DNA from: an uncultured Alphaproteobacteria bacterium
Lineage (GTDB): Bacteria; Pseudomonadota; Alphaproteobacteria; RF32; CAG-239
Reading direction: 5' to 3'
Length of the DNA: 64,000 nucleotides
Assembly: GCA_944391445.1 (NCBI GenBank)
Contig: CALXTL010000006.1
Coordinates: 21,123-85,122, forward strand
Shown: piece after piece, positions 1 to 64,000 of the stretch
Layout of the letters: the number at the start of each line of letters is the position of its first letter
Numbering within the stretch: the first letter of the stretch is position 1
The notes under the pieces: model-generated
The model's input: only the letters and a program-made list of their open reading frames with translations
Databases searched by the model: none
Told to the model about the DNA's origin: nothing
Made by a program: the position numbers and the translations under genes

Positions 1-184
1 TGACGAGACTTTCGGGGTGTGGCTGAATGAGCTCAAAGCACGTACCGGCAAAAAGGGGAAAGAGTTGTTCCACCCGATTCGTAAAGCTTTGACCGCAGCT
101 GAAAGCGGCCCCGAACTCAAAAAATTAATGCCGTTGCTTGGCCGCGCAAAAGTGGAAGCGCGTCTTCGCGGGCAAACGGCCTAA
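1..184 (+). CDS. gltX: glutamyl-tRNA synthetase, 3' fragment (start lies left of the window)
   Basis: Frame 2 is open from the window edge to TAA at 182-184. The tail ...ELFHPIRKALTAAESGPELKKLMPLLGRAKVEARL resembles the conserved GluRS C-terminus. Confidence 0.6.
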   Translation, partial: DETFGVWLNELKARTGKKGKELFHPIRKALTAAESGPELKKLMPLLGRAKVEARLRGQTA

Positions 185-214
185 ATTTTTTTCTAGTAAT
201 CAGGACAACAAACA

Positions 215-1588
215 ATGACCAAAATCTCTCTTTTTAATACGTTGCATCGCCGCAAAGAAGAATTCAAGCCGATTGACCCTGCCAATGTGCGGATGTATGT
301 CTGTGGTCCGACGGTTTATGATCATGCACATCTCGGCAATGCCAAAACGCCGGTTGTGTTTGATGTCCTGAACAGGTTGCTGCGCCACGTGTATGGAGAA
401 ACTCATGTCACTTATGTATCCAACATCACCGATGTTGATGACAAAATTCTAAATAAACATCGGGAGACCGGCAAACCAATCCGCGAAATCACCGAACAAA
501 CCTACCGTTGGTATGTGGACGATATGGCCAAATTAAATGTAAAGGCGCCGGATTATCGTCCACGGGCAACGGAATATATCGGAGAGATGATCGAGCTGGT
601 CAAGCTCTTGCTGCAAAATGGCCATGCTTATGAGGCGGCAGGGCACGTTTTATTTGATGTTGATTCAATGCCGGGTTACGGCAGTTTGTCCGGCCGCTCA
701 ATGAAAGAGATGCTGGCCGGTGCCAGAATTGAAATTGCCGAGTATAAGAAAAACCCGGCTGATTTTGTTTTGTGGAAACCCTCCGATCCGGATCAGCCCG
801 GCTGGGAGAGTCCGTGGGGATACGGCCGCCCGGGCTGGCATCTGGAGTGCTCGGCTATGAGTTCTAAATTGCTTGGCAATTCGTTTGATATTCATGGCGG
901 CGGAGCAGATTTGATTTTTCCGCATCATGAAAATGAATGTGCGCAGTCTTTATGTGCGCACCCGGGGGAAACTTTTGCCAACTATTGGGTACATGGCGGT
1001 ATGCTGATGGTTGACGGCGTCAAAATGAGCAAGTCGCTTGGCAATTTTTACACCATTGACGAAGTTTTGGAAAAAACGCCGGCCGAGGCTTTGCGCCTGC
1101 TGTTTCTGACCACGCATTATCATCAGCCTTTTAATTTTACCTTTGAGGGGCTGGCTCAGGCCAAGGCAATGCTGGATAAGTTTTACAATGCATTGCGCCG
1201 AGTAGAAAAAGTGGCTGCGCGGCCGCAGGCGGATGAGCGCGTGGTTGAGGCTCTGGCCGATGATATGAACACACCTTTAGCGCTGAGCTTTCTACACGAG
1301 CTGGTCGGCAGTCTTAATAAAGCGGAAAAACCGGAAGAGCAGGAAAAATATAAAGGACTTTTGTTGGGCAGTGCGGATTTGCTTGGTATTTTATTTCAGT
1401 CGCCGGAAGAATGGTTTAAGGGCGGCAATGATGAAGATACCTCGGCAATAGAGGCACAAATTGCAGCTCGCCTGCAAGCCAAAAAAGATAAAAATTATGC
1501 CTTGGCTGACGAGATCCGCAACCGTCTGAAAGAACAGGGAATTATTTTGGAGGATACGCCTCAGGGCACAACCTGGAAGAAAATCTGA
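215..1588 (+). CDS. cysS: cysteinyl-tRNA synthetase
   Basis: 457-aa ORF with the class I aaRS signatures 'HLGN' (HIGH-type) and 'KMSKSLGN'. The CGPTVYD N-terminus is typical of CysRS. Confidence 0.95.
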   Translation: MTKISLFNTLHRRKEEFKPIDPANVRMYVCGPTVYDHAHLGNAKTPVVFDVLNRLLRHVYGETHVTYVSNITDVDDKILNKHRETGKPIREITEQTYRWYVDDMAKLNVKAPDYRPRATEYIGEMIELVKLLLQNGHAYEAAGHVLFDVDSMPGYGSLSGRSMKEMLAGARIEIAEYKKNPADFVLWKPSDPDQPGWESPWGYGRPGWHLECSAMSSKLLGNSFDIHGGGADLIFPHHENECAQSLCAHPGETFANYWVHGGMLMVDGVKMSKSLGNFYTIDEVLEKTPAEALRLLFLTTHYHQPFNFTFEGLAQAKAMLDKFYNALRRVEKVAARPQADERVVEALADDMNTPLALSFLHELVGSLNKAEKPEEQEKYKGLLLGSADLLGILFQSPEEWFKGGNDEDTSAIEAQIAARLQAKKDKNYALADEIRNRLKEQGIILEDTPQGTTWKKI

Positions 1589-1602
1589 TTCTGCTTCAAA
1601 AG

Positions 1603-1632
1603 AACTTCGTCCTGCCGGACGGAGTTTTTTTG
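1603..1632 (+). terminator. rho-independent terminator after cysS
   Basis: Stem AACTTCGTCC / GGACGGAGTT with a TGCC loop, followed by a T-run. Confidence 0.6.
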
Positions 1633-1722
1633 TTAGGAGAAAAACTTGCTTTTCCTGCAAATTGATGTTAAGTTGAAACAAATTTCAAATTATCAATATT
1701 TATTAGCTAAAAAATATATATT

Positions 1723-1980
1723 ATGGTATGGTACTGGATTAATACGATTATCGGTATGTTTTTTGCAGCCGGAATCTTGTCTTTCTTTGGCAGTGCATTG
1801 CTAACCAAAGGCATCAAAGAAAAAGATTTTATGTCTTGCGCCGGAGGCTTCCCTCTTCTGGCTTTGGCGTGTATGTTTTTGTTGGAAGATTGGCAGACGG
1901 AACATACGATTTGGCTGATATTTCTAATTTTTTTTGCTGCTCTGGGCATACATTTTGCTTTGAAATTCAGCGAGGATTAA
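1723..1980 (+). CDS. small hydrophobic membrane protein (about 3 TM segments), function unknown
   Basis: 85-aa ORF that is strongly hydrophobic and is bounded by terminators on both sides. Confidence 0.45.
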   Translation: MVWYWINTIIGMFFAAGILSFFGSALLTKGIKEKDFMSCAGGFPLLALACMFLLEDWQTEHTIWLIFLIFFAALGIHFALKFSED

Positions 1981-1981
1981 T

Positions 1982-2015
1982 AAAAACCCGGTGTGCATCC
2001 GCATACCGGGTTTTT
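1982..2015. terminator. bidirectional terminator hairpin (small ORF / prfC)
   Basis: A-run, then CCCGGTGTG ... CATACCGGG, then a T-run, placed between convergent genes. Confidence 0.6.
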
Positions 2016-2026
2016 GTGATTTAAAA

Positions 2027-3613
2027 TCAATGATTTTCGATCGTTTTGGAGAATTTAACTTTAGGAAAATCTTCTTGAGCTTTATTCAAATGCCAGGCGT
2101 TGCGGGCTAAAAACACCGGCGCGCCGTCATTATCTTCGGCCAAATTGGCCTGATTGGCGTCAGAGAATTTTTTCCATTCGTTTTTGTCGTCGCAGCTGAC
2201 CCAGCGTGCGGTGAAATATTGTGTCTGTTCAAACATGACGGGCAGGTTGAATTCATTTTTAATTCGGTCTGCCATCACTTCAAATTGCAATGCGCCGACC
2301 ACGCCGACAATCCACTCGGCGCCGATCATCGGTTTAAACACACTGGCGCCGCCTTCTTCGGCAATTTGTCTCAGCGCATCTCCCAGATGTTTAGATTTGA
2401 GCGGATCCAGCGCCCGGGCAGATTTAAGCAATTCAGGCGCAAAAGACGGAATGCCAGTAAAGTTAAATTTTTCTCCTTCGGTAAGAGTATCGCCGATTCG
2501 GAGTTGCCCATGGTTAGGAATACCGATAATATCACCGGCAAAAGCATCTTCCGCTAGTTCGCGCTCCTGAGCCAGAAACATAACCGGTGTCGGCACTTTA
2601 AGCTCTTTTCCGGTGCGCACTTGCAACAGTTTCATGCCGCGTTTGAAGTGCCCGGAGCAAAGGCGCATAAAAGCAATGCGGTCGCGGTGTTTGGGATCCA
2701 TATTAGCTTGGATTTTAAAAACAAAACCACTGACTTTAGGCTCATCGGCCAAAACCATACGTTCCTTAGCCGGATGCGGGCGCGGCGCCGGAGCAATCTG
2801 ATGCAGACCGTTGAGAATTTCACGCACGCCGAAGTTATTAATGGCGCTGCCAAAAAAGACCGGCGTCATGGATCCTTCCAAATAAGCTTCAAGATCAAAA
2901 GGCGGGCAAAGTTCTTTAATCATTTCCACATCTTCGCGCAGTTTGGCCGCCAGATAGGCAGGCAACAAACGGTCAATCTTATCATCGTCCAAGCCGCGGC
3001 AGGTTTCAATAGTGTCATTGATCTGCGATTTGTTTCCGGTTTTATTCATTAGAATCAGCTGATCATTAATCAGATCATAGCAACCGGCAAAATCCTTGCC
3101 CATTCCGATTGGCCAGCTGGCCGGAGTTGCCTCCAGAGCCAATGTCTTTTCAATTTCGTCCAGCAGCGCGAAAGGATCTTGTCCTTCCCGATCCAACTTG
3201 TTAATAAAAGTCAGGATCGGCACATCACGCAGCCGGCAAACTTCAAACAGCTTTTTAGTTTGCGTTTCAATACCTTTGGCGGCGTCAAGCACCATTACGG
3301 CGGAATCAACCGCGGTCAAAACCCGGTAAGTATCTTCCGAAAAATCTTCGTGTCCCGGTGTGTCCAACAGATTAAAAGTGATTCCGCGGTAATCAAAAGT
3401 CATAACAGAAGAGGCAACGGAAATTCCGCGCTCTTGTTCGACTTTCATCCAGTCGGAATGTGCCCGGCGGTTTTCGCCGCGAGCTTTGACGGCACCTGCC
3501 TGTTGAATGGCTCCGCCAAACAGCAGCAGCTTTTCGGTCAGGGTTGTCTTACCGGCATCCGGATGGGAAATAATTGCAAATGTTTTACGTGGATTTGGTT
3601 TATTCTCAGGCAT
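2027..3613 (-). CDS. prfC: peptide chain release factor 3 (GTPase)
   Basis: 528 aa with the GTPase motifs 'SHPDAGKTT', 'DTPGHEDF' and 'NKLD'. Overall layout is RF3-like. Confidence 0.95.
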   Translation of the reverse strand: MPENKPNPRKTFAIISHPDAGKTTLTEKLLLFGGAIQQAGAVKARGENRRAHSDWMKVEQERGISVASSVMTFDYRGITFNLLDTPGHEDFSEDTYRVLTAVDSAVMVLDAAKGIETQTKKLFEVCRLRDVPILTFINKLDREGQDPFALLDEIEKTLALEATPASWPIGMGKDFAGCYDLINDQLILMNKTGNKSQINDTIETCRGLDDDKIDRLLPAYLAAKLREDVEMIKELCPPFDLEAYLEGSMTPVFFGSAINNFGVREILNGLHQIAPAPRPHPAKERMVLADEPKVSGFVFKIQANMDPKHRDRIAFMRLCSGHFKRGMKLLQVRTGKELKVPTPVMFLAQERELAEDAFAGDIIGIPNHGQLRIGDTLTEGEKFNFTGIPSFAPELLKSARALDPLKSKHLGDALRQIAEEGGASVFKPMIGAEWIVGVVGALQFEVMADRIKNEFNLPVMFEQTQYFTARWVSCDDKNEWKKFSDANQANLAEDNDGAPVFLARNAWHLNKAQEDFPKVKFSKTIENH

Positions 3614-3698
3614 ATTGACAGTCTTTACAAGTTACATACAAAATTGCCTCCTTAATAAAACAAATTTTAAGGAGGCACAAGAGTTTTTTATAAGCGCG

Positions 3699-5063
3699 TC
3701 AGAAAGGCGAAGAGACGTTAGGTGTTCCGCTTTGAACCTGAGCCGGTGTGAGAGTCTCTGTTTTGGAAATCAGAGCCACGGCCTCGTTTCCTTTGGTGAC
3801 CGTATTAATTTTTGGGGTTACCGGGATAGGAACTTCCTCAACGGTTGTTTTAACTTCCGTCACGTTTGCCTGAACATTATCCGCAACCGGCGCATTTTGC
3901 TTTGCCTGAGCGGAAACCGCCGACACGTCGGAAGCAGCAGCCGGAGCCGCGGCCTTTTTAACGTCGCGTTTGATACCAAGATACCGCTCAATTGCTTTCT
4001 TTTCCGCAGCTTTTTCCGAAGCGGTGATCAGGTTCAGATCATATAATACTTCCAATTTGCGCAAATCTTTGGCCGCGCCCAGAATATCTCTGGCCGGCGC
4101 TTTAGGCTTCATTCTTGTGCGTGGCGACGGCGGCAAAAGTGCTTCAATAATCACATCACGTTCGGCGGAAAATTCACGCGGGGTAATGGCGCGGGACTCT
4201 ACGCCGTCTTTCAAAACATTAATACGCTCCACAATCAATTCCGGTGCCGGAACGGGCTGGTCAATTCCTTTCGCCGGCGGCATGTTGGTCAGGGGAAGCA
4301 ATCCGCCGAGGTTAGACATGCGGCGGGTCAAAAACTCTTCTTTGGTGATATAGTCTTTTTCGGCAAGCTCTTTCAGTACCAGAAAACGCGAGATGATATT
4401 CTGCTCCTGTTGTGAGAACAAATTGTCAATGGCTGGGGCTTTTTTTGCGACCGGCGCAGGCTTTTCCTTCAAGGCGCGTTTAATGGTGGCTGTGCTCTGA
4501 GCATTGCCGGCAGCCGGAGAAATATTGAAGTTCATTTGTCCGTTCGGAGTCTCAACAACCAGTTCACTTTGTTTAATGGTCAGACTGCGCAGCCGCGTCT
4601 TGGCAATATCGGCAAAACTCTGCGGTTTGCCGGTGGAACTGCCGAGAATGGAAGTGTCGGCACTGTCAATGATGATCAAATCTTCATAGTTCTGCCGGGC
4701 ACGGTTGAGCCGGCCGAGCTGTTCGGCAGCCAGAGCGCCGACCAGCAGCCCTTGTTGGTTGCGCGGGTTTGCTTTAAGAGAGTCCATGGAAAGTTCGAGT
4801 GCTTTTTTGAAATTCCCCTGCGAATAAGCCATGGTGGCGTCGGCCGCTTCCTGATTGCCGTCTTTTTCAAATTGGCGCACCAGCCAGTTAGATTCTTCAT
4901 CGGTGTTTTTCTTATCCAAAATGGCACATCCCGTAAGCAGGGCAAAAGTGGCGGTTGGCAGCAGGATTGTTTTGAAAATGCGGGGGCAGAACACTGCGTT
5001 ACTCCTCAAAATGATAAACGGTTTCAGCGGCTTTTGCAGGTATATTATAAAAGTTTGCGTCAT
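3699..5063 (-). CDS. lipoprotein with a TPR-like N-domain and three short 'IT..E(F/K)' repeats, function unknown
   Basis: 454-aa ORF with the lipobox 'LLTGC'. It has an Ala/Pro-rich linker and a repeated ITKEEFLTRR / ITPREFSAER / ITASEKAAEK motif. The start codon is uncertain. Confidence 0.6.
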   Translation of the reverse strand: MTQTFIIYLQKPLKPFIILRSNAVFCPRIFKTILLPTATFALLTGCAILDKKNTDEESNWLVRQFEKDGNQEAADATMAYSQGNFKKALELSMDSLKANPRNQQGLLVGALAAEQLGRLNRARQNYEDLIIIDSADTSILGSSTGKPQSFADIAKTRLRSLTIKQSELVVETPNGQMNFNISPAAGNAQSTATIKRALKEKPAPVAKKAPAIDNLFSQQEQNIISRFLVLKELAEKDYITKEEFLTRRMSNLGGLLPLTNMPPAKGIDQPVPAPELIVERINVLKDGVESRAITPREFSAERDVIIEALLPPSPRTRMKPKAPARDILGAAKDLRKLEVLYDLNLITASEKAAEKKAIERYLGIKRDVKKAAAPAAASDVSAVSAQAKQNAPVADNVQANVTEVKTTVEEVPIPVTPKINTVTKGNEAVALISKTETLTPAQVQSGTPNVSSPF

Positions 5064-5098
5064 AATACAATAATTTTGTTTGTTCTGTGAATTTGTGC

Positions 5099-5126
5099 TT
5101 GATTTCTGAAAATAATTATGTAGTAT
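5099..5126 (+). promoter_or_regulatory. candidate sigma70 promoter for tRNA-Leu/tig
   Basis: TTGATT - 16 nt - TAGTAT, about 30 nt upstream of the tRNA 5' end. Confidence 0.4.
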
Positions 5127-5156
5127 TCAAGCAAATTAACCGTTTTTTAACAATCC

Positions 5157-5241
<85 letters not shown>

Positions 5242-5295
5242 TCTTTTCGTGTTTTGCGCGGAAAGATGGTTAATTTAACTGAAAAGAGTAAATTG

Positions 5296-6654
5296 ATGAA
5301 AATAACCGAATTAAAATCCGAAGGCTTGAAACAAGAGTTCAAAGTGGTCGTATCCGCCGCCGATATCGAAAAAAAGATTGACGCCAGAATCGCTCAAATT
5401 GCCAAAACGGCCAAGCTGCCCGGTTTCCGTGCCGGCAAAGCGCCCGTATCAATGCTGAAGCAAAAGTATCACGATTCCGTGATGGGTGAGGTGGTAGAGA
5501 CTCTCGTTCAGGAAGGAACCGGTGAAGTTATCAAATCCAAAAAGTTGCGTCCGGCCGTCCAGCCGAATGTGAAAATTACGTCTTTTGCCGCAGGCAAAGA
5601 TCTTGAGTTTGAGATTGATACCGAAAATCTTCCCGAAGTTAAAGTCGGTGACTTTTCAAAAATTGCTCTGACCAAATACACCGCCGAAGTTCCTGCTGCG
5701 GAAGTAGACAAAGCACTCAAATATTTGTCTGAAGCGCGCAAAGAGACCGCCAAAGTTGACGGTAAGGCCGCGGAAAAAGGCGATGTTGTAATGATTGATT
5801 TTGTCGGCTCCGTCGACGGTAAAGAGTTCAAGGGCGGCAAAGGCAGCAATTATCCGCTTGAGCTTGGTTCCGGCACGTTCATTCCCGGTTTTGAAGACCA
5901 GTTGCTTGGCGCTGTCGCTGGAGATAAAATTGACGTTAAAGTCAAATTCCCCGAGAATTATCACGCCAAAGAGCTGGCCGGCAAAGACAGCGTTTTTGCC
6001 GTAGAAGTCAAGGAAGTGCGCGAGCCCAAAAAAGTTGAGATCAACGATGAATTTGCCAAATCCATGGGTGAGGAGAGCCTTGAAAAACTCAAGGAAAACA
6101 TTAAAAACCGCATCAAAGGCGATTATGAAAACGCCTCCCGTATGAAGATCAAACGTCAACTGTTGGATGCGCTGGATAAAGAATACAAATTTGCCACGCC
6201 GGATTCTCTGGTTGATGCCGAATACAAAGCGATTGTTGATCAGTATGAGCAGGCTAAAAAGTACAATCAGCTGGACGAAAGCGAAAAGAAAAAAACTGAA
6301 GATGAATTGCTCAAAGAGTATAAAGACATCGCTGTCCGTCGGGTCAAACTCGGCTTGTTGTTGTCGCAGGTTGGCCAGGATGCATCCGTTTCCATCAAGC
6401 CTGAGGATATCAACGAAGCCATTATGAAGGAAGCTCGCAAATATCCCGGACAGGAAAAAGCTGTTTTGGATTATTATCTCAAAAACAAGCAAGCTGTTGA
6501 AGCTTTAAAAGCGCCGATTTTTGAAGAAAAAATTGTTGACTATATCATCAGCAAAGCTAAAGTAGAAGAGAAAGTTGTCTCTGTTGAAGAACTCTACAAC
6601 TTCAATGAAGATGCTTCAAAGCCTAAGAAGACTGCTGCCAAGAAGTCTGCTTAA
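5296..6654 (+). CDS. tig: trigger factor
   Basis: The ORF track starts at 5200, inside the tRNA. The first plausible start is ATG 5296 (MKITELKSEGL...). The protein has an FKBP-type middle domain (GFRAGKAP..., DFVGSVDGKEF) and lies upstream of clpP-clpX. Confidence 0.9.
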   Translation: MKITELKSEGLKQEFKVVVSAADIEKKIDARIAQIAKTAKLPGFRAGKAPVSMLKQKYHDSVMGEVVETLVQEGTGEVIKSKKLRPAVQPNVKITSFAAGKDLEFEIDTENLPEVKVGDFSKIALTKYTAEVPAAEVDKALKYLSEARKETAKVDGKAAEKGDVVMIDFVGSVDGKEFKGGKGSNYPLELGSGTFIPGFEDQLLGAVAGDKIDVKVKFPENYHAKELAGKDSVFAVEVKEVREPKKVEINDEFAKSMGEESLEKLKENIKNRIKGDYENASRMKIKRQLLDALDKEYKFATPDSLVDAEYKAIVDQYEQAKKYNQLDESEKKKTEDELLKEYKDIAVRRVKLGLLLSQVGQDASVSIKPEDINEAIMKEARKYPGQEKAVLDYYLKNKQAVEALKAPIFEEKIVDYIISKAKVEEKVVSVEELYNFNEDASKPKKTAAKKSA

Positions 6655-6671
6655 GCTTCAAAACCAACACA

Positions 6672-6709
6672 AAAGCCTCTGTTTTCGGGTGAGAACAGAG
6701 GCTTTTTTT
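6672..6709. terminator. terminator hairpin after tig
   Basis: AAAGCCTCTGTT ... AACAGAGGCTTT followed by a T-run. Confidence 0.7.
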
Positions 6710-6732
6710 GAAACCGCAAATTAAAAAATTTT

Positions 6733-7140
6733 TCAATCTCGAAAGCTGACGTGTTCATGCAGAAAATAAAGCAAAACGGCCGAAACAAGGCCAAAGACGG
6801 CCTGAGCAATCCAGGCGGCCAGCTTCAGACAATCGATTGCCAGCCACAAAAACGCATAGTTGCATAAAATCAGCCCCGCATAAACCAATACGGCGCGTCC
6901 GTATTGCCGGGCCGGATGTCCTTCTGCGCGGAAGACATAATGCCGCATGGTGAAAATCGAAACGTTGATACCGATCAAATAGGTCAGCGGCAAAGCAAGC
7001 TGATAATTGCTCAGCCACTCAAGCCCCACAAATATCAGATAGGAAAAAACGGTGTTAAAACCACCGACAGCCCAAAAACGGATTTGCTTCGGCCAGGTCT
7101 GAAACCACCAGTTTTCCAGTTGACGATATAAATGTATCAT
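6733..7140 (-). CDS. GtrA-family membrane protein (polyprenyl-sugar translocation type)
   Basis: 135 aa with 4 TM segments. Size and hydrophobic pattern fit GtrA, and it is the last gene of a glycosylation cassette. Confidence 0.6.
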   Translation of the reverse strand: MIHLYRQLENWWFQTWPKQIRFWAVGGFNTVFSYLIFVGLEWLSNYQLALPLTYLIGINVSIFTMRHYVFRAEGHPARQYGRAVLVYAGLILCNYAFLWLAIDCLKLAAWIAQAVFGLVSAVLLYFLHEHVSFRD

Positions 7141-8855
7141 CAGGCGTGATAAACCTCAAAAAGTTTGTTTTCAAACAGCGGCTTGTCCGGCAGTTGTTTT
7201 TTTATTTCCAAAGTTTTGGGCAACTGGTTGTTTTTGTTGATGATAACCCAATCCCCCGGTGCAGGTTTTTCCTGCGGAATAATCGGAAAATAAATAATCG
7301 GCCGGAAGATCCGGAGTTTTAACAGATCCTGCAGCGTTCGCGGAATATGCTTGTCTGATTTAAAGACGATGTGATAGTCTTCCAGATAATAATAATAGGC
7401 CGAAGACCAAGCTTCAATAACCCATTTGTCAATATCATCCTCAGCCTGAGGTTTGTCAATGACAAACAAAAAGCTGATATCTTTTTTCTCTTTGCCTTTA
7501 GGCAGTTGTTGAGCCATAAATTCCGCCACCTCTCGGTAATAAACGCCGATTTCGCCCTGACGCGCTTTATAGTCTTCGACCGCCGAATAAAGCAGCAAAG
7601 CCGCGCTTAAAACCAGCAGAGTCAAGCGTGAGCGCACATGGCGGAAAATATAAGCCAGAGAAAACAGCAGCGGTAGTAGCAGATAATATGTTTTTCCGGC
7701 CAGATGCGGTGAATTGGGCGCTGTTTGCAAAATGAAAATGATTGTCACCGCCACGCAGAACCCGCCGACAACCAACCCGCTGCGAAACATCGGATTGGCG
7801 GCGGTATTATAATTGCGCCGCAGTCGTTCAACGGCAATACCGAGTGCCACCAGTAGAACGGCAAGTTCAAATTTATAATAAAAAAGGAGCTCTTGCCAGG
7901 GATGAAAATTTGTTTGCAGATAGATGTTTTGGGCGTTGGGCATTTGCAATAGAAAATAGACTATCGCGTACAAAAACATGCTCAATCCCATCAGAAATTC
8001 CAACGGCATTTGACGAATGCTGTCCATCGGATGCAAAAAGCTGCGCGGCGTAATTTTTTCGTTCCAGATATTATATAAAAGGGAAGCGGCCAGCGGCCCA
8101 AAATAAAATAAAATACAGGTCTCTTTGGTGTAAATGGCAAAATTCATAAAAAACAAAAATCCGCCGAGCCATTTCAGACTTGAGCTTCGGCTGAAACGGC
8201 GGATGCAGATCAAACTCAGCATCAGCAGGATAATAATTTCACGATCGGGAAAGACAACCTTTGATGTCAGCAACATGGTCGGCGTCAATAAAAACACGGC
8301 CAGAAACGACAGACGACGGGCAGTCGGAATGTTGTCAAAAAAGTAATATGCCGCCGCAACCGCCAGTAATAACTGAATAAAGACAAAAGCTTTGATCAGA
8401 TACATATTATGCGTGATGGCATAAAGCGTGCTCAGATTCCAAAAGGCCAGCGGCGTAATTCGCGCAAAATCAAAATTGGGGATTAATCCGGTTTTGAGGC
8501 TACGCATGGTTCCCAGCGCCATCAGATCAAAATTTTCAAAAAAAGAATTTTCGGTTGTAAACATATACCAGGCGGTCAGGATAAGAGCACCGGACAGCGC
8601 CGCCAGAGCCCCCCAGTCGGATTTATTATGTTTGTGAAATTTATAAGTGTTATTTTCAAACAGGTTAAAATAAGCCGGCGAAGTGCGCAATTGTTTGCGC
8701 AGACACCAGACGGCGCTCGCCAGAACCAATGCAACAATCAGCATCCACGGCAGCCAGCCGCGAGAGGTCAGCGTCGTCAGATTGAACTTAAGCAGGTTAG
8801 ACCAGATATTATCTTGAAAAAAAGGTGTATCAAACATTGTCTTTCCGTTTTGCAA
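7140..8855 (-). CDS. large polytopic glycosyltransferase, GT-C (ArnT/PMT/GtrC-like)
   Basis: 571 aa with more than 10 TM segments and a soluble C-terminal domain. It sits next to GtrA-like and GtrB-like genes. The call is by architecture only. Confidence 0.5.
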   Translation of the reverse strand: MQNGKTMFDTPFFQDNIWSNLLKFNLTTLTSRGWLPWMLIVALVLASAVWCLRKQLRTSPAYFNLFENNTYKFHKHNKSDWGALAALSGALILTAWYMFTTENSFFENFDLMALGTMRSLKTGLIPNFDFARITPLAFWNLSTLYAITHNMYLIKAFVFIQLLLAVAAAYYFFDNIPTARRLSFLAVFLLTPTMLLTSKVVFPDREIIILLMLSLICIRRFSRSSSLKWLGGFLFFMNFAIYTKETCILFYFGPLAASLLYNIWNEKITPRSFLHPMDSIRQMPLEFLMGLSMFLYAIVYFLLQMPNAQNIYLQTNFHPWQELLFYYKFELAVLLVALGIAVERLRRNYNTAANPMFRSGLVVGGFCVAVTIIFILQTAPNSPHLAGKTYYLLLPLLFSLAYIFRHVRSRLTLLVLSAALLLYSAVEDYKARQGEIGVYYREVAEFMAQQLPKGKEKKDISFLFVIDKPQAEDDIDKWVIEAWSSAYYYYLEDYHIVFKSDKHIPRTLQDLLKLRIFRPIIYFPIIPQEKPAPGDWVIINKNNQLPKTLEIKKQLPDKPLFENKLFEVYHA

Positions 8856-9657
8856 TCATAAATTTTAAACGCAGTTTTTCCAACATTACCAGCCAATAGG
8901 GATACCGACGGCGCGGCTGCGGATAAAGGAGAGCGGCGATTCGGCTTTTTACCAGTCTGTCGGCATGACGCATCCGGGCTTTGGCGCGAAGTGAAAAATT
9001 GCCGCCGTAAAAATTATAACGCAGCAGGACCTGCGGAATATTAGCCAGACGCAATCCGGCAGCCAGCGCTTGCCGGACCAGATCATAATCTTCTGCGGGA
9101 GAACACGCCGGATCATAGCAAAGGCCGTGTGCCGCAAATGAGGTGCGGCGGTACATGGCGGTTGAATGCATCAGCACATTACCGCGCCAGGCGTCTTGTA
9201 ATGTCGGAAATTCAGGTTGACACCAAATCCAGCCGAGATTGACAATCAGACGCCGCACAAAAGAAGCTTCCGGCGGACAAAAAAGCTCAAACCAACTGCC
9301 GACCATGGCAATTTCTGGATGCGTATCCAGAAAATTCACCTGAGTTTCCAGTCTCTGTGGCAGACAAAGATCATCATGATCCAAAACAGCCACATATTTG
9401 CCGCGGGCAAGAGACGCCAGTTTGTTGCGCGAGGCGGAAATACCGAGATTATGTTTGTTTTGGACAAAAGTGATTCTCGGATCGGTAAACTTTTTAATGA
9501 TTTCTGCGGAATTATCGGTGGAGGCGTCATCCAGCAAAATGAGCTCAAAGTTTTCAAAAGTCTGCGCCAAAACGGCCTGAATCGTCGCGGCAATAAAAGG
9601 CGCCGCATTATAAACAGGTACCAGGACAGAAACATATGGATGATTACTTGTACACAT
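8830..9657 (-). CDS. family 2 glycosyltransferase
   Basis: 'VSVLVPVYNAAPFI...LILLDDASTDNS' is the GT2 N-terminal signature. Confidence 0.8.
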   Translation of the reverse strand: MCTSNHPYVSVLVPVYNAAPFIAATIQAVLAQTFENFELILLDDASTDNSAEIIKKFTDPRITFVQNKHNLGISASRNKLASLARGKYVAVLDHDDLCLPQRLETQVNFLDTHPEIAMVGSWFELFCPPEASFVRRLIVNLGWIWCQPEFPTLQDAWRGNVLMHSTAMYRRTSFAAHGLCYDPACSPAEDYDLVRQALAAGLRLANIPQVLLRYNFYGGNFSLRAKARMRHADRLVKSRIAALLYPQPRRRYPYWLVMLEKLRLKFMIAKRKDNV

Positions 9658-9752
9658 AGATGCAAAAACTTTTTACATTCTTTCCGAAAACTATAATATG
9701 AAATCAGGAGGGTGCTGTCCACAAAAACAACCGATTTATCGAAAGATATCCC

Positions 9753-10583
9753 ATGCTTTATACCAAATCTTTTTCTGCGCAAAATCAAAACGACAGTCTT
9801 TCGCTGCTGTACGGTTTTGTTGCGCCGGGGAGTTTGGTTTTGGATGTCGGTTGCGCCTGTGGTGATCTGGCCGCCGCCCTGCACCGGGAAAAAAATTGTG
9901 TGGTCTGTGGTTTGGAAAACAATCCTGAAAGCGTGGCGCTGTGCCGCCGTCTGAATGTTTTTAAGCAAATAGATCAATTTGACTTGAATAATTTGACAAT
10001 AGCCGGTTTTTCGGACTATATCGGCACTTTTGACACGGTAATCTGTGGCGATGTGCTGGAACACTTGATAGCGCCAGACAGAACATTGCAGGTTTTGCGC
10101 GGATTTTTGAAAAAAGAGGGACAACTGTTGGTTTCCTTGCCCAATGTGGCCCATGCCAGCATTAAAGCTAACTTGTTGCTGAATGACTTTACCTATACGG
10201 ACATCGGTATTTTGGATCGAACACATCTGCACTTTTTCACGGCGCGCAGCATTGCCTCCTTTTTGGCAAAATGCGGTTTTGCCATTGAAACTGCCGCAGC
10301 CGTCACACTGCCGCCGGACGGCTGGCAACCGCACCCGCTTTCGGATCTCCCGCCGGAGATAGCGTCTTTCATTTTGGCCGACAGGCAGTCATACATCATG
10401 CAGTATGTCATGCGTTGTTGTCTTTGTTCGGCAGATTCAACCGTCGCCAACCTGAAAAAGCTCGAAAATCTGTCCCTTGATAAAAATGAAAGAGCTGATA
10501 TAATATCCCGGATAAAGCGCCTGTTGGTTACCAAGTGGCCTGATTTGTTAAAATATCTGGAAAAGTTGCGTTTGCGTCGATAG
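9753..10583 (+). CDS. class I SAM-dependent methyltransferase
   Basis: Motif I 'VLDVGCACGDL' and post-I 'VICGDVLEHL'. Confidence 0.75.
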   Translation: MLYTKSFSAQNQNDSLSLLYGFVAPGSLVLDVGCACGDLAAALHREKNCVVCGLENNPESVALCRRLNVFKQIDQFDLNNLTIAGFSDYIGTFDTVICGDVLEHLIAPDRTLQVLRGFLKKEGQLLVSLPNVAHASIKANLLLNDFTYTDIGILDRTHLHFFTARSIASFLAKCGFAIETAAAVTLPPDGWQPHPLSDLPPEIASFILADRQSYIMQYVMRCCLCSADSTVANLKKLENLSLDKNERADIISRIKRLLVTKWPDLLKYLEKLRLRR

Positions 10584-10592
10584 GAGAATATT

Positions 10593-11552
10593 TTGAAAAC
10601 ACTTGCGATTATTCTGCCTTGTTACAATGAAGAAGAAATTTTGCCGCTAACGATTCGGAAAATGAAAACATTGCTTTCCGGTTTAATCAAGGCCAGGAAA
10701 GTTTCGCCGCGGAGCCGGATATGTTTTGTGAATGACGGCAGCCGCGACAAAACGGCAGAAATCATCGCCGCGGCTTGTGCCAAAAATAAAATGTTCTGCG
10801 CGCTGAATTTGTCACGCAACTTTGGACATCAGGGGGCCATTTTGGCCGGAATGTATGAAGTCTGTGCCGATATTTATGTTACAATTGACGCCGATTTGCA
10901 GGATAATCCGGACTGCATCAACCAAATGCTCGAAAAAATAGAAGAAGGTTGTGATATTGTATACGGCGTCAGAGATTCTCGCGGCACCGACACGTTTTTC
11001 AAGCGGACCAGCGCCACACTTTATTACCGCCTGCTCAAATGGCTCGGCGTCAACATTGTCTATAATCATGCCGACTTCCGAATGATGACTAAAAGAGCGG
11101 TAGAAACCTTAAAACAATTTCCGGAGCGTAATTTATTCCTGCGGGCGATCGTTCCACTGCTCGGTTTCCGCTCGGCAACAGTTTACTACGACCGCACCGC
11201 GCGTCAGGCGGGCGAGACCAAATATCCGCTGAGCAAAATGATGGCCTTGGCGTGGAACGGTGTGTCAAACTTTTCGATTGTACCTTTGCGGATGGTCACG
11301 TTTTTGGGGTTTGCCATATGTTTCCTGAGTCTGATTTTTCTGTGCTTTGTCATCTACCGCTGGTCGGTGCGCGGCACAATTGTCGGCTGGGCTTCTTTGG
11401 TAACAATCATCACCGTATTTAGCGGGGTGCAGCTTGTTTCGCTCGGCATCATTGGTGAATATCTCGCCAAAGTGTTTGTTGAAGTCAAAAAACGACCGTT
11501 GTTTATTGTTGAGAAAAAAATCGGCTTTGACCGGGAAACGCAAGATTGTTAA
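10593..11552 (+). CDS. polyprenyl-phosphate glycosyltransferase (GtrB/ArnC/DPM1-like GT2)
   Basis: TTG start behind an AGGAGA SD. Motifs 'ILPCYNEEE', 'VNDGSRDKT' and 'DADLQDNP', plus two C-terminal TM helices. Confidence 0.8.
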   Translation: MKTLAIILPCYNEEEILPLTIRKMKTLLSGLIKARKVSPRSRICFVNDGSRDKTAEIIAAACAKNKMFCALNLSRNFGHQGAILAGMYEVCADIYVTIDADLQDNPDCINQMLEKIEEGCDIVYGVRDSRGTDTFFKRTSATLYYRLLKWLGVNIVYNHADFRMMTKRAVETLKQFPERNLFLRAIVPLLGFRSATVYYDRTARQAGETKYPLSKMMALAWNGVSNFSIVPLRMVTFLGFAICFLSLIFLCFVIYRWSVRGTIVGWASLVTIITVFSGVQLVSLGIIGEYLAKVFVEVKKRPLFIVEKKIGFDRETQDC

Positions 11553-11612
11553 TGATTTATCAAATAAGTTGTGTTATCTTGCAATCAAACTTTAGTCACA
11601 TAGAATGAGGAA

Positions 11613-12245
11613 ATGCTGATGTATGCCCAAAAATATCCGCTGACCGGCAGCAGTTTGGTGCCGATGGTGATTGAACAAACTTCCAAGGGAGAGCGCTCTT
11701 TTGATATCTATTCAAGGCTTTTAAAAGAGCGGATCGTCTTTCTGACCGGCGAAGTCAATGACGATGTTGCTTCTCTGGTTTGCGCCCAGCTGCTTTTTTT
11801 GGAATCCGAAGATCCCAAAAAAGATGTTTTTCTCTACATCAATTCTCCCGGTGGTTCGGTTACGGCGGGCATGGCTATGTTTGATACCATGAATTATATC
11901 AGTTGCGATGTCAACACGCTGTGCATCGGTCAGGCGTGCTCCATGGGATCGCTGCTGCTGACAGCCGGCGCCAAGGGCAAGCGTTTTGCTCTGCCTAATT
12001 CCCAGATCATGATCCACCAGCCTTCCGGCGGCTTCCAGGGACAGGCAACGGATATGGAAATCCGCACGCGTCTGATTCTGGACATGAAAAAACGACTGAA
12101 CAAAATCTATGCCGAACGAACCGGACAAAAACTTTCCGTTATTGAAAAAGCAATGGAACGAGATAATTTCATGACGCCTGAAGAGGCTAAAAAATTTGGT
12201 CTGATTGACCATATTGTCACCAATCGAGTAGAACTTGCCAAGTAG
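11613..12245 (+). CDS. clpP: ATP-dependent Clp protease proteolytic subunit
   Basis: Catalytic Ser in 'GQACSMGS' and His in 'IMIHQPSGG'. It lies upstream of clpX. Confidence 0.95.
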
Positions 12246-12254
12246 GAAAACAAA

Positions 12255-13502
12255 ATGAGTGAAAACGAGGAACTGCATTGTTCGTTTTGCGGCAAAAGCC
12301 AGAATGAAGTCAAAAAGCTGATTGCCGGCCGCGGCGTATATATCTGTGATGAGTGCATTGAGGTCTGCATCAATATTGTGGCAGACGAACTCGCGGAAGA
12401 AGCTAAAAACAACGGATCAGAAGCGGAGACACTGCCTTCCCCTTCCAAGATTAAAGAGTTTTTGGATCAGTACGTCATTGGCCAGGATTATGCCAAAAAA
12501 GTTTTGTCTGTTGCCGTTTATAATCATTATAAAAGGCTGAATTCTGGCAAAAACAATAAAGATGTTGAAATTGCCAAGTCAAATGTAATCCTGATCGGCT
12601 CCACCGGTTCGGGCAAAACGCTTTTGGCACAGACATTGGCCAAGATTCTGGATGTGCCTTTTGCGATTGCCGACGCCACCACCTTAACCGAGGCCGGTTA
12701 TGTTGGTGAGGATGTCGAAAATATTATTCTCAAACTGGTGCAAAATGCCAATTACGATATTGAAAAAGCTCAGCGTGGAATTGTCTATATTGACGAGATT
12801 GACAAGATCACCCGCAAAACAGACGGCCCGTCCATCACGCGCGATGTGTCGGGAGAAGGTGTCCAGCAGGCGCTGCTGAAAATCATTGAAGGGACCGTGG
12901 CCAATGTGCCGCCGCAAGGCGGACGGAAACATCCGCAGCAAGAATTTTTGCATGTAGATACAACCAATATTCTGTTCATTTGCGGTGGAGCTTTTGCCGG
13001 TTTGGAAAAAATTGTCAGCCGCCGCGGTAAGGACACATCCATCGGTTTCGGTGCAAAAGTGGCTTCCAAAGAAGAACGCGGTATCGGCGAAATTATCAAA
13101 GATGTCCAACCGGAAGATTTGCTCAAATACGGTTTGATTCCTGAATTTATCGGCCGTTTGCCGATTATTGCCACGCTTGGCGATCTGAACGAAGAGGCTT
13201 TGGTTCGGGTTTTGACCGAGCCTAAAAATGCCCTGGTTAAGCAATATGTGGCTATGTTTGAGATGGAAGGCGTAAAGTTGACCTTTACCGATGATGCTCT
13301 GACCGCCATTGCCAAAAAAGCCATTGAGCGCAAAACAGGTGCCCGCGGGCTGCGCGCCATCATGGAAGATAATTTGCTTGAACTGATGTATGACATTCCC
13401 GATAAAAAAGATGTTGGCGAAATCGTTATTGATGAAAAAGTGATTAACGAGAAAAAAGAGCCTAAGTTTATTCTGCGTAAAGAGACGCAAAAGGCTTCCT
13501 GA
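12255..13502 (+). CDS. clpX: ATP-dependent Clp protease ATP-binding subunit ClpX
   Basis: N-terminal zinc finger 'CSFCGK...CDEC', Walker A 'GSTGSGKT' and Walker B 'IVYIDEIDK'. Confidence 0.95.
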
Positions 13503-13516
13503 GGTATTACTTTTCT

Positions 13517-13550
13517 AAAAAATCCCGCTGGTTTAAGGCGGGATTTTTTT
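13517..13550. terminator. bidirectional terminator (clpX / TPR gene)
   Basis: A-run, then AATCCCGC ... GCGGGATT, then a T-run. Confidence 0.7.
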
Positions 13551-13569
13551 AGAAAACAGATTGGCAGAA

Positions 13570-15393
13570 TTAGGGGCGCGGCCGCATGTCGTTAAGGACT
13601 GTTTGTTTCCGTTCAGTATTAAGCAGCCGGATCTGCTGCTCGACAATTTCTTTATTATACTTAATATCAGGCTCTTTGAGCAGGCCGTTTTCAAGCTTGG
13701 TATGAATTTTGTCCACATCAAGTTCGCCGCTGTCATCTTTAAGCGTCAGGGCATGTTGCCATTGAAAACGAGCCTCATTCTTGCGCCGTGCAAACCAATA
13801 AACATCGCCGAGATGATCGCTGATAACCGCGTTGGTCGGGCTTGTCTCTGCGGCCTTTTCAAGATACGGCACCGCCATGGCATAATAACCAAGGTTATAA
13901 AGAGCCCAGCCGAGGCTGTCATTGATATTGGGATCTTCCGGTGCCTGAGTGTATGCTTTGACAATCATGGTAAAAGCCTGGTCGATATTTTTCCCTTGCC
14001 GGATCCAGCTATAACCGAGATAGTTCAGCACCAGATAATGTTCATTGCTCAGCTTAAGGGATTTTTCAAGAGCCTCTTCAGCTTTGTCCCATTCTTCGTT
14101 TTGGTCGTAGGAAACGCCGAGTGCATAATAAAGCACCCACAAACTGGCCTGATCTTTGGTCTTTTTAATAGCGCGCTCATAATATTTGATAGCTTCTTGC
14201 GGGCGGTTTTTCATGCGTAAAATATCGCCGAGATCAAGATAAATCTGCGCATTGTCATAGTCCAGCGCCAAAGACTTTAACAACATTTCCGCGCCGTCAA
14301 AATCATTTTGCTTAATCAAATTATTGGCCATTTTAAGCTGCGCCGCGTAATAAGAATGAGACTCTTCTTCAATGCTGTCATAAACCTTATTGGCGTCAGC
14401 GTACATTTCGCGATCTTCCAAAATATTAGCCAGCAGCAATTTGGCCAGATCATAATGCGGATTTTCATAAATGGCCAGGCTGATAAACATATGTGCCACA
14501 TCAAGAGCATCGTCATAGCGGAAAGTAGCGGCAATGCTGAACAAAGCTTCAGCAGCGCCGGTATCCGGCCCGGTAATCAGCGCGGCTGCTTTGCCAGGTT
14601 CGCTTTGGCGAACTTCCTGAACAAAAGAGCGCAGGATTTCGAGAGTAACCGTTTCGTCACTGAGGGCGGCAACAATCTGCAGCGCCTTGTCTTTTTGCCC
14701 GGTGCGCAGATAAAAATTACTGATCACCTGCAAGGAGCGCAGCGACATTTCCATATCGTCATTCTGCACAATGGTTTCATAATGTTTCTGTGCTTCTGCG
14801 TTGCGTCCGAAATAATCGTTAATCATGCCGGCATGGAAATGATAAATGCTCTTAAAGCCGGGTTCTTTTTTCAGCTTTGCCAGTTGGTTAAGCGCTTTGT
14901 CCGGTTGATTGAGGCCGACATAATTCCAGGCTTTAAGCAGCGGCGCAATAAAATTGCGATAGGCAATATTGTCAAACTTGTCAAGGGTTTTAAGACTGTC
15001 CTGATAGCGTTTGTGGTGCATTTGCTGGACAGCAATCACCGTATTGGCAAAATTATCGGATTGCCCGCCATCCACAATTTGCGCAGCATAGACGGACGCT
15101 TCGTCGATCCGTCCCTGCGAAACTAAAATCAAATACAGCTTGCCGATCAATTCTTTGTTGTTCGGATCGGCCTTGAGACTTTGGATATAATAATCGGAGG
15201 CTGTGCCGAAATCGCGCCGCAAATGGGCAACTCTGCCGGCCAGATACGAACCGTAAGACTTTCCCTGCGGTGTCGAGGACACGCCGGATGCAGGAAGCTC
15301 CGCGGGCAAAGGTGTTGTCCGCACGCAGGAACCGAAGATTCCGATGGATCCGAGAAGAATAAGCAGAAAAACATAACGAGCCATGGTCAGCAC
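13570..15393 (-). CDS. TPR-repeat protein with signal or lipoprotein peptide
   Basis: 607 aa. The N-terminal hydrophobic segment ends 'FGSC', and many 34-aa TPR-like units follow (A..Y..A...). Confidence 0.7.
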
Positions 15394-15532
15394 AAATCCA
15401 AAAATCGCTTTAAACTCCCTTTATCATATCTGTTTTTTTTAATCATACAATAGACTTTCTAAATATATCACAAAATTTGTGTAAATAAATGTTTTGACTT
15501 GCAAAGAGGCATAATTTGTCTAATTTAAAAAT

Positions 15533-16318
15533 ATGAAAATGGAAAATTTGACATCGGAACAAATTTTGGAGTGGTATCTGTGCGCCGGCGTAGATGAAAC
15601 CTGCGGCGAAAGTCCGTTTATGCCGCCGCCGTCCGCGTCCGAGCAGACAACGCCGGCGGCTGTATCGGCACTGCGCCGGGCGACAACCGGTCTGGCTCAG
15701 GCGGTAAATTCGGCCTGCCGGAGCGCCAAAGATCTTTGCGCCGGTATCAACACGCTGGAGGAACTGCGGCAGGCCGTAGAAAGTTTTGACGGCTGCGCGT
15801 TGAAACTGACGGCGTCACATACCGTTTTCGGTGATGGCAACCCTCACGCCAGGGTGGTGTTGATCGGGGAGGCACCAGGTGCCGATGAAGACCGCGTTGG
15901 TATCCCTTTTGTCGGGCGCAGCGGGCATCTGCTGGACAAGATGCTGGCTGCCGCGGGGCTGGAGCGCAAAGAGGTGTATATATGCAACATTTTGCCCTGG
16001 CGTCCGCCGGGGAACCGTACGCCGCTGGACTCGGAAGTTGCTGTTTGCCTGCCGTTTTTAAAACGCCAGCTGGATCTGATAGATCCTGATTATATTTTTA
16101 TCATGGGCGGCAGCGCGGCCAATGCCTTGTTGGAGACTGCCGAGACAATCTCCAAAATGCGCGGAAAATGGTTTGAATACACAAAATCAAACGGCAAGAC
16201 GGCCTCCGTTTTGGCCAGCTTTCATCCGGCTTATCTGCTGCGCACGCCCGGGCAAAAGTCTAAATCCTGGGCCGATCTTTTGCGCCTTCGTGCACGCATG
16301 CTGGCTGAAAACGGTTAA
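15533..16318 (+). CDS. uracil-DNA glycosylase, family 4, with N-terminal extension
   Basis: 'GEAPGADED' and 'HPAYLLR' motifs of family 4 UDG. Confidence 0.8.
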   Translation: MKMENLTSEQILEWYLCAGVDETCGESPFMPPPSASEQTTPAAVSALRRATTGLAQAVNSACRSAKDLCAGINTLEELRQAVESFDGCALKLTASHTVFGDGNPHARVVLIGEAPGADEDRVGIPFVGRSGHLLDKMLAAAGLERKEVYICNILPWRPPGNRTPLDSEVAVCLPFLKRQLDLIDPDYIFIMGGSAANALLETAETISKMRGKWFEYTKSNGKTASVLASFHPAYLLRTPGQKSKSWADLLRLRARMLAENG

Positions 16319-16409
16319 CAACGTTATTAAAAACTTTACTATTTGGTGTTAATTTATACAATACAATTATTCTGCGAACCTGAATTTTGCAAAAGGATAA
16401 GGAAAAAAG

Positions 16410-17123
16410 ATGACGAAAATCAGCAAATTGCTCTGGAGCACTCTCGGAATAGGCCTGTTTTCTTTTGCCGGCGCTGCCGGTGCGGTTGAAGACACCGTAC
16501 TGTTTAAGATACATGATATTGTGCCGGTCAAAAATGCCGACGGTAATGTGATTGCCTGCGACATCGGCGCCACTTTTTACAACCGCACCGCCAATGAAAT
16601 CAAAAACGCGTCGCTCAATCTGATCTGGACTGATGAAGTTATCGGCGAAACCATTAATCAGGAGGAGCGAGAGGCCAAAGAGGCGCAAAGAGCCAACCGG
16701 CGCCGTGTCTCCCGCTATAATACGTCGAGCTATACCAGCCGCGACATTCTTCTGAAGTTGCGCCTGCCGCCGTTGAAATCCTATCAGCAGATTACGCTCA
16801 AATCCAAAGTCAATACCGATCGGTGCTTTCTGCTGCTGAACGATATGGAGGTTGATGTCATAAGCTGCGGTTCGTCTTCCGATAATAATAAAAGATCCAG
16901 AAATTCAGTGATGCAGCAAGCCAATTGCGATGGTCTGTTTACATATATCTCGCCGGCTTCTCCCGAATATTATAATGATTTTCAGGCCATCTCCGTTGCT
17001 GAGCAGACCGCCCAAGAAAACTCGCTTCTTCAGGAAAAGAAAGAAGCTTTAAATGCCGTATATCAAGATGCCTTAAAGCAGATTGACACACTGAATAAAA
17101 CATTGGACGGAGCTTCGGAGTAA
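16410..17123 (+). CDS. secreted hypothetical protein
   Basis: 237-aa ORF with a signal peptide (…FSFAGAAGA). No recognisable domain. Confidence 0.5.
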   Translation: MTKISKLLWSTLGIGLFSFAGAAGAVEDTVLFKIHDIVPVKNADGNVIACDIGATFYNRTANEIKNASLNLIWTDEVIGETINQEEREAKEAQRANRRRVSRYNTSSYTSRDILLKLRLPPLKSYQQITLKSKVNTDRCFLLLNDMEVDVISCGSSSDNNKRSRNSVMQQANCDGLFTYISPASPEYYNDFQAISVAEQTAQENSLLQEKKEALNAVYQDALKQIDTLNKTLDGASE

Positions 17124-17142
17124 CGCATATAAAAGGTTCGCC

Positions 17143-17832
17143 ATGAGATTTGGGATAGTTTTTGCAATATTGCTGCCATTACTGACATTCGGGCCGCCGC
17201 TGCGGGCGCAGTCTTTTGGCAATGAGGAAACATCCCAACCGTCCAATGCGGCGGCTTTTGGCCTGCTGACGGAAGATCACCCTGAGCCGGAGACGGCAAA
17301 GCCGGCTGAGAAGTTGCAGACAACGGAAGATGTCGCTCGTGCTCTGGCTGAGGAAAAGGCCGGCCTGAAGAAAGAAAAAGAAGATATTTTTATGCCGGGC
17401 GGCGGGACGGAAAAATTGCGGCAGCCCACGCAGGATAAATCAATACGGGGTAAAGCGACGATTATTGAGATGGATAATACGGGCAAAACCAGAGGCAATT
17501 CAAACATCTTCATGTATATGGATAATTTTGCCATTTCCCGTTCAATCGGGGGGATGGTGACCTGCAACATGCGTTTTATAATTCTGACAAATCTGGATCG
17601 TCGGCTGGTCAGTCTGGACACCAAGCTGGTTTGGCCGGGGATTTCGACAACTTTGTCTTTTGCCAATGTCATGCCCAATACACCGACAGCTTATAATTAT
17701 ACGCTGATGGGGGATGGCTGCTATACCATGGACAAAGAGCCGAACATCATTGTCAATCGTTGCCGTGTCCGCGGAATGGGTTCGGCGGAATGCGCAGATA
17801 AAATCATTTGGCTGACCAATATAAAGCGATGA
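17143..17832 (+). CDS. secreted hypothetical protein
   Basis: 229-aa ORF with a signal peptide (…PPLRA). Its stop overlaps the next start (ATGA). Confidence 0.5.
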   Translation: MRFGIVFAILLPLLTFGPPLRAQSFGNEETSQPSNAAAFGLLTEDHPEPETAKPAEKLQTTEDVARALAEEKAGLKKEKEDIFMPGGGTEKLRQPTQDKSIRGKATIIEMDNTGKTRGNSNIFMYMDNFAISRSIGGMVTCNMRFIILTNLDRRLVSLDTKLVWPGISTTLSFANVMPNTPTAYNYTLMGDGCYTMDKEPNIIVNRCRVRGMGSAECADKIIWLTNIKR

Positions 17833-19547
17833 CCGGCAAGCATCTTTTCAGATATTTTCTTTCAACATGCGCCATAGGCGTTTGGTTGTCGTTTTCGTCG
17901 GCTTATGCCGCGCCGCAGCCGATTATCAATGCCGGCTCTTATGAGCGGATTATTTCATATCTTTTGGTCTCGCCGCGAGACATTGATTTGTATAAAAAAA
18001 TGTTTCGTTCTTTGGAGAAAAACAATTTCCGAGAATTTGACAGGCTAAAACAAAATCTTGAAAACAACATTTTGCTTGGTCCGGCGCTGGCGGCAAAATA
18101 TCTTCATCCCAAATACAAGTCGTCTTTATCGGAACTTAAAGCTTGGCTTGAAGAATATAATTCTCTGCCGCAGGCCAAACGCATATATCATCTGGCGTTG
18201 CGCAAAGGAGGCAAACCCTCTGAGCTGAAGGCGCCGGTTGTGCTGGATGATAATGCCCGTGCCGGAGATGAGATCAGCGTATTTGTCAACCGGCAGCGCG
18301 CCAAATTTCGCAGCTACATTAATCGCGGCAAGACCAAGCCTGCCAGATTGATTTTGGAAAACAAACGTTTCAGACAGACAGCGCCAAATGAACTTTGGGA
18401 CGAAATGGCAGCCACGCTGGCACAGAAATATCTGGTTGATAATTATGACCGTCTGGCGCTGGAGTGGGGGGAAAAAGCTATGCGCCGGCACAATTCCGGC
18501 ACCGCCACATGGGTTGCGGGGCTGGCTTCCTGGCGGATGAAAAATTATAAAAAAGCCGCGTTGTATTTTGAGCGGCTCGGCCGGTCAAAAAATTCGGATG
18601 AATGGCTGGTGGCCGCCGGCGGCTACTGGGCGCATCGTGCTTATGAGCAGCTTGGTAACAAGAAAAAAGCACGTCAGATGCTGGAAAGCGCAATGCGGTT
18701 CAAACACACTTTTTATGGCATCTTGGCGGCGCAAAAGCTGGGACGCACATTGGAATATAACTGGAATTCAATTGCTTATTTTAATGACTTCAACAATTAC
18801 GATTACATTTATGATCTTTTGGCCTCTCCCTATATTCGCCGGGCTATTTTGCTGATTCATGCCAAACAGCCGAAACTGGCCGAACAAGAGCTGCGCTTTG
18901 GTTATCAGACCATGGATGAAAAGCAAAAAGAAGCGGTCATCTTCATTGCGGCACAGTATAATATGCATTCTTTGGCCATTTACCTGGCAAATCAGACAAA
19001 GAATTTGGCGGATAACCGCAGCTATGATAACTTTGCCTATCCGTTGCCGGCCTGGTTGCCGGTTCACGGCTGGAAAATCGACAAATCGCTTGTTTTGGGG
19101 TTGATTCGGCAAGAATCCGCTTTTCGGCCGGATGCGGTCAGCAGCGCCGGCGCCAGGGGACTGATGCAGCTGATGCCCAACACGGCCTATCATGTCAGCA
19201 AGGATATCAGGGTTAAAAGAGACAAGGCCAGATTGTTCCGGGCGGATTATAATCTTAAGCTTGGGCAGCAATATATCAGTTATCTTCTTGACAAACCGTT
19301 TATTAACGGTAATTTATTCTACATGATCACGGCGTATAACGCCGGTCCTGGGAATCTGGTAAAATGGCAGAAAAACAGCCGCTATCGCAATGATGCGTTG
19401 TTGTTTATTGAGGTAATTCCCTCGGCGCAGACGCGGATTTATATTGAGCGCGTCATGGCCAATTATTGGATATATAACATGAGGTTTGGGATTGATAATC
19501 CGAGTCTGCGCCAGCTTGCAGGCGGACAATGGCCCGTCCTCAAATAG
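17829..19547 (+). CDS. soluble lytic murein transglycosylase (Slt70-like)
   Basis: Catalytic region 'RQESAFRPDAVSSAGARGLMQLMPNTA' behind an N-terminal superhelical repeat domain. The ATG at 17829 overlaps the upstream stop. Confidence 0.85.
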   Translation: MTGKHLFRYFLSTCAIGVWLSFSSAYAAPQPIINAGSYERIISYLLVSPRDIDLYKKMFRSLEKNNFREFDRLKQNLENNILLGPALAAKYLHPKYKSSLSELKAWLEEYNSLPQAKRIYHLALRKGGKPSELKAPVVLDDNARAGDEISVFVNRQRAKFRSYINRGKTKPARLILENKRFRQTAPNELWDEMAATLAQKYLVDNYDRLALEWGEKAMRRHNSGTATWVAGLASWRMKNYKKAALYFERLGRSKNSDEWLVAAGGYWAHRAYEQLGNKKKARQMLESAMRFKHTFYGILAAQKLGRTLEYNWNSIAYFNDFNNYDYIYDLLASPYIRRAILLIHAKQPKLAEQELRFGYQTMDEKQKEAVIFIAAQYNMHSLAIYLANQTKNLADNRSYDNFAYPLPAWLPVHGWKIDKSLVLGLIRQESAFRPDAVSSAGARGLMQLMPNTAYHVSKDIRVKRDKARLFRADYNLKLGQQYISYLLDKPFINGNLFYMITAYNAGPGNLVKWQKNSRYRNDALLFIEVIPSAQTRIYIERVMANYWIYNMRFGIDNPSLRQLAGGQWPVLK

Positions 19548-19564
19548 AATAAAGGATTTTGACA

Positions 19565-20446
19565 ATGGATTTGAAAACATGGGGGCTGTCGGCCCTGACT
19601 TTGCTGTGCTCGCTGAAGATGTCCGGGCAGAGCGGATATAACGACAAATGCAATGGTTCTCTGGCCTGGCTGAGCTCCACCACGGAAACCCGCGGGATGC
19701 GCAATCCGGCCGCGACGATTTCGGCTTCGGGAACATATTATGGTATCAATCAGCTGAGCGGCTACAATGTTTCCCGGCTGATTGATTTTATCAATACGCA
19801 CAAAGAATATGCGGCTTTGCGCGGCAAGCTTTCCGTCACCACCGGGAAGACCAAAAAAGGCCTGACCTATTATCGTGTCAACAAGGAAAAATGGCGCGCG
19901 CTGGCCAAGGCTCAGCCGCAGTTGTTTACCCGGGCGCAGGAAGATTTTTTGTGCCAGGTCTATCTGCCGGAGTGTTTTGGCAAACTGCAAAGAAAACTGA
20001 TTCAGGAAGCGCGCCGCACCGGCAAAAAACCGCTTGATCTGACCAAAATGCATCCGGTGGTTTTGTCTTTATTTGCGCGTTCTTTTGTAAAAAATCCCAG
20101 CGCGACGCTGCCTTTATCAAAGTTGAAAAAAGCGCGCAGCCTGGAAGATGTCAACAGCGAATCGTTCATCACCTCCTATATCGGCAAAAATGCCTATTTG
20201 AAAAAGAAGGCGCTGGACAGCTTCCGCAGCCACGACATCAGTTGGAAGCAGGCACAGTTGACGGCGGCCTGCACAGAAGCCAAAAAAGCCCTGCGCAACT
20301 ATGAGGCATCTCAGCTCGACAAGGCAAATCCGGTTGCTTCCGCCAGGAAAACTTCTGGCAAAACGGTTCAAAAACGCCCCGTCGCCAAAACGGCGTCATT
20401 GCAAACGGCGCAAATGCTCAAGCTTCGGCAAAATAGCCGCGGTTGA
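19565..20446 (+). CDS. secreted hypothetical protein
   Basis: ORF with a signal-like N-terminus and an SD (AAAGGA) 8 nt before ATG 19565. Confidence 0.45.
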   Translation: MDLKTWGLSALTLLCSLKMSGQSGYNDKCNGSLAWLSSTTETRGMRNPAATISASGTYYGINQLSGYNVSRLIDFINTHKEYAALRGKLSVTTGKTKKGLTYYRVNKEKWRALAKAQPQLFTRAQEDFLCQVYLPECFGKLQRKLIQEARRTGKKPLDLTKMHPVVLSLFARSFVKNPSATLPLSKLKKARSLEDVNSESFITSYIGKNAYLKKKALDSFRSHDISWKQAQLTAACTEAKKALRNYEASQLDKANPVASARKTSGKTVQKRPVAKTASLQTAQMLKLRQNSRG

Positions 20447-20575
20447 TAATCTGTTGCTAATCTGCCGGTTTTGTGCTATCCTAAAAGAGTAAAAGTATTA
20501 AATGTTTCTTCATCTTGAGTAACGCGGCCTCTTGGGGTGAAGACGAAAGTTAATGGCCGTTAAATATTAATATAT

Positions 20576-21079
20576 ATGGAAAAAATAATTTTGATCGCCG
20601 TTCTCTTGGCGGTCGCAGCTTTTTTCCTCCCGTTTGTGGAGTGTTATGGTGCAAATTCGTTCTCTCTGAGCGGTTTGTTGCATAACCTCAAAAAATGGGG
20701 AGAAAATATAATCAACGAGCTTTTAATGCTCGTTGGCGTTCTGGTTGTGTTTTTCATAGCTTATCTGATTTTGGATGAGCTGGGAGATTCGCATCCGGGA
20801 TGCGTATATGTCCCATTGGTGGTCATGCTGTGGATTATCCTCCGCGGTATGTATTTACCATTGGGGTTCGTTAAAAACTTCGGCAGCATTTGGCGGTCGA
20901 TAGTTTTTATCTTTCTGGGTTTCGTCCTCTACAAGGGCGTAATCTGGTGGATAACGGACATGATGATATGTGCCAAGTCGCTCATCGCCGCTGCGGTGTT
21001 TGGAGCGATATTGGTCGCATTCGCAAGATATATGGGCAAAATAGCCTACGGCTTTATAGCCTGTGCTTGCGAAAAATAA
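20576..21079 (+). CDS. integral membrane protein, unknown function
   Basis: 167 aa with about 5 TM segments. Confidence 0.5.
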   Translation: MEKIILIAVLLAVAAFFLPFVECYGANSFSLSGLLHNLKKWGENIINELLMLVGVLVVFFIAYLILDELGDSHPGCVYVPLVVMLWIILRGMYLPLGFVKNFGSIWRSIVFIFLGFVLYKGVIWWITDMMICAKSLIAAAVFGAILVAFARYMGKIAYGFIACACEK

Positions 21080-21085
21080 AAAACG

Positions 21086-21134
21086 AGAGCGTCTGTATTT
21101 CTGGGTTTTCCGGAAGGCAGGCGCTCTTGTTTTT
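21086..21134 (+). terminator. terminator hairpin
   Basis: 10-bp stem AGAGCGTCTG / CAGGCGCTCT followed by TTGTTTTT. Confidence 0.5.
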
Positions 21135-21191
21135 GGCGCAAAGCCTCTTATATCAGGAGTCATCTGCCTGCTGAGAGAGGAGAGTTTTTCA

Positions 21192-21509
21192 ATGGAATTG
21201 TATATTTTCTTTGCTTTTTTGTTGTTGTATGTCATCACCGCGCTGATGCTGCCGCGTGACAAACTGCGCAAGATCTGGACACTGGCTTATATTTTTTCAT
21301 TTATCATGACATCAATCGCTTTGGGCTTTGTCCGTTTGTCGCGGCAGGATGTGATGCTGGATGCCAATCAGCTCAATTGGTATTATATTTTGTTTCTCTT
21401 TGGCATGTTGTCGGTTGTTTTGGGAGTGTTTAACCTGTGGATGTATCGCAAGCCTCTGTGGCATATCATGTTTTCATCAGGCAATGATGAAGAAGAGGAA
21501 AAAGAATAA
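21192..21509 (+). CDS. small membrane protein with acidic C-terminus
   Basis: ATG 21192 follows a GAGGAG SD. The track start at 21063 would run through the preceding terminator. Confidence 0.45.
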   Translation: MELYIFFAFLLLYVITALMLPRDKLRKIWTLAYIFSFIMTSIALGFVRLSRQDVMLDANQLNWYYILFLFGMLSVVLGVFNLWMYRKPLWHIMFSSGNDEEEEKE

Positions 21510-21573
21510 TATTTGCCAAATCGGATATATTCGTGTATGACGAATATATCTTCAACCCAAAAAGGAGCAGACC

Positions 21574-22338
21574 ATGGAAGATCAATGCAAATGCGGGGAA
21601 AATGCCGGCAAATGCCATTGCGGCAAAGGAAAGTTGCTTGCGGCACTGCTGCTTGCCGTCGGTATGGCTTTGGCCGGATATTTCCCGGGATATTACTATT
21701 ATCAGTCAAAAATCAATGCCAATTTTGTCACCGTCAAAGGCCTGTCGGAAAAAGCCGTCCGTGCCAACCTCGGCATCTGGACCATCCGCTATGTCGTCAC
21801 CAACAATGACCTGACACTGGCTCAGCAGGAAGTTCAGCGGCAAAAAGACATTATCTTTCAGTTTTTGAAAACAGCCGGTATCAGCGAGGAAGAAATCAGC
21901 GAAGGTCGGATTGAAACCAATGATATCATGGCCAATCCCTACCGCAACGGCAACGATACCGGCGCGCGTTTTATTGTGAATCAGAGTATTATCGTGCGTT
22001 CGGCGGATGTTGATAAAATTGAATCCGCTCTAAGCAAAAGCAGCGAGCTGGTTGCCCGCGGCATCATTTTAGACAATCAATACGCCTCGCCGGTGGCTTA
22101 TCTGTTCACCGAGCTCAATGCCGTCAAACCGGCCATGCTGGAAGAGGCCACCCGCAATGCCGCGGCGGCTGCGGCGGAGTTTGCCAAAAGTTCAAACAGC
22201 CGGGTAGGCCGCATCAAGCGTGCCAGCCAGGGTGTGTTTTCCATCCTGCCGCGAGAGCAAAGCCCCGGTGCTGCCGAAAGCCAGTCGATTGAGAAAACCG
22301 TTCGTGTTGTTTCAACCGTGGAATACTGGCTGGAATAA
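21574..22338 (+). CDS. SIMPL/DUF541-domain protein with Cys/His-rich N-terminus and one TM
   Basis: 254 aa. The body resembles the SIMPL family (…VSTVEYWLE C-terminus). The N-terminus reads MEDQCKCGENAGKCHCGKGK. Confidence 0.55.
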   Translation: MEDQCKCGENAGKCHCGKGKLLAALLLAVGMALAGYFPGYYYYQSKINANFVTVKGLSEKAVRANLGIWTIRYVVTNNDLTLAQQEVQRQKDIIFQFLKTAGISEEEISEGRIETNDIMANPYRNGNDTGARFIVNQSIIVRSADVDKIESALSKSSELVARGIILDNQYASPVAYLFTELNAVKPAMLEEATRNAAAAAAEFAKSSNSRVGRIKRASQGVFSILPREQSPGAAESQSIEKTVRVVSTVEYWLE

Positions 22339-22364
22339 AGCATTTTCGGATATTTTCCAAACCT

Positions 22365-22408
22365 AAAAAAAGCCCCTGAAAAGAAAATGCTTTTCAGGGG
22401 TGTTTTTC
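22365..22408. terminator. bidirectional terminator
   Basis: Perfect 11-bp stem CCCCTGAAAAG / CTTTTCAGGGG flanked by an A-run and a T-run. Confidence 0.8.
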
Positions 22409-22416
22409 TGTAAGCG

Positions 22417-22806
22417 TCAATCATCTATCCAGCGGATGCAAACCTCCATCCGTTCGTTATAGATGACTGCACCGGTTTGTTCGGCTTTGCCCGCGCCGTT
22501 AGAAAAGGTTCTGTGATAGAACTGCCCTTGCGGAATAATCGGCTTTGGCTTCAGCGGTCCGGCGTAAATATACAAAAGCTGACCGGTTTCTTCCAAAATG
22601 GCCCAATGGGTAATTTTGCCGACATATGCCTGCATGGCCCAAACCGGACCTTCAACATAATCAATCGTGCAGAGCATTGCGTTGGAAAAACCGGCATACC
22701 GTTGTAGGTTTTTAGCGAGCGCTTCACTCATATACAGCGTCATCGTACGCGGTGTATTGAGCATTGTTCTTTTTTTCATAAATCTTGGGTTTTTTAAGTG
22801 AAACAA
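22417..22806 (-). CDS. hypothetical protein
   Basis: ORF directly abutting the upstream ORF. The first ATG is at 22779. No domain recognised. Confidence 0.4.
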   Translation of the reverse strand: MFHLKNPRFMKKRTMLNTPRTMTLYMSEALAKNLQRYAGFSNAMLCTIDYVEGPVWAMQAYVGKITHWAILEETGQLLYIYAGPLKPKPIIPQGQFYHRTFSNGAGKAEQTGAVIYNERMEVCIRWIDD

Positions 22807-23166
22807 TCAGTGAATCAAGACAAAGGAAACGCCGAAATCTCCGTTTCCAAGTTCAACAATTTGCATATTGCCGCGTTTGGTCGGCTCAAAAGCTGTCGTT
22901 TGACTGACTGGCGCGCCGCCCAGAGCTTTTGGCATATACACAAAGGAGTTTTTAACCGGGTAATAAACAATGGTGCCCGGTGCTTTGGATGCAATTTCCT
23001 GCAGCGGAAAAACAAAACCGAGCTGGTAAGCTGGTTTGGGATGCTTCAGGATGCAAAGAGTACCCTTTCCGATAACATATAAATTATCAAAATTAGGAAA
23101 TCTCCGCAACAATTCCTCTCTGACTGTCGCTGCTGTTTCATCCCAGGATAACAGTTTTACATTCAT
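22807..23166 (-). CDS. hypothetical protein
   Basis: 119-aa ORF, first gene of a two-gene unit. No domain recognised. Confidence 0.4.
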   Translation of the reverse strand: MNVKLLSWDETAATVREELLRRFPNFDNLYVIGKGTLCILKHPKPAYQLGFVFPLQEIASKAPGTIVYYPVKNSFVYMPKALGGAPVSQTTAFEPTKRGNMQIVELGNGDFGVSFVLIH

Positions 23167-23342
23167 AATAAAAAATTATTAATTGGTTTGACATAAAATT
23201 ATCTATGTGCAGTCAAAGATAGACTTTTTTAGACAAAAGTCAAGGATTAAAAACAAAAATTTGTCTATATTAATGAATCAAGATTGACTTTCAAGACTCA
23301 TTCGGCCAAAATGAATACATTGCATAATAAAGGAGAGCAGGC

Positions 23343-24767
23343 ATGTCTTTTTCTTTTTGCCGGACAATGTTGATTGCCGCCATGTTCCTGCTGACAGGGC
23401 AGCCCTTGCATGCCAAGGTGTCCAGCATTACCGATCTCGACAACTATGTCGGCGGCGGACGGGCAGAAAATGCGCCGAGTCGCCCCTTGCCGGATTCCCG
23501 TTGTGAAGCTTTTGCCGGCTATCTGAGTACTGTTCCTGCCGGGCAGGATTGCGAAGAGGCGCACCCGCTGCCCGGTGTTACCTGCTATCATCATTGCCGT
23601 TGCGCCTATGGCACGGCCGTCAACTGTACCTGCAATTCCAGCCGCTATTTTCCTGCCGATGCGCTGCCCAGAGGCACAGAAGCCACCGGAGACATCTGCC
23701 GGATAAAATCAACCGGAGAGATATATCATGCCGTCCGCTGCAAAAAAGGCTTCAAGCCGGATGCCGGCGCCACAACCTGTTCCTGCAGCTATGGCCCGGA
23801 TAAAGATTGTCTGTGTGACAGCCGCGAATATCCGTTGCCGGCCTATGGCAGTTTTAACCATGAGCTTTATCGTTATGAAAAATGCCCTGCCGGTGAATAT
23901 TATCGTATAGCCGGTTGTAAAAAACAGGGCTATCATCTGGTTGGCGAAAGTTGCTTGTTGCAATGCGCGCCGGGATATTCGGCTGTCTTAAATGCTTGTG
24001 ATGACGGCTTTGAGCTGACAGAACAGGAAGATGTGCCCGAATGCAAAATGTGCCGCCGGATTGAATGCCCGGCTTCTTACACCTTTTTTAATAATTGTCC
24101 GGATGGCACAGTTTCCGTATCTCATCCCGAGCGTCCGGATTGTTTCAAATGTGAAGGTGTGGCATGCACTGGCAAATATCGGACATATAATGTCTGTCGC
24201 TTCGGGCAAACTCAAAAACGTCAGGAAACCAACCCGCGCTGCGTCTATTGCGAAGGCGAACCTTGCGAAAGCGGCTATACGTTGAATGTCAGCTGCGCTT
24301 CCGGTCAGACAATGCAGATCCAGCCGTCCAACCCGGCTTGTCAGAAATGCTCCGGGGTTTCCTGTGCTTCCGGCTATGAGCTGATCTCTGCTTGTGCCGA
24401 AGGACAAACGCTGCATCGGCAGAATGACAATTCTCAATGCGGAAAATGCGTCGGCAGCCCGTGTCAAAACGGCTACACAACAAGGGTAAGCAGCTGCGGC
24501 GCCGGATTGGAGCTGGAAGTGCAAAAGACCAACGGCAAGTGCAAAAGATGTGTGCCGACGCCTTGTCACAGCGGATTTTCAACATCCATAACGCGTTTTG
24601 ATTGTCGTGACGGTCAGACGTTTGAACGCCAGCCTGGCACTTCCTGCGGGCAATGCTCGGGAATCCCCTGCGCCGCCGGCTATTCGACAACAACCGGAGC
24701 TTGCGCGTCGGGACGGGTACTTTTGATCCAGCCGGGGAACTCCGCCTGCCGCAAATGCGCCGATTGA
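23343..24767 (+). CDS. secreted cysteine-rich repeat protein
   Basis: Signal peptide (…GQPLHA), an AAGGAGAG SD, and about 55 Cys residues. The C-terminal half consists of eight tandem 33-aa four-Cys units. Confidence 0.75.
   Translation: MSFSFCRTMLIAAMFLLTGQPLHAKVSSITDLDNYVGGGRAENAPSRPLPDSRCEAFAGYLSTVPAGQDCEEAHPLPGVTCYHHCRCAYGTAVNCTCNSSRYFPADALPRGTEATGDICRIKSTGEIYHAVRCKKGFKPDAGATTCSCSYGPDKDCLCDSREYPLPAYGSFNHELYRYEKCPAGEYYRIAGCKKQGYHLVGESCLLQCAPGYSAVLNACDDGFELTEQEDVPECKMCRRIECPASYTFFNNCPDGTVSVSHPERPDCFKCEGVACTGKYRTYNVCRFGQTQKRQETNPRCVYCEGEPCESGYTLNVSCASGQTMQIQPSNPACQKCSGVSCASGYELISACAEGQTLHRQNDNSQCGKCVGSPCQNGYTTRVSSCGAGLELEVQKTNGKCKRCVPTPCHSGFSTSITRFDCRDGQTFERQPGTSCGQCSGIPCAAGYSTTTGACASGRVLLIQPGNSACRKCAD
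23964..24764 (+). repeat. eight tandem ~33-codon repeats (protein-level) C-x2-G-[YF]-x5-7-C-x2-G-x10-13-C-x-[KRM]-C-x4
   Basis: aa 208-474 of the ORF, e.g. CESGYTLNVSCASGQTMQIQPSNPACQKCSGVS / CASGYELISACAEGQTLHRQNDNSQCGKCVGSP. The units are diverged at the DNA level. Confidence 0.8.
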
Positions 24768-24835
24768 GCAGGGCTTTAAATAACATATTTCGCTGTTATA
24801 TATTGGGCAATTCACAATAATTGGAAGGATTTGCC

Positions 24836-26086
24836 ATGCAGCGTTATTTATCCGGAATCATTCTTTTAAGTACAGTTGTTTGGGCAGGGGCGGCGGCCGC
24901 TGCATCAATGCAGGAACCCTCAGCAACTCTTGAAGATCTGGCCGAACAGCCCAAAAGCGCCAGACAGCGCATTGCCGCATCACGTTTGCGCCGGGCCGGG
25001 CAGGATGTCAAAGATTTTTTGTATAAATATTCCGACTTTAAGGATAGTCTGCAAAAGAAGTACGGTATTGGTTTTGCACTGGATATTTCTTTCATGCCGC
25101 AATATGGCGCGCCGAGCGGCAAACAAACCGCATTTCAGAGCGTCATCTATCCGTCGCTCACTTGGAATATATTTAAAAATGAATACGGCGCAGGCACAAT
25201 GACCGCCGCTTATAATATTGTCCGTTACGGCGGGGCAAACGGTCAGAATATCAACAACCGCATCGGCGCCGTCACCGGTATCAATGACAACATGACGGCA
25301 GATAATACGTTTGACGAATTATATTATACCTATCAGTTGCCGGGGCGGTGGAACTGGCTGTCGATGTCTGTCGGACAATTTCCTTTGGCAAATTTTGACG
25401 GTACAACTTATGATTCCAATCAGCAGCAGTATTTTATTAATGAAGCAATGGCGCAAAACGCCTCGTCGTCATACCCTTCGGCATCGCTCGGCGGATATGT
25501 GTCCGTGACACCGGGGGAGTGGAATCTGAGCTTTGGAGCGCAGGATGCCACCAATACAACCGGGCAGAGCATTTCAACCTCGCATTTGGGAGAGAAACAT
25601 TACACAACATTTGCTTCGCTGACATACAGCCCGGATATCGGACAGCTGGGGGCCGGACAATATTCTCTCATGTTTTATAATCAGCCTTCTGTCCGCAAGC
25701 AGCCGCAGACAACCAACGGCTGGTCTTTGAATTTTTTGCAGAATTTGGGTGAAAAACTGGCCTTTTTTGGCAGAGCCAACGGCGTGTCGGGTGCGCAGGA
25801 AGAAATAGAACGTTCCTGGGTTTTGGGTATGGTATATAATGACCCCTTTGAGCGCAACAGTCTTGACCAAATCGGTTTGGCCGGTGCGTATAATGAGATT
25901 AATGAAAAAGCAGTCGGCGAGCCGCTGACACATGACGCCGAAACCGTTTTGGAAGCATATTGGTCATGGGGTATATCTCAATGGATGACGCTGACTCCGG
26001 ACATTCAGATCTATTTCAACCCGGCCTTGAACCCGAAATCAGATCATGCCTTTGCGGCTAGTCTCCGTATGTCGCTGTTTTTCTAA
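24836..26086 (+). CDS. outer-membrane beta-barrel porin (OprB/carbohydrate-porin-like)
   Basis: Signal peptide, alternating beta-strand pattern and a C-terminal '...LRMSLFF'. ATG 24836 lies behind a GGAAGGA SD. Confidence 0.55.
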   Translation: MQRYLSGIILLSTVVWAGAAAAASMQEPSATLEDLAEQPKSARQRIAASRLRRAGQDVKDFLYKYSDFKDSLQKKYGIGFALDISFMPQYGAPSGKQTAFQSVIYPSLTWNIFKNEYGAGTMTAAYNIVRYGGANGQNINNRIGAVTGINDNMTADNTFDELYYTYQLPGRWNWLSMSVGQFPLANFDGTTYDSNQQQYFINEAMAQNASSSYPSASLGGYVSVTPGEWNLSFGAQDATNTTGQSISTSHLGEKHYTTFASLTYSPDIGQLGAGQYSLMFYNQPSVRKQPQTTNGWSLNFLQNLGEKLAFFGRANGVSGAQEEIERSWVLGMVYNDPFERNSLDQIGLAGAYNEINEKAVGEPLTHDAETVLEAYWSWGISQWMTLTPDIQIYFNPALNPKSDHAFAASLRMSLFF

Positions 26087-27399
26087 GAAGTCAGATCGCG
26101 TCCGGCACGGCGGATAATGACTTTATTTTCGCGGCCGGATTCTTGAGAAGTTCTGTTCGCAAGGGATGATCGTTTTGTTGAGCTGTCAACGGCGGTCTTG
26201 CTCTTTTGATCCCTGTTGTCCATTTTGGCACGCACTTTACGCAAATGCTCCAAATTTTTGACCGGGTCAATAACCGGCGTCAAATCGGCAATCAGCGGCG
26301 TATTGTCTTGTACCGCCTTGCCAACCATCAGTCTGTCCTCAAGCGGAATGCTCTCAATACTCATATATTGAGCCAATAAGGCTTTAAGGTTTTCCGGCTT
26401 GCCGTTTTGGAGCTCGGCCATCATATCGTTGACAGTACTGCGGACAATATCTTCGCGTGCATCTTCGCGTGCGGTGCGGCTGACATTGATCATATCGCCT
26501 TGTTTGCCGGTATAGCGGAAATAGGAATCCGTGCTGGCGATTCTTTCGCGGTTAAAGCTGATAACGGTATCATGATACACCAGCACCATATGATAGCCGG
26601 AACCAGTGCGGTTGCCGCTGCTTTTTTGCGCAATCATCAAAATATCGTCGGGGTTTTTAGCCGTTTCTTCTTTAATCAGTGCCAGCAGATTCTTTTTGGC
26701 TGTTGTTTTGCGGTAATTCCGGTGTTTGCCGAAAGCTTTTTTCAAACCGTAATAACTATTGGGGTTGCATGCGCGAACCTTTTGAATAAATGCATCGGCA
26801 AATTCAGGGGCGCCGGATTGTTGAGCAGCTTCGTTCAACACTTCCAAAGCGCTGCGCAGACAGTGCAAACCGACGGGAACATCTTTGCCCCAGCGCGAGC
26901 GCAAGACGCGGCTGCGGCCCTTACTTTTAATTTCTTTTTGCACTTCGGAGGCAATAGACAAAAGCGCATCGCCGGTCTCGGCCGAGCGTTCGCTGCAAAT
27001 TTGGTTGTAAGTCAAATCGTCAGAAAGCATTTGGCTGCAAATCTTGCCCAATTCTTCCTGTGACAAATTAACCTGAAGCTGGCGCATGGTTGGTGAAACG
27101 CCGATTTCTGTATTCGGGCTTTCTTTGTCGCGGCTGCCGGAATTGGACGTTCCCGTTTTACTAAGAACCGGACCGGAACTGACAACCGCCGACAACAGAA
27201 TGGATAATCGGAGATTCATATGATTCTTGCGCCAGAACCGTCGGACTTTTTGCCCGGCCTTTTTCAGTCCGTCTTCCACGGCGGCAACAGTTTTCTGCTG
27301 CCGCGCTTCGGCCAGTTTGGCCGAGACTTTCTGTGCGGCAGGCTGCTGTTGCAGGTTGTTCCAAATCTCTTGCAGCTTTTCAACCAGATTCTGACTCAT
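26083..27399 (-). CDS. hypothetical protein (possible Cys/His hydrolase core)
   Basis: 438-aa ORF. 'GLHCLRSA' and 'SGYHMVLVYHD' lie about 90 aa apart. The termini are charged and low in complexity. Confidence 0.45.
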   Translation of the reverse strand: MSQNLVEKLQEIWNNLQQQPAAQKVSAKLAEARQQKTVAAVEDGLKKAGQKVRRFWRKNHMNLRLSILLSAVVSSGPVLSKTGTSNSGSRDKESPNTEIGVSPTMRQLQVNLSQEELGKICSQMLSDDLTYNQICSERSAETGDALLSIASEVQKEIKSKGRSRVLRSRWGKDVPVGLHCLRSALEVLNEAAQQSGAPEFADAFIQKVRACNPNSYYGLKKAFGKHRNYRKTTAKKNLLALIKEETAKNPDDILMIAQKSSGNRTGSGYHMVLVYHDTVISFNRERIASTDSYFRYTGKQGDMINVSRTAREDAREDIVRSTVNDMMAELQNGKPENLKALLAQYMSIESIPLEDRLMVGKAVQDNTPLIADLTPVIDPVKNLEHLRKVRAKMDNRDQKSKTAVDSSTKRSSLANRTSQESGRENKVIIRRAGRDLTS

Positions 27400-27557
27400 C
27401 TTTTTTCTTTCTTCTTAAAATTTATACCAAAAATCCCTAAACATATATTATCATAAAATCAATAGATTATGCAATCAAATATATGATTAAATTTAAAATT
27501 AACTTTACAAAAACATCCTTTTGAGGATAATTGAAAAAGATTTTAACTTGAAGTGTA

Positions 27558-28073
27558 ATGAAAATGAAAAAAAATCTTATGGCTTTCGTATGCGGAGGAT
27601 TATCGCTCATGGTTTCTGCGTGCCAGTCAAATGTCAGACCTCCAATTGTTCCGGCTGTTGAGGTCAGACAGTGTGCTGATTCTGCGCTGGAAATTATCGG
27701 CGGAGTCGAACCGGTTTATTTTCTGCCGCTGAGTGCGCCGCTTGAGTCGCGGATAGATACCGGAGCGGAAACATCATCTGTTCATGTGGAAAATTTGCGC
27801 ACTTTTGAACGCGATGGCGAAAAATGGGTCGGTTTTGAAATAAGCGGCACCCGTTTTGAGAAAAGAATTCAGCGTAAAACAGTCATTCGTCGCCAGCTGA
27901 AAGACGAAGAGCGCGTTGTTGTTAATCTGGATGTCAAAATCGGTGACGAAATTATCACCGCCGAATTTACGTTGGCAGACCGGTCAAAGTTCGAGTATGA
28001 AGGACTGATCGGCCGCAACATCCTCAACGGACGCTTTATTGTCGATCCGTCGCTTGAACACACTTTGCGTTAG
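27558..28073 (+). CDS. retropepsin-like protease-family protein ('ATP-dependent zinc protease'/RimB-like), lipoprotein
   Basis: Lipobox 'MVSAC', the 'SRIDTGAETSSVHV' aspartic-protease-like motif, and a C-terminal 'GLIGRNILNGRFIVDP'. Confidence 0.65.
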   Translation: MKMKKNLMAFVCGGLSLMVSACQSNVRPPIVPAVEVRQCADSALEIIGGVEPVYFLPLSAPLESRIDTGAETSSVHVENLRTFERDGEKWVGFEISGTRFEKRIQRKTVIRRQLKDEERVVVNLDVKIGDEIITAEFTLADRSKFEYEGLIGRNILNGRFIVDPSLEHTLR

Positions 28074-28084
28074 GGAATATTGCC

Positions 28085-29620
28085 GTGATGCTGAAAAAAC
28101 TGGCTTCAGTCAGGGGAATCCTGTCAATTTTGCTGTTGTTGTCAATCGTTTATGCCGCTTATGGCATTTATTACAAAGTTTCTTACTGGGGGTTTCATTT
28201 TACGCCGCGGCAAAGTGCCAATATCTGGACAATTGAGGCTCATATTTCTTTTGAACCGACCGGCGAGCCGATAAAAGTCGCGCTGACAACGCCGCGCAGC
28301 AGCGATGCTTTCAAAATTCTGGAAGAAAATGTTGTGGCCGAAGGGTATAAGACCAGCAAAAACAAAGAGGAATCTCGTCTGGTGCTGACCAGTGCGCCCA
28401 AGGTGGATAAGCAGGACATATATTATAAAATCATGCTGTTTGACAATATCGACACGCGCGGCAAGATCAAAGCCGACGCGCCCAAAGCGCCCAAACAGCC
28501 GATTTTTGACGAACAGCGGCTGGCTGCGGCCAAGCAGTTATTGCAGCTTGCCCAAAAACAAGATGGCGATGCCGTCAGCCAAATTATCCGTCTGTTGAAC
28601 GAAGAACCGTTGCAGCCTGCCGTTCAGGCCTATCTGCCGGTGAAGTCAACCCAGCAGATTATGGTTGAAATCATTACCGACTTACTGTCGCTCAAGGGCA
28701 TTCCTTCCCGCACCGCCCGAGGTTTCCGCTTGGAAGAGAGCAAAAAAGCCCTTTCTCCTGATCTGATGATTGAGGCTTATATCGACGGTTTGTGGAAGAT
28801 TTACGACATCAAAACCGGCAAAAAAGGGTTGCCGGACAATTTTGTTTTGTTCCAGCGTGGCGGGCAATCGTTGATTGATGTTGAAGGCGGCGAAAATTCT
28901 GTAATCAAGTTTTCCGTGCTCAAATCAATAACCTCATCGATGAAGCTGGCCGGTCGCCGGGCTGAATTGTTTGACCAGCAGCGCAATTTCCAATATTCGA
29001 TTTACAATCTGCCGCTGGCGCAGCAGAACACGTTGAAATGGCTGTCTATTTTTCCTCTGGCTATTTTGGTGATTGTCCTGATGCGCAATGTCATCGGCCT
29101 GCAGACAATGGGCACGTTCACACCGATGTTGCTGGCCATGTCTTTGGTCAAAACCGGTTTTTGGCCGGGACTGTTGTGTTTTGCAATTATCATGGTTTTG
29201 GGGCTGAGCATCCGTTTTCTCATGTCAAAGTTTAATTTACTGCTGGTACCGCGGATTTCGGCGGTGGTCATTTTCGTCATACTGATTATGCAGTTTCTGA
29301 CGGTCATTGGCTATCAGCTGGAGTTTAATATTGCTCAGTCGGCGGTCTTTTTCCCGATCATCATCATGTCGTGGATTATTGAACGGGCTTCAATCACCTG
29401 GGAAGAAGATGGTGCACTGAATGCCTGCCGGGAAATCGTGTTCAGTCTGATTGTGGCGATAGCGACATATTTTGTCATCAGCAGCGAATATATCCGTCAT
29501 ATCATGTTTGCGTTTAATGAGCTCAATCTGGTGATTCTGTTTATAGTCATGTTACTTGGGACTTATACCGGATATCGCCTGATGGAGTTGAAGCGTTTTC
29601 GTCCTTTGGTGAAGAGTTAG
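28085..29620 (+). CDS. 7-TM protein with N-terminal inactive-transglutaminase-like ectodomain
   Basis: 511 aa with one N-terminal TM, a roughly 300-aa soluble domain and 7 C-terminal TM helices. It sits between the protease-like and ATP-grasp genes. Confidence 0.55.
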   Translation: MMLKKLASVRGILSILLLLSIVYAAYGIYYKVSYWGFHFTPRQSANIWTIEAHISFEPTGEPIKVALTTPRSSDAFKILEENVVAEGYKTSKNKEESRLVLTSAPKVDKQDIYYKIMLFDNIDTRGKIKADAPKAPKQPIFDEQRLAAAKQLLQLAQKQDGDAVSQIIRLLNEEPLQPAVQAYLPVKSTQQIMVEIITDLLSLKGIPSRTARGFRLEESKKALSPDLMIEAYIDGLWKIYDIKTGKKGLPDNFVLFQRGGQSLIDVEGGENSVIKFSVLKSITSSMKLAGRRAELFDQQRNFQYSIYNLPLAQQNTLKWLSIFPLAILVIVLMRNVIGLQTMGTFTPMLLAMSLVKTGFWPGLLCFAIIMVLGLSIRFLMSKFNLLLVPRISAVVIFVILIMQFLTVIGYQLEFNIAQSAVFFPIIIMSWIIERASITWEEDGALNACREIVFSLIVAIATYFVISSEYIRHIMFAFNELNLVILFIVMLLGTYTGYRLMELKRFRPLVKS

Positions 29621-29624
29621 CGCA

Positions 29625-30584
29625 ATGTTTGAATGGGTCAAATCTTTTGCTTCTCCGCGCCAGCTTTCTCAGGCAGGTGTCCTGGGGATGAACCGTCGCA
29701 ATTTTGACGTCATCTCCAAATACAATCCGCGCCGGCTTTACCCGTTGGTTGATGATAAAGTCAAAACCAAAGAACTGGCCAACAAAATCGGGATTAATAC
29801 GCCGCATCTGATCGGCAAAATTGAATATCAGCATGAAGCTAAAAATATCCTTGAACTGATTGGCAACCGGCATGAGTTTGTCATCAAGCCGGCACAAGGC
29901 AGCGGCGGTAAAGGCGTTTTGGTAATCAGGGACTATCGCGACGGCGTGTTTACCACGGCATCGGGGCGCACCATCGGCTATCATGAAGTTTATCAGCATA
30001 TTTCCAATATTTTGAGCGGACTGTATTCTCTCGGCGGCAAATATGACACGGCCATTATTGAAGAGCTGGTCCATTTTTCCGACATTTTCAAAGATTACAG
30101 TTATCAAGGAGTTCCGGATGTTCGGGTGATTGTTTATAAAGGATATCCGGCGCTGGCCATGACCCGCCTGCCGACAAAAGCGTCCGGGGGCCGGGCCAAT
30201 CTGCATCAAGGAGCCATCGGCGTCGGGCTGGATATCCGGACCGGCCGGGCGCTGCGGGGAGTTTGCCGCGATATGCCGGTAACACGGCAACCGGACACCG
30301 GAGCTGATTTGATGAAGATTGAAGTGCCGTTTTGGCGCGAGCATCTGATGATTGGGGCATTGGCTTATGAAATGACCGGTCTTGGCTATCTGGGGGCGGA
30401 TATTGTGCTGGATGCGGAGCGTGGCCCGATGATGTTGGAGCTAAATGCACGTCCCGGTTTAGCAATCCAGATTGCCAACGGCATCGGTTTGGTGGAATGT
30501 CTGCGCGAGATTGATAATCATTATCCGGAAGGGCTGTCGGCGCCGCAGCGGGTCGACTTTGTATTGAATAAACGTGCAAAATAG
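29625..30584 (+). CDS. alpha-L-glutamate-ligase-like ATP-grasp protein (RimK-related)
   Basis: 319 aa, ATP-grasp pattern ('FVIKPAQGSGGKGV', 'LGADIVLD...MLELNARPG'). It starts 4 nt after the preceding gene. Confidence 0.7.
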   Translation: MFEWVKSFASPRQLSQAGVLGMNRRNFDVISKYNPRRLYPLVDDKVKTKELANKIGINTPHLIGKIEYQHEAKNILELIGNRHEFVIKPAQGSGGKGVLVIRDYRDGVFTTASGRTIGYHEVYQHISNILSGLYSLGGKYDTAIIEELVHFSDIFKDYSYQGVPDVRVIVYKGYPALAMTRLPTKASGGRANLHQGAIGVGLDIRTGRALRGVCRDMPVTRQPDTGADLMKIEVPFWREHLMIGALAYEMTGLGYLGADIVLDAERGPMMLELNARPGLAIQIANGIGLVECLREIDNHYPEGLSAPQRVDFVLNKRAK

Positions 30585-30639
30585 GTTTTTCGTACCTATA
30601 TAGATTTTAGCAAATAAGTTAATATCAAGGGAGAAAGTC

Positions 30640-31254
30640 ATGGCCAAAGAAATAAAATTGCTGAAAAAGGAAAAAACGCCAAAATTATCTGGCAGCCGCA
30701 CCAAAGGCATCAAACCTGCCGAAACCAAAAAATTGTCGCTCAGCAAGACACGTGCCAAAAAAATCAAACACGCCTATCAGGTAAAAGATGCCGAAAATGC
30801 CTTGCTTTTAAAGTTAAAAGACGGCGATGTTGTTATTGAGATGTTTCCCGACGCGGCGCCCAATCATGTAGAGCGAATCAAGGAGCTTGTCAGAGCCGAA
30901 TTCTACAACGGGCTGAAATTTCACCGGGTGATTGAAGGATTTATGGCTCAGACCGGCTGTCCTTATGGAACCGGCACCGGAGGCACCGGCAAAAAGCTCA
31001 AAGCGGAGTTTAATTCCCTGCCGCACAAGCGCGGTACGGTTTCCATGGCCCGCGCGATGGACATTAACTCCGCCGACAGTCAGTTTTTCATATGTTTCGG
31101 AGATTGCAGCTGGCTGGATGGACAATATACTGTCTGGGGGCAGGTAACTTCGGGGATGGAATATGTTGATGCCATCAAAAAGGGTTCAGGTGCCAATGGA
31201 GAGGTTTCTGATCCGGATACCATCATCAGCATGCAGGTGATTGCCGACATCTGA
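30640..31254 (+). CDS. cyclophilin-type peptidyl-prolyl isomerase with Lys-rich N-terminal extension
   Basis: Core 'FHRVIEGFMAQTG...GTGG...FFI' preceded by about 50 aa rich in K/S/T. Confidence 0.85.
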   Translation: MAKEIKLLKKEKTPKLSGSRTKGIKPAETKKLSLSKTRAKKIKHAYQVKDAENALLLKLKDGDVVIEMFPDAAPNHVERIKELVRAEFYNGLKFHRVIEGFMAQTGCPYGTGTGGTGKKLKAEFNSLPHKRGTVSMARAMDINSADSQFFICFGDCSWLDGQYTVWGQVTSGMEYVDAIKKGSGANGEVSDPDTIISMQVIADI

Positions 31255-31270
31255 AAAACAAGTTTCAAAA

Positions 31271-31304
31271 AAGAAGGCCGGTTGTCAAAGTCCGGCCTTC
31301 TTTC
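31271..31304 (+). terminator. terminator after the PPIase gene
   Basis: Stem GAAGGCCGG / CCGGCCTTC followed by TTTCT. Confidence 0.7.
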
Positions 31305-31324
31305 TATATAAAGTTTAATACAGA

Positions 31325-31341
31325 GAGCATTTCACTAAATA
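31325..31341 (+). repeat. 17-bp direct repeat copy 1 (GAGCATTTCACTAAATA)
   Basis: Identical to 31665-31681. Confidence 0.9.
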
Positions 31342-31428
31342 CTCAAATACAAATAAAACAAACTTTTCAAATAGTCAACCAAAAACAGCAAATAAAAGAA
31401 CAAAATATGAACACACAGGGAAATGTTC

Positions 31429-31457
31429 TTGACATAATTTGAATAAGGTATTAGCTT
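31429..31457 (+). promoter_or_regulatory. candidate promoter TTGACA-17-TAGCTT
   Basis: Perfect -35 at 31429-31434. The -10 is weak (T1, A2 and T6 conserved). Confidence 0.3.
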
Positions 31458-31519
31458 AAAAAATCGGCAAAGGATTGCCGTGTACCTGCGACAGGTAGGG
31501 AGCCTTGACAAGCTCTTAA

Positions 31520-31534
31520 ATTTAGTGCGGTGCT
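31520..31534 (-). repeat. partial inverted copy of the 17-bp repeat (12/15: AGCA-ccg-CACTAAAT)
   Basis: The + strand reads ATTTAGTGcggTGCT, the reverse complement of the AGCATTTCACTAAAT core with 3 central mismatches. Confidence 0.55.
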
Positions 31535-31664
31535 AGGATATGGCGTCGATAATTAATATCGGGTTATTTAAAAGGACGATATTAATAATATATCCCCGAC
31601 AGTATCAAAAGGTCGGGGAGCCCGTGGTGTATGTTCAGAAGTTTTAGCTTTAAAGACCAGTGGG

Positions 31665-31681
31665 GAGCATTTCACTAAATA
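31665..31681 (+). repeat. 17-bp direct repeat copy 2 (GAGCATTTCACTAAATA)
   Basis: Identical to 31325-31341. Here it is part of the AGCAT...ATGCT hairpin. Confidence 0.9.
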
Positions 31682-31700
31682 TGCTTTGTCAACTCTCCGA

Positions 31701-31726
31701 CCACCTCAATGCAGGTGGTTTTTTGT
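31701..31726 (+). terminator. intrinsic terminator
   Basis: CCACCT-caatgc-AGGTGG followed by TTTTTTG. There is no upstream A-run, so it works on the + strand only. Confidence 0.7.
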
Positions 31727-31839
31727 ATTATATCAGCAAAAACGGGGAGCTACGTGACGGCGCATAAGTCGAAATCTTGTTGTGGATTAACAATGAAACA
31801 TAAGAAAAGTTGCCCGTTTGCATACCGGAGACAGGTAAG

Positions 31840-32427
31840 ATGATTTGCGCCTATGTGCAAGACTCTGCTCTGGGAGAAGATGATGCTTCTTTGGCCTGCC
31901 AGTACCAATCCATACAGTTATTTACGCGTGAAAACAATCTTACAGTTGATGTCTGGCATCGGGGTATTGATACGGAAGAGACACTTGTACGGTTGCACGC
32001 CGGCGACACATTGTTGGTCTGCCGGTTCAGCAGTCTTGGCGTATCGCTGAAAAAAGTTTGGCGTTCACTATCTGTCTGTTGGAATAAAAATATTAAAATC
32101 ATTGTGATTCAGAATAAAAATATTTTTGAAAAAAACAGTGAAATGCATCAGTTGTTGGAAGCGATGGAATTGGTTGTCAAAATCGAAACGGACATCAGAT
32201 CGCAGTCCGTCCGTCGCCGGCTGCAGCAGAGGCGCAGGGAAGGGAAAGTTCTCGGGCGCCCTTTTGGCAGTCGTAATCGAAAAACTAAACTGAGCGGACG
32301 TGAAGAAGAGATAACCTCACTTTTGGCACAAAAAGTTTCCAAAAGCGCCATTGCCAAACGCCTGGGCGTTAACCGGATGACCTTATACGGGCATCTGCGT
32401 CGGATGGAAGAACAAAAAGCCGCCTGA
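31840..32427 (+). CDS. serine-recombinase-like protein with degenerate catalytic motifs and intact C-terminal HTH
   Basis: Paralogue of the 60248-60853 product (shared ...REN..(V/I)D.W..., GD.L, LGR.FGS.N.K..L.G.E.EI..LLAQ.VSK..IA...GV...T.Y..L.R). It reads AYVQDSA for YIRVST and FSSLGV for SRLGR. ATG 31840 follows a GGAG SD. Confidence 0.7.
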   Translation: MICAYVQDSALGEDDASLACQYQSIQLFTRENNLTVDVWHRGIDTEETLVRLHAGDTLLVCRFSSLGVSLKKVWRSLSVCWNKNIKIIVIQNKNIFEKNSEMHQLLEAMELVVKIETDIRSQSVRRRLQQRRREGKVLGRPFGSRNRKTKLSGREEEITSLLAQKVSKSAIAKRLGVNRMTLYGHLRRMEEQKAA

Positions 32428-32436
32428 AAAGGCGGC
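32413..32436 (-). terminator. sodB terminator embedded in the 3' end of the recombinase-like CDS
   Basis: GCCGCC-tgaaaa-GGCGGC, with a T-run on the minus strand. Confidence 0.6.
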
Positions 32437-32444
32437 ATCGGTCA

Positions 32445-33023
32445 TTATTCGGCAACCTGTGGCCAATTGGCCAGATGTTCCAAAAAGTTTTCAATATGGT
32501 CTGCGCGCCGGTTTTGATAATCCAGGTAATAAGCGTGTTCCCAAACATCAATAGTCAGCAACGGTATAATCCCGTGGGCAACAGGTGTATCGGCATTACT
32601 GGTTTTCATAATTTTGATGGTATCATTTTCTTCATAAACCCAGGCCCAGCCACTGCCGAATTGGCTGACGGCAGCATCTTTGAGCTGTTTTTTGAATTCG
32701 TCGTAAGAACCGTATTGCCGGGTAATTTTATCCAGCAGTTTGCCTTTCGGCGCACCGCCCAAAGGCGACATTGACCGCCATAAAAATTCATGATTCCAAA
32801 CTTGTCCGGCATTGTTGAAAATGGCTTGTTGTGTCGGTTTGCCGGAGGTTTCTCGGATAATTTTTTCAAGGGGCATATCCGCATATTCCGTACCTTCAAT
32901 CAGTTTGTTCAGCGTATTGACATAATTGGGATAGTGCTTGCCGTAATGAAAAGAAAGCGTCCGCTCGGAAACATAAGGTTCAAGAGCATTCATATCATAG
33001 GGCAGTTCCTTGATTTCAAACAT
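32445..33023 (-). CDS. sodB: Fe/Mn superoxide dismutase
   Basis: 192 aa with 'LPYDMNALEP', 'FHYGKHY' and 'DVWEHAYYLDYQNRR' signatures. Confidence 0.9.
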   Translation of the reverse strand: MFEIKELPYDMNALEPYVSERTLSFHYGKHYPNYVNTLNKLIEGTEYADMPLEKIIRETSGKPTQQAIFNNAGQVWNHEFLWRSMSPLGGAPKGKLLDKITRQYGSYDEFKKQLKDAAVSQFGSGWAWVYEENDTIKIMKTSNADTPVAHGIIPLLTIDVWEHAYYLDYQNRRADHIENFLEHLANWPQVAE

Positions 33024-33042
33024 GTTTTCCTCCTCAGATGTT

Positions 33043-33477
33043 TTAGAAATTATCCTGATCTTTATGATGTTTTATATAGCTGTTGGTGCCGACTTCATCA
33101 AGCAGCTTTTGTTCTTTTTCGGCCAATTCTTTTTGTTCGGCTTTGGCGCGGTTGGTATCAATAATTTCATAGGTTTTCTGTTCTTTAAACATATCGGCGA
33201 TAATATCGCGGATTTCTTCAATCCGCCGGCGGATGCCATTAAGTTTGATTTCCAAAGCGGCGCGCAGTTTGAGATAACGCTTGGTGTAAAGACCAAAGTC
33301 GCTGCACAGATTCGGATTCTTCTGCGCAAATTTTTTTTCACTTTCAAACTTTTCTGTCAGCAGTTTGAGCTCATGAAGGGTTTGTTCTTCCGCATTCAAT
33401 TGTTCAACCAGCAGTTTGCGCTGCTCATCAATATCAAATTTCTTGATTCGGGTAAGGGTTTTGAGCGATTTGTTCAT
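33043..33477 (-). CDS. fliJ: flagellar export chaperone FliJ-like coiled-coil protein
   Basis: 144-aa charged coiled-coil protein immediately downstream of fliI. Confidence 0.6.
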   Translation of the reverse strand: MNKSLKTLTRIKKFDIDEQRKLLVEQLNAEEQTLHELKLLTEKFESEKKFAQKNPNLCSDFGLYTKRYLKLRAALEIKLNGIRRRIEEIRDIIADMFKEQKTYEIIDTNRAKAEQKELAEKEQKLLDEVGTNSYIKHHKDQDNF

Positions 33478-33483
33478 TCAGGC

Positions 33484-34824
33484 CTAGGCCTCCAGGCTAA
33501 ACGGTACAGCCAAAATATTACCAAGAATTTCATAACACTCAGCCAGAGAAAAACGTTCTTGTTTGCCCTGAGCCAAAAAAGCCTCTATTTTGGGATAATA
33601 GAAAATGGCTTCATCAACTTCCCGGTTAGAACCCTTCTTATAGGCGCCGAGACGGATAAGCTCGGCCATATCCTCGTAGGCCGCAATATATTTACGCGCT
33701 TTGGCCACCAAAGCATATTCTTCCTTGGTGTCGCAATCGGGCATGGTACGTGAAATTGAGCGTAGGATATTAATGGCGGGGTAACGGTTTCTTTCGGCAA
33801 TAGCGCGATCCAAAACAATATGCCCGTCCAAAATTGAGCGCACGGCATCGGCTACGGGCTCATTATGATCATCGCCGTCGACCAAAACAGTAAATAAACC
33901 GGTAATAGTGCCGTTACCCGCACCGGGGCCGGCCCGCTCAAGCAGTTTGGGCAATTCGGAAAAAACGCTGGGCGTATATCCTTTGGATGCAGGCGGTTCG
34001 CCGACGGATAAAGCAATTTCTCGCTGAGCCATGGCAAAACGTGTGATCGAATCCATCATGCACAACACATCTTTATTTTCGTCACGAAAAAATTCTGCCA
34101 CGGCCATAGTCACATAGGCGGCCTGCCGCCGCAGCAGAGGGCTTTCATCTGATGTGGCCAGCACCAGCACTGATTTTGCCAGGCCTTCTTCGCCCAAAAC
34201 ATCTTCAACAAATTCTTTGGCTTCACGGCCGCGTTCGCCAATCAGGCCGATTACCGAAACATCGGAATCCGTATGCCGCGCCATCATGGACATCAAGGTG
34301 GACTTTCCGACGCCGGAGCCGGCAAAGATGCCCATGCGTTGCCCTTTGCAGATGGTCAGAAACGTATTGACGGCCTTCACGCCCAGGTCAACCTTGCCTT
34401 TGACCCTGTCGCGAAATTGCGCCGGCGGCGGCGAACATTTGATGAAATAGGGTTTGTCGCCTTTGATCAACGGGCCTTTGCCGTCAATTGCTTCACCAAA
34501 AGCATTAATAATGCGTCCCAGCCATGACGGATGCGGATATATCACCGGGCAGGCGTCGTCCACTTCCACGATGCAGCCCAGACCGATCCCTTCCATGGAG
34601 GCATAGGGCATCAGCAGGATTTTGTCATCCTTGAAGCTGACAACCTCGCAGGGAATTTTATGACCGTTGTTGTTGACAACGCTGCAGCGGTCACCGATGG
34701 AAAGTTTGGCCAAAATACCGCCTGCTTCAATAAACAGACCTTGCACGCCGGTGACCTTGCCATAATAGGCGGCGGTGTCCATTTTGCCGATTTCTTGCAG
34801 AATATTTTCGAGATAAGCGCCCAA
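33484..34824 (-). CDS. fliI: flagellum-specific (T3SS) ATPase FliI
   Basis: Walker A 'GSGVGKST', Walker B 'VLCMMDSITR', F1/T3SS ATPase fold. Confidence 0.9.
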   Translation of the reverse strand: MGAYLENILQEIGKMDTAAYYGKVTGVQGLFIEAGGILAKLSIGDRCSVVNNNGHKIPCEVVSFKDDKILLMPYASMEGIGLGCIVEVDDACPVIYPHPSWLGRIINAFGEAIDGKGPLIKGDKPYFIKCSPPPAQFRDRVKGKVDLGVKAVNTFLTICKGQRMGIFAGSGVGKSTLMSMMARHTDSDVSVIGLIGERGREAKEFVEDVLGEEGLAKSVLVLATSDESPLLRRQAAYVTMAVAEFFRDENKDVLCMMDSITRFAMAQREIALSVGEPPASKGYTPSVFSELPKLLERAGPGAGNGTITGLFTVLVDGDDHNEPVADAVRSILDGHIVLDRAIAERNRYPAINILRSISRTMPDCDTKEEYALVAKARKYIAAYEDMAELIRLGAYKKGSNREVDEAIFYYPKIEAFLAQGKQERFSLAECYEILGNILAVPFSLEA

Positions 34825-35010
34825 GCAAATACCTTTCTTAGCTGTTCAGATCTATAATATACACATCTAGAGTTATTTTTCAGTCATTTTTGCGGTTATC
34901 AACATTAAAGTTAATAATTATTAACAGCCTTGTCAAAAAAGTTAACAAATTGGAAATAACAGGATATGATAAAGCCATTAATAAAAGATTGCATGGAAGG
35001 AAGGCTGGCT

Positions 35011-35700
35011 ATGCGCGTGTTGCTTGTGGAAGATGATTATGCCGTTTCGCAAAGTATTGAGACCATGCTCAAAAAGGAGGGAATGATTGTTGATACCACC
35101 GATTTGGGCGAAGACGGTCTGGAGATCGGCAAACTCTATGATTATGACATCATTATACTTGATCTGATGCTGCCGGATATGAACGGCTATGAAGTGCTGA
35201 AAAATCTGCGGGCGTCTAAGGTGAATACGCCGGTTCTGATTCTTTCCGGTCTGAGCGAGCCCGATAAAAAGGTCAAAGGGCTGGGATACGGCGCGGATGA
35301 CTATTTGACCAAGCCGTTTGACAAAGCGGAGCTCTTGGCCCGAATCCAAGCGGTTGTCCGCCGTTCCAAGGGGCATTCCAATTCGGTGATTAAAACCGGT
35401 GATGTCGAGGTTAATCTTGACAACCAGACAGTGACCGTCTGCGGCAAAGCTCTGCATCTGACCGGCAAAGAATACGGTATTATGGAGTTGTTGTCGTTGC
35501 GCAAAGGTTCAACGCTGAACAAAGACCAGTTTTTGAACCACCTTTATGGTGGAATCGACGAACCGGAGCTCAAGATTATCGATGTTTTTATCTGCAAATT
35601 GCGCAAAAAGCTTGAAAAAGCATCCGGTGGCAAAAACTATATTGAGACCGTCTGGGGTCGCGGCTATGTTTTGGTCGACCCGGACGAGGCCAAGAAATAA
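35011..35700 (+). CDS. ctrA: cell-cycle response regulator CtrA (OmpR family)
   Basis: MRVLLVEDD...[21 protein letters not shown]...[17 protein letters not shown]...[20 protein letters not shown]...[10 protein letters not shown] is near-collinear with Caulobacter CtrA as I remember it. ATG 35011 follows GGAAGG. Confidence 0.9.
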
Positions 35701-35744
35701 AGCGGAATAATTATTTTCAGACACGGATTTCCGGCAATTTCATA

Positions 35745-35781
35745 AAAAGCCTTCCTTTTGCAACAGGAAGGCTTTTTTCAT
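35745..35781 (+). terminator. terminator after ctrA
   Basis: AAAGCCTTCCT ... AGGAAGGCTTT followed by a T-run. Confidence 0.75.
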
Positions 35782-35830
35782 CATGATTGCCGCCAAATAT
35801 TTTTGGCTAAACCCAGGGAATGATTATTTG

Positions 35831-35860
35831 TTGACATAATATGGATTTTTTCTGTATAAT
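35831..35860 (+). promoter_or_regulatory. consensus sigma70 promoter TTGACA-18-TATAAT
   Basis: Both hexamers are perfect. The track ATG at 35841 lies between them, so the CDS must start further downstream. Confidence 0.6.
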
Positions 35861-35930
35861 AAGCCGATATCGAGCAAAAATAACAAAACACTTGCCGACT
35901 CATAAAACGATTCTGCAAACGGATGGCAAA

Positions 35931-36776
35931 ATGATCGAATCTTTATATGCTTTTTTTCTAAAGCTCAAAGCCGCACACATACGCGACAAAAGACTGCGTA
36001 AAAAATACAAACGAATATATATGGCGCGCTACTACTGGCAGAAAATGGAATCCGTTCGCTGGGGGGTATCGTATTCTGTTTTTGACGGCGAGGAATTGTT
36101 AGAAGCGTCTTTACGCTGCATTCGTCCGCAGGTCGATTATATCAATGTTGTTTATCAGAATATCTCCTGGTACGGCGAGCCTTCATCGCAGCCGCTGTTG
36201 CCGCTGCTGGAAAAATTTTTGAAACAGGGATTGATCGATAAAATTATTTTATATGAGCCAAACCTGAAAATGGCAGCGGGCACAAATGAACAATGCAAAC
36301 GTAACCTTGGTTTGCAGCAGGCCCGACGCGACGGCGTCCGCTATTATATGACCATGGATGTTGATGAATTTTATTTTCCGCAGGAAATGGCCGCCGCCAA
36401 ATATGCAATCATCAAAAAACATGTCACACGATCCTGTGTCAAACAGGAAACATACGGGGTCAGACCAACGGAGAAAAGGCTCTATAATCGCGGATGTTTT
36501 GTGCCGTTTTTCAGCCGGATTAATATCTTCAGCCGTCATGGCAAGGATCACAAGCTTCCCTGTCTATGCGATCCGACGCGCCAATTGCAGTATCAGCCGG
36601 GTAACCGATATTACATATTTGAGCAATGCAGCATGCATCATATGTCAAAGGTGCGCAAAGATATTGAAAAAAAATTGCGCAATTCCAGCGGGGGCACAGC
36701 CAGACTTAAGAAAAAGCAGTCTCCGTTACAATTACTGAGCGCAGAAGTCGAAAATTGGTTTAATATCCGGATTTAG
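35931..36776 (+). CDS. putative glycosyltransferase-like protein (start uncertain: 35931, 36021 or 36045)
   Basis: 'WGVSYSVFDGEELLEASLRCIRPQVDYINVVYQ' and a DxD-like 'MDVDEF'. Assignment is tentative. Confidence 0.4.
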   Translation: MIESLYAFFLKLKAAHIRDKRLRKKYKRIYMARYYWQKMESVRWGVSYSVFDGEELLEASLRCIRPQVDYINVVYQNISWYGEPSSQPLLPLLEKFLKQGLIDKIILYEPNLKMAAGTNEQCKRNLGLQQARRDGVRYYMTMDVDEFYFPQEMAAAKYAIIKKHVTRSCVKQETYGVRPTEKRLYNRGCFVPFFSRINIFSRHGKDHKLPCLCDPTRQLQYQPGNRYYIFEQCSMHHMSKVRKDIEKKLRNSSGGTARLKKKQSPLQLLSAEVENWFNIRI

Positions 36777-36982
36777 TTTTTGAGCCCGTGCGTTTTTCTG
36801 GCGCTTTTCATGATGATACGGGCAAAAGATTTTTTTGCCGCATAAGTCATAAACAGGGGTTCTTCCAGTTTGAGGGCGCCGAGAGTTTCTTCCAGAGCTT
36901 CAAAACTGTCATAAATATTACGGATGATGGAAAGATCGTCTCTGATAACATCATAGCGCATGGTGGGACTTTGTCTTGTCAT
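36773..36982 (-). CDS. small hypothetical protein
   Basis: 69-aa ORF whose 3' end overlaps the convergent gene by 4 nt. Confidence 0.3.
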   Translation of the reverse strand: MTRQSPTMRYDVIRDDLSIIRNIYDSFEALEETLGALKLEEPLFMTYAAKKSFARIIMKSARKTHGLKN

Positions 36983-37121
36983 ATCACTAATCTCCGATTC
37001 TGTTGCACAAAATTAGTCCGTCAAAACAAGATAAAGTATAAGGGTTGCTTCCCTGATTGACCAGCCCTTATTTTGCGTGCAAACCGCGCTAAAAATATGT
37101 ACAACAATAAGATAGCTTGAC

Positions 37122-37709
37122 TTATGCTCGTCCCGAAAACTGGCTCAGGCGGACAACGTCAATTTTAAGCTCATCAAGAGCGCGTTGCCATTTTTCTTCA
37201 TCTTTCGTTTTAAAAACCAGATCTTCAGACGAGGGGGCCACCAACCAGTCGTCGGCCACAATTTCGCGTTCAAGCTGTCCCGGTGCCCAGCTTGCATAAC
37301 CCATGGCAATGATGGATTCTTTCGGACCGGCGCCTTTGGCAATGTCCGACAAAATATCAATTGATGATGAAACGGAAACTCCGCCGCCGGTTTCCACGCA
37401 GTCACCGCCATGATAATCGGTCGTATGCAGCACAAAACCGCGCACTTTGTCAACCGGTCCGCCATGATAAAGCGCCAGCGGCGGGATCGCATGGCCAAAG
37501 CTGACCGGCAATTGCATAACCAGATCAAGAAATGAATATTCGGTGATCTTGCGGTTGACAACAAATCCCATTGCGCCCTGTGGTGAATGTGCGCATAAAT
37601 AAACAACCGTATTCCTAAACCTTTCATCATCCAGCGAAGGCGAGGCCACCAGACATTTTCCCTGAAGATATGTAATCTTACTGTTATCCATAGAACGCAC
37701 CATTTTCAA
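37122..37709 (-). CDS. YqgE/AlgH family (UPF0301) protein
   Basis: 195 aa with 'GKCLVASPSLDDERFRNTVVYLCAHSPQGAMGFVVNR' and 'GYASWAPGQLEREI'. Confidence 0.8.
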   Translation of the reverse strand: MKMVRSMDNSKITYLQGKCLVASPSLDDERFRNTVVYLCAHSPQGAMGFVVNRKITEYSFLDLVMQLPVSFGHAIPPLALYHGGPVDKVRGFVLHTTDYHGGDCVETGGGVSVSSSIDILSDIAKGAGPKESIIAMGYASWAPGQLEREIVADDWLVAPSSEDLVFKTKDEEKWQRALDELKIDVVRLSQFSGRA

Positions 37710-37786
37710 ACTGATTATACTTGTATTCTACCATATTATATCGTAATTTAAAAACAAAATTTCAAACTTTTGCGAAGATTTATCTG

Positions 37787-40483
37787 ATGTTCCGCCTCTT
37801 GAAAGCCCTGTTTTTATGCCTATATCTGTCCTTTTTTCTGCCGCATTTCGCTGCCGCGCAGGAGCCGGCCGCTATAGATTTTGACGAAGATAAACTTCTG
37901 GTAAATTTGCGCCAGGAATATGAAAAGTACTGGGATGATGTCGATTTTTTTGATCACTCCTATCCGGGAGATGCTATTGAGGAAGATTTTATTGATGAAA
38001 TCATGGCTCGCCACCCGGAATATAAGATAGAAAATTCTGCTCTGCGCGAAAATCTGCTGCGCAAAACCATCAAAATCCGCCGTATTTATAAAAAGATCAA
38101 AAAAAAGGTACTGGATTATATCTTAAAACAAGATGTTCCGTTGATTGTGCCGGATGATCAGTATGAGTCAGGCAAGCCTGAAAAATATCGTCAGCCTGAA
38201 AAAGAAGGCGAGGCGGTAATTATCAAGGATTTTAAAAAAGTAATTGCTTATTCGCATAATCCGCGCGAGCAGGAGGCCTTTGCCGCCAAGCTGGCGCATG
38301 ACGCCGGGCTGTCCGATGCGTCGGAAACTCAGGCTCAAATGAAAAAAGCTCTGCTGGAGCGCGACTGGAAAACTTTGCTGACATACGGTTTGTTTGACGG
38401 GAAAGAGGTTTTGGACGATATGCGCGGTCTTGGCGCTTGGCAGGGGGAAAAAGGCGGTTTTCGGGCAAGAATTGTCAATTCGCTTAAAGTAGTTAATAAT
38501 CAAAACAACGTCTTGGGCGCTTTTCAGATCAGCATACCGCGGGAGCATTTTGTTCTGTTACGCGGTGCCGCGGGGTATAAGCCGCTGCAAATTGAGCTTA
38601 CGGGTATAGAGAATCTGGAAAATTTCCGGCTTAATTTCCCGCTGCCGCATCGGTTTTATCTCGGTGAAAAAAATTTGGCCGGATATGTCGGTATCATAAC
38701 CGTTCTTTTTCAGGCCGAAGTCATAGATACTTCCCGGCCGTTCCATCTGTCCGTGCGAGTTTCTGCCGATGTCTGCCATGACAAAAGCTGTCGTTTGACA
38801 ATCTTGGAACCTTTGTTGACGGTTGCGGCCGGTACGGAAAAAAATGCCGATTCTTCCGTAGGCTCGTTTTTACGGCTGATGACGCCGTTTTATCCTAAAA
38901 CACAAAGCAAAGATATGCGGATTGCTTCTTTTGAGGCGGAAGCCCCGTCTGCCGCAGAGCCGGTACAAATTGCACGCTTGGAGATAGAAACGGAAGAAAC
39001 GCCCACCAAAGTGGATGCCTTTATTTTGAATGAACCGGCTGATGCCTTTTCCGCCCCCTTAATTCGTCTAGACGGCAATCGTATTGTTTTGCGTTTTCGC
39101 AGCATAAAGGCTGGTACCGATTACATCGGCAAAGAATTTGATCTGTTACTGGCTTCTTCGCCGGAAGTATTGTTACGGCAAAAAGTTGTGCTGGAACCGC
39201 CCTCATTGCTCAGCAGTGAAAACCCGCGGCTGAATTTGGCAATGCTCTGGTTTGCTTTTCTGGGCGGATTATTACTGAATTTCATGCCTTGCGTTTTTCC
39301 GGTTTTGTCATTGAAAATATTGTCTTTCACCCGCTTTGGCGCTGTCAAATTGGAAAAAATCCGTCATGATTTTATCTTTACCATTATAGGTATCTTCAGT
39401 GCATTTGCTCTTTTGGGGGTGATGCTGATCACGCTCAAATATCTTGGCCGCGCTGTTGGTTGGGGCATGCAGTTTCAGAGTATCGGTTTCATCAGTTTTA
39501 TGGTCTTTGTTATAACTTTGTTCTTGGCTCAGGTAATGGGATTGGTTAATTTGCGGACGCCGGATTTCATCCTTCGTCTGGACAACAACCGCTATCGCGG
39601 CGAGAAAACAATGCCGTTTTTAAACGGCATGTTTCTGGTATTGCTCTCAACACCATGCACTGCACCGTATTTGGGAACAGCTCTTGGCTTTGCTCTGGCC
39701 GGAACGGCATCGGATATTGCGATTATTCTGAGCTTTATCGGCATAGGATTGGCTCTGCCATATATCCTGATTGCCGTTTATCCCGGTGCGGCTTATTATG
39801 TGCCAAGGCCCGGGCGCTGGATGCTGTGGGTTAAAGCCATAATAATCATCATGCTGTTGTTGACGCTGGTTTGGTTGATTTCATTACTGGCGGCGCAGTG
39901 CGGTGGCGGCATGATTTGGCGCAGTGCGCTGTGTGTTTTTTTGGTGTGGCTGGTTTTGTTCATCCGCAAAGTCCTGATTGAAGAATTGGAACGCCAAGTG
40001 CAGGATCCCGAAACTTTTTTGCAGATCCGCCGTATTTTTAATCTGTTGGCTCTGTTTTTGTTATTGCTGACAATCGGTATGGGAATTTATTCTGCCCGTT
40101 CGGCCGCCGCGGACAAAGAGCCGGCGCAAACTTCGATTGCTCAGCAAAACATTGATCGCGGCCGAATAGACGCACTGGTCAAAGAGGGCAATATTGTTTT
40201 GCTCAAGATCGGCGCCGACTGGTGTCTGACTTGCCATTATAATGATTTTATGTTGTTTGAGACCCCGAATATAAACGACTTGTTCGAACGATATCATGTT
40301 GTGCCGATTGAAGTAGATTGGAGCAGCTACAATCCGCAAGTTCTATCTTTCATGACGCGCTACGGCCGCCGCGGACTTCCTTTTTATGTTTTGTTTTCGT
40401 CTCGCGTGCCGGATGGTCAGGTTTTGCCGGAAATTTTATATGAGCGCCAGTTCGAGGAAATACTCAAGAATTTGACGTATTGA
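37787..40483 (+). CDS. DsbD/ScsB-family thiol:disulfide reductase (N-terminal periplasmic domain, TM core, C-terminal thioredoxin-like domain)
   Basis: TM-core cysteines '[11 protein letters not shown]' and '[10 protein letters not shown]', with a C-terminal 'DWCLTC'. ATG 37787 precedes the signal peptide. Confidence 0.75.
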
Positions 40484-40925
40484 GTTCAGCGAAGTTTTTG
40501 GCTTGTCCGCGGGCCAGCGCATCCACGCGTTCATTTTCCGGATGTCCGTTGTGCCCTTTGACCCAGACCCATTTAACCTCATGCCCGTTGAGCAATGTAT
40601 CCAGTTGCTGCCAGAGCTCGATATTTTTGACCGGTGATTTTTTATTACTGGTACGCCAGCCGTTGTTTTTCCAGTTTGGCATCCATTCGTTGACGCCGTC
40701 CATCACATAACGACTGTCGGTATACAGAGTAATGCGACATTGTTTTTTTAGCGCTTTCAGGGCTTCGATAACGGCGGTCAGTTCCATACGATTGTTGGTG
40801 GTTGTCGGCGCCCCGCCGCTTAATTCTTTTTCGACCTCACCGCAGCGCAGAATAACACCCCAGCCGCCGGCTCCGGGATTGCCGGAGCATGCCCCGTCTG
40901 TATAAATCTCAATTTCCGGCATCAT
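40464..40925 (-). CDS. rnhA: ribonuclease HI
   Basis: '[17 protein letters not shown]', 'TNNRMEL', 'TDSRYV' and 'W.WVKGH.G...NE..D.LA'. Confidence 0.95.
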
Positions 40926-41989
40926 ACTTCCCCATGCACATAGTCATTAAAAAATTCATTCAGAAGCAGCGTTTCGTCATCGTCGCCGCGGATTACCCGG
41001 GCCACAAAAGAGCGCAATTTATTTTTCGGAACTTCAATTCGGAAATTATGTGGTGCGGCTTTATCAGCGCCGATCACGCCTTCAATCAAAAAATCATCGT
41101 CAATATAAGGTGAGAAAATCAGCTCCACATTGCAAAAGCGGATGATACCGCGTGGCGGCAGTCGCAGATCCGGACGTGTCATCAAATTAAGTTGGCCGCC
41201 GACGCCGGGCAGGGCATCCATCTGAGTATAATTACTGAAACGAACTTTGTTATATTCGCCGCCGTTTTGCGAAGTATAGCAGGACAAATAAAGTTCGCGG
41301 GCAATAACGTTGCTTTCGTTGGAAGCCTGAACGGAAAAAGAAAGTTTGACATATTGCGCCGGCGGATTGTCAATACTGTTCGGATAAAGGATGTCTTCAT
41401 CCACATTATCCAGCACTTCTAGTCGCCTTTCACCCATAATCAATTCGACATTTGGCTGCGGGCTGCGGCCAAACATTCCGGCAATCACCGCATAGGGAGC
41501 CGGCACATTATTTGAACCGGAACGGATATAAATGGCACTGTTGCTGGTGGTCATCAGCGGGGCAAGATCGCTTTTGGGAATATAGGTGGCCAGAAAACCG
41601 TCGCCGTTTTCATCACAGCTGACAATATGGTTGCGCACTTTGTTATGGCTGGGAATAGTACAGCCGGAAATAGCATTTTCAATCCAGCTTAAAAATCGGT
41701 GCACATTTTGCACTTTGACTTTGGCCTGAGCCACATCGCCGGCTTCCATATCGCGGGAACACTCCACCCCCCAAAGGATAACACCGCCTTCGGAATTGCC
41801 GAAACCGGAAATGGCTTTGGCCAGATTTTTGCGGTCATCGCGGTGCAAAGTGGTAAAATTTTTGCCGGAGGAGACAGCTTGCTTAAAATCAAGAAACAGC
41901 TCTTCCGTTTGCCGGTTCAGAATGAACTCGTCGATGGCGTCTTCTCCGAAATAAATCAGTTTTTGAAAAATATCTTCCGCTCTCGACAT
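40922..41989 (-). CDS. AlbA_2 (Schlafen-type divergent AAA/DNA-binding) domain protein with uncharacterised C-terminal domain
   Basis: N-terminal 'EELFLDFKQ...' and '[17 protein letters not shown]' are typical of AlbA_2. The C-terminal ~180 aa are unassigned. Its stop overlaps the rnhA start (ATGA). Confidence 0.6.
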
Positions 41990-42002
41990 GGCCGACCTCC
42001 CG

Positions 42003-42959
42003 TTAGACTGCCGGAGATTTGAATTTAACGTTTTCTACAGCTACTATAATATCATGAATCTTAAGATTCGCATAATGCTTTTTCAGAGCGTTGATAATTT
42101 CGCCGACGAGCTCTTCCGGGGCAGAAGCACCGGCGCTGAGGCCGATACTTGTTTGGCCTTCCAGCATATCCCATGGCATTTCGGAAACATCATCAATCAG
42201 ATAAGCCTGTTTGGCGCCGGCTTCCAGTGCAATTTTTTGCAACTGACGTGAATTGGATGAATTTTTCGAACCCACAACAATCATTATCGATGTATGGCGG
42301 ACAACTTCGCGAACGGCGGCCTGGCGATATGTTGTGGCATAGCAGGTATCGCTACCCGAAAGTGTATCTGTGTTGTGAAAGCGCTGCCGCAGAATAGCGC
42401 TGATTTGGACCACGTCTTCAATGGAAAGCGTCGTCTGAGTTACAATTCCGAGCGGTGCATTAACAGAAAAGTCAAGCGCTTCGGCCTCTTTCGTCGAACG
42501 GATAATCCGGCAGTTTGGGTATGAACCGATTTGTCCGGCAGTACCGATAATCTCCGGGTGGTCGGCCTTGCCGATAATGACGATGTTTTGGCCGTTTTCT
42601 GCCAGGCGGCGAATTTTTTTGTGTACTTTTTCCACCAGCGGGCAAGTGGCGTCAATCAGCTTCAGGCCAAGATCTTCGGCTTTGCGATACACATCAGCTG
42701 GAGCACCATGCGCGGAAATAATAACCGGTCGGCGGCAATCTCTGACTTCGGAAAAATCTTCTACAAAGACAACGCCGCGTCTGCGCAAAGAGTCAACCAC
42801 ATGCTTGTTATGGACGATTTCATGTCGGACATACACCGGTGCGCCATATTTTTGCAAGGCTTGCTCCACCAGATTGATCGCACGCCGGACGCCGCCGCAA
42901 AACCCGCGAGGCTGCGCCAGATAAAGGTCAAAAAAAGGAGCGCTTATTTTTTGAGACAT
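42003..42959 (-). CDS. ispH: 4-hydroxy-3-methylbut-2-enyl diphosphate reductase
   Basis: 318 aa with 'GFCGGV.RAI', 'HEIVHN', 'SAHG' and 'DATCPLV'. Confidence 0.95.
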   Translation of the reverse strand: MSQKISAPFFDLYLAQPRGFCGGVRRAINLVEQALQKYGAPVYVRHEIVHNKHVVDSLRRRGVVFVEDFSEVRDCRRPVIISAHGAPADVYRKAEDLGLKLIDATCPLVEKVHKKIRRLAENGQNIVIIGKADHPEIIGTAGQIGSYPNCRIIRSTKEAEALDFSVNAPLGIVTQTTLSIEDVVQISAILRQRFHNTDTLSGSDTCYATTYRQAAVREVVRHTSIMIVVGSKNSSNSRQLQKIALEAGAKQAYLIDDVSEMPWDMLEGQTSIGLSAGASAPEELVGEIINALKKHYANLKIHDIIVAVENVKFKSPAV

Positions 42960-44206
42960 AACTGGAGATCTTCATAATTCATGTGATGATCAACTGCGCC
43001 AAGCAGAGTGTAGGTCGGCACCGAGGAAAAAATTGTTTGCGCAATGGCAAGAATATCATCCAAAGTCACTTTTTCGATCCGTTCAACCATCTCTTCAATC
43101 GGGATAATCCGATGATAAATCAGATGCTGTCGAGCCAGCACTTCCGCAACCGAGGAAGAACTTTCCAAAGACATCAGCATGCTGGCTTTAAGCTGGGTTT
43201 TGGCACGCTCAAGCTCTTTAGGAAGGACTTTGTCATTGCAGACTTTTTTGATTTCATCAATAATAACCGGCATAAGAGTGGGCAGATCTTTGGCGCCCGT
43301 ACCGGCATAAATTCCAAACACGCCTTCCTGCGTATGCGAGCCGGTAAAACTGTAAACGGAATATACCAAACCGCGTTTTTCCCGAATTTCTTGGAACAAA
43401 CGTGAGGACATACCGCCGCCGAACAAAGTGGAAAATAAAACAATCGGATAATATTGTTCAGAAGCGTAAGGCACGCCCCGAAAGCCCAAAATCACATGAG
43501 CTTGTTCAATGGGACGCGATTCCAGATAAAAACCGCCGCTGTAATGCTGTTTTTCCGGTGTAAAGTTGACATTGGTGCGAATGCCGCTCATACGTTGCCG
43601 CACCATATTGACAAAACGCTCATGTTCAATATTGCCGACAGCGCAAACCACCATATTTTCAGCCGCATAATTACTCCGTAGATATTCCTGCAAAGTTTCC
43701 CGGGTGAAAGCGCGAACAATTTCTTTTGGACCAAGAATGGAGCGTCCGAGCGCCTGGTTTTGAAAAGCTTTTTCTTGAAAATAGTCGAAAATGATGTCGT
43801 CCGGGGTGTCGATGGTCTGTTTGATTTCCTGCACCACAACTTCGCGCTCTTTTTTAAGTTCTTCTTCCGGAAAGGTGGAATTGATCAAAGAATCAGCCAG
43901 CACGTCAAGTGCCAGTTCCGCATCATCCTTAAGCATTTTGGCATAATAAGCGGTAAACTCCCGGGACGTATAAGCATTTGATTGCCCGCCGACATCTTCA
44001 ATGGCTTCGGAGATATCCAGCGCGCTGCGTGTTTTGGTGCCCTTAAATGACATATGTTCCAGAAAATGCGAAATGCCGTTGACTTCCGGATGTTCATACG
44101 CCGACCCTGTCTTAACCCAAATTCCCAAAGAAACTGTTTCAAGCTGAGGGTTAGAAGATGTAATCACCCGCAGGCCATTGGCTAAAGTAGTAATTTTTGA
44201 CTGCAT
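42944..44206 (-). CDS. M16-family zinc peptidase (pitrilysin-like)
   Basis: Inverted zinc motif 'HFLEH' in 'GISHFLEHMSFKGT'. Confidence 0.85.
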   Translation of the reverse strand: MQSKITTLANGLRVITSSNPQLETVSLGIWVKTGSAYEHPEVNGISHFLEHMSFKGTKTRSALDISEAIEDVGGQSNAYTSREFTAYYAKMLKDDAELALDVLADSLINSTFPEEELKKEREVVVQEIKQTIDTPDDIIFDYFQEKAFQNQALGRSILGPKEIVRAFTRETLQEYLRSNYAAENMVVCAVGNIEHERFVNMVRQRMSGIRTNVNFTPEKQHYSGGFYLESRPIEQAHVILGFRGVPYASEQYYPIVLFSTLFGGGMSSRLFQEIREKRGLVYSVYSFTGSHTQEGVFGIYAGTGAKDLPTLMPVIIDEIKKVCNDKVLPKELERAKTQLKASMLMSLESSSSVAEVLARQHLIYHRIIPIEEMVERIEKVTLDDILAIAQTIFSSVPTYTLLGAVDHHMNYEDLQLCLKK

Positions 44207-44299
44207 AATTTGATAGATTCCGTTTTATTTTATAATGAATACTGCTATATATGATTTTAATTTATAGCTCATAATTCAAAAAAGGAAAGGATTTAATTT

Positions 44300-44986
44300 A
44301 TGGAAATGAAAATTCCGCGTTTTGCTGTTGTGCTGTCGGGTTGCGGCGTCTTTGACGGGACAGAAATTCACGAAGCGGTGTTGACCATGCTGGCCATTGA
44401 GCGAGCCGGAGCACAGTACCAGTGTTTTGCGCCGAATACCTGGCAAGCGCGGACGATTGATCACTTCACCGGCAACGCGATTGCCATTGCCGGAGATGAA
44501 GATAATCGTAATGTTTTAGCCGAGTCGGCACGTATTTGTCGTGGTCAGGTAAAAGATTTGGCAGAATTTCAGGCGCGTGATTTTGAAGGAATCGTTTTCC
44601 CCGGCGGTTTCGGTGCGGCGCTAAATCTGAGCAATTTTGCCGTCAAAGGGGCGGAATGCGAGGTAAATGAAGAGGTGCGCCGTGCCTTGGAGGAAAGTTA
44701 TCGCCAGGGGCTGGTCATCGGCGCCATGTGTATTGCGCCGGTTGTGATTGCCCGTGTTTTGGGCAAAGAGCACATCAGACTCACAATTGGCAATGATAAA
44801 AACACCGCCGCTGGTCTGGCTAAAATGGGAGCGCTCCCCGAAGAAAGAAAGGCCACGGAAGTCTGTGTGGATGAAGAGCATAAGATTGTGACCACGCCTT
44901 GTTATATGCTGGCCCGTTCCATGGTTGAAATTGCCGACGGCACGGCGAATCTTGTCAGTGAGATGTTAGACTTAATGGATTATTAA
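44300..44986 (+). CDS. elbB: ElbB-like DJ-1/PfpI-family protein
   Basis: 'AVVLSGCGVFDGTEIHEAV' and 'GAMCIAP'. Confidence 0.75.
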   Translation: MEMKIPRFAVVLSGCGVFDGTEIHEAVLTMLAIERAGAQYQCFAPNTWQARTIDHFTGNAIAIAGDEDNRNVLAESARICRGQVKDLAEFQARDFEGIVFPGGFGAALNLSNFAVKGAECEVNEEVRRALEESYRQGLVIGAMCIAPVVIARVLGKEHIRLTIGNDKNTAAGLAKMGALPEERKATEVCVDEEHKIVTTPCYMLARSMVEIADGTANLVSEMLDLMDY

Positions 44987-45004
44987 AGTCAACGCAAAAG
45001 AAAA

Positions 45005-45030
45005 CCCTTTCCCGAAAATTCGGGAAAGGG
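45005..45030. terminator. terminator hairpin between convergent genes
   Basis: CCCTTTCCCG-aaaatt-CGGGAAAGGG. Confidence 0.6.
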
Positions 45031-45043
45031 GGAAAATTAAGGA

Positions 45044-45850
45044 TTACTTGCCAAGGTTGATCATCGGGACTGAATTGCCCAGCATGTACTGCGGCAGTTT
45101 TCCGTCCCATTTAAGGACAGCCTCATATTCGGTCAGCCCTTTGTTCTTTGCCAAAGCTTGGGACTTAATCTCCATCGCTTCGGCCTCGGCTTTGGCGGTG
45201 ATAACCTTTTGTTCGGCTTCTTCTTGAATACGTTTGGTGTTATTGACCGCTTCCTGAGCTTTTTGCTCGGCAATCACTTTGTCTTCAATGGCGCCTTCAA
45301 ACTTATCGGAGTAATCAATATTGATAAATTGAAAACTGATATTTTGGAAGAAGCGCTTGTCAAGACGTTCCTGCAAACCGGCAATAACCGAAACCCGGGC
45401 ATTGTCCCTGTTGCTCACCAGATCTTGAGCCTGCCATTTTCCGATGACATCTTTCAAGACATCATTCAGAACAGGAATAATCTTTTTTGCCTCATAGTCT
45501 TGTCCGACCGTTTCATAGAGGATATGAACGTTAGTCGGATTCAGATCATAAGTAAAGGTATATTCCATCTCGGCTGTCTGCACATCCGACGTATAAGTGG
45601 ATGTCTTGGCCGTCATCTTTTGAGTCCGGATGTCCATCTCCACCATTGAGGAGATAAAAGGCCATTTGACACCCACGCCGTTAATGTAGGATTTTGGTTC
45701 GACCTTGCCCAGGGTAATGAGCACACCTCGGTGTCCTGGCGCAATTGAGTAAATACTCGCAAATAGGACGATAATGATAAACACAATACCAATACCGAAA
45801 GCTGCCCACTTCAGGATGTTTCTCAACTCGCTGTTTTTGAATTTTTCCAT
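45044..45850 (-). CDS. SPFH/prohibitin-family membrane protein
   Basis: N-terminal TM followed by an SPFH-like body and an Ala/Glu-rich coiled coil ('AEQKAQEAVNNTKRIQEEAEQK'). Confidence 0.75.
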   Translation of the reverse strand: MEKFKNSELRNILKWAAFGIGIVFIIIVLFASIYSIAPGHRGVLITLGKVEPKSYINGVGVKWPFISSMVEMDIRTQKMTAKTSTYTSDVQTAEMEYTFTYDLNPTNVHILYETVGQDYEAKKIIPVLNDVLKDVIGKWQAQDLVSNRDNARVSVIAGLQERLDKRFFQNISFQFINIDYSDKFEGAIEDKVIAEQKAQEAVNNTKRIQEEAEQKVITAKAEAEAMEIKSQALAKNKGLTEYEAVLKWDGKLPQYMLGNSVPMINLGK

Positions 45851-46233
45851 TTTACTTTGGGTTTTTTAGGTAATGCCGTTTTCGAAAAACTGTGGAATTT
45901 CTGCAAGACTGTTCGTGATAAAACAAAGTTTTTTTGACTTTAACTGATCCCTGAAGTGCGTGACTTCAAACTTAAAACAAGCGGGCGGTCCTGCGAAAGA
46001 CTCTTAGTCAAAAAAAACTTCTGATGCAACAAGCATTTTCATTATGAAGAACAGAATTCCAATTAACAAATATCAAATAAGCATATTTGCCATCCGTTGT
46101 GATCCAATTTTTGCATTACAAAATTAATATTAATAATTTGATTCAACGAGAAGTACCTTACCATATTTTAAATATCTGTACAACAAAAATTTGACAAAAA
46201 TGTCATTTTATGTCACGAAAAATATTTTTACGG

Positions 46234-47319
46234 TTACCGTTTCTTATCTTTGAAAATGGTTTTAACGGCACGTTTGGCCGAAAGATAAGCACTTTCCATA
46301 CAACAGGGATAATTCTGCATGGTCCAGTCACCGGCAAGAAACAGGTTGGGGTATTTGCCGTGCGCATTAGCGGGGCGTAAGCTGTTGGTGACCTCATCCT
46401 GAGAGATGGTGGCGTGTTTGTGGCAGAGAATTTTAAATGTCGGCACAAATGCAGAATTAACACCGCGCAATTTATCCAATTCTTTCCAGGTTTGTCTGGC
46501 CAGTTCTTGCAGATCCATAGCCAATGTGTCAGCCGCGGAAATCGTCACGGCAAGAATATCATCATTAACAAAAATCCAGTCGGCCAGACCATTAACCACG
46601 CCGATGAAATTGGCATTTCTGGGCAGAGTAATCTTTTGTGAGGTTTGGTAAAAAATATTGATAATTGCATGATGCGGCAATTCCGGTTCATTCATCAAAC
46701 GGGCATAACTCCGGTTGTCCACGGCCAGAATCACGACATCTTCAGGGCCGATCTCAATAATCTCGCTGCCAAAATTTAATTGCGCAACTTTGCAAAACTG
46801 AGAGTCGATTTTAAGCAGCTTGTGGTCAAACTTCAGTTCATCAACGGAAGATTGAAAAAAATTGGCAAATTTCTGTGACAAATTCTGCCGGGAGAAATAA
46901 AGTTTTCTTTTGCCGCCGGTCCAGGGAAAGGTCAGCCACAGGATCTTGCGGATAATATCACGGGCGATTTGCGAGGGCGGTGTGTTGCACATCGATTTCA
47001 GGACATGCGCCGCAAAACGCTGTATCTGCCCGGAGAGGATATCTTTTTCCGCATCCCAGAAATAAATCTGTTTTTCCCATTCCGTCCGACCGATAAAGCG
47101 CGCCATGTTTTTATTAGCGCCAATCAACGCATGTGTCGCGTTATCCAGCCGCCGGCCAAGATCTTTGTCATCATAAGAATAAGCACGTCCGCCGAGTTTA
47201 TGAGCAGCTTCATAAACCACGGTACGGATATTTTTATTTCTTTTTTTGATTTCATAAGCGCAAGCCAATCCGGCAATGCCGGCGCCGATAATATGATATG
47301 TCGGAATGGCGGCAGACAC
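46234..47319 (-). CDS. hpnE: hydroxysqualene dehydroxylase (FAD-dependent)
   Basis: N-terminal 'IIGAGIAGLACA' dinucleotide fold. It follows hpnC-hpnD. Confidence 0.7.
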   Translation of the reverse strand: MSAAIPTYHIIGAGIAGLACAYEIKKRNKNIRTVVYEAAHKLGGRAYSYDDKDLGRRLDNATHALIGANKNMARFIGRTEWEKQIYFWDAEKDILSGQIQRFAAHVLKSMCNTPPSQIARDIIRKILWLTFPWTGGKRKLYFSRQNLSQKFANFFQSSVDELKFDHKLLKIDSQFCKVAQLNFGSEIIEIGPEDVVILAVDNRSYARLMNEPELPHHAIINIFYQTSQKITLPRNANFIGVVNGLADWIFVNDDILAVTISAADTLAMDLQELARQTWKELDKLRGVNSAFVPTFKILCHKHATISQDEVTNSLRPANAHGKYPNLFLAGDWTMQNYPCCMESAYLSAKRAVKTIFKDKKR

Positions 47320-47325
47320 GTTTGG

Positions 47326-48159
47326 CTACTTTCCGAAGAAGGCCTTAAGCGCAAGATAAAGTTTGGAGGAACGAGCGACTTTGGGTTTGGGAGAAATAAC
47401 TTCCCAGCCTCGTTTTTCCATAATATCAAAATAGCGCTTGTATATATAGGCAATTGCTTTAACCGGCCGGGCGGTTTTTTTATCCAGTTTTTTGATCAGT
47501 TCAAAGGCCTTGGTATAGTTTTGCTCCGCCACCGAGGCCAATTCCTGTCGTGCTCGCACCAGATTCTTATGCACGACGGCACTAAGCGGATCCGTTGTTT
47601 CAATACCGGCTTTTTGTAAAAACTCTGCCGGAATGTACAGCCTTTGCAGCAGGGCATCTTCTTTGACATCGCGCAAAATATTAGTCAGTTGCAGAGCCGT
47701 GCCAAGTGAGGTGGCTAGTTCTTCAATCAGTTTCGGATCTGTGCAGCCGAAAATTCTGAGCGATAAATTCCCCGGCACGCCGGCAACGCCGCGGCAATAT
47801 TGCAGCAGCCGCTGTAAACTCGGAGCCTGAATCGGCTGCGGCAGATCCATGGAAATACAGTCAATCAGCCGGATAAATTCTTCTTTCGGCAGTTTAAAAC
47901 GCATGCAGTTTTTGTATATTTTGCGGCCGATATCCGTTGTTGGCACTTTTTTATCATAAATATTGTCAATCTCTTGGCGCCAGGCAGCCAGAAGATCAAG
48001 CTTTTCTTCCACGGGAGCATTGCCGTCGACAATATCGTCGATATGCCGGAAGAAAGCATAAATTGTATACATGGCATTCCTTTTGGCAGAGGGAAGCAGG
48101 CGCATCCCCCAAAAAAAAGAAGTGCCGGATTTTTTAACCATTTTCTGAATATTGTTCAT
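47326..48159 (-). CDS. hpnD: presqualene diphosphate synthase
   Basis: 'SFFWGMRLLPSAKRNAMYTIYAFFRHIDDIVD' is the squalene/phytoene synthase fold. ATG 48159 overlaps the hpnC stop (ATGA). Confidence 0.75.
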   Translation of the reverse strand: MNNIQKMVKKSGTSFFWGMRLLPSAKRNAMYTIYAFFRHIDDIVDGNAPVEEKLDLLAAWRQEIDNIYDKKVPTTDIGRKIYKNCMRFKLPKEEFIRLIDCISMDLPQPIQAPSLQRLLQYCRGVAGVPGNLSLRIFGCTDPKLIEELATSLGTALQLTNILRDVKEDALLQRLYIPAEFLQKAGIETTDPLSAVVHKNLVRARQELASVAEQNYTKAFELIKKLDKKTARPVKAIAYIYKRYFDIMEKRGWEVISPKPKVARSSKLYLALKAFFGK

Positions 48160-49019
48160 AAAACGTTTGCCGCCTTTCCGGTTTTGCGCATCAGTCCTTG
48201 AAGCATACCGATGCTCAGAGCTTTTGCCCAATCCGTGATACTCAAATGTACATGTGTAACCAGCACATCATGTTTAATTATTTTTTTTAACATGGAATTG
48301 GTTAAAGAAAGGATAATGCCGATTTGCATTTTCAGTCGTTTGCTTTTAACCAGCGCCGGCAGAACCGAGGCATCCCGCAACATTTTTTGGAGCTTGTCGA
48401 CAATTTCACCGATCAGTGCTTTGAACTGCGGGGAACTTGCGCTCAGATAAATATCACTGAAACGCACATCGTGTTTGTCCATAAGTTCCTGCGGCAAATA
48501 GCAGCGGCGCAGGTTTTCGGCATCTTGGCGCAGGTCTTGCAGATGATTGCTGATCTGCAAAACAGCACATAATGTTTCCGCAGCCAAATAGGCCGAGGGC
48601 GGTTCATCATGCAGCGCCAGAATAAAACGTCCGACCGGTGCTGCCGAAAGTCGGCAATAATCAATCAACTGCTCCCAAACGGCAATCGGGGTATTGCGTG
48701 CGTCCTGAGTAAAAGCCTTGAGCAAATCTGTATACAAGGAAGCATCCAGCTTTTCGTCATGAAATATCCTGCCGAGACGATATGCATTTTCATTATCGTC
48801 GGAGAACTGCTGACCGTTCATGCCGGCAAAAAAAGCTTTTTCGGCCTTATTCAATTTGCTCAGTTTTTCTTCGGTTGTCAAATTTGGCGTATCGGCAATA
48901 TCATCGGCATAGCGCGCCGCCGCATAATAAGCCTCAACCGTCGGACGCAGCTTTCTGCCGGCCAATGCCGCAACCGGAAAATTTTCTTCATTCATGTTTT
49001 TGGAAAAAACGGCGTTCAT
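48156..49019 (-). CDS. hpnC: hydroxysqualene synthase
   Basis: '[13 protein letters not shown]' Asp-rich motif. ATG 49019 overlaps the trmFO stop (ATGA). Confidence 0.7.
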
Positions 49020-50389
49020 AATTGTGCAATCCAGTTTTTGATATCGGTCAATGCGCGGCGGCAATAAGCGTTTTTGCGCTCGGAGCCTTTAAGTTTTCGA
49101 AACTTGCCGTTGGCGGTTGTTTCGCCGGAGATTGTCGGAAACAGGCCGAAGTTGACATTCATCGGCTGATAATCGTCAAGAGCGGTATCATCTGACAGAT
49201 GGCCGAGGACAGCGCCGAAAGCCGATGTCCTCGGGGGCAGAGCGGCAGGTCGTCCGCTCAGCTCGCAGGCCGCAAAATATCCGGCCAGAAAACCGGTGGC
49301 GGCGCTTTCAACATAACCTTCGCAGCCGGTGATTTGCCCGGCAAAACTCAAATGCGGCATAGACTTCAGCCGCAGATACTCATCAAGCAGCAAAGGACTT
49401 TTCAGAAAAGTATTTTTATGAATGCCGCCAAGTCTGGCAAATTCGGCCTGTTCAAGCCCGGGAATCATGCGAAAGATACGTTTTTGCTCGCCATAACGGA
49501 GCTTGGTCTGAAAGCCGACCATGTTGCGCAGGGTATCCTCCTGATTATCTTGCCGCAATTGCACAACCGCATAAGGTTTGACGTCGGGGTGATGGCTGTT
49601 GGTCAGTCCGACCGGTTTCATCGGACCAAAAAGCAGGGTATCTGCGCCGCGTTCGGCCATCACCTCAATCGGCAGACAGCCGTCAAAATAGCGAGGTTGT
49701 TCAAAATCATGAAATTCGGTTTTTTCTCCGCGGCGCAGTTCTTCAACAAAAGCATAGTATTGTTCTTTGTTCAGCGGGCAGTTGATATAGTCGGTTTGGT
49801 TGCCTTTGTCATAGCGCGATTGGTACCAGGCAATGTTAAAATCAATACTTTCTTTATAGACAACCGGGGCAATGGCATCATAAAAGTTCAAGGCTTGACG
49901 ACCGGTGGCTGCCAAAATGGCTTCAATCAGCTTCGGCGAGGTAAGCGGCCCGGAGGCAATGATCCAGCGCCCGGTATCCGGCAGGGAAGTAATTTCCTCA
50001 CAAACAAAGTTAATATTAGGGTGTGCCTGCAGCTTTTGGGTAACGGCTTGGGCAAAGCCGTCACGATCCACCGCCAGCGCGCCGCCGGCCGGAACTTGTG
50101 TCTCATCGGCGCATTGCATGATCAAAGACCCTGCCAGCCGCATTTCCTGATGCAACAGACCAACGGCACTGGCGGTGCAGTCATCCGAACGCAGAGAGTT
50201 TGAACAAACCAGCTCGGCGCAATAGGCTGTTTTGTGCGCCGGAGAAAATATAGCCGGGCGCATTTCATGCAAAACCACGCCGATACCGCGGTTTGCCAGC
50301 TGCCAGGCCGCTTCCGAGCCGGCCAACCCGGCGCCGACAATATGTATTTTGGGGCTGTCCATTATCGCACTCTCCGCTAAAACATCCAT
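49016..50389 (-). CDS. trmFO: methylenetetrahydrofolate-dependent tRNA (m5U54) methyltransferase
   Basis: '[16 protein letters not shown]', 'CSNSLRSD' and 'FAGQITG.EGY.ESAA.G'. Confidence 0.9.
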
Positions 50390-50501
50390 TTTATAAAGGC
50401 TTTGCGCATAAATGTAAACAAAAACTTCTATTTGATAAGTTGAGGGAAATATTTGCCAAGCTGCATAAAAACATCTATAGTAAAACAGATTTTAAACTTT
50501 T

Positions 50502-51602
50502 TTGGACAAAATAATGGGCTATCGGATTTTTTTCGGGCTGTCGGGAGTCTTGTTTTCAGCTTCTCTGGCTTTGGCCAGCGAGGATATGGACAGTCTTATG
50601 TTTGGAGCCGAGCCGCCGGTGGAAGTCGTCGAGACGGAAACACCGGTTTTGCCGCCGGCTTCCGGTAATGCAGGGCAAAAGCCGACAGACAACAAGCCTC
50701 TGCCTGCGGCCGTAGCCGGCATGACTCAGGCGCCCGAGCAAGAAAGCCGTGTAGTAGAAAATATATCGGCAGCCGAAGCCCCGATTCCTGAAATTGAAAA
50801 AGGTGAAGGGCTGACAGATACGCTGAAAAAAGATCAGGGGCAGTCGGCACCGAAGCTTCCCCTGCCCAAAGTTGAAGGGACCTGGGTTGATAAACTGGCG
50901 GCAACAAATCCGCTGGAACTGATCAAAAAGAGTGCGGATGAGAGCAGTGAGTTGGAAGAAATGGTCAAAGCGGCCCGCCAGGAGCAGCCCGGTTCAAAAA
51001 AGTCCAATGCTTCAGTGTTTGACATTTCCGGCGTTATGCTGCGCATGAGTTTACAACAGGTGGATGATATCATGAAAAACCGGGGATTTCGCAAAATCAT
51101 GCAAAAATATCAGATTCCCAATTTTATTAAATGGCGTAATGAGGAATACTGCCGCGGTACGGGGGTGGTTGGCTATGAACGGACACAAGCCTGTGTAGTT
51201 CAGAAGGCCAAAAAGGATAATCATCAATATGTTCAAACCACCAAATATGCCAAATTTGACACCAAAGAAGAAATAGAAGTCACTTTCACCAGTAATTTTA
51301 CCGAAAATAAAGTTTACAAGGTCGAATATACTTCTCAGGCGTCCAATATAACCGGCAATAGTCAAAAGGCCATTTATCTGCGCAATATAAAAATTTACGA
51401 TTTTTGGAAAAAAATTAACCAAAAGTATGGTAAGCCCGATGACAAAGAAGCTGTCATCTGGGGGTTGGGCGGTAATAAACCTTATCTGAAAGCCAAAACC
51501 GGGTGGCTGCGACTGGAAGATCCGATGTTGCGCGAGCTGGATTATACCCGGATGTCGCGAGAGGATCAGCGATACATGAACACTGATTTGTACAATTTTT
51601 AG
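50502..51602 (+). CDS. secreted hypothetical protein
   Basis: 366-aa ORF with a signal peptide, a Pro/Ala/Glu-rich linker and a C-terminal globular part. Confidence 0.5.
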   Translation: MDKIMGYRIFFGLSGVLFSASLALASEDMDSLMFGAEPPVEVVETETPVLPPASGNAGQKPTDNKPLPAAVAGMTQAPEQESRVVENISAAEAPIPEIEKGEGLTDTLKKDQGQSAPKLPLPKVEGTWVDKLAATNPLELIKKSADESSELEEMVKAARQEQPGSKKSNASVFDISGVMLRMSLQQVDDIMKNRGFRKIMQKYQIPNFIKWRNEEYCRGTGVVGYERTQACVVQKAKKDNHQYVQTTKYAKFDTKEEIEVTFTSNFTENKVYKVEYTSQASNITGNSQKAIYLRNIKIYDFWKKINQKYGKPDDKEAVIWGLGGNKPYLKAKTGWLRLEDPMLRELDYTRMSREDQRYMNTDLYNF

Positions 51603-51614
51603 GAAATTGCCGCC

Positions 51615-52214
51615 ATGAAACAAAATCTTTCCGAATTAATCAGCACCAGACTCAGCCATGATGTCATCGGCAATGTCGGTGCGGTTGCCAATGCGGTGGA
51701 GCTTATGGAAGAAGGAGATGTTGACTTTTGGGATGACATCAAGTCTATTCTGAAAAATAATGCCGCCGTATTAATGGCGCGTCTGAAATTTTTTCGGCTT
51801 GCTTTTGGGCTGCATAACGCAAATTTGGAAAATCAGGATGTTTTGCGGGAGACAGCTTCGGCCTATCTGTCGACGTTAGGCAGCAGGAATACGCCCATTA
51901 ATTTGGAATGGACTCCGATTCCTTCAGCATACGGCCGTGCGGCGCTGCTTGGTGTGATGACGGTCGCCGACACGTTGATCCGCGGCGGAACAATCAGCGT
52001 TCGCCCGTATCAGAAAGGCATCTCGGTTGTTCATAACGAAGACGCGCAGATTTCGGCTGAAAAAGTTGCTTTGTTAAAAGACAGTGTCAATGCCGGGGAA
52101 ACGGCTGCAGATGCGCAGCTGGCGCCATTGGCCGCTTTGCTGGCCTTGGTGAAAGAGGGCAGCCTGCGGATTTATCTGGTAAACAGAGCGGGACTGGGAT
52201 TTGTATTTGAATAG
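51615..52214 (+). CDS. chpT: histidine phosphotransferase ChpT-like
   Basis: 'LSELISTRLSHDVIGNVGAVANAVELM' matches the ChpT phospho-His helix pattern. 199 aa. Confidence 0.65.
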   Translation: MKQNLSELISTRLSHDVIGNVGAVANAVELMEEGDVDFWDDIKSILKNNAAVLMARLKFFRLAFGLHNANLENQDVLRETASAYLSTLGSRNTPINLEWTPIPSAYGRAALLGVMTVADTLIRGGTISVRPYQKGISVVHNEDAQISAEKVALLKDSVNAGETAADAQLAPLAALLALVKEGSLRIYLVNRAGLGFVFE

Positions 52215-52229
52215 CGGAAGGAAGATTTG

Positions 52230-52595
52230 ATGTTGCGTTGTATCATAGCGGACGATTCCAAAATCATGCGGATGCTTCTGCGCAAAATTATGGAAAATTT
52301 TAATTTTGAAGTCGACGAAGCTGAAGACGGAGAAGAGGTAATAGAGCTCCATGCTCAGACCCCGGCGGATCTGATCATCAGCGATTGGAATCTGTCGTCG
52401 ATGGATGGGATAGATGTGCTTTATAAAATCAGAGCCGATCGCAAAATCAAGCAACCGCGTTTTGTTTTTTGTTCGTATGTCAAAGATGCAGAAATCATAA
52501 AACAGGCGCTGGACGGCGGCGCCGATGACTTTATTATGCGCCCGTTTGATGAAGATATTATCGCGTCCAAGCTCGCGATTATGAAACTGCTGTAA
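52230..52595 (+). CDS. single-domain CheY-like response regulator
   Basis: 'IIADDSKIMR', 'DLIISDWNLSSMDG' and 'ADDFIMRPF'. Confidence 0.8.
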   Translation: MLRCIIADDSKIMRMLLRKIMENFNFEVDEAEDGEEVIELHAQTPADLIISDWNLSSMDGIDVLYKIRADRKIKQPRFVFCSYVKDAEIIKQALDGGADDFIMRPFDEDIIASKLAIMKLL

Positions 52596-52607
52596 AGAGG
52601 ATAAATA

Positions 52608-53558
52608 ATGAAAAGGCAGGATTTTGAATTTTTGGTTGATTTGCTTCGTCGTAATGCCGGTTGGGAATTTGACGAGCAGCAATATTTTATCTTGGATAAA
52701 AAAATTTCCAATTTTATCCGTGAAAAGGCCTATCCTTCGGTGGAAGACCTGGTGGCCGAACTGAAGGTCGGTTCCAGAGCTTTGATTGCGCAGGTTGTTG
52801 AAAGCATGGCTTTTTCGGACACATCTTTTTGTCGTGATTATGAAATTTTTGAACAGTTTCAGGAAGTTCTGCTGCCGCGGATTATTGACAATAACCGTTC
52901 TGGCAAAAGATTGCGCTTTTGGTCGCTTGGCTGCAGCACCGGCCAGGAGGCGTATTCAATAGCTTTTGCTCTGAAACGGAAACTGATAGGCCTTGAAAAC
53001 TGGGATATTCATATTCTCGGCACCGATATTTCTTCTTTGTCCATTGCCAAAGCACAAAAAGGTTTATACAATAATTTTGAGGTGCAGATGGGGCTGAATG
53101 CGCGCAGCATACTGGATTTTTTCACGCCGGAAGATGATCAGTGGCGGATCAATCCGGATGTTGCCAAAATGGTTGAATTCCGCCGCTACAATCTGTTAGA
53201 CCGGCTGACCACCACGTCACGGTACGAAATTTTGTTCTGTCGCAATGTCTTGCGCTACTTTGCGCCGGAATATCAGGAACAAATTCTCAACCGCGTCAGT
53301 CAGGTTCAAACGCCCAACGGTATTTTATACCTGGGTAAAAACGAACATGTGCCGGCTGTTGAAAAATTTTATGAAAAGATCAGCGGCTTCAGCAATGTTT
53401 ATATGTGTAAAAATGCGGGTATGGAACGTCCGCGGCTGCAAAATATTGTGGACTTTGCCGATTCCGAGAGTCTGGCTATGCCGAGCTTTGTGCGCCCCAA
53501 TATCTTGTCTGAGAAGAGACCTTTTGCCTCAGAGGCATTTAAGAAAAAAGTGTTCTGA
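52608..53558 (+). CDS. cheR: CheR-type protein-glutamate O-methyltransferase
   Basis: 'FCRDYEIFEQF', 'LRFWSLGCSTGQEAYSIA' and 'ILFCRNVLRYF'. Confidence 0.85.
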   Translation: MKRQDFEFLVDLLRRNAGWEFDEQQYFILDKKISNFIREKAYPSVEDLVAELKVGSRALIAQVVESMAFSDTSFCRDYEIFEQFQEVLLPRIIDNNRSGKRLRFWSLGCSTGQEAYSIAFALKRKLIGLENWDIHILGTDISSLSIAKAQKGLYNNFEVQMGLNARSILDFFTPEDDQWRINPDVAKMVEFRRYNLLDRLTTTSRYEILFCRNVLRYFAPEYQEQILNRVSQVQTPNGILYLGKNEHVPAVEKFYEKISGFSNVYMCKNAGMERPRLQNIVDFADSESLAMPSFVRPNILSEKRPFASEAFKKKVF

Positions 53559-53579
53559 TATTGTAAATTTTCAGGCGGT

Positions 53580-54563
53580 CTAAGCCAGGCTTTTGCGCTT
53601 GATAACAAATTTTCTGCCGCAGATATCCAAAATATTTGTCCGACAGTCGATATCAACCAGCTTATAATAGGCAAGAAATTTGCCGAGCCTGAATTTATAG
53701 CGGATTGAAGGATAAAAACGGGAGAAAATTTCCTGCCAGTGTTCAAAGCCGGGACGGCTGACAACTTCTTTTTCATAGCGTTTTGTCTGCAGAATAATTT
53801 GCCGCATGTATGCTTTTTTCTTAACAGTGTTGTTCTGATGCCAGCGGTAGGAAAACAAAACATCATCAAGATATTTCATTTTACCGATTTTAGAAAGCTG
53901 CAGCATCATATACCAGTCTTCCAGCGGTGCCTCTGGTTTATATCCGCCGGTTTGACGCAGTGCTTTTGCCGTGATCAGATACCCGTTGGGAACATAATTC
54001 CGGGTGACAAAATTTTCATAGGCGCCGAAGGACTCTGAGTGAAAATCTATATCAGGATAAAGACTTTGCAAAAATGCACCGAAAGTATGATATTTTGCAA
54101 CTGTCAGCGGCACATTGTTTTGGTGTGCATCCCAGCCGGTGCGCTCGGAGCTCGTGTCAATCAGTTCATTATCACCCACAACCAGCACATATTCCGGGTG
54201 TGAGGTTAAAAATTTAACCTCAACGGCCAAAGCATGGCTTTTAGCCACATCGTCTGAAGCAATAAAATAAATAAAATCTCCTCTGGCCAATTCTATCAGC
54301 CGGTTCATAGTCCGGCAGGTGCCGCTGTTTTTCTGCGTCAACATCACCACGCGGACAAAGCGGTTTTCGCATTTTTCTTTCAGGGAAAATATCTGCTGCA
54401 GGGTGCCATCGGTAGAACCGTCGTCAATAATCAGCAGTTCAATATTCCGGTATGTTTGCAAGATAATGGATTCAATCGTCTGCCGAATATATTGTTCATG
54501 GTTATAAGCGGGAATGCAAACGGATACAAGCGGTGCATCATTGTTCATTTTATAATTCCTCAA
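53580..54563 (-). CDS. family 2 glycosyltransferase
   Basis: 'VSVCIPAYNHEQYIRQTIESIILQTYRNIELLIIDDGSTDGT'. Confidence 0.8.
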   Translation of the reverse strand: MRNYKMNNDAPLVSVCIPAYNHEQYIRQTIESIILQTYRNIELLIIDDGSTDGTLQQIFSLKEKCENRFVRVVMLTQKNSGTCRTMNRLIELARGDFIYFIASDDVAKSHALAVEVKFLTSHPEYVLVVGDNELIDTSSERTGWDAHQNNVPLTVAKYHTFGAFLQSLYPDIDFHSESFGAYENFVTRNYVPNGYLITAKALRQTGGYKPEAPLEDWYMMLQLSKIGKMKYLDDVLFSYRWHQNNTVKKKAYMRQIILQTKRYEKEVVSRPGFEHWQEIFSRFYPSIRYKFRLGKFLAYYKLVDIDCRTNILDICGRKFVIKRKSLA

Positions 54564-55308
54564 ATTTGAATTTTTTAGTTTTTTTCAGCCGAAAATCCGG
54601 TCGAAATTCATCAAATATCTTACGCCAGTGAATATGATCATTGCACTTGGCCGTGACATTGTTTTCATCGGTAAAAAAGGCCACCCGGCGGATAAAAAAG
54701 CCTGGATCTTGCAATTTTTTTTCCAAATCCGGCTGCTTCCCTTGTTCCAGAATCAACAGCAGGTCAAACGAATTATGACACAGACTTTGCAAGGTTGCAA
54801 ACAACAGGCGAAGTTTATCGGCGAGGGCAGTGTCAAGAATGTCGCTTGGCGCTAATTTGTATATATACAAATTTTTTTTGCCATCCGCCGCGGTTTGGCG
54901 GAATTTCTGTTTTAGGTGGTTAAGCCGGGAAAAAAGTTCTTCCCGGTCGGCTGTGATGACATCATCGAAAGGATTTTCCCGCCACACACTGACGGGCGCT
55001 TTTCCATGAAAACAAATGCCCGTATTCTGGCAGCGCCACATCGGATTAGTGTTTTTAAGACCGCCGGCGGCAATAGTTTCAATATTGCTCAAAGCAGCGG
55101 TAAGGTGTGCAAGGTCGATACAATTGGCCCAGGCAAACAAACTGCTTTCAACAAAATGATATTTTAAAAAGAATTGAAAAGAAACTTCGCAATTATAGCC
55201 AAGAGAAATGATATGACCGTAGTATTTTTGATGCCGTGGTCGCAGCAGCCGGCGCAAAGAACTAAACAAAAGCATTAATTGCCTCCGCAATTTGCGCCGC
55301 TTCTTCAT
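54550..55308 (-). CDS. DUF1796-like (putative papain-like) protein
   Basis: '[14 protein letters not shown]' resembles the DUF1796 N-terminal motif. The start is ambiguous (55308 or 55275), and both choices overlap the upstream gene. Confidence 0.4.
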
Positions 55309-56350
55309 CGGTCAGCACCGGAGAAATCGGCAGAGACAAAACTTCGCGGTGCAGTTTTTCGCTGATTGGGAAGTGTTGTTCACGCCATTCCTGATATGCT
55401 TCTTGTCGATGTGGCGGTGTCGGATAATGAATATTGGTCTGAATGCCTTTTTCAGCCAGAAATTTTTGCAGTCTGTCGCGTTCGGGGCAGCAAATGGCAA
55501 AAATATGCCAGACATGTGCCGTCTCATTTACCGCTTGCGGCAATGAAATCAGCGGATTATTAATATGCCGCCGATAATAGGTGGCAATTTCGCGCCGTCT
55601 GTTATTATCGGCATCCAGGTGAGCCAAACGGACATCCAGTACGGCCGCCTGTAACTCATCCAACCGTGAATTAACGCCTTTATACAGATGATGGTATTTA
55701 CGGTCGCTGCCATAGTTGGCCAAGGCTTTTATTTTTTCATACAGGGCGGTGTCATTAGTGGTAATGCCGCCGGCATCGCCCATAGCGCCAAGATTTTTAC
55801 CCGGATAAAAGGAGAAAGCTGCCGCATCGCCGAGGCTGCCGACACGTTTTCCATGATAAATTGCCCCATGAGCCTGCGCGGCATCTTCAATAACTTTCAG
55901 ATGATGCTTGGCGGCCAGCTTGTTTATGGAAGCCATATCGGCGGCTTGTCCATAAAGATGAACGGCAATAATCGCTTTGCTTTTTTTAGTCAAAGCAGCC
56001 TCAATTCGCTTTGGGTCGATATTGCGGGTTTCCGGGTCTGGTTCAACCAAAACCGGCGTGCAACCGTTTTCAGATACGGAAAGAATGGTTGCAATAAAAG
56101 TATTGGCCGGGACAATAATTTCGTCACCTGGACCAAAACCATATGCGCGGATAATCAGTTTCAGAGCGTCTAACCCGTTGGCAACGCCCAACGCGTGGCG
56201 AACGCCGCAAAATGCAGCAAAATTTTGTGCAAAGCGCTCATTTTCTTTTCCTTGCAGATACCAGCCGCTGTCCAGAACACTTTTGAACCGGGCGTCAATT
56301 TCGTCTCGGAAGCGTTCGTTGATTTTATGTAAATCCAAAAACTTTATCAT
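55262..56350 (-). CDS. DegT/DnrJ/EryC1/StrS-family sugar aminotransferase (FdtB/QdtB-like)
   Basis: '[10 protein letters not shown]' and '[15 protein letters not shown]' (PLP lysine). Confidence 0.85.
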
Positions 56351-57360
56351 ATGATTCCTTTTTTACGAAGTTTATAAGCCGCCCAGTCATATATTTTTTT
56401 AATCAGACGGTATTTGAGCTTTTTTAATTGCGGATGCAATATCAGATTAATTTCTTTTTTGTGATTTAAGCAAATTGTTAAGACATCAAAAAATTTTTCA
56501 CGGGCTTCCAAACAGAAGCTTTGATTTTCTTTAGCCTGATTCAAACAGGAAAGACAATGACAAATTTCTTTCCAGGCTTTGCCAATAAAAAATTGATGAT
56601 ACCTGCCGTCAAAATAGCGGTCATAATCTATAAAACACCGAGCTTGAATTGCCGCTTTTTCAAAATCGTTCAATCCCGTCCATATGCCGCCGGACAACAA
56701 ACGGTAAACACCGCTGCTTTCATTGACAAAATGTGCTTTGCCGCTGTGCAAATGCATGATGAATCTGTCGGCGTCTCCTTCAAAAGATCTTTCAGCATCA
56801 GTGCCGACAGCGTGTTGCACAATGTCGGGAATGCCATTGCGGTAGATCGTATTTCTGAACACCATTCCGGTTGTTTGTGAAAAGAAAATCTTGTCATGTA
56901 AAAAATCATCAAAAGTAAAATCGGCCGTTTTCAGTTTTGTCTGCACATAAAGGCGCGAACTTCCGTTTTCACGGAGCGTCGTCACGTTGGTATAATAAAT
57001 ACTGAAATCCTTGTTTTTCTCCAAAAAGTCCACAGCTTTTTGCAAATAAGCGTCGTCTGTCCAATAGTCATCGGCATCAAGTAACGTAAAATAAGGCGTT
57101 TTTGTTTGCGCTTTGGCCCGCAGAATATTTTGGAGATAGCGGCCGTTTTCTTTATTTTCTAAAACACGGATAATGTTTGGATATTTTTGTGCATAAGCGC
57201 GGATAATCTCAAGGCTGTTGTCTTTCAAAGAGTGGTCATCGGTAATGAGCAGGCAAAACGGAAAAGACGTCCTTTGCGCCAGAACGGATTCGATAGCCTG
57301 TCCGACATACCGGGCCTGATTATAATTGGACATAATCACTGTCAGTTTGGGGTGTCGCAT
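56347..57360 (-). CDS. family 2 glycosyltransferase
   Basis: '[24 protein letters not shown]' and 'LLDADDYW'. Its stop overlaps the next start (ATGA). Confidence 0.75.
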
Positions 57361-58745
57361 TGTTTGTCTCTTTTGGTATATTTTATTTTGATAATTCCGA
57401 ACAGGACCAAAGTCCTGCGGCGGCCGTTTTTGATTTTTGCGAAAAGTTTAAATTTTCTTCGCCCAAAGTGTTTTTTGCCGCGGCGAAAGGCAGCAATGAG
57501 TTTGCGATCATCTCTGTCCTTAGGGATTTCATTTCTTTTTTTCTTCATCTCATCCAAAATATCCAGGCGGATGAATTTGATGCCGTGCCAATAAAAATGC
57601 CGTCGTGGATCATAAATAATTTCAGTTTTGCTGCAGGGATAGTAGACGAGTTCAGTTTCATGAGAGGAAAGATCATTGCTTTGCGGTGTAAACGGCATAT
57701 TTCCGGCATAGAGAAAATCCAAATCGCTGCTTTGCCGCAGACCGAGCAGGTTAAGCGGCGTGCTACCAACGCAGCAGATATCGTTAAGATCAACATTTTG
57801 TTCGTTGGCTTCTTTTCTGAGCTGCTCAGTCATGACGTCAAATTTTTTATCTTCAAAGTCGAAGGGGCAAAAATTCAGCAAATGAAGAGAATCCTCATTA
57901 AAATAAGTCTCTGCCAGCCAAAGAGCTTCTTCCCGCGTGTCATTGATGTGCACACTGTAGTTTCCCAAGGCCAATAATTCTCTGATTTCTGCTTTGGCCT
58001 GCACGGCTTTTTCTAGACTGTCGCACACAAAGACATAGGCTCGGAGCGGCCGGCGTCCCATCGATTTTCGGGCGTGAGCCTGCGCACCGGCAAAATGGTT
58101 TTCCGTCGAACCGATCCAGGGTTCTCTTTCCCAGAATGAGCCGTAAGAAAGCTTTTTCAAATTGACATAACCGTTAAAAGTCAGATGAACATCTTTTTGA
58201 TAAAAAATAAAACCGTATTTTTCAAGAATTTGTTCGACTTGTCTGTCTTTGGCTTGGTCTGCAACAGCATGCAGATTGACGATATAGGCGTAGGGATTAA
58301 GCCTGACATATTCCAGAGCGGCATAATCGGCAAACAGAGGGTTAAGTCCTTTGTCGCGGAAAAATTTATAATCATATAAATCGTGTCGGCCGTCCGGAGT
58401 AAGTGCCACATCCAGGCCGAGAACGGCAGCACAGGCAAGGCGGTGAGCGCCGTCGCTGATCTCTCCGTTGTCGCCGATCGGGATCAGACCTTTGCTTTTG
58501 TCAAAACCATGAGTCTGCATATTGGCAAACAAACATTCAAAAGCGCGAATAAAATCTTCGGGTGAATTTTTGGGATGCCCGTCGCTCGGCTCCTGCTCAA
58601 AAAAATGATTAAATGCCCGAATATGCTCAAGATACATCTCCCGGAAAAAAGGGAGATTCTTATCTTTATACCGCAAATAAAGATATTTAAAAATCAAATC
58701 AAACCGTTTGGAGCAAAGCAGTAGGCTTAAAGCGTTTGTTTGCAT
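57342..58745 (-). CDS. hypothetical protein with an N-terminal ParB/sulfiredoxin-like motif and a C-terminal Pol-beta-type nucleotidyltransferase-like motif
   Basis: 'PIGDNGEISDGAHRLACAA' is a DGxHR-type motif. 'CCVGSTPLNLLGLRQSSDLDFLY' is GS-x9-11-DxD-like. The C-terminal tail is basic. Confidence 0.45.
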   Translation of the reverse strand: MQTNALSLLLCSKRFDLIFKYLYLRYKDKNLPFFREMYLEHIRAFNHFFEQEPSDGHPKNSPEDFIRAFECLFANMQTHGFDKSKGLIPIGDNGEISDGAHRLACAAVLGLDVALTPDGRHDLYDYKFFRDKGLNPLFADYAALEYVRLNPYAYIVNLHAVADQAKDRQVEQILEKYGFIFYQKDVHLTFNGYVNLKKLSYGSFWEREPWIGSTENHFAGAQAHARKSMGRRPLRAYVFVCDSLEKAVQAKAEIRELLALGNYSVHINDTREEALWLAETYFNEDSLHLLNFCPFDFEDKKFDVMTEQLRKEANEQNVDLNDICCVGSTPLNLLGLRQSSDLDFLYAGNMPFTPQSNDLSSHETELVYYPCSKTEIIYDPRRHFYWHGIKFIRLDILDEMKKKRNEIPKDRDDRKLIAAFRRGKKHFGRRKFKLFAKIKNGRRRTLVLFGIIKIKYTKRDKQCDTPN

Positions 58746-58747
58746 TT

Positions 58748-59683
58748 TTATAACTCCAGACGGTAAAAATTATAAGCAACGCTGCGGGCGCCGAAACTTT
58801 CTTTCTGGGCACACAGACCGGTATTGAACACAGTACCGTTTTGCTCGGTAGAGATACCGAAATCAAACCATTTCTTTTTCCCCTGAAAATAATCAATCAA
58901 GTGCTTGATCAAAAGATCCAGACCGCCGATTTGTCTGGCAGTTTCGTTAGCAGCCAGATATTGCGTATGCACGCAGTTTGAGTATATAAAAACAAGGGCG
59001 CCGGCAATCATTTGTCCGCCATGCATTGCCGTCCATAAACGAATATTTTCCGGAAAGCGGGATTTCAGTAATACCAGCTCGGCAGCCGTATGTACGGCTT
59101 TGGTTTGATGATGCTGCCACAAAACCTGATTTTCCAGCCGGATAAAATTTTCAAAATCTTCCGATTCCGCAACAGAAACATTTTCCCGCCGGGCACGGGC
59201 AATTTGTGCTTTTCGGCCTTTAGACATTTTTTGCGGATTTTCCAGATCAATAACTGAAGCAACATCGCTTCGCCATAAATTGGCGCCGTGTTGCAGCAAT
59301 GGCCATAAATATTCTTCCGCCGGAATAAGATGATAAATATAAGGAACGCTTTTATAAATAAATTCATGGATTTTGCGGTCGTGCAGATAAGTTATCAAAG
59401 CGTCGACACAATCGTTAATATGATGTTGTTTGGTTTCCGGCGCAGTGAAAAAGCCGCCGTAAGTCAGCCCGCCGTGCGAGCAGAGGACGCCGTCTTGTAC
59501 CGAGGCCGGCAGCAAAGCAACCAGTTTGTCATCGTCATAAAACAATAGTGAAAAATCAGTAAAACGGTCGGCATGATATTCCATAAAATTGCGATGGAAC
59601 ATAAACATCGGTGATTTTGAACGATCAATAAAATCATCCCATATGTCATGAAATTCCTGGGTATATTGAAAAATTCTAATCAT
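58748..59683 (-). CDS. FemAB/GNAT-like acyl- or aminoacyl-transferase
   Basis: True start is MIRIFQYTQEF at 59683 (ATGATTAG overlap with the fdtA-like stop). The longer track ORF is an out-of-frame overlap of the upstream gene. 'KGRKAQIARARR' is FemAB-like. Confidence 0.4.
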   Translation of the reverse strand: MIRIFQYTQEFHDIWDDFIDRSKSPMFMFHRNFMEYHADRFTDFSLLFYDDDKLVALLPASVQDGVLCSHGGLTYGGFFTAPETKQHHINDCVDALITYLHDRKIHEFIYKSVPYIYHLIPAEEYLWPLLQHGANLWRSDVASVIDLENPQKMSKGRKAQIARARRENVSVAESEDFENFIRLENQVLWQHHQTKAVHTAAELVLLKSRFPENIRLWTAMHGGQMIAGALVFIYSNCVHTQYLAANETARQIGGLDLLIKHLIDYFQGKKKWFDFGISTEQNGTVFNTGLCAQKESFGARSVAYNFYRLEL

Positions 59684-60101
59684 GAGCAACCTCATGCAAA
59701 AAAAGAGCGTAGTCCCGGATATAGTCTGCTTCATCATAATGTTCGGAAGCCAACACCATGAGAACGCAATCTGCAGAAAAATGAGTAAATTCCCGCCAAA
59801 TATTATGCCGAAGATAAAGTCCTTGCGCCGGATTGTCAAGATGCACAACTGTGCGCCGGCAGCCGTCATCCAGAACAAAATCACAGCTGCCGGCCAGGCA
59901 GAGGATAACCTGTTCAAGCTGGCGGTGGGCATGTTTTCCGCGGATGGCATCATAAGATGTTCCCCAAATGTAATAAACCCGCTTAACGGCAAAGGGGAAA
60001 TCCGCTCCTGCTTCCAAAGCGACCAGATTTCCCCTGAGATCACCGTGTATTTTGAAGTCAAGTAATTGATACATTGAGCCCGTACCATAAGGTTGATGCA
60101 T
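59676..60101 (-). CDS. WxcM/FdtA-like cupin (dTDP-4-keto-6-deoxyhexose 3,4-ketoisomerase type)
   Basis: 'DLRGNLVALE...PFAVKRVYYIWGT...RGKHAHRQLEQVILCLAGS'. Possible starts are TTG 60107, ATG 60101 and ATG 60074. Confidence 0.7.
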   Translation of the reverse strand: MHQPYGTGSMYQLLDFKIHGDLRGNLVALEAGADFPFAVKRVYYIWGTSYDAIRGKHAHRQLEQVILCLAGSCDFVLDDGCRRTVVHLDNPAQGLYLRHNIWREFTHFSADCVLMVLASEHYDEADYIRDYALFLHEVAHD

Positions 60102-60121
60102 GTTCAAAACAGCCCGAATTA

Positions 60122-60136
60122 ACGGACGTTAGATTT
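60122..60136 (+). repeat. IR-L of the invertible cassette (ACGGACGTTAGATTT)
   Basis: Perfect reverse complement of 60234-60248. Confidence 0.9.
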
Positions 60137-60203
60137 CCGAGTTATAATGCAAAGTCTGAAAAAAAGCGAAACCGAAGAAACAAGCGCGGCAGAGAAATTT
60201 TTA

Positions 60204-60232
60204 TTGCAAACAAAATTAAACTAAAGTATAAG
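60204..60232 (+). promoter_or_regulatory. sigma70-type promoter TTGCAA-17-TATAAG inside the cassette
   Basis: Hexamers at 60204-09 and 60227-32 with a 17-nt spacer. The -10 ends 1 nt before IR-R. Confidence 0.55.
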
Positions 60233-60233
60233 A

Positions 60234-60248
60234 AAATCTAACGTCCGT
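60234..60248 (+). repeat. IR-R of the invertible cassette (AAATCTAACGTCCGT)
   Basis: Perfect reverse complement of 60122-60136. Its last base is part of the recombinase stop codon. Confidence 0.9.
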
Positions 60249-60853
60249 CAGATTTTCCGATCTTTTGCCCGGGACAGGAAGTTATAAATTGTTTTCGTGC
60301 TGACCCCGACAGATTCAGCGATTCGCGTTTTAGAAACTCCCTGAGCCAGAAGTTGAAATATTTCATTTTCTTTACCGTCCAAAACATGTTTTTTGTTTTT
60401 ACTGCCGAAAGCGCGGCCGAGCTTGTGCCCGCAGGATTTAAGACGCAGCAGGGATTCTCTGGTTCTCTGGCTGATGAGGTCTCGTTCAATTTCCGCGGCC
60501 AGCCCGAAGGCAAAAGCCAGAACCTTGCTTTGCAAATCGGCTCCGAGTTTATAATTGTCTTTAATTGTCCGTACCTGAACATTTTTCTGCATGCAAATGT
60601 TTAATATAGACATAATCTGAAATAAATTGCGCCCCAGCCTGGAAATCTCCGAAGCAATCAGAATATCGCCGGATTTCAGCCGTCGCAGCAAGACGCCCAA
60701 ACGCCGTTCTTCAAAACTTTTGCTGCCGCTGACGGTTTCCCGGATCCAGCAGTCAATCAAAAAATTTTCCCGTTGGCAAAAATTGATGATTTCAAATTCC
60801 TGATTATCAAGATTCTGTTTCCCTGTACTCACTCTGATATAGCCGTATATCAT
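60248..60853 (-). CDS. small serine recombinase / DNA invertase (Hin/Mpi-like)
   Basis: 'MIYGYIRVSTGKQ' (nucleophile Ser), 'SGDILIASEISRLGRN', 'EIERDLISQRT' and the C-terminal HTH 'GVSKTRIAESVGVSTKTIYNFL'. Strong AAAGGAGGAG SD. Confidence 0.85.
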   Translation of the reverse strand: MIYGYIRVSTGKQNLDNQEFEIINFCQRENFLIDCWIRETVSGSKSFEERRLGVLLRRLKSGDILIASEISRLGRNLFQIMSILNICMQKNVQVRTIKDNYKLGADLQSKVLAFAFGLAAEIERDLISQRTRESLLRLKSCGHKLGRAFGSKNKKHVLDGKENEIFQLLAQGVSKTRIAESVGVSTKTIYNFLSRAKDRKI

Positions 60854-60963
60854 GACTCCTCCTTTGCTTATGATAAGAATTTATTGTTTGGAAAAGTTTG
60901 GGCAAAAAAGTCGAAACCGGCAGGCAAAATAAAATCCGAAACAGCTTTATGGCATAGCCGTTC

Positions 60964-60975
60964 CGGATTATATCA
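60964..60975 (-). promoter_or_regulatory. candidate extended -10 promoter (TGaTATAAT) for the invertase gene
   Basis: The minus strand reads TTGTTTGATATAATCC about 115 nt upstream of the ATG. The -35 is poor. Confidence 0.3.
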
Positions 60976-60994
60976 AACAAGTGTGAGGGAAAAA

Positions 60995-62059
60995 TTATTT
61001 GTGCAAATTTTCCCTGAAGAATTTTTCTATTTTATCAAAAGGGATGACATCCATTTTATAATACAAATCCGTATGATTGGCATTTGGGATAATCATCAGT
61101 TCTTTATTATTGCCCGTAAGTTTTTTAAAAGCATCTTCCGAGAAATAGCGGCTGTGTGCTTTTTCGCCGTGTATCATCAAAACCGGATTTTTGATGCTGT
61201 AACTATAAGACAAAATCGGCTGTGTAATTAAAGACAAAGCAGAAGTGGCATTCCATGCTCCGTTAGAACCGATTGAACGCTTATGAAATCCGAGCGGTGT
61301 TTTATAAAAATTAACATAGTCTTTGACAAATTGCGGCTCATCACCGGTCAGCTTATCTGGCAGCGGTGCCGCCTTGGCATGAATACCAGTTTGAGCATCT
61401 TGCGTCCGCAGATTGTTCAGCTCTTTGCGCATTTCATACAAATCTTCATCAGACATGGAGTCGTTATAACCTCTGGCCGTAACGCGTGTCATATCATACA
61501 TAGTTGAGGTGACGGTTGCTTTGATGCGTGTATCCTGAGCGGCGGCATTCAGGCCAAAGCCGCCAAAACCGCAAATGCCGATAATGCCGATTTTATCGGG
61601 ATCAACTTCCGGCAAGGTGAGCAGATAGTCGACAGCCGCGCTGAAGTCATCGGTGTTAATATCGGGCGAAGCCACATCGCGGACAGCGCCGCCGCTTTCA
61701 CCGGTGAAAGAAGGATCAAAAGCCAGGGTAATAAAACCTCTTTCGGCCAAAGTCTGAGCATATCGGCCCGACACCTGTTCCTTAACAGCACCAAATGGCC
61801 CCGATACGGCAATGCCCGGCAAAGGAGCGTTGCCTTTATTTTTTGGCAGGTACAAATCACCGGCCAAGGGAATGCCAAAACGATTCTTGAAAACAACTTT
61901 ATGCGTATCGACTTTATCACTTTTCGGAAAAGTTTTATCCCACTCTTTGCTTAAAATAAGTTGTTTGTCAGTGTCTTTGAAAAATCCGAAAAAATAAAAT
62001 GCCGCACTGGTCAATAAGACGCCGACGGCCACAGAACCGAGAATTGTCATCATTTTCAT
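60995..62059 (-). CDS. alpha/beta-hydrolase-fold protein with N-terminal TM anchor
   Basis: 354 aa. 'IGIIGICGFGGFG' is nucleophile-elbow-like (GxCxG), and 'NANHTDLY' is a C-terminal His region. Confidence 0.6.
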   Translation of the reverse strand: MKMMTILGSVAVGVLLTSAAFYFFGFFKDTDKQLILSKEWDKTFPKSDKVDTHKVVFKNRFGIPLAGDLYLPKNKGNAPLPGIAVSGPFGAVKEQVSGRYAQTLAERGFITLAFDPSFTGESGGAVRDVASPDINTDDFSAAVDYLLTLPEVDPDKIGIIGICGFGGFGLNAAAQDTRIKATVTSTMYDMTRVTARGYNDSMSDEDLYEMRKELNNLRTQDAQTGIHAKAAPLPDKLTGDEPQFVKDYVNFYKTPLGFHKRSIGSNGAWNATSALSLITQPILSYSYSIKNPVLMIHGEKAHSRYFSEDAFKKLTGNNKELMIIPNANHTDLYYKMDVIPFDKIEKFFRENLHK

Positions 62060-62108
62060 GCTTTTACTGTCCTTTAAGATTGAAACCTAACAATTAAATG
62101 TATAATTT

Positions 62109-62124
62109 TTAGAGTAGACTCTAA
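62109..62124. promoter_or_regulatory. palindrome TTAGAGT-AG-ACTCTAA upstream of the hydrolase gene (possible operator)
   Basis: 7-bp perfect arms that overlap the TTGACT(-35)-like hexamer region on the minus strand. Confidence 0.3.
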
Positions 62125-62238
62125 GTCAATAACTTTATGCTGTTATTTTCACTCTGTGGAAAAAGGGCCGAGTAGAAATAATGCCCCAACGCCGCATTGC
62201 CCCATAGGGCAATGACGGCAACCAGTCCGGCAAAAAGT

Positions 62239-63108
62239 TTATTCATCGTATTTTTCCTCATAAATCGGTTTATAATTGTCAACATCGGCCTCTTTAATCA
62301 GGTTGATGGTTGTCATCGCATTGGCCAGCCCGATATAAGGAATGGCCTGCACCATCACCGCCAGCAGATATTCTTTGTCATTACCGGCTTTAAGTGCACC
62401 GACAACATGCGCGCGAAGCTGTTTTTCCGCGCCGAGAGTGGTCAAAATAACCAGCGCCAGCAGTTCGCGCTGTTGAACTGTTAAACCGCCGCGGGTATAA
62501 AAATCGCCGAAACAAAAGTCGGTCAGGGTATTGGGGACAATGTCTTTATATTCTCCCGGCAAAGATGCCATCGCTTTTTTTACTTCATTGCCATAAAGCT
62601 CCTTTTGGACAGCCAAGCCTTTTTCATGCCGGTCGGCATCTGTTGTCGTTCCGGTATCTGCCAGCGGCAGTTTAATATTTCTTTCCCGGGCAACTTCATT
62701 AAAAACGCCGATAGCGTTCAATGTCCGCGGAAAGCCGATAAACGGTGCGCATTGATAAATAGCCTCGCGGATTTCCAATGGGGAATTACCAACATTAAGT
62801 GCCGCGCCAATATGTGCTTTTAGCTGCGGCAGTGTCTGCATGGTTGCCAAAGCAACCACCGTCACCAGTTCACGTTCTTTATTATCCAGATTACCGGTAT
62901 AAAAAACTTCTCCGAAAATATTACGTTGCAAAATTTCCATAAATTCCGGATCAGTCGGATTAGGCGATCGCTTGTCCAAAAAAAGTTGTTCATAGGTTTG
63001 ATCGGCACGCTCGCTTCTAGTCATGTTTTCATTCTCCTTTGCGTTAACAAAACCGGCATGAAACACCAATATCATAAGTAAAACATAATGAAAAAATTTC
63101 ATGCGCAC
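62239..63108 (-). CDS. carboxymuconolactone decarboxylase (CMD/AhpD-like) family protein, tandem domains, signal peptide
   Basis: 289 aa with two CMD-like halves ('RELVTVVALATMQ...LKAHIGAAL' and 'RELLALVILTTLG...LRAHVVGAL'). Confidence 0.65.
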   Translation of the reverse strand: MRMKFFHYVLLMILVFHAGFVNAKENENMTRSERADQTYEQLFLDKRSPNPTDPEFMEILQRNIFGEVFYTGNLDNKERELVTVVALATMQTLPQLKAHIGAALNVGNSPLEIREAIYQCAPFIGFPRTLNAIGVFNEVARERNIKLPLADTGTTTDADRHEKGLAVQKELYGNEVKKAMASLPGEYKDIVPNTLTDFCFGDFYTRGGLTVQQRELLALVILTTLGAEKQLRAHVVGALKAGNDKEYLLAVMVQAIPYIGLANAMTTINLIKEADVDNYKPIYEEKYDE

Positions 63109-63184
63109 CTCCGAAAATTGGTTAAAGACTATTTATATTATGCTTGACACCTGTAGCAAAATACAATACCGTTTTTTTATAAAG

Positions 63185-63203
63185 CTATAAGTTAAATTTA
63201 TAG
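63185..63203. promoter_or_regulatory. LysR-type dyad CTATAA-N7-TTATAG (contains T-N11-A)
   Basis: Perfect 6-bp arms in the divergent CMD/lysR intergenic region. Confidence 0.5.
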
Positions 63204-63213
63204 TGAGTTTCCC

Positions 63214-64000
63214 ATGGAATTAACGCAATTACGTTATTTTAAGACTGCCGCGGAATGTAATAATTTCTCCGAAGCTGCGGAAAGACTGCATGTTTCCCAA
63301 CCGGCGCTCAGTCTTTCCGTTAAAAAGCTGGAAGAAGAGCTCGGCGTTCCGTTGTTTGAACGCTCAAAAAATAAAATATGTTTGAACGATGCTGGTCGTC
63401 TGGCTTTGACTTATGCCGAGGCCATACTTGCCAAAGCCGATGAGATGAAAAACACATTTTATCAGTTTATCCGCAGAGATAATGTACTGTTGCTTGGTTT
63501 TTGCGATCCGGGGCCGATGCGTTTTTCCGTTCCGCTGTTACAAAAACATCATCCGAATATTGATATCACTTCGGCTTTGCTGCCGGATGAAAACAATCTG
63601 GAAACATTGTTGCTGACACATCAATATGATGCCGTTATTTCCATCAAAAAGCCGCAAAACGAAAATATCATCACCATACCTTTCGCCGAAGAGGAATTGA
63701 TGCTCTCAGTTCCGGCCGGTCACCCTTTGGCAACAAAAAAAAGCGTCTGCCTGCATAATGAGCAGGATTTGCAGTTGATAAATTATTCCGGCGACGGGGC
63801 CTATGTTCGGCAGATAAAACCTTTCACCGATTGGCTGTCCGATAAATTCGGTATGAAAACTTATAATGATTATTTTGTTTTCCGTCAGTTGCTTAACAAT
63901 GACAACCGACTGTGTTTCACAACCAAACTTGTCCGACATTATCGCAACGACGGTGCCGATCGCGTTATAATTCCGCTTGAGGACGAAGGGCTAAAAGCAT
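63214..64000 (+). CDS. LysR-family transcriptional regulator (3' end beyond window)
   Basis: 'MELTQLRYFKTAAECNNFSEAAERLHVSQPALSLSVKKLEEELGVPLFER' is an N-terminal wHTH. The frame is open to the window edge. Confidence 0.85.
   Translation, partial: MELTQLRYFKTAAECNNFSEAAERLHVSQPALSLSVKKLEEELGVPLFERSKNKICLNDAGRLALTYAEAILAKADEMKNTFYQFIRRDNVLLLGFCDPGPMRFSVPLLQKHHPNIDITSALLPDENNLETLLLTHQYDAVISIKKPQNENIITIPFAEEELMLSVPAGHPLATKKSVCLHNEQDLQLINYSGDGAYVRQIKPFTDWLSDKFGMKTYNDYFVFRQLLNNDNRLCFTTKLVRHYRNDGADRVIIPLEDEGLKA

Follow-up and report, generated by a model that had tools for sequence, protein, structure and literature searches.

Several systems of antitermination act through RNA leaders, among them the EAR RNA of Bacillus eps operons, the put RNA of HK022, RfaH/ops-JUMPStart and the UpxY leaders of Bacteroides; classes of c-di-GMP riboswitch, in turn, occur upstream of adhesin, polysaccharide and regulator genes. 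A different device, the Mpi-type invertible promoters of the capsule loci of Bacteroides, was reportedly described by Coyne and colleagues in 2003 (cited in PMC7641763). In LoaP processive antitermination, the leader contributes the dfn hairpin and a terminator (PMC12691694). In Bartonella, the RNAs Brt1-9 lie upstream of the XRE-family trp genes; they are reported to be restricted to this genus, with nine copies per genome, and a dual role has been proposed for them, as a terminator in cis and as a stable RNA, with a role in trans proposed for Brt1 (PMC5387305).

The locus considered here lies between a cyclophilin gene and a decayed invertase gene, in a window of 64 kb (the whole stretch of DNA that was analysed). 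The 0.5-kb spacer between them, which had been taken for non-coding, is best described as a gene for a folded RNA of ~265 nt with its own promoter and terminator, laid out as follows:

30640-31254: cyclophilin (PPIase) gene (Pfam Pro_isomerase)
31270..31310, + strand: terminator hairpin of the cyclophilin gene (inverted repeat 31270-81/31292-303), forming the left edge of the unit
31322..31386, no strand assigned: conserved upstream block, about -142 to -78, which holds the first copy of a 17-mer (31325-31341) and TTTTCAAATAGTCAACC
31429..31457, + strand: sigma-70-type promoter (-35 TTGACA 31429-34, 17-nt spacer, -10 TAGCTT 31452-57)
31464..31728, + strand: structured RNA, including its terminator (covariance-model match 31460-31730, 279 bits)
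31699..31726, + strand: intrinsic terminator GACCACCU/AGGUGGUU with U-run (stem 31699-31720, T-run to 31725)
31727..31839, + strand: species-specific spacer from the terminator to the next gene, with no homology to relatives
31840..32427, + strand: decayed Mpi-family serine invertase gene, with the HTH kept and the catalytic arginines lost

The RNA at 31464-31728 is, as judged from sequence comparison, a member of a structured-RNA family that was previously uncatalogued and is absent from Rfam. We read it as a cis-acting leader, with a probability of about 0.6; transcription of the genes that follow would then be conditional on read-through of the RNA's own terminator.

The predicted fold of the window RNA has a minimum free energy (MFE) of -87.5 to -90.5 kcal/mol (z -3.8), and homologues folded singly adopt the same architecture (z -5.6 and -6.0). 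It comprises ten helices: two 5' hairpins are followed by a five-branch domain closed by the long helix P3, on which the intrinsic terminator stacks directly. From 5' to 3', its parts are:

31465..31497, + strand: the 5' hairpins P1 (31465-70/31475-80) and P2 (31483-88/31492-97), with compensatory change at 4/6 and 3/6 pairs
31499..31527, + strand: 5' strand of the closing helix, with the base GGAG (31499-502), P3a UUGACAAGC (31505-13) and P3b AUUUAGUG (31520-27)
31528..31548, + strand: hairpin P4 with the family-conserved loop GGAUAU and a compensatory change from C-G to U-A between the window and lineage L015
31549..31589, + strand: P5, a hairpin of variable sequence (arms 31549-61/31577-89)
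31593..31619, + strand: hairpin P6, UCCCCGAC/GUCGGGGA, flanked by invariant UAUAU and AGC
31621..31664, + strand: P7 and P7b, whose internal loop AUGU.CAG.A ... AA.AG. is conserved, with compensatory change at 5/8 and 4/6 pairs
31665..31698, + strand: second copy of the 17-mer (31665-81), comprising a junction segment and the 3' side of P3b; after it come the 3' sides of P3a and of the P3 base (CUCC 31695-98)

Homologues of this RNA are found in six other lineages, all from gut metagenomes: L015, L036 (with L138-140), and L164, L165, L166 and L167, which match at 117.8, 140, 91 and 110 bits, respectively. The consensus fold, computed with RNAalifold, gains compensatory changes as lineages are added. 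With three lineages, pairing is 98.5% and 7 pairs are compensatory; with five sequences, compensatory change is seen at 25/82 pairs; and with all seven lineages, at 43/82 pairs, with 96.1% of cells paired, a figure inflated by the fitting of the seven-sequence alignment to the model. Against these 43 pairs, shuffled controls yield 22.4 +/- 2.9, none of them reaching 43, and slid controls yield 7-12. About 29 cells are G-U pairs, which places the fold on the + strand. The RNA thus possesses a conserved structure supported by covariation, as does the sensor domain of a leader or riboswitch.

P3a and P3b show compensatory change at 5/9 and 8/9 pairs across the seven lineages, and P5 differs in sequence in every lineage but is kept as a hairpin, with compensatory change at 10/11 pairs. 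Invariant in all seven lineages are the loop motif GG.UAU of P4, UAUAUCCCC and CGGGGAGC at P6, and CUCUCCG.CC.CCU and GGUGGU of the terminator, whose stem is near-invariant across the family (compensatory change at 0/8 pairs); the nucleotides of the P7/P7b internal loop are likewise invariant. Within the species, a 200-nt core contains 0 segregating sites, where the flanking spacer has 18-19 per kb and genes have about 11; between species, the core is 83-93% identical and the neighbouring spacer 37-39%.

No catalogued family accounts for this RNA. Rfam 15 yields no match in 31255-31840 at E-values up to 10 with permissive filters, its sole match in the whole 64-kb window is a tRNA, and in the homologues L164-L167 the RNA is equally unmatched; the EAR RNA is presumably among the models scanned, so that the lack of a relevant match would extend to it. 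ARAGORN finds no tmRNA, nhmmer and the covariance model find no second copy within the 64-kb window, and a literature search on the conserved strings of the family returned nothing relevant. Outside the seven lineages, the RNA is absent next to the PPIase orthologues of six further species, pattern scans of JGI metagenomes gave zero matches, and a plasmid collection gave none; one match in a viral contig (L150) was rejected as a chance match to the terminator. The spacer holds no open reading frame of 60 aa or more, as already stated in the first-pass annotation, and a 37-codon frame from 31541, considered as a leader peptide, was discarded, as it is not conserved in L015. That annotation had proposed a transcript of ~270 nt from an unknown structured-RNA family and had named an Rfam scan and the covariation of orthologous spacers as checks; with no family match in the former, a strong compensatory signal over seven lineages in the latter, a conserved promoter and a terminator, the proposal is now well supported at the level of sequence.

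Transcription would start near 31464. The perfect -35 hexamer TTGACA was correctly placed at 31429 from the outset; the promoter hexamers are invariant and the spacer between them variable in three species, and a comparable promoter is found at equal distance in 7/7 lineages. Upstream of it, the block 31322-31386 is 83-86% identical to its counterparts in L015 and L036, next to an adjoining stretch (31387-31425) of 37-39% identity. It contains the first copy of the 17-mer GAGCATTTCACTAAATA, which occurs exactly twice, 340 bp apart, at 31325-41 and 31665-81, just as had been reported; no further copy is found in the 64-kb window with up to 3 mismatches allowed. The first copy matches 17/17 in three species, and nothing significant corresponds to it in L164, L165 and L166; as a family-wide feature the upstream repeat was rejected, being absent from 4/7 lineages, with an apparent repeat in L164 that is not significant. 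It is best regarded as a conserved DNA or RNA element specific to the closest clade, and the block around it may act as operator or decoy.

The two 17-mers may be operators, for example for the HTH of the decayed invertase, as the first-pass annotation had suggested for the set of sites; the protein would be bound at about -130 and +200 and loop the promoter. This is rather improbable, and is compatible with the presence of the RNA. Besides the conservation of the upstream block, the two copies are 17/17 identical to each other in all three species, exceeding the complementarity of either to the inverted copy between them, and they lie 340 or 350 bp apart, a difference of about one helical turn. 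Conservation between species is ~70% in the HTH half of the decayed invertase and ~25% in its catalytic half (counted from the alignment), and the gene is the last of an operon in L015 and L011. However, the upstream copy is confined to part of the family, the constraint on the second copy is explained by the RNA alone, and the dyad symmetry of the 17-mer is weak, with no likeness to Mpi-type half-sites.

The partial inverted copy at 31520-34 is indeed 12/15 complementary to the 17-mer; of its three mismatches, two are G-U pairs at the RNA level. Its start is the 5' strand of P3b, so that the inverted copy pairs with the second 17-mer in one RNA helix. This bears directly on a second proposal of the first-pass annotation, that the repeats are DNA recombination sites, active or relic; the segments between them would be invertible (31341-31520 or 31535-31664) or excisable (31342-31681). 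In its favour, an Mpi-family invertase gave rise to the neighbouring gene; the promoter lies between the first 17-mer and the inverted copy, which are 179 bp apart, as is typical of inverted-repeat-flanked promoters in Bacteroides; and the genome also has an active Mpi inverton. Repeats beside a recombinase gene thus tempt one to see recombination sites, yet two of the three copies form a single helix, which covaries at 8/9 pairs; as DNA, the inverted repeat is 12/15 and not near-perfect, the upstream repeat is absent from 4/7 lineages, and the catalytic arginines are gone from the protein in each of the two species in which it occurs.

The decay of that protein, suspected earlier, is borne out by its alignment: the equivalent of R8 is Q, SRLGR has become SSLGV and 10 aa are deleted. 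It reaches 100 bits against NCBIfam NF009949, whose cut-off is 272, Pfam recovers the C-terminal part of Resolvase and HTH_7 alone, its orthologue P0002 has lost the serine as well, and a protein search of the genome contigs found no relatives. The same window provides an internal control:

60122-60248: true Mpi inverton, 29 kb away from the RNA
60231-60258: Mpi-type dyad site of 26 bp, GAAAATCTRACG-GA-CGTYAGATTTTC

This inverton is flipped in 1/10 assemblies, and is thus an Mpi-type inverton in a proteobacterium with both orientations in public assemblies. At the RNA locus, by comparison, inversion and 340-bp deletion, the variants named beforehand as a check, are each found in 0/11 sequences of the species (the window and ten assemblies; the 586-nt spacer measured in 9, the RNA in register in all) and in 0/2 sister species; the power of this comparison is limited, as these were assemblies rather than reads. 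The 17-mer is also unlike the 26-bp Mpi site; it was considered as a site of this type and rejected, its similarity to the site at 60231-60258 and to the one next to P0003 being weak. The recombination reading, largely unsupported by these observations, is very improbable.

A still fainter prospect is that the repeats represent a genome-wide REP-like element, which the earlier annotation had also considered, or chance matches. The AT-rich composition speaks for it and nothing else does; against it stand the two copies in 64 kb, even with 3 mismatches. A 15-mer core, too short a pattern to be specific, has 119 genomic matches. Of these, 118 belong to unrelated phyla and are single copies, except for one pair with a spacing of 84 bp; those screened again contain no RNA, and the frequency is that expected by chance for 596 Gb. 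L036 alone has two copies ~350 bp apart together with the RNA, at the orthologous locus.

GGGAGC occurs in the spacer at 31498, 31616, 31663 and 31745, which make up 4/10 occurrences on the two strands of the entire 64-kb window, compared with ~23 in shuffled sequences; the local cluster is thus far above chance. The four motifs reported earlier are present, but fusion to the 17-mer holds for one of them and not two: GGGGAGC at 31662-68 is fused, and the upstream copy is preceded by AGA. The two AT-rich palindromes at 31547-61 and 31578-94 exist, not as separate elements but as the two arms of hairpin P5, and in relatives it is the hairpin alone, not their sequence, that is kept. The hairpins CGGCAA/TTGCCG, ACCTG/CAGGT and CCCCGAC/GTCGGGG are all recovered. 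A second repeat shares the 340 offset, with TACCTGCGACAGGTA at 31483 and TACCGGAGACAGGTA at 31823; tandem duplication of a 340-bp unit was ruled out, as no more than two short blocks match. The spacer 31727-31839 holds a fourth GGGGAGC (31744) as well as a P2-like repeat, at 31823-37, which extends over the ribosome-binding site.

The terminator, which had been placed at 31701-26, is confirmed with a stem at 31699-31720. Measured from its last GGUGG, the start codon is 121 nt away in the window and 19-79 nt away in six homologues, whose downstream genes are:

19 nt: PLD nuclease
25 nt: capsule-type glycosyltransferase
37 nt: DegT aminotransferase
42 nt: autotransporter
71 and 79 nt: XRE HTH genes, encoding HTH_3 proteins (L164, L166)

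In 7/7 lineages the RNA lies directly 5' of the following gene and on the same strand. Where the start codon is 19-42 nt past the terminator, as in four lineages, there is too little room for a separate promoter, so that these genes must depend on read-through. The RNA thus occupies the position of a leader, 5' of its gene, on the same strand and with no promoter between. The sigma-70 promoter (31429-57) would start the RNA, whose fold precedes the terminator; what permits read-through would be either a ligand, as in riboswitches, or a factor or modification of RNA polymerase, as in processive antitermination, and a stable RNA may remain after termination. The leader is possibly also a stable sRNA, by analogy to Brt/Trp of Bartonella.

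The same observations leave some room, though clearly less, for a stand-alone RNA, either a trans-acting small RNA or a protein-binding structured RNA, for which the proximity to genes and occasional read-through would be secondary. It would have its own promoter and a strong terminator, with no structure that competes with the latter, and its invariant unpaired nucleotides and helix sequences (P6, terminator) are as for an interface with protein or for tertiary contacts. In the Brt precedent, the RNA is abundant and the downstream gene barely transcribed (PMC5387305). In the sister species, a glycan-biosynthesis operon lies between the leader and the decayed invertase gene; in the window species, no biosynthetic genes follow the RNA, yet it is intact, free of polymorphism and under constraint, so that its role may not be purely cis. 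The dependence of downstream genes on read-through in four lineages and the co-stranded, gene-proximal position of all seven copies argue against a stand-alone RNA, as does the lack of an evident single-stranded seed region in the fold.

A search for alternative structures yielded no convincing antiterminator. The sole conserved alternative helix pairs GGUCGGGGAG (31609-18) with CUCUCCGACC (31692-701) and is ~28 kcal/mol worse than the MFE; it was rejected as an antiterminator, being energetically poor and without covariation, with one pair broken in L166. Refolding of a long read-in transcript was likewise rejected, as its MFE structure still forms P3 and the terminator. The predicted domain and the terminator are structurally independent, a property that a stand-alone sRNA fits equally well. 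Returning to the cis-acting leader, a bolder and distinctly tentative extension is that it belongs to a new class of signal-responsive antitermination, either a riboswitch for a lifestyle signal, such as a nucleotide second messenger, or a put/EAR-like RNA by which RNA polymerase is reprogrammed, forming a portable "leader cassette". In gut Alphaproteobacteria that are uncultured, and in their mobile elements, such a cassette would gate genes for surface glycans, adhesins and XRE regulators along with mobile-element genes; the switch would include the terminator hairpin, which is invariant, and the GGGGAGC/CUCUCC segments, which recur.

Large bacterial RNAs with a complex fold and high conservation that belong to no family are uncommon, and several have become new classes of riboswitch or ribonucleoprotein. 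The present one precedes genes that shape the cell surface, and mobile-element genes, in poorly known gut Alphaproteobacteria; it is also tractable, at ~265 nt, with a clear covarying fold and a terminator as a direct read-out.

Compared with the systems outlined at the beginning, the locus resembles the Mpi invertible promoters in having a relative of the Mpi family beside a glycan locus and repeats that flank a promoter, with a real example in the same window at 60122-60248; here, however, the partner repeats pair with each other in an RNA helix, the recombinase has lost its catalytic function, none of the sequences compared is flipped, and the repeat is unrelated to the Mpi site. With transcriptional riboswitches it shares a conserved domain of several helices whose junction and loop nucleotides are invariant, followed directly by an intrinsic terminator and an open reading frame, and a heterogeneous set of downstream genes, all with surface or lifestyle functions. 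It differs from them in that no mutually exclusive antiterminator was identified, in that the terminator does not vary in sequence, as an expression platform usually would, and in that no Rfam riboswitch model matches the RNA.

As in antitermination leaders, an RNA element and an intrinsic terminator precede long operons for glycans, secondary metabolites, adhesins and mobile elements, and the gene set resembles an RfaH-type regulon in its polysaccharide, autotransporter and mobile-element genes; the LoaP hairpin and put are nevertheless far smaller and simpler than this RNA, and no NusG paralogue is encoded in the flanks examined. The likeness to Brt/Trp is one of arrangement. At ~265 nt, the RNA is longer than Brt (~200 nt), precedes many types of gene rather than XRE genes alone, and is present in one copy in 64 kb, as opposed to nine per genome. 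In both cases, an alphaproteobacterial structured RNA ends in a terminator-like 3' structure, and an HTH regulator gene without a promoter of its own follows within tens of nucleotides, here in L164 and L166; the window RNA also precedes an HTH protein, of a family different from XRE. Both, finally, have a link to the cell surface, through the BadA adhesin in Bartonella and through autotransporter and glycan operons here.

The spacer at 31321-31839 encodes a member of a genuine structured RNA family that had not been catalogued before, as one of the two readings in the first-pass annotation had proposed: it has a covarying fold, a promoter and a terminator, and no family in Rfam 15 matched any of its members. 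On the + strand, to which the fold is assigned by its many G-U pairs, two 5' hairpins (P1, P2) precede a multi-branch domain (P4-P7). A long helix closes this domain: its 5' strand (31499-31527) includes the 12/15 inverted copy, at 31520-34, of an exact 17-bp direct repeat, GAGCATTTCACTAAATA, and its 3' strand (31673-31698) holds most of the second of the two direct copies (31325-41 and 31665-81); the terminator follows directly (stem 31699-31720, then a T-run). Among the three close species, variable positions keep pairing: P4 shows a C-G to U-A swap, and P5 is a different hairpin in each. Across seven lineages, aligned by fitting to the covariance model and hence with pairing favoured, 96.1% of cells are paired, with compensatory changes in 43 of 82 pairs (shuffles, 22.4 +/- 2.9; slid controls, 7-12); independent single-sequence folds agree with this alignment. 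Invariant are the loop of P4 (GGAUAU), UAUAUCCCC...CGGGGAGC in P6, the internal loop of P7 and, at the 3' end, CUCUCCG.CC.CCU and the GGUGGU of the terminator.

The elements listed from the sequence alone are all present where they had been placed, including the further hairpins, TTGACA at 31429 and four GGGAGC motifs (of ten in the window, where shuffles give about 23), and the region has no ORF of 60 aa or more; allowing three mismatches adds no further match to the two of the 17-mer in the 64-kb window. Two details change: only one GGGGAGC, not two, is fused to a repeat copy, and the two AT-rich palindromes do occur, but as both arms of one hairpin. A second direct repeat, TACCTGCGACAGGTA / TACCGGAGACAGGTA (13/15; 31483-31497 and 31823-31837), has exactly the 340-bp offset of the 17-mer, its latter copy overlapping the ribosome-binding site of the decayed invertase gene; no wider duplication was found across the two 340-bp units, the remainder of which is unrelated.

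In the close species the promoter, TTGACA-17-TAGCTT, is conserved and its spacer variable; a comparable one occurs in all seven lineages, equally far from the 5' end of the model. Within the species (n=11: the window and ten assemblies) no site segregates in the 200-nt RNA core, compared with 18-19 per kb in the flanking spacer and about 11 per kb in genes. In comparisons between species, identity is 83-93% in the core and 37-39% in the neighbouring stretch. BLASTN of a phage collection found a divergent copy of the RNA in an "UNVERIFIED Bacteriophage sp." scaffold (L164) and further searches found three more; against the covariance model built on the close species, the four reach 91-140 bits (E 1e-29 to 1e-45). 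Three of the divergent loci, L164 (MT835859.1), L166 (MT835708.1) and L167 (MT837206.1), are GenBank "UNVERIFIED: Bacteriophage sp." scaffolds from human faeces, which look like bacterial or mobile-element DNA, not phage. That of L164 is in reality a bacterial contig, with genes for SecB, a Tim44-like protein and Fe-hydrogenase, and with MltA- and Smr-like ORFs by their sequences; that of L167 has genes for a large serine recombinase and a PLD nuclease.

The window derives from an uncultured alphaproteobacterium of the gut; near-identical contigs are found in many gut assemblies of ENA and Logan, as well as in MAG GCA_949288205.1. The spacer is flanked by a cyclophilin gene and the gene for a 195-aa resolvase-like protein, beyond which lie a convergent sodB, then fliJ, fliI and a response-regulator gene (Response_reg and Trans_reg_C domains; CtrA-like by reading of its sequence). 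In the closest species without the element (L012, 4094-4157), only 62 bp separate the cyclophilin gene from sodB; spacer and resolvase-like gene thus form a 1.17-kb extra segment. In a close species (L015, GCA_017480995.1) a homologous non-coding region lies between the cyclophilin gene and a four-gene glycan operon (capsule-type glycosyltransferase, LicD, IspD, SDR); since the end of L015 matches the start of locus L011 at 99.4% identity, this operon ends with the orthologous resolvase-like gene, adjoining sodB. In a third species (L036, L138-140) the homologous region lies 5' of a DegT/WbqC/GT56 operon. The biosynthetic genes were either lost from the window species or gained by the others. 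The cyclophilin-sodB junction is variable, occurring as 62 bp, as the 1.17-kb RNA plus decayed invertase (window 31254-32445), and as RNA plus a glycan operon of four genes or more; the last state is found in two species and, where its far end is covered (L015/L011), ends with the decayed invertase. In more distant relatives a different neighbour, SIMPL, follows the cyclophilin gene.

The 195-aa protein matches the NCBIfam Mpi master-invertase family at 100 bits, far under the cut-off of 272; the arginines of the YIRVS and SRLGR motifs are gone, 10 aa are deleted, and in the orthologue P0002 the serine is lost too. The HTH half is still conserved. An intact paralogue elsewhere in the window provides a positive control for the look of an active inverton in the same data:

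57342-60107, minus strand: glycan genes (FdtA/GNAT operon)
60122-60136 and 60234-60248: perfect 15-bp inverted repeats, enclosing a 97-bp promoter-bearing segment
60248-60853, minus strand: intact invertase gene (NF009949, 284.7 bits, above cut-off)

The segment, which adjoins the invertase gene upstream of the FdtA/GNAT operon, carries TTGCAA-N17-TATAAG, directed away from this operon and thus OFF in the window; the invertase-side repeat belongs to a 26-bp dyad site, GAAAATCTGACG-GA-CGTTAGATTTTC. One of ten public assemblies (L155, ERZ16268164 scaffold_9203) has the segment in inverted orientation (96/97 matches) with unchanged flanks, and the other nine have it as in the window. At 60122-60853, this gut alphaproteobacterium has an active Mpi-type inverton. 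Another appears to lie at 3600-3960 of L162 (JGI 3300027864), adjoining the Mpi-family protein P0003: 12-bp inverted repeats, GCAAAAAAAACG / CGTTTTTTTTGC, 115 bp apart, surround TTGACA-N17-TATCAT, a nearby CGTTAGATTTT motif is identical to part of the window's Mpi site, and a longer inverted repeat, ATAAGAGAAGATGCCTCACG (~2806, ~3926), brackets invertase gene and inverton.

At the spacer, by comparison, neither inversion nor deletion was found in eleven sequences of the species (window and ten assemblies) or in two sister species, and the inverted repeat is imperfect (12/15) and unrelated to the Mpi site; active recombination there is thus unlikely. The other first-pass reading, in its proposal of recombination sites, fails for the inverted and second direct copies, whose identity is settled by P3b, the helix that pairs them, with compensatory change in eight of nine pairs; it leaves the upstream copy alone as a candidate. 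This copy lies within a conserved 65-bp block (about -142 to -78), and upstream and downstream copies are identical in all three close species; no significant upstream repeat was found in the divergent lineages L164, L165 and L166, an apparent one in L164 falling short. One possibility is an operator, perhaps bound by the HTH that the decayed invertase retains; in L015/L011 the gene for this protein ends the operon. The upstream copy could also serve as a decoy partner of the 5' strand of P3b in read-in transcripts, where this pairing is predicted co-transcriptionally and is absent at equilibrium, or be a remnant kept for another reason.

The RNA lies directly 5' of the next gene, in the same orientation, in every lineage.

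Distance between the terminator's last GGUGG and the next start codon, with the gene that follows
L167: 19 nt; PLD-like nuclease
L015: 25 nt; glycosyltransferase operon
L036: 37 nt; DegT operon
L165: 42 nt; autotransporter
L166: 71 nt; XRE HTH regulator
L164: 79 nt; XRE HTH regulator
Window: 121 nt; resolvase-like HTH gene

As the short gaps are too small to accommodate a promoter, downstream expression must run through the terminator; we thus infer that the RNA is a conditional-termination leader, and a leader or attenuator role is plausible for the family. The ribosome-binding regions of three unrelated downstream genes share CGGAGA (L015, 4589-4600; L036, minus strand, ~2260-2275; window, 31825-31831), complementary to the invariant UCUCCG at the P3-terminator junction; a translational layer is possible in read-through transcripts. 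The sole conserved alternative helix (31609-18/31692-701) is a poor antiterminator candidate, being ~28 kcal/mol worse than the MFE and free of covariation. No credible antiterminator was found in the RNA and the terminator stem is unusually invariant, which suggests that read-through would depend on a factor or on the polymerase, as in processive antitermination, exemplified by the LoaP leader (PMC12691694). A stable RNA could instead be the main product and read-through only a minor one, as has been suggested for Bartonella Brt/Trp (PMC5387305), the closest described arrangement to that of the RNA and its downstream gene here.

Follow-up and report, generated by a model that had tools for sequence, protein, structure and literature searches.

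A family of catalytically dead relatives of Mpi-type DNA invertases associated with glycan loci in gut Alphaproteobacteria

Results

In a 64-kb stretch of DNA from an uncultured Alphaproteobacteria bacterium, which is referred to as the window in the following, an open reading frame (ORF) on the plus strand (31840–32427; 195 codons plus stop) encodes a catalytically dead paralogue of Mpi-type serine invertases, as assigned by BLASTP, Pfam, NCBIfam, AF2 and Foldseek. A sequence-only reading had described the ORF as intact, and the frame is indeed open from its ATG. A GGAG ribosome-binding site, read from the sequence, is located on the same strand at 31827–31830, 9 nt 5′ of the ATG at 31840. 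A TTG at 31810 provides an alternative start, which would give rise to a protein of 205 residues and which some gene callers selected for a same-species copy (P0001, 205 residues). We favor ATG 31840 as the likely start, because the N-terminal pattern of the family alignment, M-I-x-(A/G)-Y, aligns with the product initiated there and because of the GGAG motif 9 nt upstream.

The gene is convergent with sodB, and a GC-rich hairpin (32419–32436) serves both genes as a bidirectional terminator. On its other side, the ORF is separated from a PPIase gene by a 585-bp spacer, which is 76–78% identical over ~460 nt to the region 5′ of the glycan cassettes at two related loci, L005 and L008, and partly matches the regions 5′ of the cassettes at L006 and L007 (see below). 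The spacer contains an inferred promoter on the plus strand (31429–31457), with a −35 element TTGACA (31429–31434), a 17-nt spacer and a −10 element TAGCTT (31452–31457); the position of this promoter is kept in all leader variants, and a consensus promoter scan made no call there. It is followed by a structured leader RNA of ~260 nt (31467–31725, plus strand), which was recognized by covariation and which elsewhere precedes glycan cassettes. Based on 14 variants with less than 95% identity, RNAalifold yielded a fold of 54 pairs, 28 of which showed compensatory double changes. A comparison with Rfam gave no match, and permissive thresholds gave only terminator-like noise. The leader ends in an intrinsic terminator (31699–31727, plus strand), and 112 nt of unique sequence then lead directly to the ORF, with no glycan cassette in between.

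In a metagenome scan, we recovered 36 genuine leader loci, mostly from the human gut. Nearly all of them lacked a downstream gene for a dead invertase relative (dead gene), and the genes behind them were diverse, among them a pilin-like gene, an acetyltransferase-like gene and genes for proteins with signal peptides. We conclude that the leader acts as a general cis element without specificity for the dead gene, and we rejected the idea that it is a dedicated partner of the latter.

A 17-mer, GAGCATTTCACTAAATA, is present in the window in only two copies, which are direct rather than inverted. The first copy (31325–31341, plus strand) is located 5′ of the leader promoter, in a slot that is kept in L005 and L008; the second copy (31665–31681, plus strand) constitutes the 3′ strand of a long-range leader helix, whose partner strand lies at ~31519–31529. 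It had been proposed that the dead protein binds these adjacent repeats. This proposal lost its footing, as the second copy is a strand of a covarying leader helix and the repeats thus belong in part to the leader RNA. For the same reason, and given that there are only two copies in direct orientation, the 17-mers were also dismissed as protein-binding or recombination sites in general. A TCCCCGAC/GTCGGGGA palindrome, considered as a DNA operator, was likewise rejected, because its spacer varies between 8 and 11 nt and its invariance is partly an ascertainment artefact of the way in which the loci were found.

As the sequence-only reading had noted, the product of the ORF can be aligned with an intact invertase encoded at 60248–60853 (36% identity over 183 residues, E = 4e-27 in BLASTP). 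The gene for the latter lies on the minus strand, which had not been stated before. It encodes a master invertase of the Mpi family, scoring 284.7 bits with the NCBIfam model NF009949 (“master DNA invertase Mpi family”), for which equivalog membership was defined by a whole-protein score of at least 272 bits, and represents an active paralogue in the same genome. The same model is the best-scoring family for the dead protein (100.2 bits, below the cut-off of 272). Profile alignments that had been suggested as a check showed that Pfam Resolvase covers only residues 46–136 of the dead protein (32.7 bits, compared to 102 bits for the intact paralogue), with the catalytic columns replaced, while HTH_7 passes with 24.4 bits. 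A tblastn search of the 64-kb window for a third paralogue or relic retrieved only the two known genes; a 28-residue match at 53563–53640 (E = 0.24), inside a GT2 gene, was dismissed.

A candidate invertible promoter (60122–60248) is situated between the stop codon of the invertase gene and a downstream glycan-biosynthesis operon (53580–60107, minus strand), which comprises FdtA-like, GNAT, GT2, DegT and GT2 genes. It consists of perfect 15-bp inverted repeats, ACGGACGTTAGATTT (60122–60136) and AAATCTAACGTCCGT (60234–60248), around 97 bp. We assign these repeats to the intact paralogue rather than to the dead gene. Within the window, we found no inverted repeats around the promoter and leader upstream of the dead gene or near the gene itself, and a search with the repeat motif of the invertase matched neither the surroundings of the dead gene nor the related loci. 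Moreover, the recognition helices of the two proteins differ (NRMTLY in the dead protein versus STKTIY in the invertase), as they do between the dead proteins and the co-resident invertases in L012, L014 and L015. Because of these differences, sharing of invertase sites is unsupported by sequence, and nothing in the sequence links the dead protein to the repeats at 60122–60248, as had been envisaged. Intact invertases with an NRMT recognition helix (P0003–P0023) were also considered as partners and discarded, as their surroundings, with radA and RRM genes nearby, are unrelated; one of their contigs, L011, belongs to a Clostridia MAG.

Alignment confirmed that three catalytic motifs are replaced in the dead protein: YIRVST by YVQDSA (R8 to Q), SRLGRN by SSLGVS (R68 to S, R71 to V) and EIERDLISQRT by KIETDIRSQSV, with T117 and S123 taking the place of both catalytic arginines of the E-helix. 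In addition, the active-site loop after β2 (ETxSGxKxxE in intact relatives; D36/S39/R45 region) is deleted. The gap amounts to 10 residues, and not to the 12–15 residues that had been estimated to be missing between motifs 1 and 2; a 3-residue insertion is found near residue 10. A serine at the nucleophile position, which had been described as kept, is present in the window protein but is replaced by N, F, Q and other residues in relatives. Because it is not conserved in these relatives, the retained serine is probably incidental. The losses of R8, R68, R71, both E-helix arginines and the active-site loop show that the protein cannot be a canonical recombinase, in line with the earlier view that it is probably not a recombinase, and we predict from its sequence that it is unable to cleave DNA or to exchange strands.

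Three regions can be distinguished in the protein, all encoded on the plus strand. Residues 1–99 (31840–32136) represent a degenerate, resolvase-like α/β domain, which carries the R8, R68 and R71 replacements as well as the loop deletion and is the least conserved part. Residues 100–133 (32137–32238) form the long E-helix (oligomerization helix), in which the hydrophobic pattern is retained and S121 is nearly invariant across the family. Residues 134–190 (32239–32409), the best conserved part, encompass a minor-groove arm (LGRPFGS) and a three-helix helix-turn-helix (HTH) domain with the recognition helix GVNRMTLYGHL. A sequence search of the PDB matched only Gin, with an E value of 0.004, and therefore a fold comparison was needed. 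The AF2 model (mean pLDDT 83) exhibits the topology of a canonical small serine recombinase (β1-αA-β2-αB-β3 onward, a 34-residue E-helix, a disordered arm and a three-helix HTH), and the top Foldseek matches, at a probability of 1.0, were Tn3 resolvase (site III), γδ resolvase (site I) and Sin (site II). Pfam, AF2 and Foldseek together thus delineate a resolvase-type α/β domain, a long E-helix and a C-terminal HTH in the window protein.

The ORF is an intact member of a previously undescribed family of catalytically dead DNA invertase relatives from gut Alphaproteobacteria. We defined this dead clade by the 10-residue deletion, by S-x-L-G-x-S-L replacing SRLGR and by a conserved LGRPxG arm plus HTH, all of which the window protein exhibits. 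A word-indexed search of 5.8 billion proteins retrieved only the same-species copy P0001 and a 40%-identical relative, P0002, which shows the same deletion and the same catalytic losses and whose gene, on contig L001, is convergent with sodB as in the window. Seven further members emerged from a scan of GTDB genomes, in MAGs of uncultured gut Alphaproteobacteria whose sources were the caecum and rectum of roe deer, a sample from Brazil and a human infant, with two paralogues per genome. A HMMER scan of 1.84 billion cluster representatives revealed that ~28 of the best 150 matches (50%-identity clusters) had the 10-residue deletion and were devoid of the catalytic R-S-R-R-R-R set. The dead clade comprises at least 35 diverged clusters from uncultured gut Alphaproteobacteria, including Azospirillum sp. 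CAG:239; a single cluster, P0049, has 133 members, among them a protein of Azospirillum sp. CAG:239, and is found on more than 1000 contigs. Databases list the dead proteins as “hypothetical protein”, “helix-turn-helix domain-containing protein”, “recombinase family protein” or “DNA invertase Pin-like”, and a literature search for a dead-invertase family or for inactive serine-recombinase regulators in glycan loci returned nothing relevant. In a neighbour-joining tree, in which long-branch effects are possible, the dead proteins were placed apart from all intact Mpi-like invertases, even from those encoded adjacent to them. Independent of this tree, the shared deletion argues for a single origin, and the clade appears to be old, to have arisen once and to be confined so far to uncultured gut Alphaproteobacteria.

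In 14 of the 15 informative loci, the dead gene is adjacent to and co-directional with glycan-biosynthesis genes, the window being the exception. In one layout (layout A), the dead gene comes first behind an Mpi-type invertible promoter; in the other (layout B), to which the clade of the window protein belongs, it closes a swappable glycan cassette that follows the structured leader RNA. Positional orthologues adjoining sodB-fliJ-fliI are present in L001, L004, L005 and L008, and paralogues occupy two other chromosomal slots. In L004, L005 and L008, the dead gene resides in the chromosomal slot of the window gene, convergent with sodB-fliJ-fliI and a gene for an OmpR-type regulator, and ends a co-directional cassette of 3–5 kb. 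The contents of these cassettes vary among genomes and include glycosyltransferases of several GT families, epimerases, UDP-glucose dehydrogenase, LicD, CDP-alcohol cytidylyltransferase, SDR, DegT, WbqC and an ATP-grasp enzyme. Compared to their counterparts in the window, the neighbours in this slot are 93–96% (FliI), 97–98% (regulator) and 74–85% (SodB) identical, but the dead gene product only 39–44%. Layout B is also seen in L006, L007 and L010, in a second slot 5′ of a flavin reductase gene and secF-secD-yajC; there, the cassettes contain RgpF, RmlD and WsaF-type genes, and there is an overlap between the dead gene and the one before it. The sodB gene of L001 is 99% identical to that of L004 (dS 0.03), whereas its dead gene and the upstream SDR gene are of the L005 type (97% identity, compared to 54% to L004). 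This mosaic, with sodB matching one locus and the dead gene another, indicates that the dead gene moves with its cassette.

Distant members conform to layout A, in the order intact invertase gene, 150–270 bp with inverted repeats, dead gene and glycan genes. The invertase adjoining the dead gene in L014, L015 and L060 is an Mpi equivalog (310–318 bits). The inverted repeats directly 5′ of the dead gene (twice in L012 and once each in L014, L060, L061 and L063) enclose 97–154 bp. They comprise a perfect 15-mer pair in L012, where a second, divergent dead gene has a 24-mer pair, a 22-mer pair in L014, perfect 17-mer pairs in both L060 and L063 and a 21-mer pair, ATCTAACGAACGTTAGAT, in L061. Among the glycan genes in layout A are genes for PEP mutase and phosphonate synthesis, heptose-pathway genes and genes for GT2, GT8 and a nucleotidyltransferase; in L058, the invertase gene is followed by two tandem, partly degenerate paralogues and glycosyltransferase genes. 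As nearly all members are tied to switchable surface-glycan clusters, the family probably regulates these clusters rather than cutting DNA.

As had been suggested, we estimated dN/dS for orthologues (Nei-Gojobori), taking pairs with unsaturated synonymous sites as informative. The values were 0.14 for L001/L005 (18 synonymous and 9 nonsynonymous differences), 0.12 for L009/L010 and 0.10 for L004/L008; more diverged pairs, at 0.2–0.3, were saturated in dS. These values point to purifying selection on the family. Mean pairwise identities within the clade of the window protein rise from 38% in the N-terminal domain (28% for the window protein) to 44% in the E-helix, 58% in the arm and 65% in the HTH, which sustains the earlier remark that the HTH is well conserved. 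In the LGRP arm, all 36 members share G139 (36/36). With arm and HTH being the most conserved regions, the DNA-binding part appears to be the selected part. Among the members of this clade, the HTH hardly varies from locus to locus, which speaks against discrimination between individual loci.

Further assemblies of the window species (L002, L003 and L064) show the same layout without a cassette and are 99.3% identical over 8.6–20.6 kb; like the window, they deviate from the dead clade in having no glycan genes next to the dead gene. The window allele is represented by 8 protein variants on ~20 contigs, all of which are full length, without stop codon or frameshift, and which differ at four residues (T45A, C61F, N92D and L175M). 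In four genomes of the window species, we counted 3 synonymous and 4 nonsynonymous codons that segregate in the dead gene, compared to 25 and 2, respectively, in six neighbouring genes taken together (Fisher p = 0.0096). The seven polymorphic codons of the dead gene fit neutral evolution (p = 0.20) as well as, by hand calculation, a dN/dS of ~0.2. In the leader, there is 1 segregating site in 264 nt, versus ~1.8% in flanking spacers. The orthologue in another genome, L008, is frameshifted after about residue 40. Frameshifted or neutrally evolving orthologues had been named as observations that would speak for a plain pseudogene; this one frameshift is such a case, but the informative family pairs, at 0.10–0.14, are not. 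Likewise, the notion of a very young pseudogene is refuted for the family by these values and retains some plausibility for the window copy alone, in light of its 3 synonymous and 4 nonsynonymous codons and of the L008 frameshift. With its cassette absent, the window copy may be under relaxed constraint; an ongoing function is nevertheless likely.

Discussion

We think it somewhat probable that the dead protein no longer catalyses recombination but serves as a site-specific DNA-binding regulator with a link to glycan loci. That it might be a domesticated regulator or accessory factor that binds DNA had been proposed before. The conserved lineage, the shared deletion, the dN/dS values and the retention of arm and HTH speak for this proposal, while the part that concerned binding to the adjacent repeats is not upheld. 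As the fold, the long E-helix, the arm and the HTH are kept, such a descendant of an Mpi invertase is expected to have retained binding to a specific site on DNA, probably in dimeric form. Being transcribed together with a variable glycan cassette, it would be made only when its own locus is transcribed. It could then occupy invertase-type or promoter-proximal sites elsewhere, or its own switch, and thereby repress or lock other loci, so that by action in trans the expression state of one glycan locus would be coupled to other loci or to the switch. In the window, the cassette is absent and the gene stands alone behind the leader. DNA binding, dimerization, regulatory target and direction of effect are all what we infer here. 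As a tentative extension, which we hold to be possible though doubtful, each switchable glycan locus in CAG-239-type gut Alphaproteobacteria might contain a pseudo-recombinase of this class that reads out the ON locus, enforces a hierarchy or lock by site binding or invertase poisoning and works together with the undescribed, terminator-containing leader RNA. Such a class would parallel the UpxY/UpxZ and FljA circuits, with regulators derived from a recombinase.

Alternatively, the dead protein might act as a subunit poison, forming mixed dimers or tetramers with an active Mpi-type invertase, such that flipping is slowed or biased and the phase is locked without an operator of its own. A serine recombinase works only if each of its four subunits is active. 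A mixed complex would be unable to complete concerted cleavage, and expression of the glycan locus would therefore slow or bias promoter flipping. The retained hydrophobic pattern of the E-helix fits this idea, as do the active Mpi-family invertase in the genome of the window, the invertase encoded directly adjacent to the dead gene in layout A and the position of the dead gene as the first product of the ON orientation. However, the N-terminal domain and the E-helix are the fastest-evolving regions (38–44% identity) and only ~30–35% identical to the partner invertase, which makes a conserved hetero-interface doubtful, and the strong conservation of arm and HTH points to DNA binding as the function under selection. 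We thus consider poisoning unlikely. That the protein is still an active recombinase with non-canonical catalytic residues is barely conceivable: the serine at the nucleophile position of the window protein might be taken as a hint, but relatives do not share it, R8, R68, R71 and the E-helix arginines have been lost, every member lacks the D36/S39/R45 loop and no inverted repeats flank anything near the window gene.

A further explanation concerns the window copy alone, which could be a functionless remnant of a functional family, an intact ORF that has been drifting neutrally since its cassette was lost. The window is the only one of the 15 loci without adjacent glycan genes, its protein is the most divergent member of the clade (28% identity in the N-terminal domain; a basal long branch), the ratio of 3 synonymous to 4 nonsynonymous codons, compared to 25 to 2 in the neighbours, fits neutrality, and the frameshifted L008 orthologue demonstrates that copies can decay. 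On the other hand, 8 protein variants on ~20 contigs are free of stops and frameshifts, all arm and HTH residues conserved in the family are kept, the ribosome-binding site is intact, the upstream leader is constrained (1 segregating site in 264 nt) and 7 polymorphic codons are too few to reject a dN/dS of ~0.2. Taken together, these observations render decay of the window copy rather improbable in our view, and we retain a DNA-binding regulator as the preferred reading of the family.

Several known systems resemble parts of this picture. The closest is Mpi (Ssr2; NF009949) of Bacteroides, which inverts capsular-polysaccharide promoters, and proteins that modulate Mpi have been explicitly allowed for (PMC10403206). 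The dead protein resembles this best-scoring family in length and domain order (catalytic-type domain, E-helix, arm, HTH), the theme of phase-variable surface-glycan loci with short inverted repeats is the same, and an intact member is encoded in the window. In contrast to Mpi, which is found in Bacteroidales, the dead protein is alphaproteobacterial, reaches only 100 bits (cut-off 272), is devoid of the catalytic arginines and the loop and, in the case of the window copy, is not encoded beside inverted repeats. YneB-type “resolvase-like” proteins (NF049883) also comprise a small serine-recombinase homologue without a known recombination substrate, but the intact invertases studied here score merely 25–33 bits with this model and the dead proteins do not match it, indicating a different lineage.

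Tn3 and γδ resolvases, in addition to recombining DNA, repress transcription and act architecturally at res. TnpR, a repressor with an architectural role at res sites II and III, shares the fold of the dead protein and thus sets a precedent for catalysis-independent DNA binding; unlike the situation described here, in which catalysis is lost in a separate paralogue, TnpR does both jobs as one protein with its active site kept. FljA of Salmonella is a regulator encoded in a phase-variable operon and acts on mRNA. In Bacteroides, UpxZ is a trans-inhibitor encoded in phase-variable polysaccharide operons (PMC11685472). With both FljA and UpxZ, the dead protein shares an operon logic, in which a regulator is co-transcribed with variable surface genes from a switchable promoter and which is suited to cross-talk among loci. 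Their folds are unrelated to that of the dead invertase, and FljA targets mRNA and UpxZ a NusG paralogue.

The leader RNA, with its 28 covarying pairs and no match in Rfam, is a separate candidate for a new class of cis-regulatory RNA. Pipeline labels such as “recombinase family protein” or “DNA invertase Pin-like” may mislead inverton surveys that rely on proximity to an invertase gene. If the dead proteins are indeed regulators or locks of glycan phase variation, they would represent a clear case of a site-specific recombinase that has been turned into a pseudoenzyme regulator. They would also add a new layer of control to the diversity of surface glycans in abundant, uncultured bacteria of the human gut, the relatives of Azospirillum sp. 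CAG:239, in which one cluster of dead proteins alone is encoded on more than 1000 contigs.

An intact invertase and a putative inverton upstream of a glycan operon

The window carries an Mpi-family master invertase on the minus strand (60122-60853 region; 284.7 bits), the stop codon of which abuts a perfect 15-bp inverted repeat (IR) pair enclosing 97 bp. Immediately downstream of the IR pair comes a glycan operon of seven genes (53580-60107, minus strand) that includes FdtA-like, GNAT, GT2, DegT and GT2 genes. Judged from sequence, 60122-60853 and 53580-60107 together represent a Bacteroides-style inverton arrangement in an alphaproteobacterium. Comparable IR cores (CGTTAGATTT) were found at three related loci (L014, L015 and L061). 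Within the operon, a 446-amino acid ORF (58748-60088, minus strand) overlaps the FdtA-like gene (59676-60107, minus strand) in a different frame; as only its C-terminal roughly 280 residues, comprising the GNAT domain, look genuine, its mechanically called start is probably wrong.

At another related locus (L012:6292-8591), a single invertase is accompanied on each side by an IR-bounded segment, and these segments lie upstream of divergent operons, which they are predicted to drive. The two operons, one of the NeuB type and the other a locus for phosphonate and GT functions, each start with a catalytically dead invertase paralogue of their own.

A candidate cis-regulatory RNA upstream of the dead paralogue

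In the window, the dead paralogue (31840-32427, plus strand) is preceded by a structured leader RNA of ~260 nt (31467-31725, plus strand), with a predicted promoter at about 31429-31457 and an intrinsic terminator at its end (31699-31727). Compensatory changes were seen at 28 of the 54 predicted pairs when 14 variants were compared, and searching Rfam 15 yielded no match. Across gut Alphaproteobacteria, the leader occurs 5' of glycan cassettes as well as of genes for pilin-like and secreted proteins, frequently with two copies on one contig. We regard the leader as a candidate new cis-regulatory RNA.

The ~100 nt 5' of the leader promoter (31325-31428) are roughly 90% conserved in two positional orthologues next to sodB (L005 and L008), despite saturation of synonymous sites between these genomes. 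This region contains an exact copy of a 17-mer that also forms a helix strand within the leader, as well as AAATAC-like tandem repeats, and might serve as an operator or be what is left of an earlier leader.

Upstream of the PPIase gene, RimB-like, 7TM-transglutaminase-like and ATP-grasp (RimK-like) genes form a three-gene set (27558-30584, plus strand) that is conserved and syntenic across all related MAGs.

Exchange, decay and possible intermediates

The sodB genes of the positional orthologues L001 and L004 are 99% identical (dS 0.03), while the L001 dead gene and upstream SDR gene are of the L005 type (97%). This pattern points to cassette exchange, with a recombination breakpoint that separates the dead gene from sodB. 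The positional orthologue in a MAG from human-infant gut (L008:5860-6441) is frameshifted after about residue 40, its N-terminus being readable in another frame; no homopolymer was found at the frameshift site. The same genome retains an intact paralogue (L007).

On the re-oriented L058 contig (1306-1523 and 2000-3979), a leader RNA with its 3' end and terminator replaced is followed by an intact invertase and two tandem paralogues. The latter keep the catalytic R68 (FRLGKD, YRLGND), yet carry the loop deletion that marks the dead clade. Another protein, P0139, keeps R8, S10, R68 and R71. The tandem paralogues, and likewise P0139, may represent transitional stages in the evolution of active into dead forms.

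Follow-up and report, generated by a model that had tools for sequence, protein, structure and literature searches.

The window analysed here, a 64,000-nt stretch of DNA from an uncultured alphaproteobacterium, contains a gene for a serine DNA invertase that is separated by a short, repeat-bounded segment from an operon of seven genes on the same (minus) strand. Assignment of the host to the gut Alphaproteobacteria agrees with the MAGs of its relatives and with its TrmFO neighbours. The 201-aa recombinase (60248..60853, minus strand) matches the Pfam families Resolvase (3.9e-29) and HTH_7 and belongs to the Mpi family according to the curated cut-off of NCBIfam NF009949, which it exceeds by a narrow margin (284.7 bits against 272), with residues 1-197 aligned to positions 1-197 of the 203 in the model. 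Its reading frame is intact and carries the motifs YIRVSTGKQ, SRLGR and EIERDLISQRT; the catalytic Ser9, SRLGR and ERDLISQRT align with those of Gin (4m6f). The protein is 50% identical to the recombinase of a Bacteroidales MAG (L022) and 49% identical to a protein from Ca. Cryptobacteroides assigned to the Mpi family by NCBI, and it scores ~59 bits against Gin. Judged from its sequence, it is closer to these two Bacteroidales Mpi-type proteins than to Hin/Gin or to resolvases. The recombinase at the locus is of the serine type only; a tyrosine recombinase with the phage integrase fold was not found there.

The operon extends from 60101 down to 53580 on the minus strand and starts with fdtA (59676..60101), encoding an FdtA-type dTDP-sugar 3,4-ketoisomerase of 141 aa (Pfam FdtA, 3.7e-47; also supported by the gene calls in related contigs). 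It is followed by genes for a GNAT/FemAB-like acyltransferase (58748-59683), an uncharacterised 467-aa protein (57342-58745), a GT2 (56347-57360), a DegT-type aminotransferase (55262-56350), an uncharacterised 241-aa protein (54550-55275) and a second GT2 (53580-54563). The genes are tightly packed, with overlaps of 8, 19, 4 or 14 nt and one gap of 2 nt, and the nearer repeat, IR-L, lies 20 nt from the fdtA ATG (60101) and 14 nt from an alternative TTG (60107), in agreement with the packed glycan operon described in the initial annotation. With just 20 nt between the distal repeat and the fdtA ATG, the operon appears to have no promoter of its own. Its far end faces a convergent CheR gene. Rfam gave no match at the locus, the only match in the window being a tRNA (5157-5238).

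Inverted repeats and recombination sites

The segment is bounded by the repeats IR-L, ACGGACGTTAGATTT (60122-60136), and IR-R, AAATCTAACGTCCGT (60234-60248), which are 100% complementary and 97 nt apart, as the initial annotation had proposed. No other perfect inverted repeat of at least 15 nt with a gap of 20-300 nt exists in the 64 kb. When the window was simulated 200 times with a Markov-1 model, such repeats averaged 0.025 per simulation, and only 5 of the 200 contained any at all. Even with up to three mismatches allowed, the 15-mer occurs nowhere else in the window beyond the locus itself. There, an imperfect third copy (60241-60255) overlaps IR-R, which makes the proximal recombination site (60232..60257) a 26-bp near-palindrome, GAAAATCTAACG-TC-CGTCAGATTTTC. 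The outer half of this site is formed by the last four codons and the stop codon of the recombinase gene, and the last base of the TGA (60250-60248) is shared with IR-R, so that the previously described contact between the invertase gene and the repeat is real. The distal site (60113..60138) includes IR-L and has its central GA at 60125-60126; its outer half, CCCGAATTAACG, is degenerate, with 6/12 matches to the other half-sites in a half-site search. The crossover dinucleotide of the proximal site is probably 60244-60245, a placement based on the symmetry of the site and on the identity between contigs L014 and L015, which ends exactly after the central dinucleotide. By its sequence, then, each site is best described as a hix-like 26-bp element with GA/TC in its centre, which refines the earlier 15-bp description. 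The invertible segment would accordingly comprise the 117 bp between the two presumed crossover dinucleotides (60127..60243), with a unique interior from 60137 to 60233.

Repeat and half-site searches of the 64-kb window and ~3.4 kb beyond it returned no other target sites. A third site upstream of the recombinase gene, such as would make the gene invertible in the manner of the Bacteroidales MAG L022, was considered and rejected: no half-site was found there, just a 27-nt stretch of weak similarity whose score is reached by 1% of shuffles. We also scanned the JGI metagenome contigs with the pattern GACGTTAGATTT-N85-115-AAATCTAACGTC and obtained a single match (L064), a ~29-nt repeat that neighbours a vWA-like gene and has no recombinase in its vicinity, which we judged unrelated; the collection does not seem to include the species.

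A promoter-like element within the segment

The 117-bp segment holds promoter-like sequence only. The element TTGCAA-17-TATAAG lies on the plus strand (60204..60232; TTGCAA at 60204-60209, TATAAG at 60227-60232; score 9/12), is confined to one strand of the segment and is separated from IR-R by a single base (60233), where it had been noted before. It was omitted by a program scan for sigma-70 promoters because the scan requires a T at position 6 of the -10 element. As sequenced, this promoter is aimed at the recombinase gene, which it enters from the 3' side, and we label this orientation OFF. Inversion would bring the -10 element to minus-strand positions 60138-60143, with ~30 nt between it and the fdtA ATG; this orientation is labelled ON. 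Judged from sequence and comparison, on which the ON and OFF labels are also based, the TTGCAA-17-TATAAG promoter is probably active. Its -10 element, TATAAG, does not end in the T that is usually conserved and overlaps the outer edge of an A/T-rich half-site, and part of the -10 conservation could therefore reflect recombinase binding. A second promoter-like site of the same polarity, TTAACG-18-TATAAT (60119..60148, plus strand; 10/12), has its -10 element (60143-60148) inside the segment and its -35 element in IR-L, and would become CTGACG-18-TATAAT toward fdtA upon inversion. Its function is uncertain because it is not conserved in relatives. A terminator or structured RNA in the interior was considered as well and rejected, as both strands fold worse than shuffled sequences (z = +1.4 and +1.7); the sole stable structure of the segment is the pairing of IR-L with IR-R.

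Both orientations occur within the species

Contigs with an identical recombinase or FdtA, or with the close variant P0121, were counted, resulting in 20 independent contigs, which come from different samples and are ~99.5% identical, not clonal. The orientation of the window (A) was found in 16 of them and the flipped orientation (B) in four: L003/L026 (ERZ16268164), L025 (GCA_949288205.1), L028 (ERZ17292904) and L062 (ERZ28613696). The B contigs carry the exact reverse complement of 60137-60233 between unchanged repeats, and the limits of the inversion coincide exactly with the repeats. Flipped and unflipped contigs are 99.2-99.8% identical in their flanks, and the segment matches at 99-100% as the reverse complement. 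The inversion about the repeats that had been predicted is thus directly visible. Moreover, an A6 run common to L001 and L003 marks one haplotype that exists in both orientations, and a G/C SNP common to L058-61 and L062 marks a second. With two or more haplotypes found in B as well as in A, the inversion must be recurrent. Contigs L031, L062 and L063 start or stop at the repeat or inside the segment; only these breaks hint at switching within a single population.

These observations bear on the possibility that switching is no longer active and that the two orientations stem from faulty assembly or from an ancient polymorphism that has become fixed. The evidence lies entirely between samples, and 15-nt repeats could in principle mislead an assembler. 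However, the repeats are shorter than the usual assembly k-mers, so that junction k-mers are specific to one orientation, and B was recovered in four assemblies from at least three studies and pipelines, on haplotypes that also occur in A. The recombinase reading frame is intact and identical in at least 18 contigs, contig ends accumulate at the repeat, and four other lineages are equally polymorphic. We therefore regard an artefact or a relic polymorphism as very improbable. The initial annotation had called the promoter apparently locked OFF; OFF is the state of this assembly, but it is not locked, because the recombinase is undamaged and single haplotypes are found in either orientation.

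Conservation in related lineages

Both orientations were found not only in contigs of the same species but also in four related recombinase groups (68-71% identity) from other gut alphaproteobacterial MAGs. The P0120 group includes seven ON and three OFF contigs, the P0002 group two of each and the P0082 group eight OFF and two ON; in the P0023 group, L011 is OFF, L032 is ON with an N gap and L033 ends at the site. An intact recombinase adjoins the segment in every lineage examined and is the likely catalyst of the inversion. In each of the ten lineages, the best sigma-70 match is confined to one strand. For nine lineages it takes the form TTGACT/TTGATT/TTGCAA-17/18-TATAAG/TATAAA/TATGAA, with the -10 element ending 18-20 nt before the distal-anchor end, and in the tenth (L011) it is TTGGAA-17-TATAAT, ~40 nt further in. 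The promoter is placed at equal distance from the site in L012, L013, L014, L016, L034, L044, L048, L054 and L056, and within a lineage it faces either the operon or the recombinase. This comparison backs the assignment of TTGCAA-17-TATAAG as the invertible promoter. In most relatives the first products of the ON state are a recombinase paralogue with a degenerate catalytic motif and then a multi-HTH protein.

Two other readings of the segment have to be weighed against these data. According to one, the window shows the ON orientation: a weak minus-strand promoter or read-through drives the operon, and TTGCAA-17-TATAAG expresses something else or silences the recombinase by antisense transcription. 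Such a promoter could be TTCGCT-18-TATAAC (-10 element at 60141-60146, minus strand; 8/12), the TATAAC of which precedes the ATG by ~40 nt in orientation A; A is also the majority state (16/20). Yet it has a poor -35 element, is not conserved in relatives, and its score of 8/12 equals the background level on the non-promoter strand in every lineage. Nor does the majority state define ON, since the majority of the P0120 group has the strong promoter facing the operon. We consider this reading very unlikely.

The other reading accepts that the segment inverts, with the effect exerted mainly through orientation-dependent termination of recombinase read-through rather than by a promoter of its own. 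In the A state the palindromic proximal site together with a U-rich stretch would stop transcripts, and in the B state it would not. Consistent with this, the proximal site was picked up by the terminator scan as a hairpin of 12 pairs with the tail TATACTTTAG in the A state, the B-state tail would be CCGAGTTATAATG, and in every lineage the operon runs in the same direction as the recombinase gene. However, the hairpin has only three G-C pairs and a marginal U tract, the stop codon in relatives is 40-80 nt from the site and the U tract is not kept, while the one-stranded -35/-10 pair is. Termination as the main mode of action is thus improbable, though slightly less so than the two alternatives above; it could also work alongside the promoter instead of replacing it.

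The reading we prefer, and consider highly probable, is that of a site-specific DNA inversion switch (inverton) in which an Mpi-family recombinase flips a promoter. A repeat-bounded segment is found in both orientations, and at the sequence level it contains a one-way internal promoter; the occurrence of both orientations in independent metagenomes argues for a real on/off promoter switch. The recombinase would bind the two hix-like 26-bp sites in inverted orientation and cut the central GA/TC dinucleotides (60125-60126 and 60244-60245), and the 117 bp between the cuts would be inverted, moving a sigma-70-type promoter that is set hard against one site. In orientation A (OFF), the promoter would fire toward the recombinase gene, entering it at its 3' end, and the seven-gene operon would be left promoterless. 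In orientation B (ON), transcription would begin within the repeat and continue through fdtA, and a surface glycan of the cell would then probably receive a sugar of the 3-amino-3,6-dideoxyhexose type, expected to be N-acylated. No strong terminator is present between the recombinase gene and the operon, and read-through could therefore express the operon in either orientation. Antisense transcription in the OFF state, as the initial annotation envisaged, may act as a brake on the invertase.

Comparison with known inversion switches

This organization resembles that of the Bacteroides fragilis Mpi (= FinA, Ssr2) system and its PSA-PSH promoters, with which the locus shares the recombinase family, a short promoter segment flanked by inverted repeats and immediately followed by a glycan operon, and a gut-dwelling host. 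In contrast, the host belongs to the Alphaproteobacteria rather than to Bacteroides, the promoter follows the sigma-70 pattern TTGACA/TATAAT instead of the Bacteroides pattern TAnnTTTG, and the operon contains no UpxY/UpxZ genes, unlike Bacteroides capsule loci. At 117 bp, the segment is also shorter than those of the Bacteroides PSA-PSH loci; the Krinos study of 2001 is said to have given 168-226 bp for the invertible segments of Bacteroides capsule loci. Furthermore, the recombinase is encoded beside its only detected target, while Mpi acts on 13 distant regions (PMC4747536). The genome-wide reach implied by the term 'master' was not observed, as the 64-kb window contains no second target. 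TAACGTCCGT fits 8/10 positions of ARACGTWCGT, the core that the initial annotation gave for B. fragilis Mpi-dependent switches. Neither this sequence nor variants of it were found as an Mpi repeat consensus in the searchable literature, which does not include the key Mpi papers, and other Bacteroides papers naming Mpi give no repeat consensus. The Bacteroidales MAG with the 50%-identical recombinase has the repeats AAAACGTCCGT with the core ACGTCCGT (ACG-GA-CGT), as found here.

Hin/hix and Gin/gix consist of serine invertases of ~190-200 aa with a C-terminal HTH and 26-bp imperfect palindromic sites with a 2-bp centre, and promoter inversion by Hin toggles surface-antigen genes. The locus thus has its chemistry, enzyme size and site architecture in common with Salmonella Hin/hix and phage Mu Gin/gix, although Gin is distant in sequence from this recombinase. 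The hin gene lies inside its own ~1-kb segment, together with a Fis-bound enhancer, whereas the recombinase gene described here is outside the 117-bp segment, which, from the general geometry of invertasomes, is probably too short for an enhancer loop of the Hin type. Escherichia coli fimS (FimB/FimE) and Clostridioides difficile flgB and cwpV (RecV) are similar in having a short element upstream of surface-structure genes, a locally encoded recombinase and phase variation, but these systems use tyrosine recombinases rather than a serine recombinase. Unlike the C. difficile switches, which act after transcription initiation, the switch described here carries its promoter on the segment.

Significance

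Phase-variable surface glycans are an immune- and phage-evasion strategy that defines Bacteroides. The locus adds to a known kind of switch, the promoter inversion of the Bacteroides type, and extends phase-variable surface glycans to the little-known small-genome gut Alphaproteobacteria (RF32/CAG-type MAGs), placing one recombinase family and one site core in two distant phyla of one habitat. Proteobacteria have invertible promoters, in far smaller numbers than Bacteroidales (PMC8748976), and a description of this alphaproteobacterial switch family was not found in the searchable literature. Since metagenomes reveal the orientation directly, the ratio of ON to OFF can be compared with host, diet, phage load or inflammation; for B. 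fragilis PSA, orientation ratios have already been related to such factors (PMC10939037). With a 201-aa recombinase, 26-bp sites, a 117-bp cargo and a sigma-70 promoter, the system could also make a small genetic memory element.

More speculatively, and with considerable doubt on our part, the Mpi-type switch might be a transferable unit that passed between the Bacteroidales and the Alphaproteobacteria of the gut, was given a sigma-70 promoter in place of its former one and gained feedback layers undescribed in Bacteroides. If this were true, OFF-state antisense transcription into the recombinase gene, the last codons of which form a half-site, would bias the switch toward OFF or stabilise that state, and the degenerate paralogue and the multi-HTH protein of the relatives could lock the switch or cross-regulate others, in a manner similar to UpxY/UpxZ.

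Recombination sites and the invertible segment

The perfect 15-nt inverted repeat described in the initial annotation was confirmed: its arms, IR-L (60122-60136, ACGGACGTTAGATTT) and IR-R (60234-60248, AAATCTAACGTCCGT), are fully complementary and spaced by 97 nt. It is the sole perfect inverted repeat of at least 15 nt with a 20-300 nt gap in the whole 64-kb window, where 0.025 such repeats are expected (mean of 200 Markov-1 simulations of the window). A search allowing mismatches recovered a third, overlapping copy of the 15-mer at 60241-60255; hence, the site proximal to the recombinase gene is a 26-bp near-palindrome (60232-60257, GAAAATCTAACG-TC-CGTCAGATTTTC), built like the hix and gix sites from two 12-bp half-sites about a 2-bp centre. 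Its outer half coincides with the end of the recombinase gene, namely the final four codons and the stop. The distal site, near the operon (60113-60138), has the centre GA, complementary to the proximal TC, and a degenerate outer half. The inferred crossover dinucleotides lie 117 bp apart, and the segment interior showed no structure of its own against shuffles (z = +1.4 and +1.7). Upstream of the recombinase gene, 27 nt (60892-60919) bear a weak resemblance to the segment interior at 60150-60174 (local score 26, equalled by 1% of shuffles), which may be chance.

Inversion among contigs of the same switch

We gathered independent metagenome and MAG contigs by exact-protein look-ups (an identical recombinase or FdtA, or P0121, a close variant of the recombinase) and read the intergenic region in each. 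The segment was oriented as in the window (orientation A) in 16 distinct contigs, whereas four contigs carried it exactly reverse-complemented, with the repeats on either side unchanged (orientation B): L003/L026 (ERZ16268164), L025 (NCBI MAG GCA_949288205.1), L028 (ERZ17292904) and L062 (ERZ28613696). Flipped and unflipped contigs were 99.2-99.8% identical in the flanks and 99-100% identical in the segment when reverse-complemented. The proposed inversion about the repeats thus occurs, and only the description of the switch as "locked" was the wrong word, as the enzyme is intact and both orientations were found.

At least two segment haplotypes are known in both orientations, an A6 homopolymer variant (L001, L003) and a G/C SNP (L058-61, L062), so the flip is recurrent. 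This recurrence on shared haplotypes, the polymorphism of four other lineages and the intact recombinase contradict a reading of the inversion as an artefact of assembly or as an ancient, fixed polymorphism; moreover, assembly k-mers exceed the repeats in length, which means that the orientation cannot be an invention of the assembler. Three contigs (L031, L062, L063) begin or end at a repeat or within the segment, which is what is expected from the effect of a mixed population on the assembly graph. The window is 100% identical to contig L002 across 13.7 kb. Compared with L001, L002 carries an insertion (2961-6216) that comprises two genes, one Slam-like (SlipAM) and one encoding 623 aa, and lies between a pyridine-nucleotide oxidoreductase gene and the remnant of a second recombinase gene.

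Two contigs from one study bear on the crossover point: L014 and L015 share 98-99% identity through the AA at the centre of the proximal site, directly beyond which the two sequences are unrelated (L014 2083-2091 versus L015 6643-6651); cleavage at the central dinucleotide by a serine recombinase would be expected to leave such a joint. In this case the recombinase has apparently linked its site to different DNA, whether through a deletion, a larger inversion or a different cargo. The site centres vary by lineage (GA, AA, AC) and are always complementary within a pair.

A candidate promoter at one end of the segment

The promoter claimed for the segment is in place, with TTGCAA (60204-60209), a 17-nt spacer and TATAAG (60227-60232) ending one base short of IR-R. 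Part of this -10 element falls within the A/T-rich outer edge of the half-site, and its final base is not the canonical T. A second promoter-like element on the same strand has the -10 sequence TATAAT (60143-60148). Between the two elements, outside any spacer, lies an A run (60159-60165) whose length varies among strains: the window and some of them have 7 nt, others 6 nt.

When the segments of ten lineages were scored for sigma-70 promoters on both strands, the top match (8-10 of 12) was confined to one strand in all ten. In nine, it consisted of TTGACT, TTGATT or TTGCAA, 17-18 nt, and TATAAG, TATAAA or TATGAA, with 18-20 nt from the end of the -10 element to the end of the distal-site anchor; the exception, L011, had its top match (TTGGAA-17-TATAAT) ~40 nt deeper into the segment. 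The other strand yielded background matches only (7-8 of 12) at scattered positions. Because the recombination sites are symmetric, while the element is strand-specific and at one end only, it is best read as the putative cargo promoter; given its direction, the window would then be in the OFF orientation and orientation B would be ON, with the activity of the candidate promoter being predicted. That the window is instead ON has a single 8-of-12 promoter match in its favour, but this match is unconserved. It is also possible that, in addition to the OFF/ON control by the promoter, read-through from the recombinase gene is terminated depending on the segment orientation; a proximal palindrome with a U-rich tail was flagged in orientation A only, but this signal is weak and unconserved.

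The switched operon and its host

As had been claimed, the FdtA gene starts (ATG at 60101) 20 nt from IR-L; it is the first of seven minus-strand genes that overlap or abut down to 53580. They encode an FdtA-type 3,4-ketoisomerase, a GNAT/FemAB-like acyltransferase, a DegT-type aminotransferase, two family-2 glycosyltransferases and two proteins for which no family match was found. We take this set to make and transfer an N-acylated dTDP-3-amino-3,6-dideoxyhexose, as in the FdtA/FdtB/FdtC pathways. No flippase or polymerase is among the seven genes; therefore, the switch likely effects phase-variable decoration of an existing surface glycan rather than a whole capsule. Depending on the strain, the acyltransferase gene has been called as 311 aa with an 8-nt fdtA overlap or as 284 aa after a 73-nt gap (L003 3771-4706 versus L001 11251-12105), and in the window its frame (58748-60088, minus strand) is open for 446 codons, running across fdtA; variation in the start site or a frameshift may account for these differences.

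The TrmFO encoded in the window shares 74-81% identity with proteins of gut MAGs, the named ones being 'Proteobacteria bacterium C...'. Together with the GC content of ~46%, the adjoining CheR and response regulator genes and the titles of the relatives' MAGs, this supports a small-genome gut alphaproteobacterium as the host.

The recombinase and related switches

The recombinase (60248-60853, minus strand, 201 aa), whose stop codon shares one base with IR-R, has every motif cited for it and matches Pfam Resolvase (3.9e-29) and HTH_7. It scored 284.7 bits against NCBIfam NF009949, 'master DNA invertase Mpi family' (cut-off 272), a name that NCBI already uses for relatives in Alphaproteobacteria MAGs, and only about 59 bits against Gin. 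It is 50% identical to a recombinase of a Bacteroidales MAG and 49% to a protein of Ca. Cryptobacteroides that bears the Mpi family name. The Bacteroidales MAG locus L022 has 20-nt repeats (CTGCACAATAAAACGGACGT; 5943-5962 and 6805-6824) with the ACG-GA-CGT core seen in the window, but they enclose the recombinase gene itself and a Bacteroides-type TAnnTTTG promoter; this invertible unit measures ~840 bp. The Mpi consensus ARACGTWCGT, cited in the initial annotation, was not found in the literature searched. The 'master' property of Mpi is to act on many distant loci (PMC4747536); for the window's recombinase, no further recombination site was found in the 64-kb window or ~3.4 kb beyond it. Just outside the window, past position 64000 and ~3.4 kb from the recombinase, L001 has a truncated second serine-recombinase gene (6475-6564, MAVIGYIRVSTDKQTYKHQRFEIEEYAKK*) adjoining a tRNA gene; it looks like a remnant of another element.

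A genome-collection scan and further look-ups yielded related loci whose recombinases show 49-72% identity; most of these loci belong to MAGs that carry the title Alphaproteobacteria or Ca. Enterousia. Both orientations occurred in four further recombinase groups: P0120 (68% identical to the window's recombinase; seven toward the operon, three toward the recombinase), P0002 (69%, taken as the closest relative; two and two), P0082 (68%; eight toward the recombinase, two toward the operon) and P0023 (71%), in which L011 points toward the recombinase, L032, with a scaffold gap in the switch, toward the operon, and L033 stops at the site.

The gene that directly follows the switch in most of the related loci encodes a ~198-aa recombinase paralogue (L016 4785-5387, followed by 5380-6378; L013 6831-7424; L044 5842-6438; L032 4934-5530; L048 3853-4455) with 28% identity to the recombinase, a weak Pfam Resolvase match and a degenerate catalytic motif (YLDCSKKN, YLNADKKN or YLDKNGKN versus YIRVSTxxQ), from which Arg is missing in all and Ser in some. 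The next gene often encodes a 300-355-aa protein of repeated HTH domains. Both proteins might have a role in regulating the switch or in the cross-regulation of other loci; the window's operon has neither. In L016, an HU-like DNA-bending protein gene (3529-3801) lies immediately upstream of the recombinase, notable because flipping ~120 bp should need sharp DNA bending. The identical P0082 recombinase, with its switch and operon, occurs in two upstream contexts, phage tail genes versus ArsP/thioredoxin genes upstream of 3001 (L048, L052 versus L049-L051), which suggests a mobile module or an adjacent prophage insertion.

Discussion

The observation stands and, apart from the word "locked", the initial reading is essentially correct: judged from sequence comparison, an Mpi-family invertible promoter, caught in its predicted OFF orientation, would control the surface-glycan operon of an uncultured alphaproteobacterium of the gut. 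The literature searched states in general terms that some invertible promoters exist in Proteobacteria (PMC8748976, PMC11602134), and we found no description of this switch family in it. The mechanism itself is of a well-known kind; what is new is the phylum in which an Mpi-family invertible promoter occurs, the putative sigma-70 type of the cargo promoter, the very short segment, the strict adjacency of enzyme and switch, and the fact that these bacteria harbour a large family of switches of this type.
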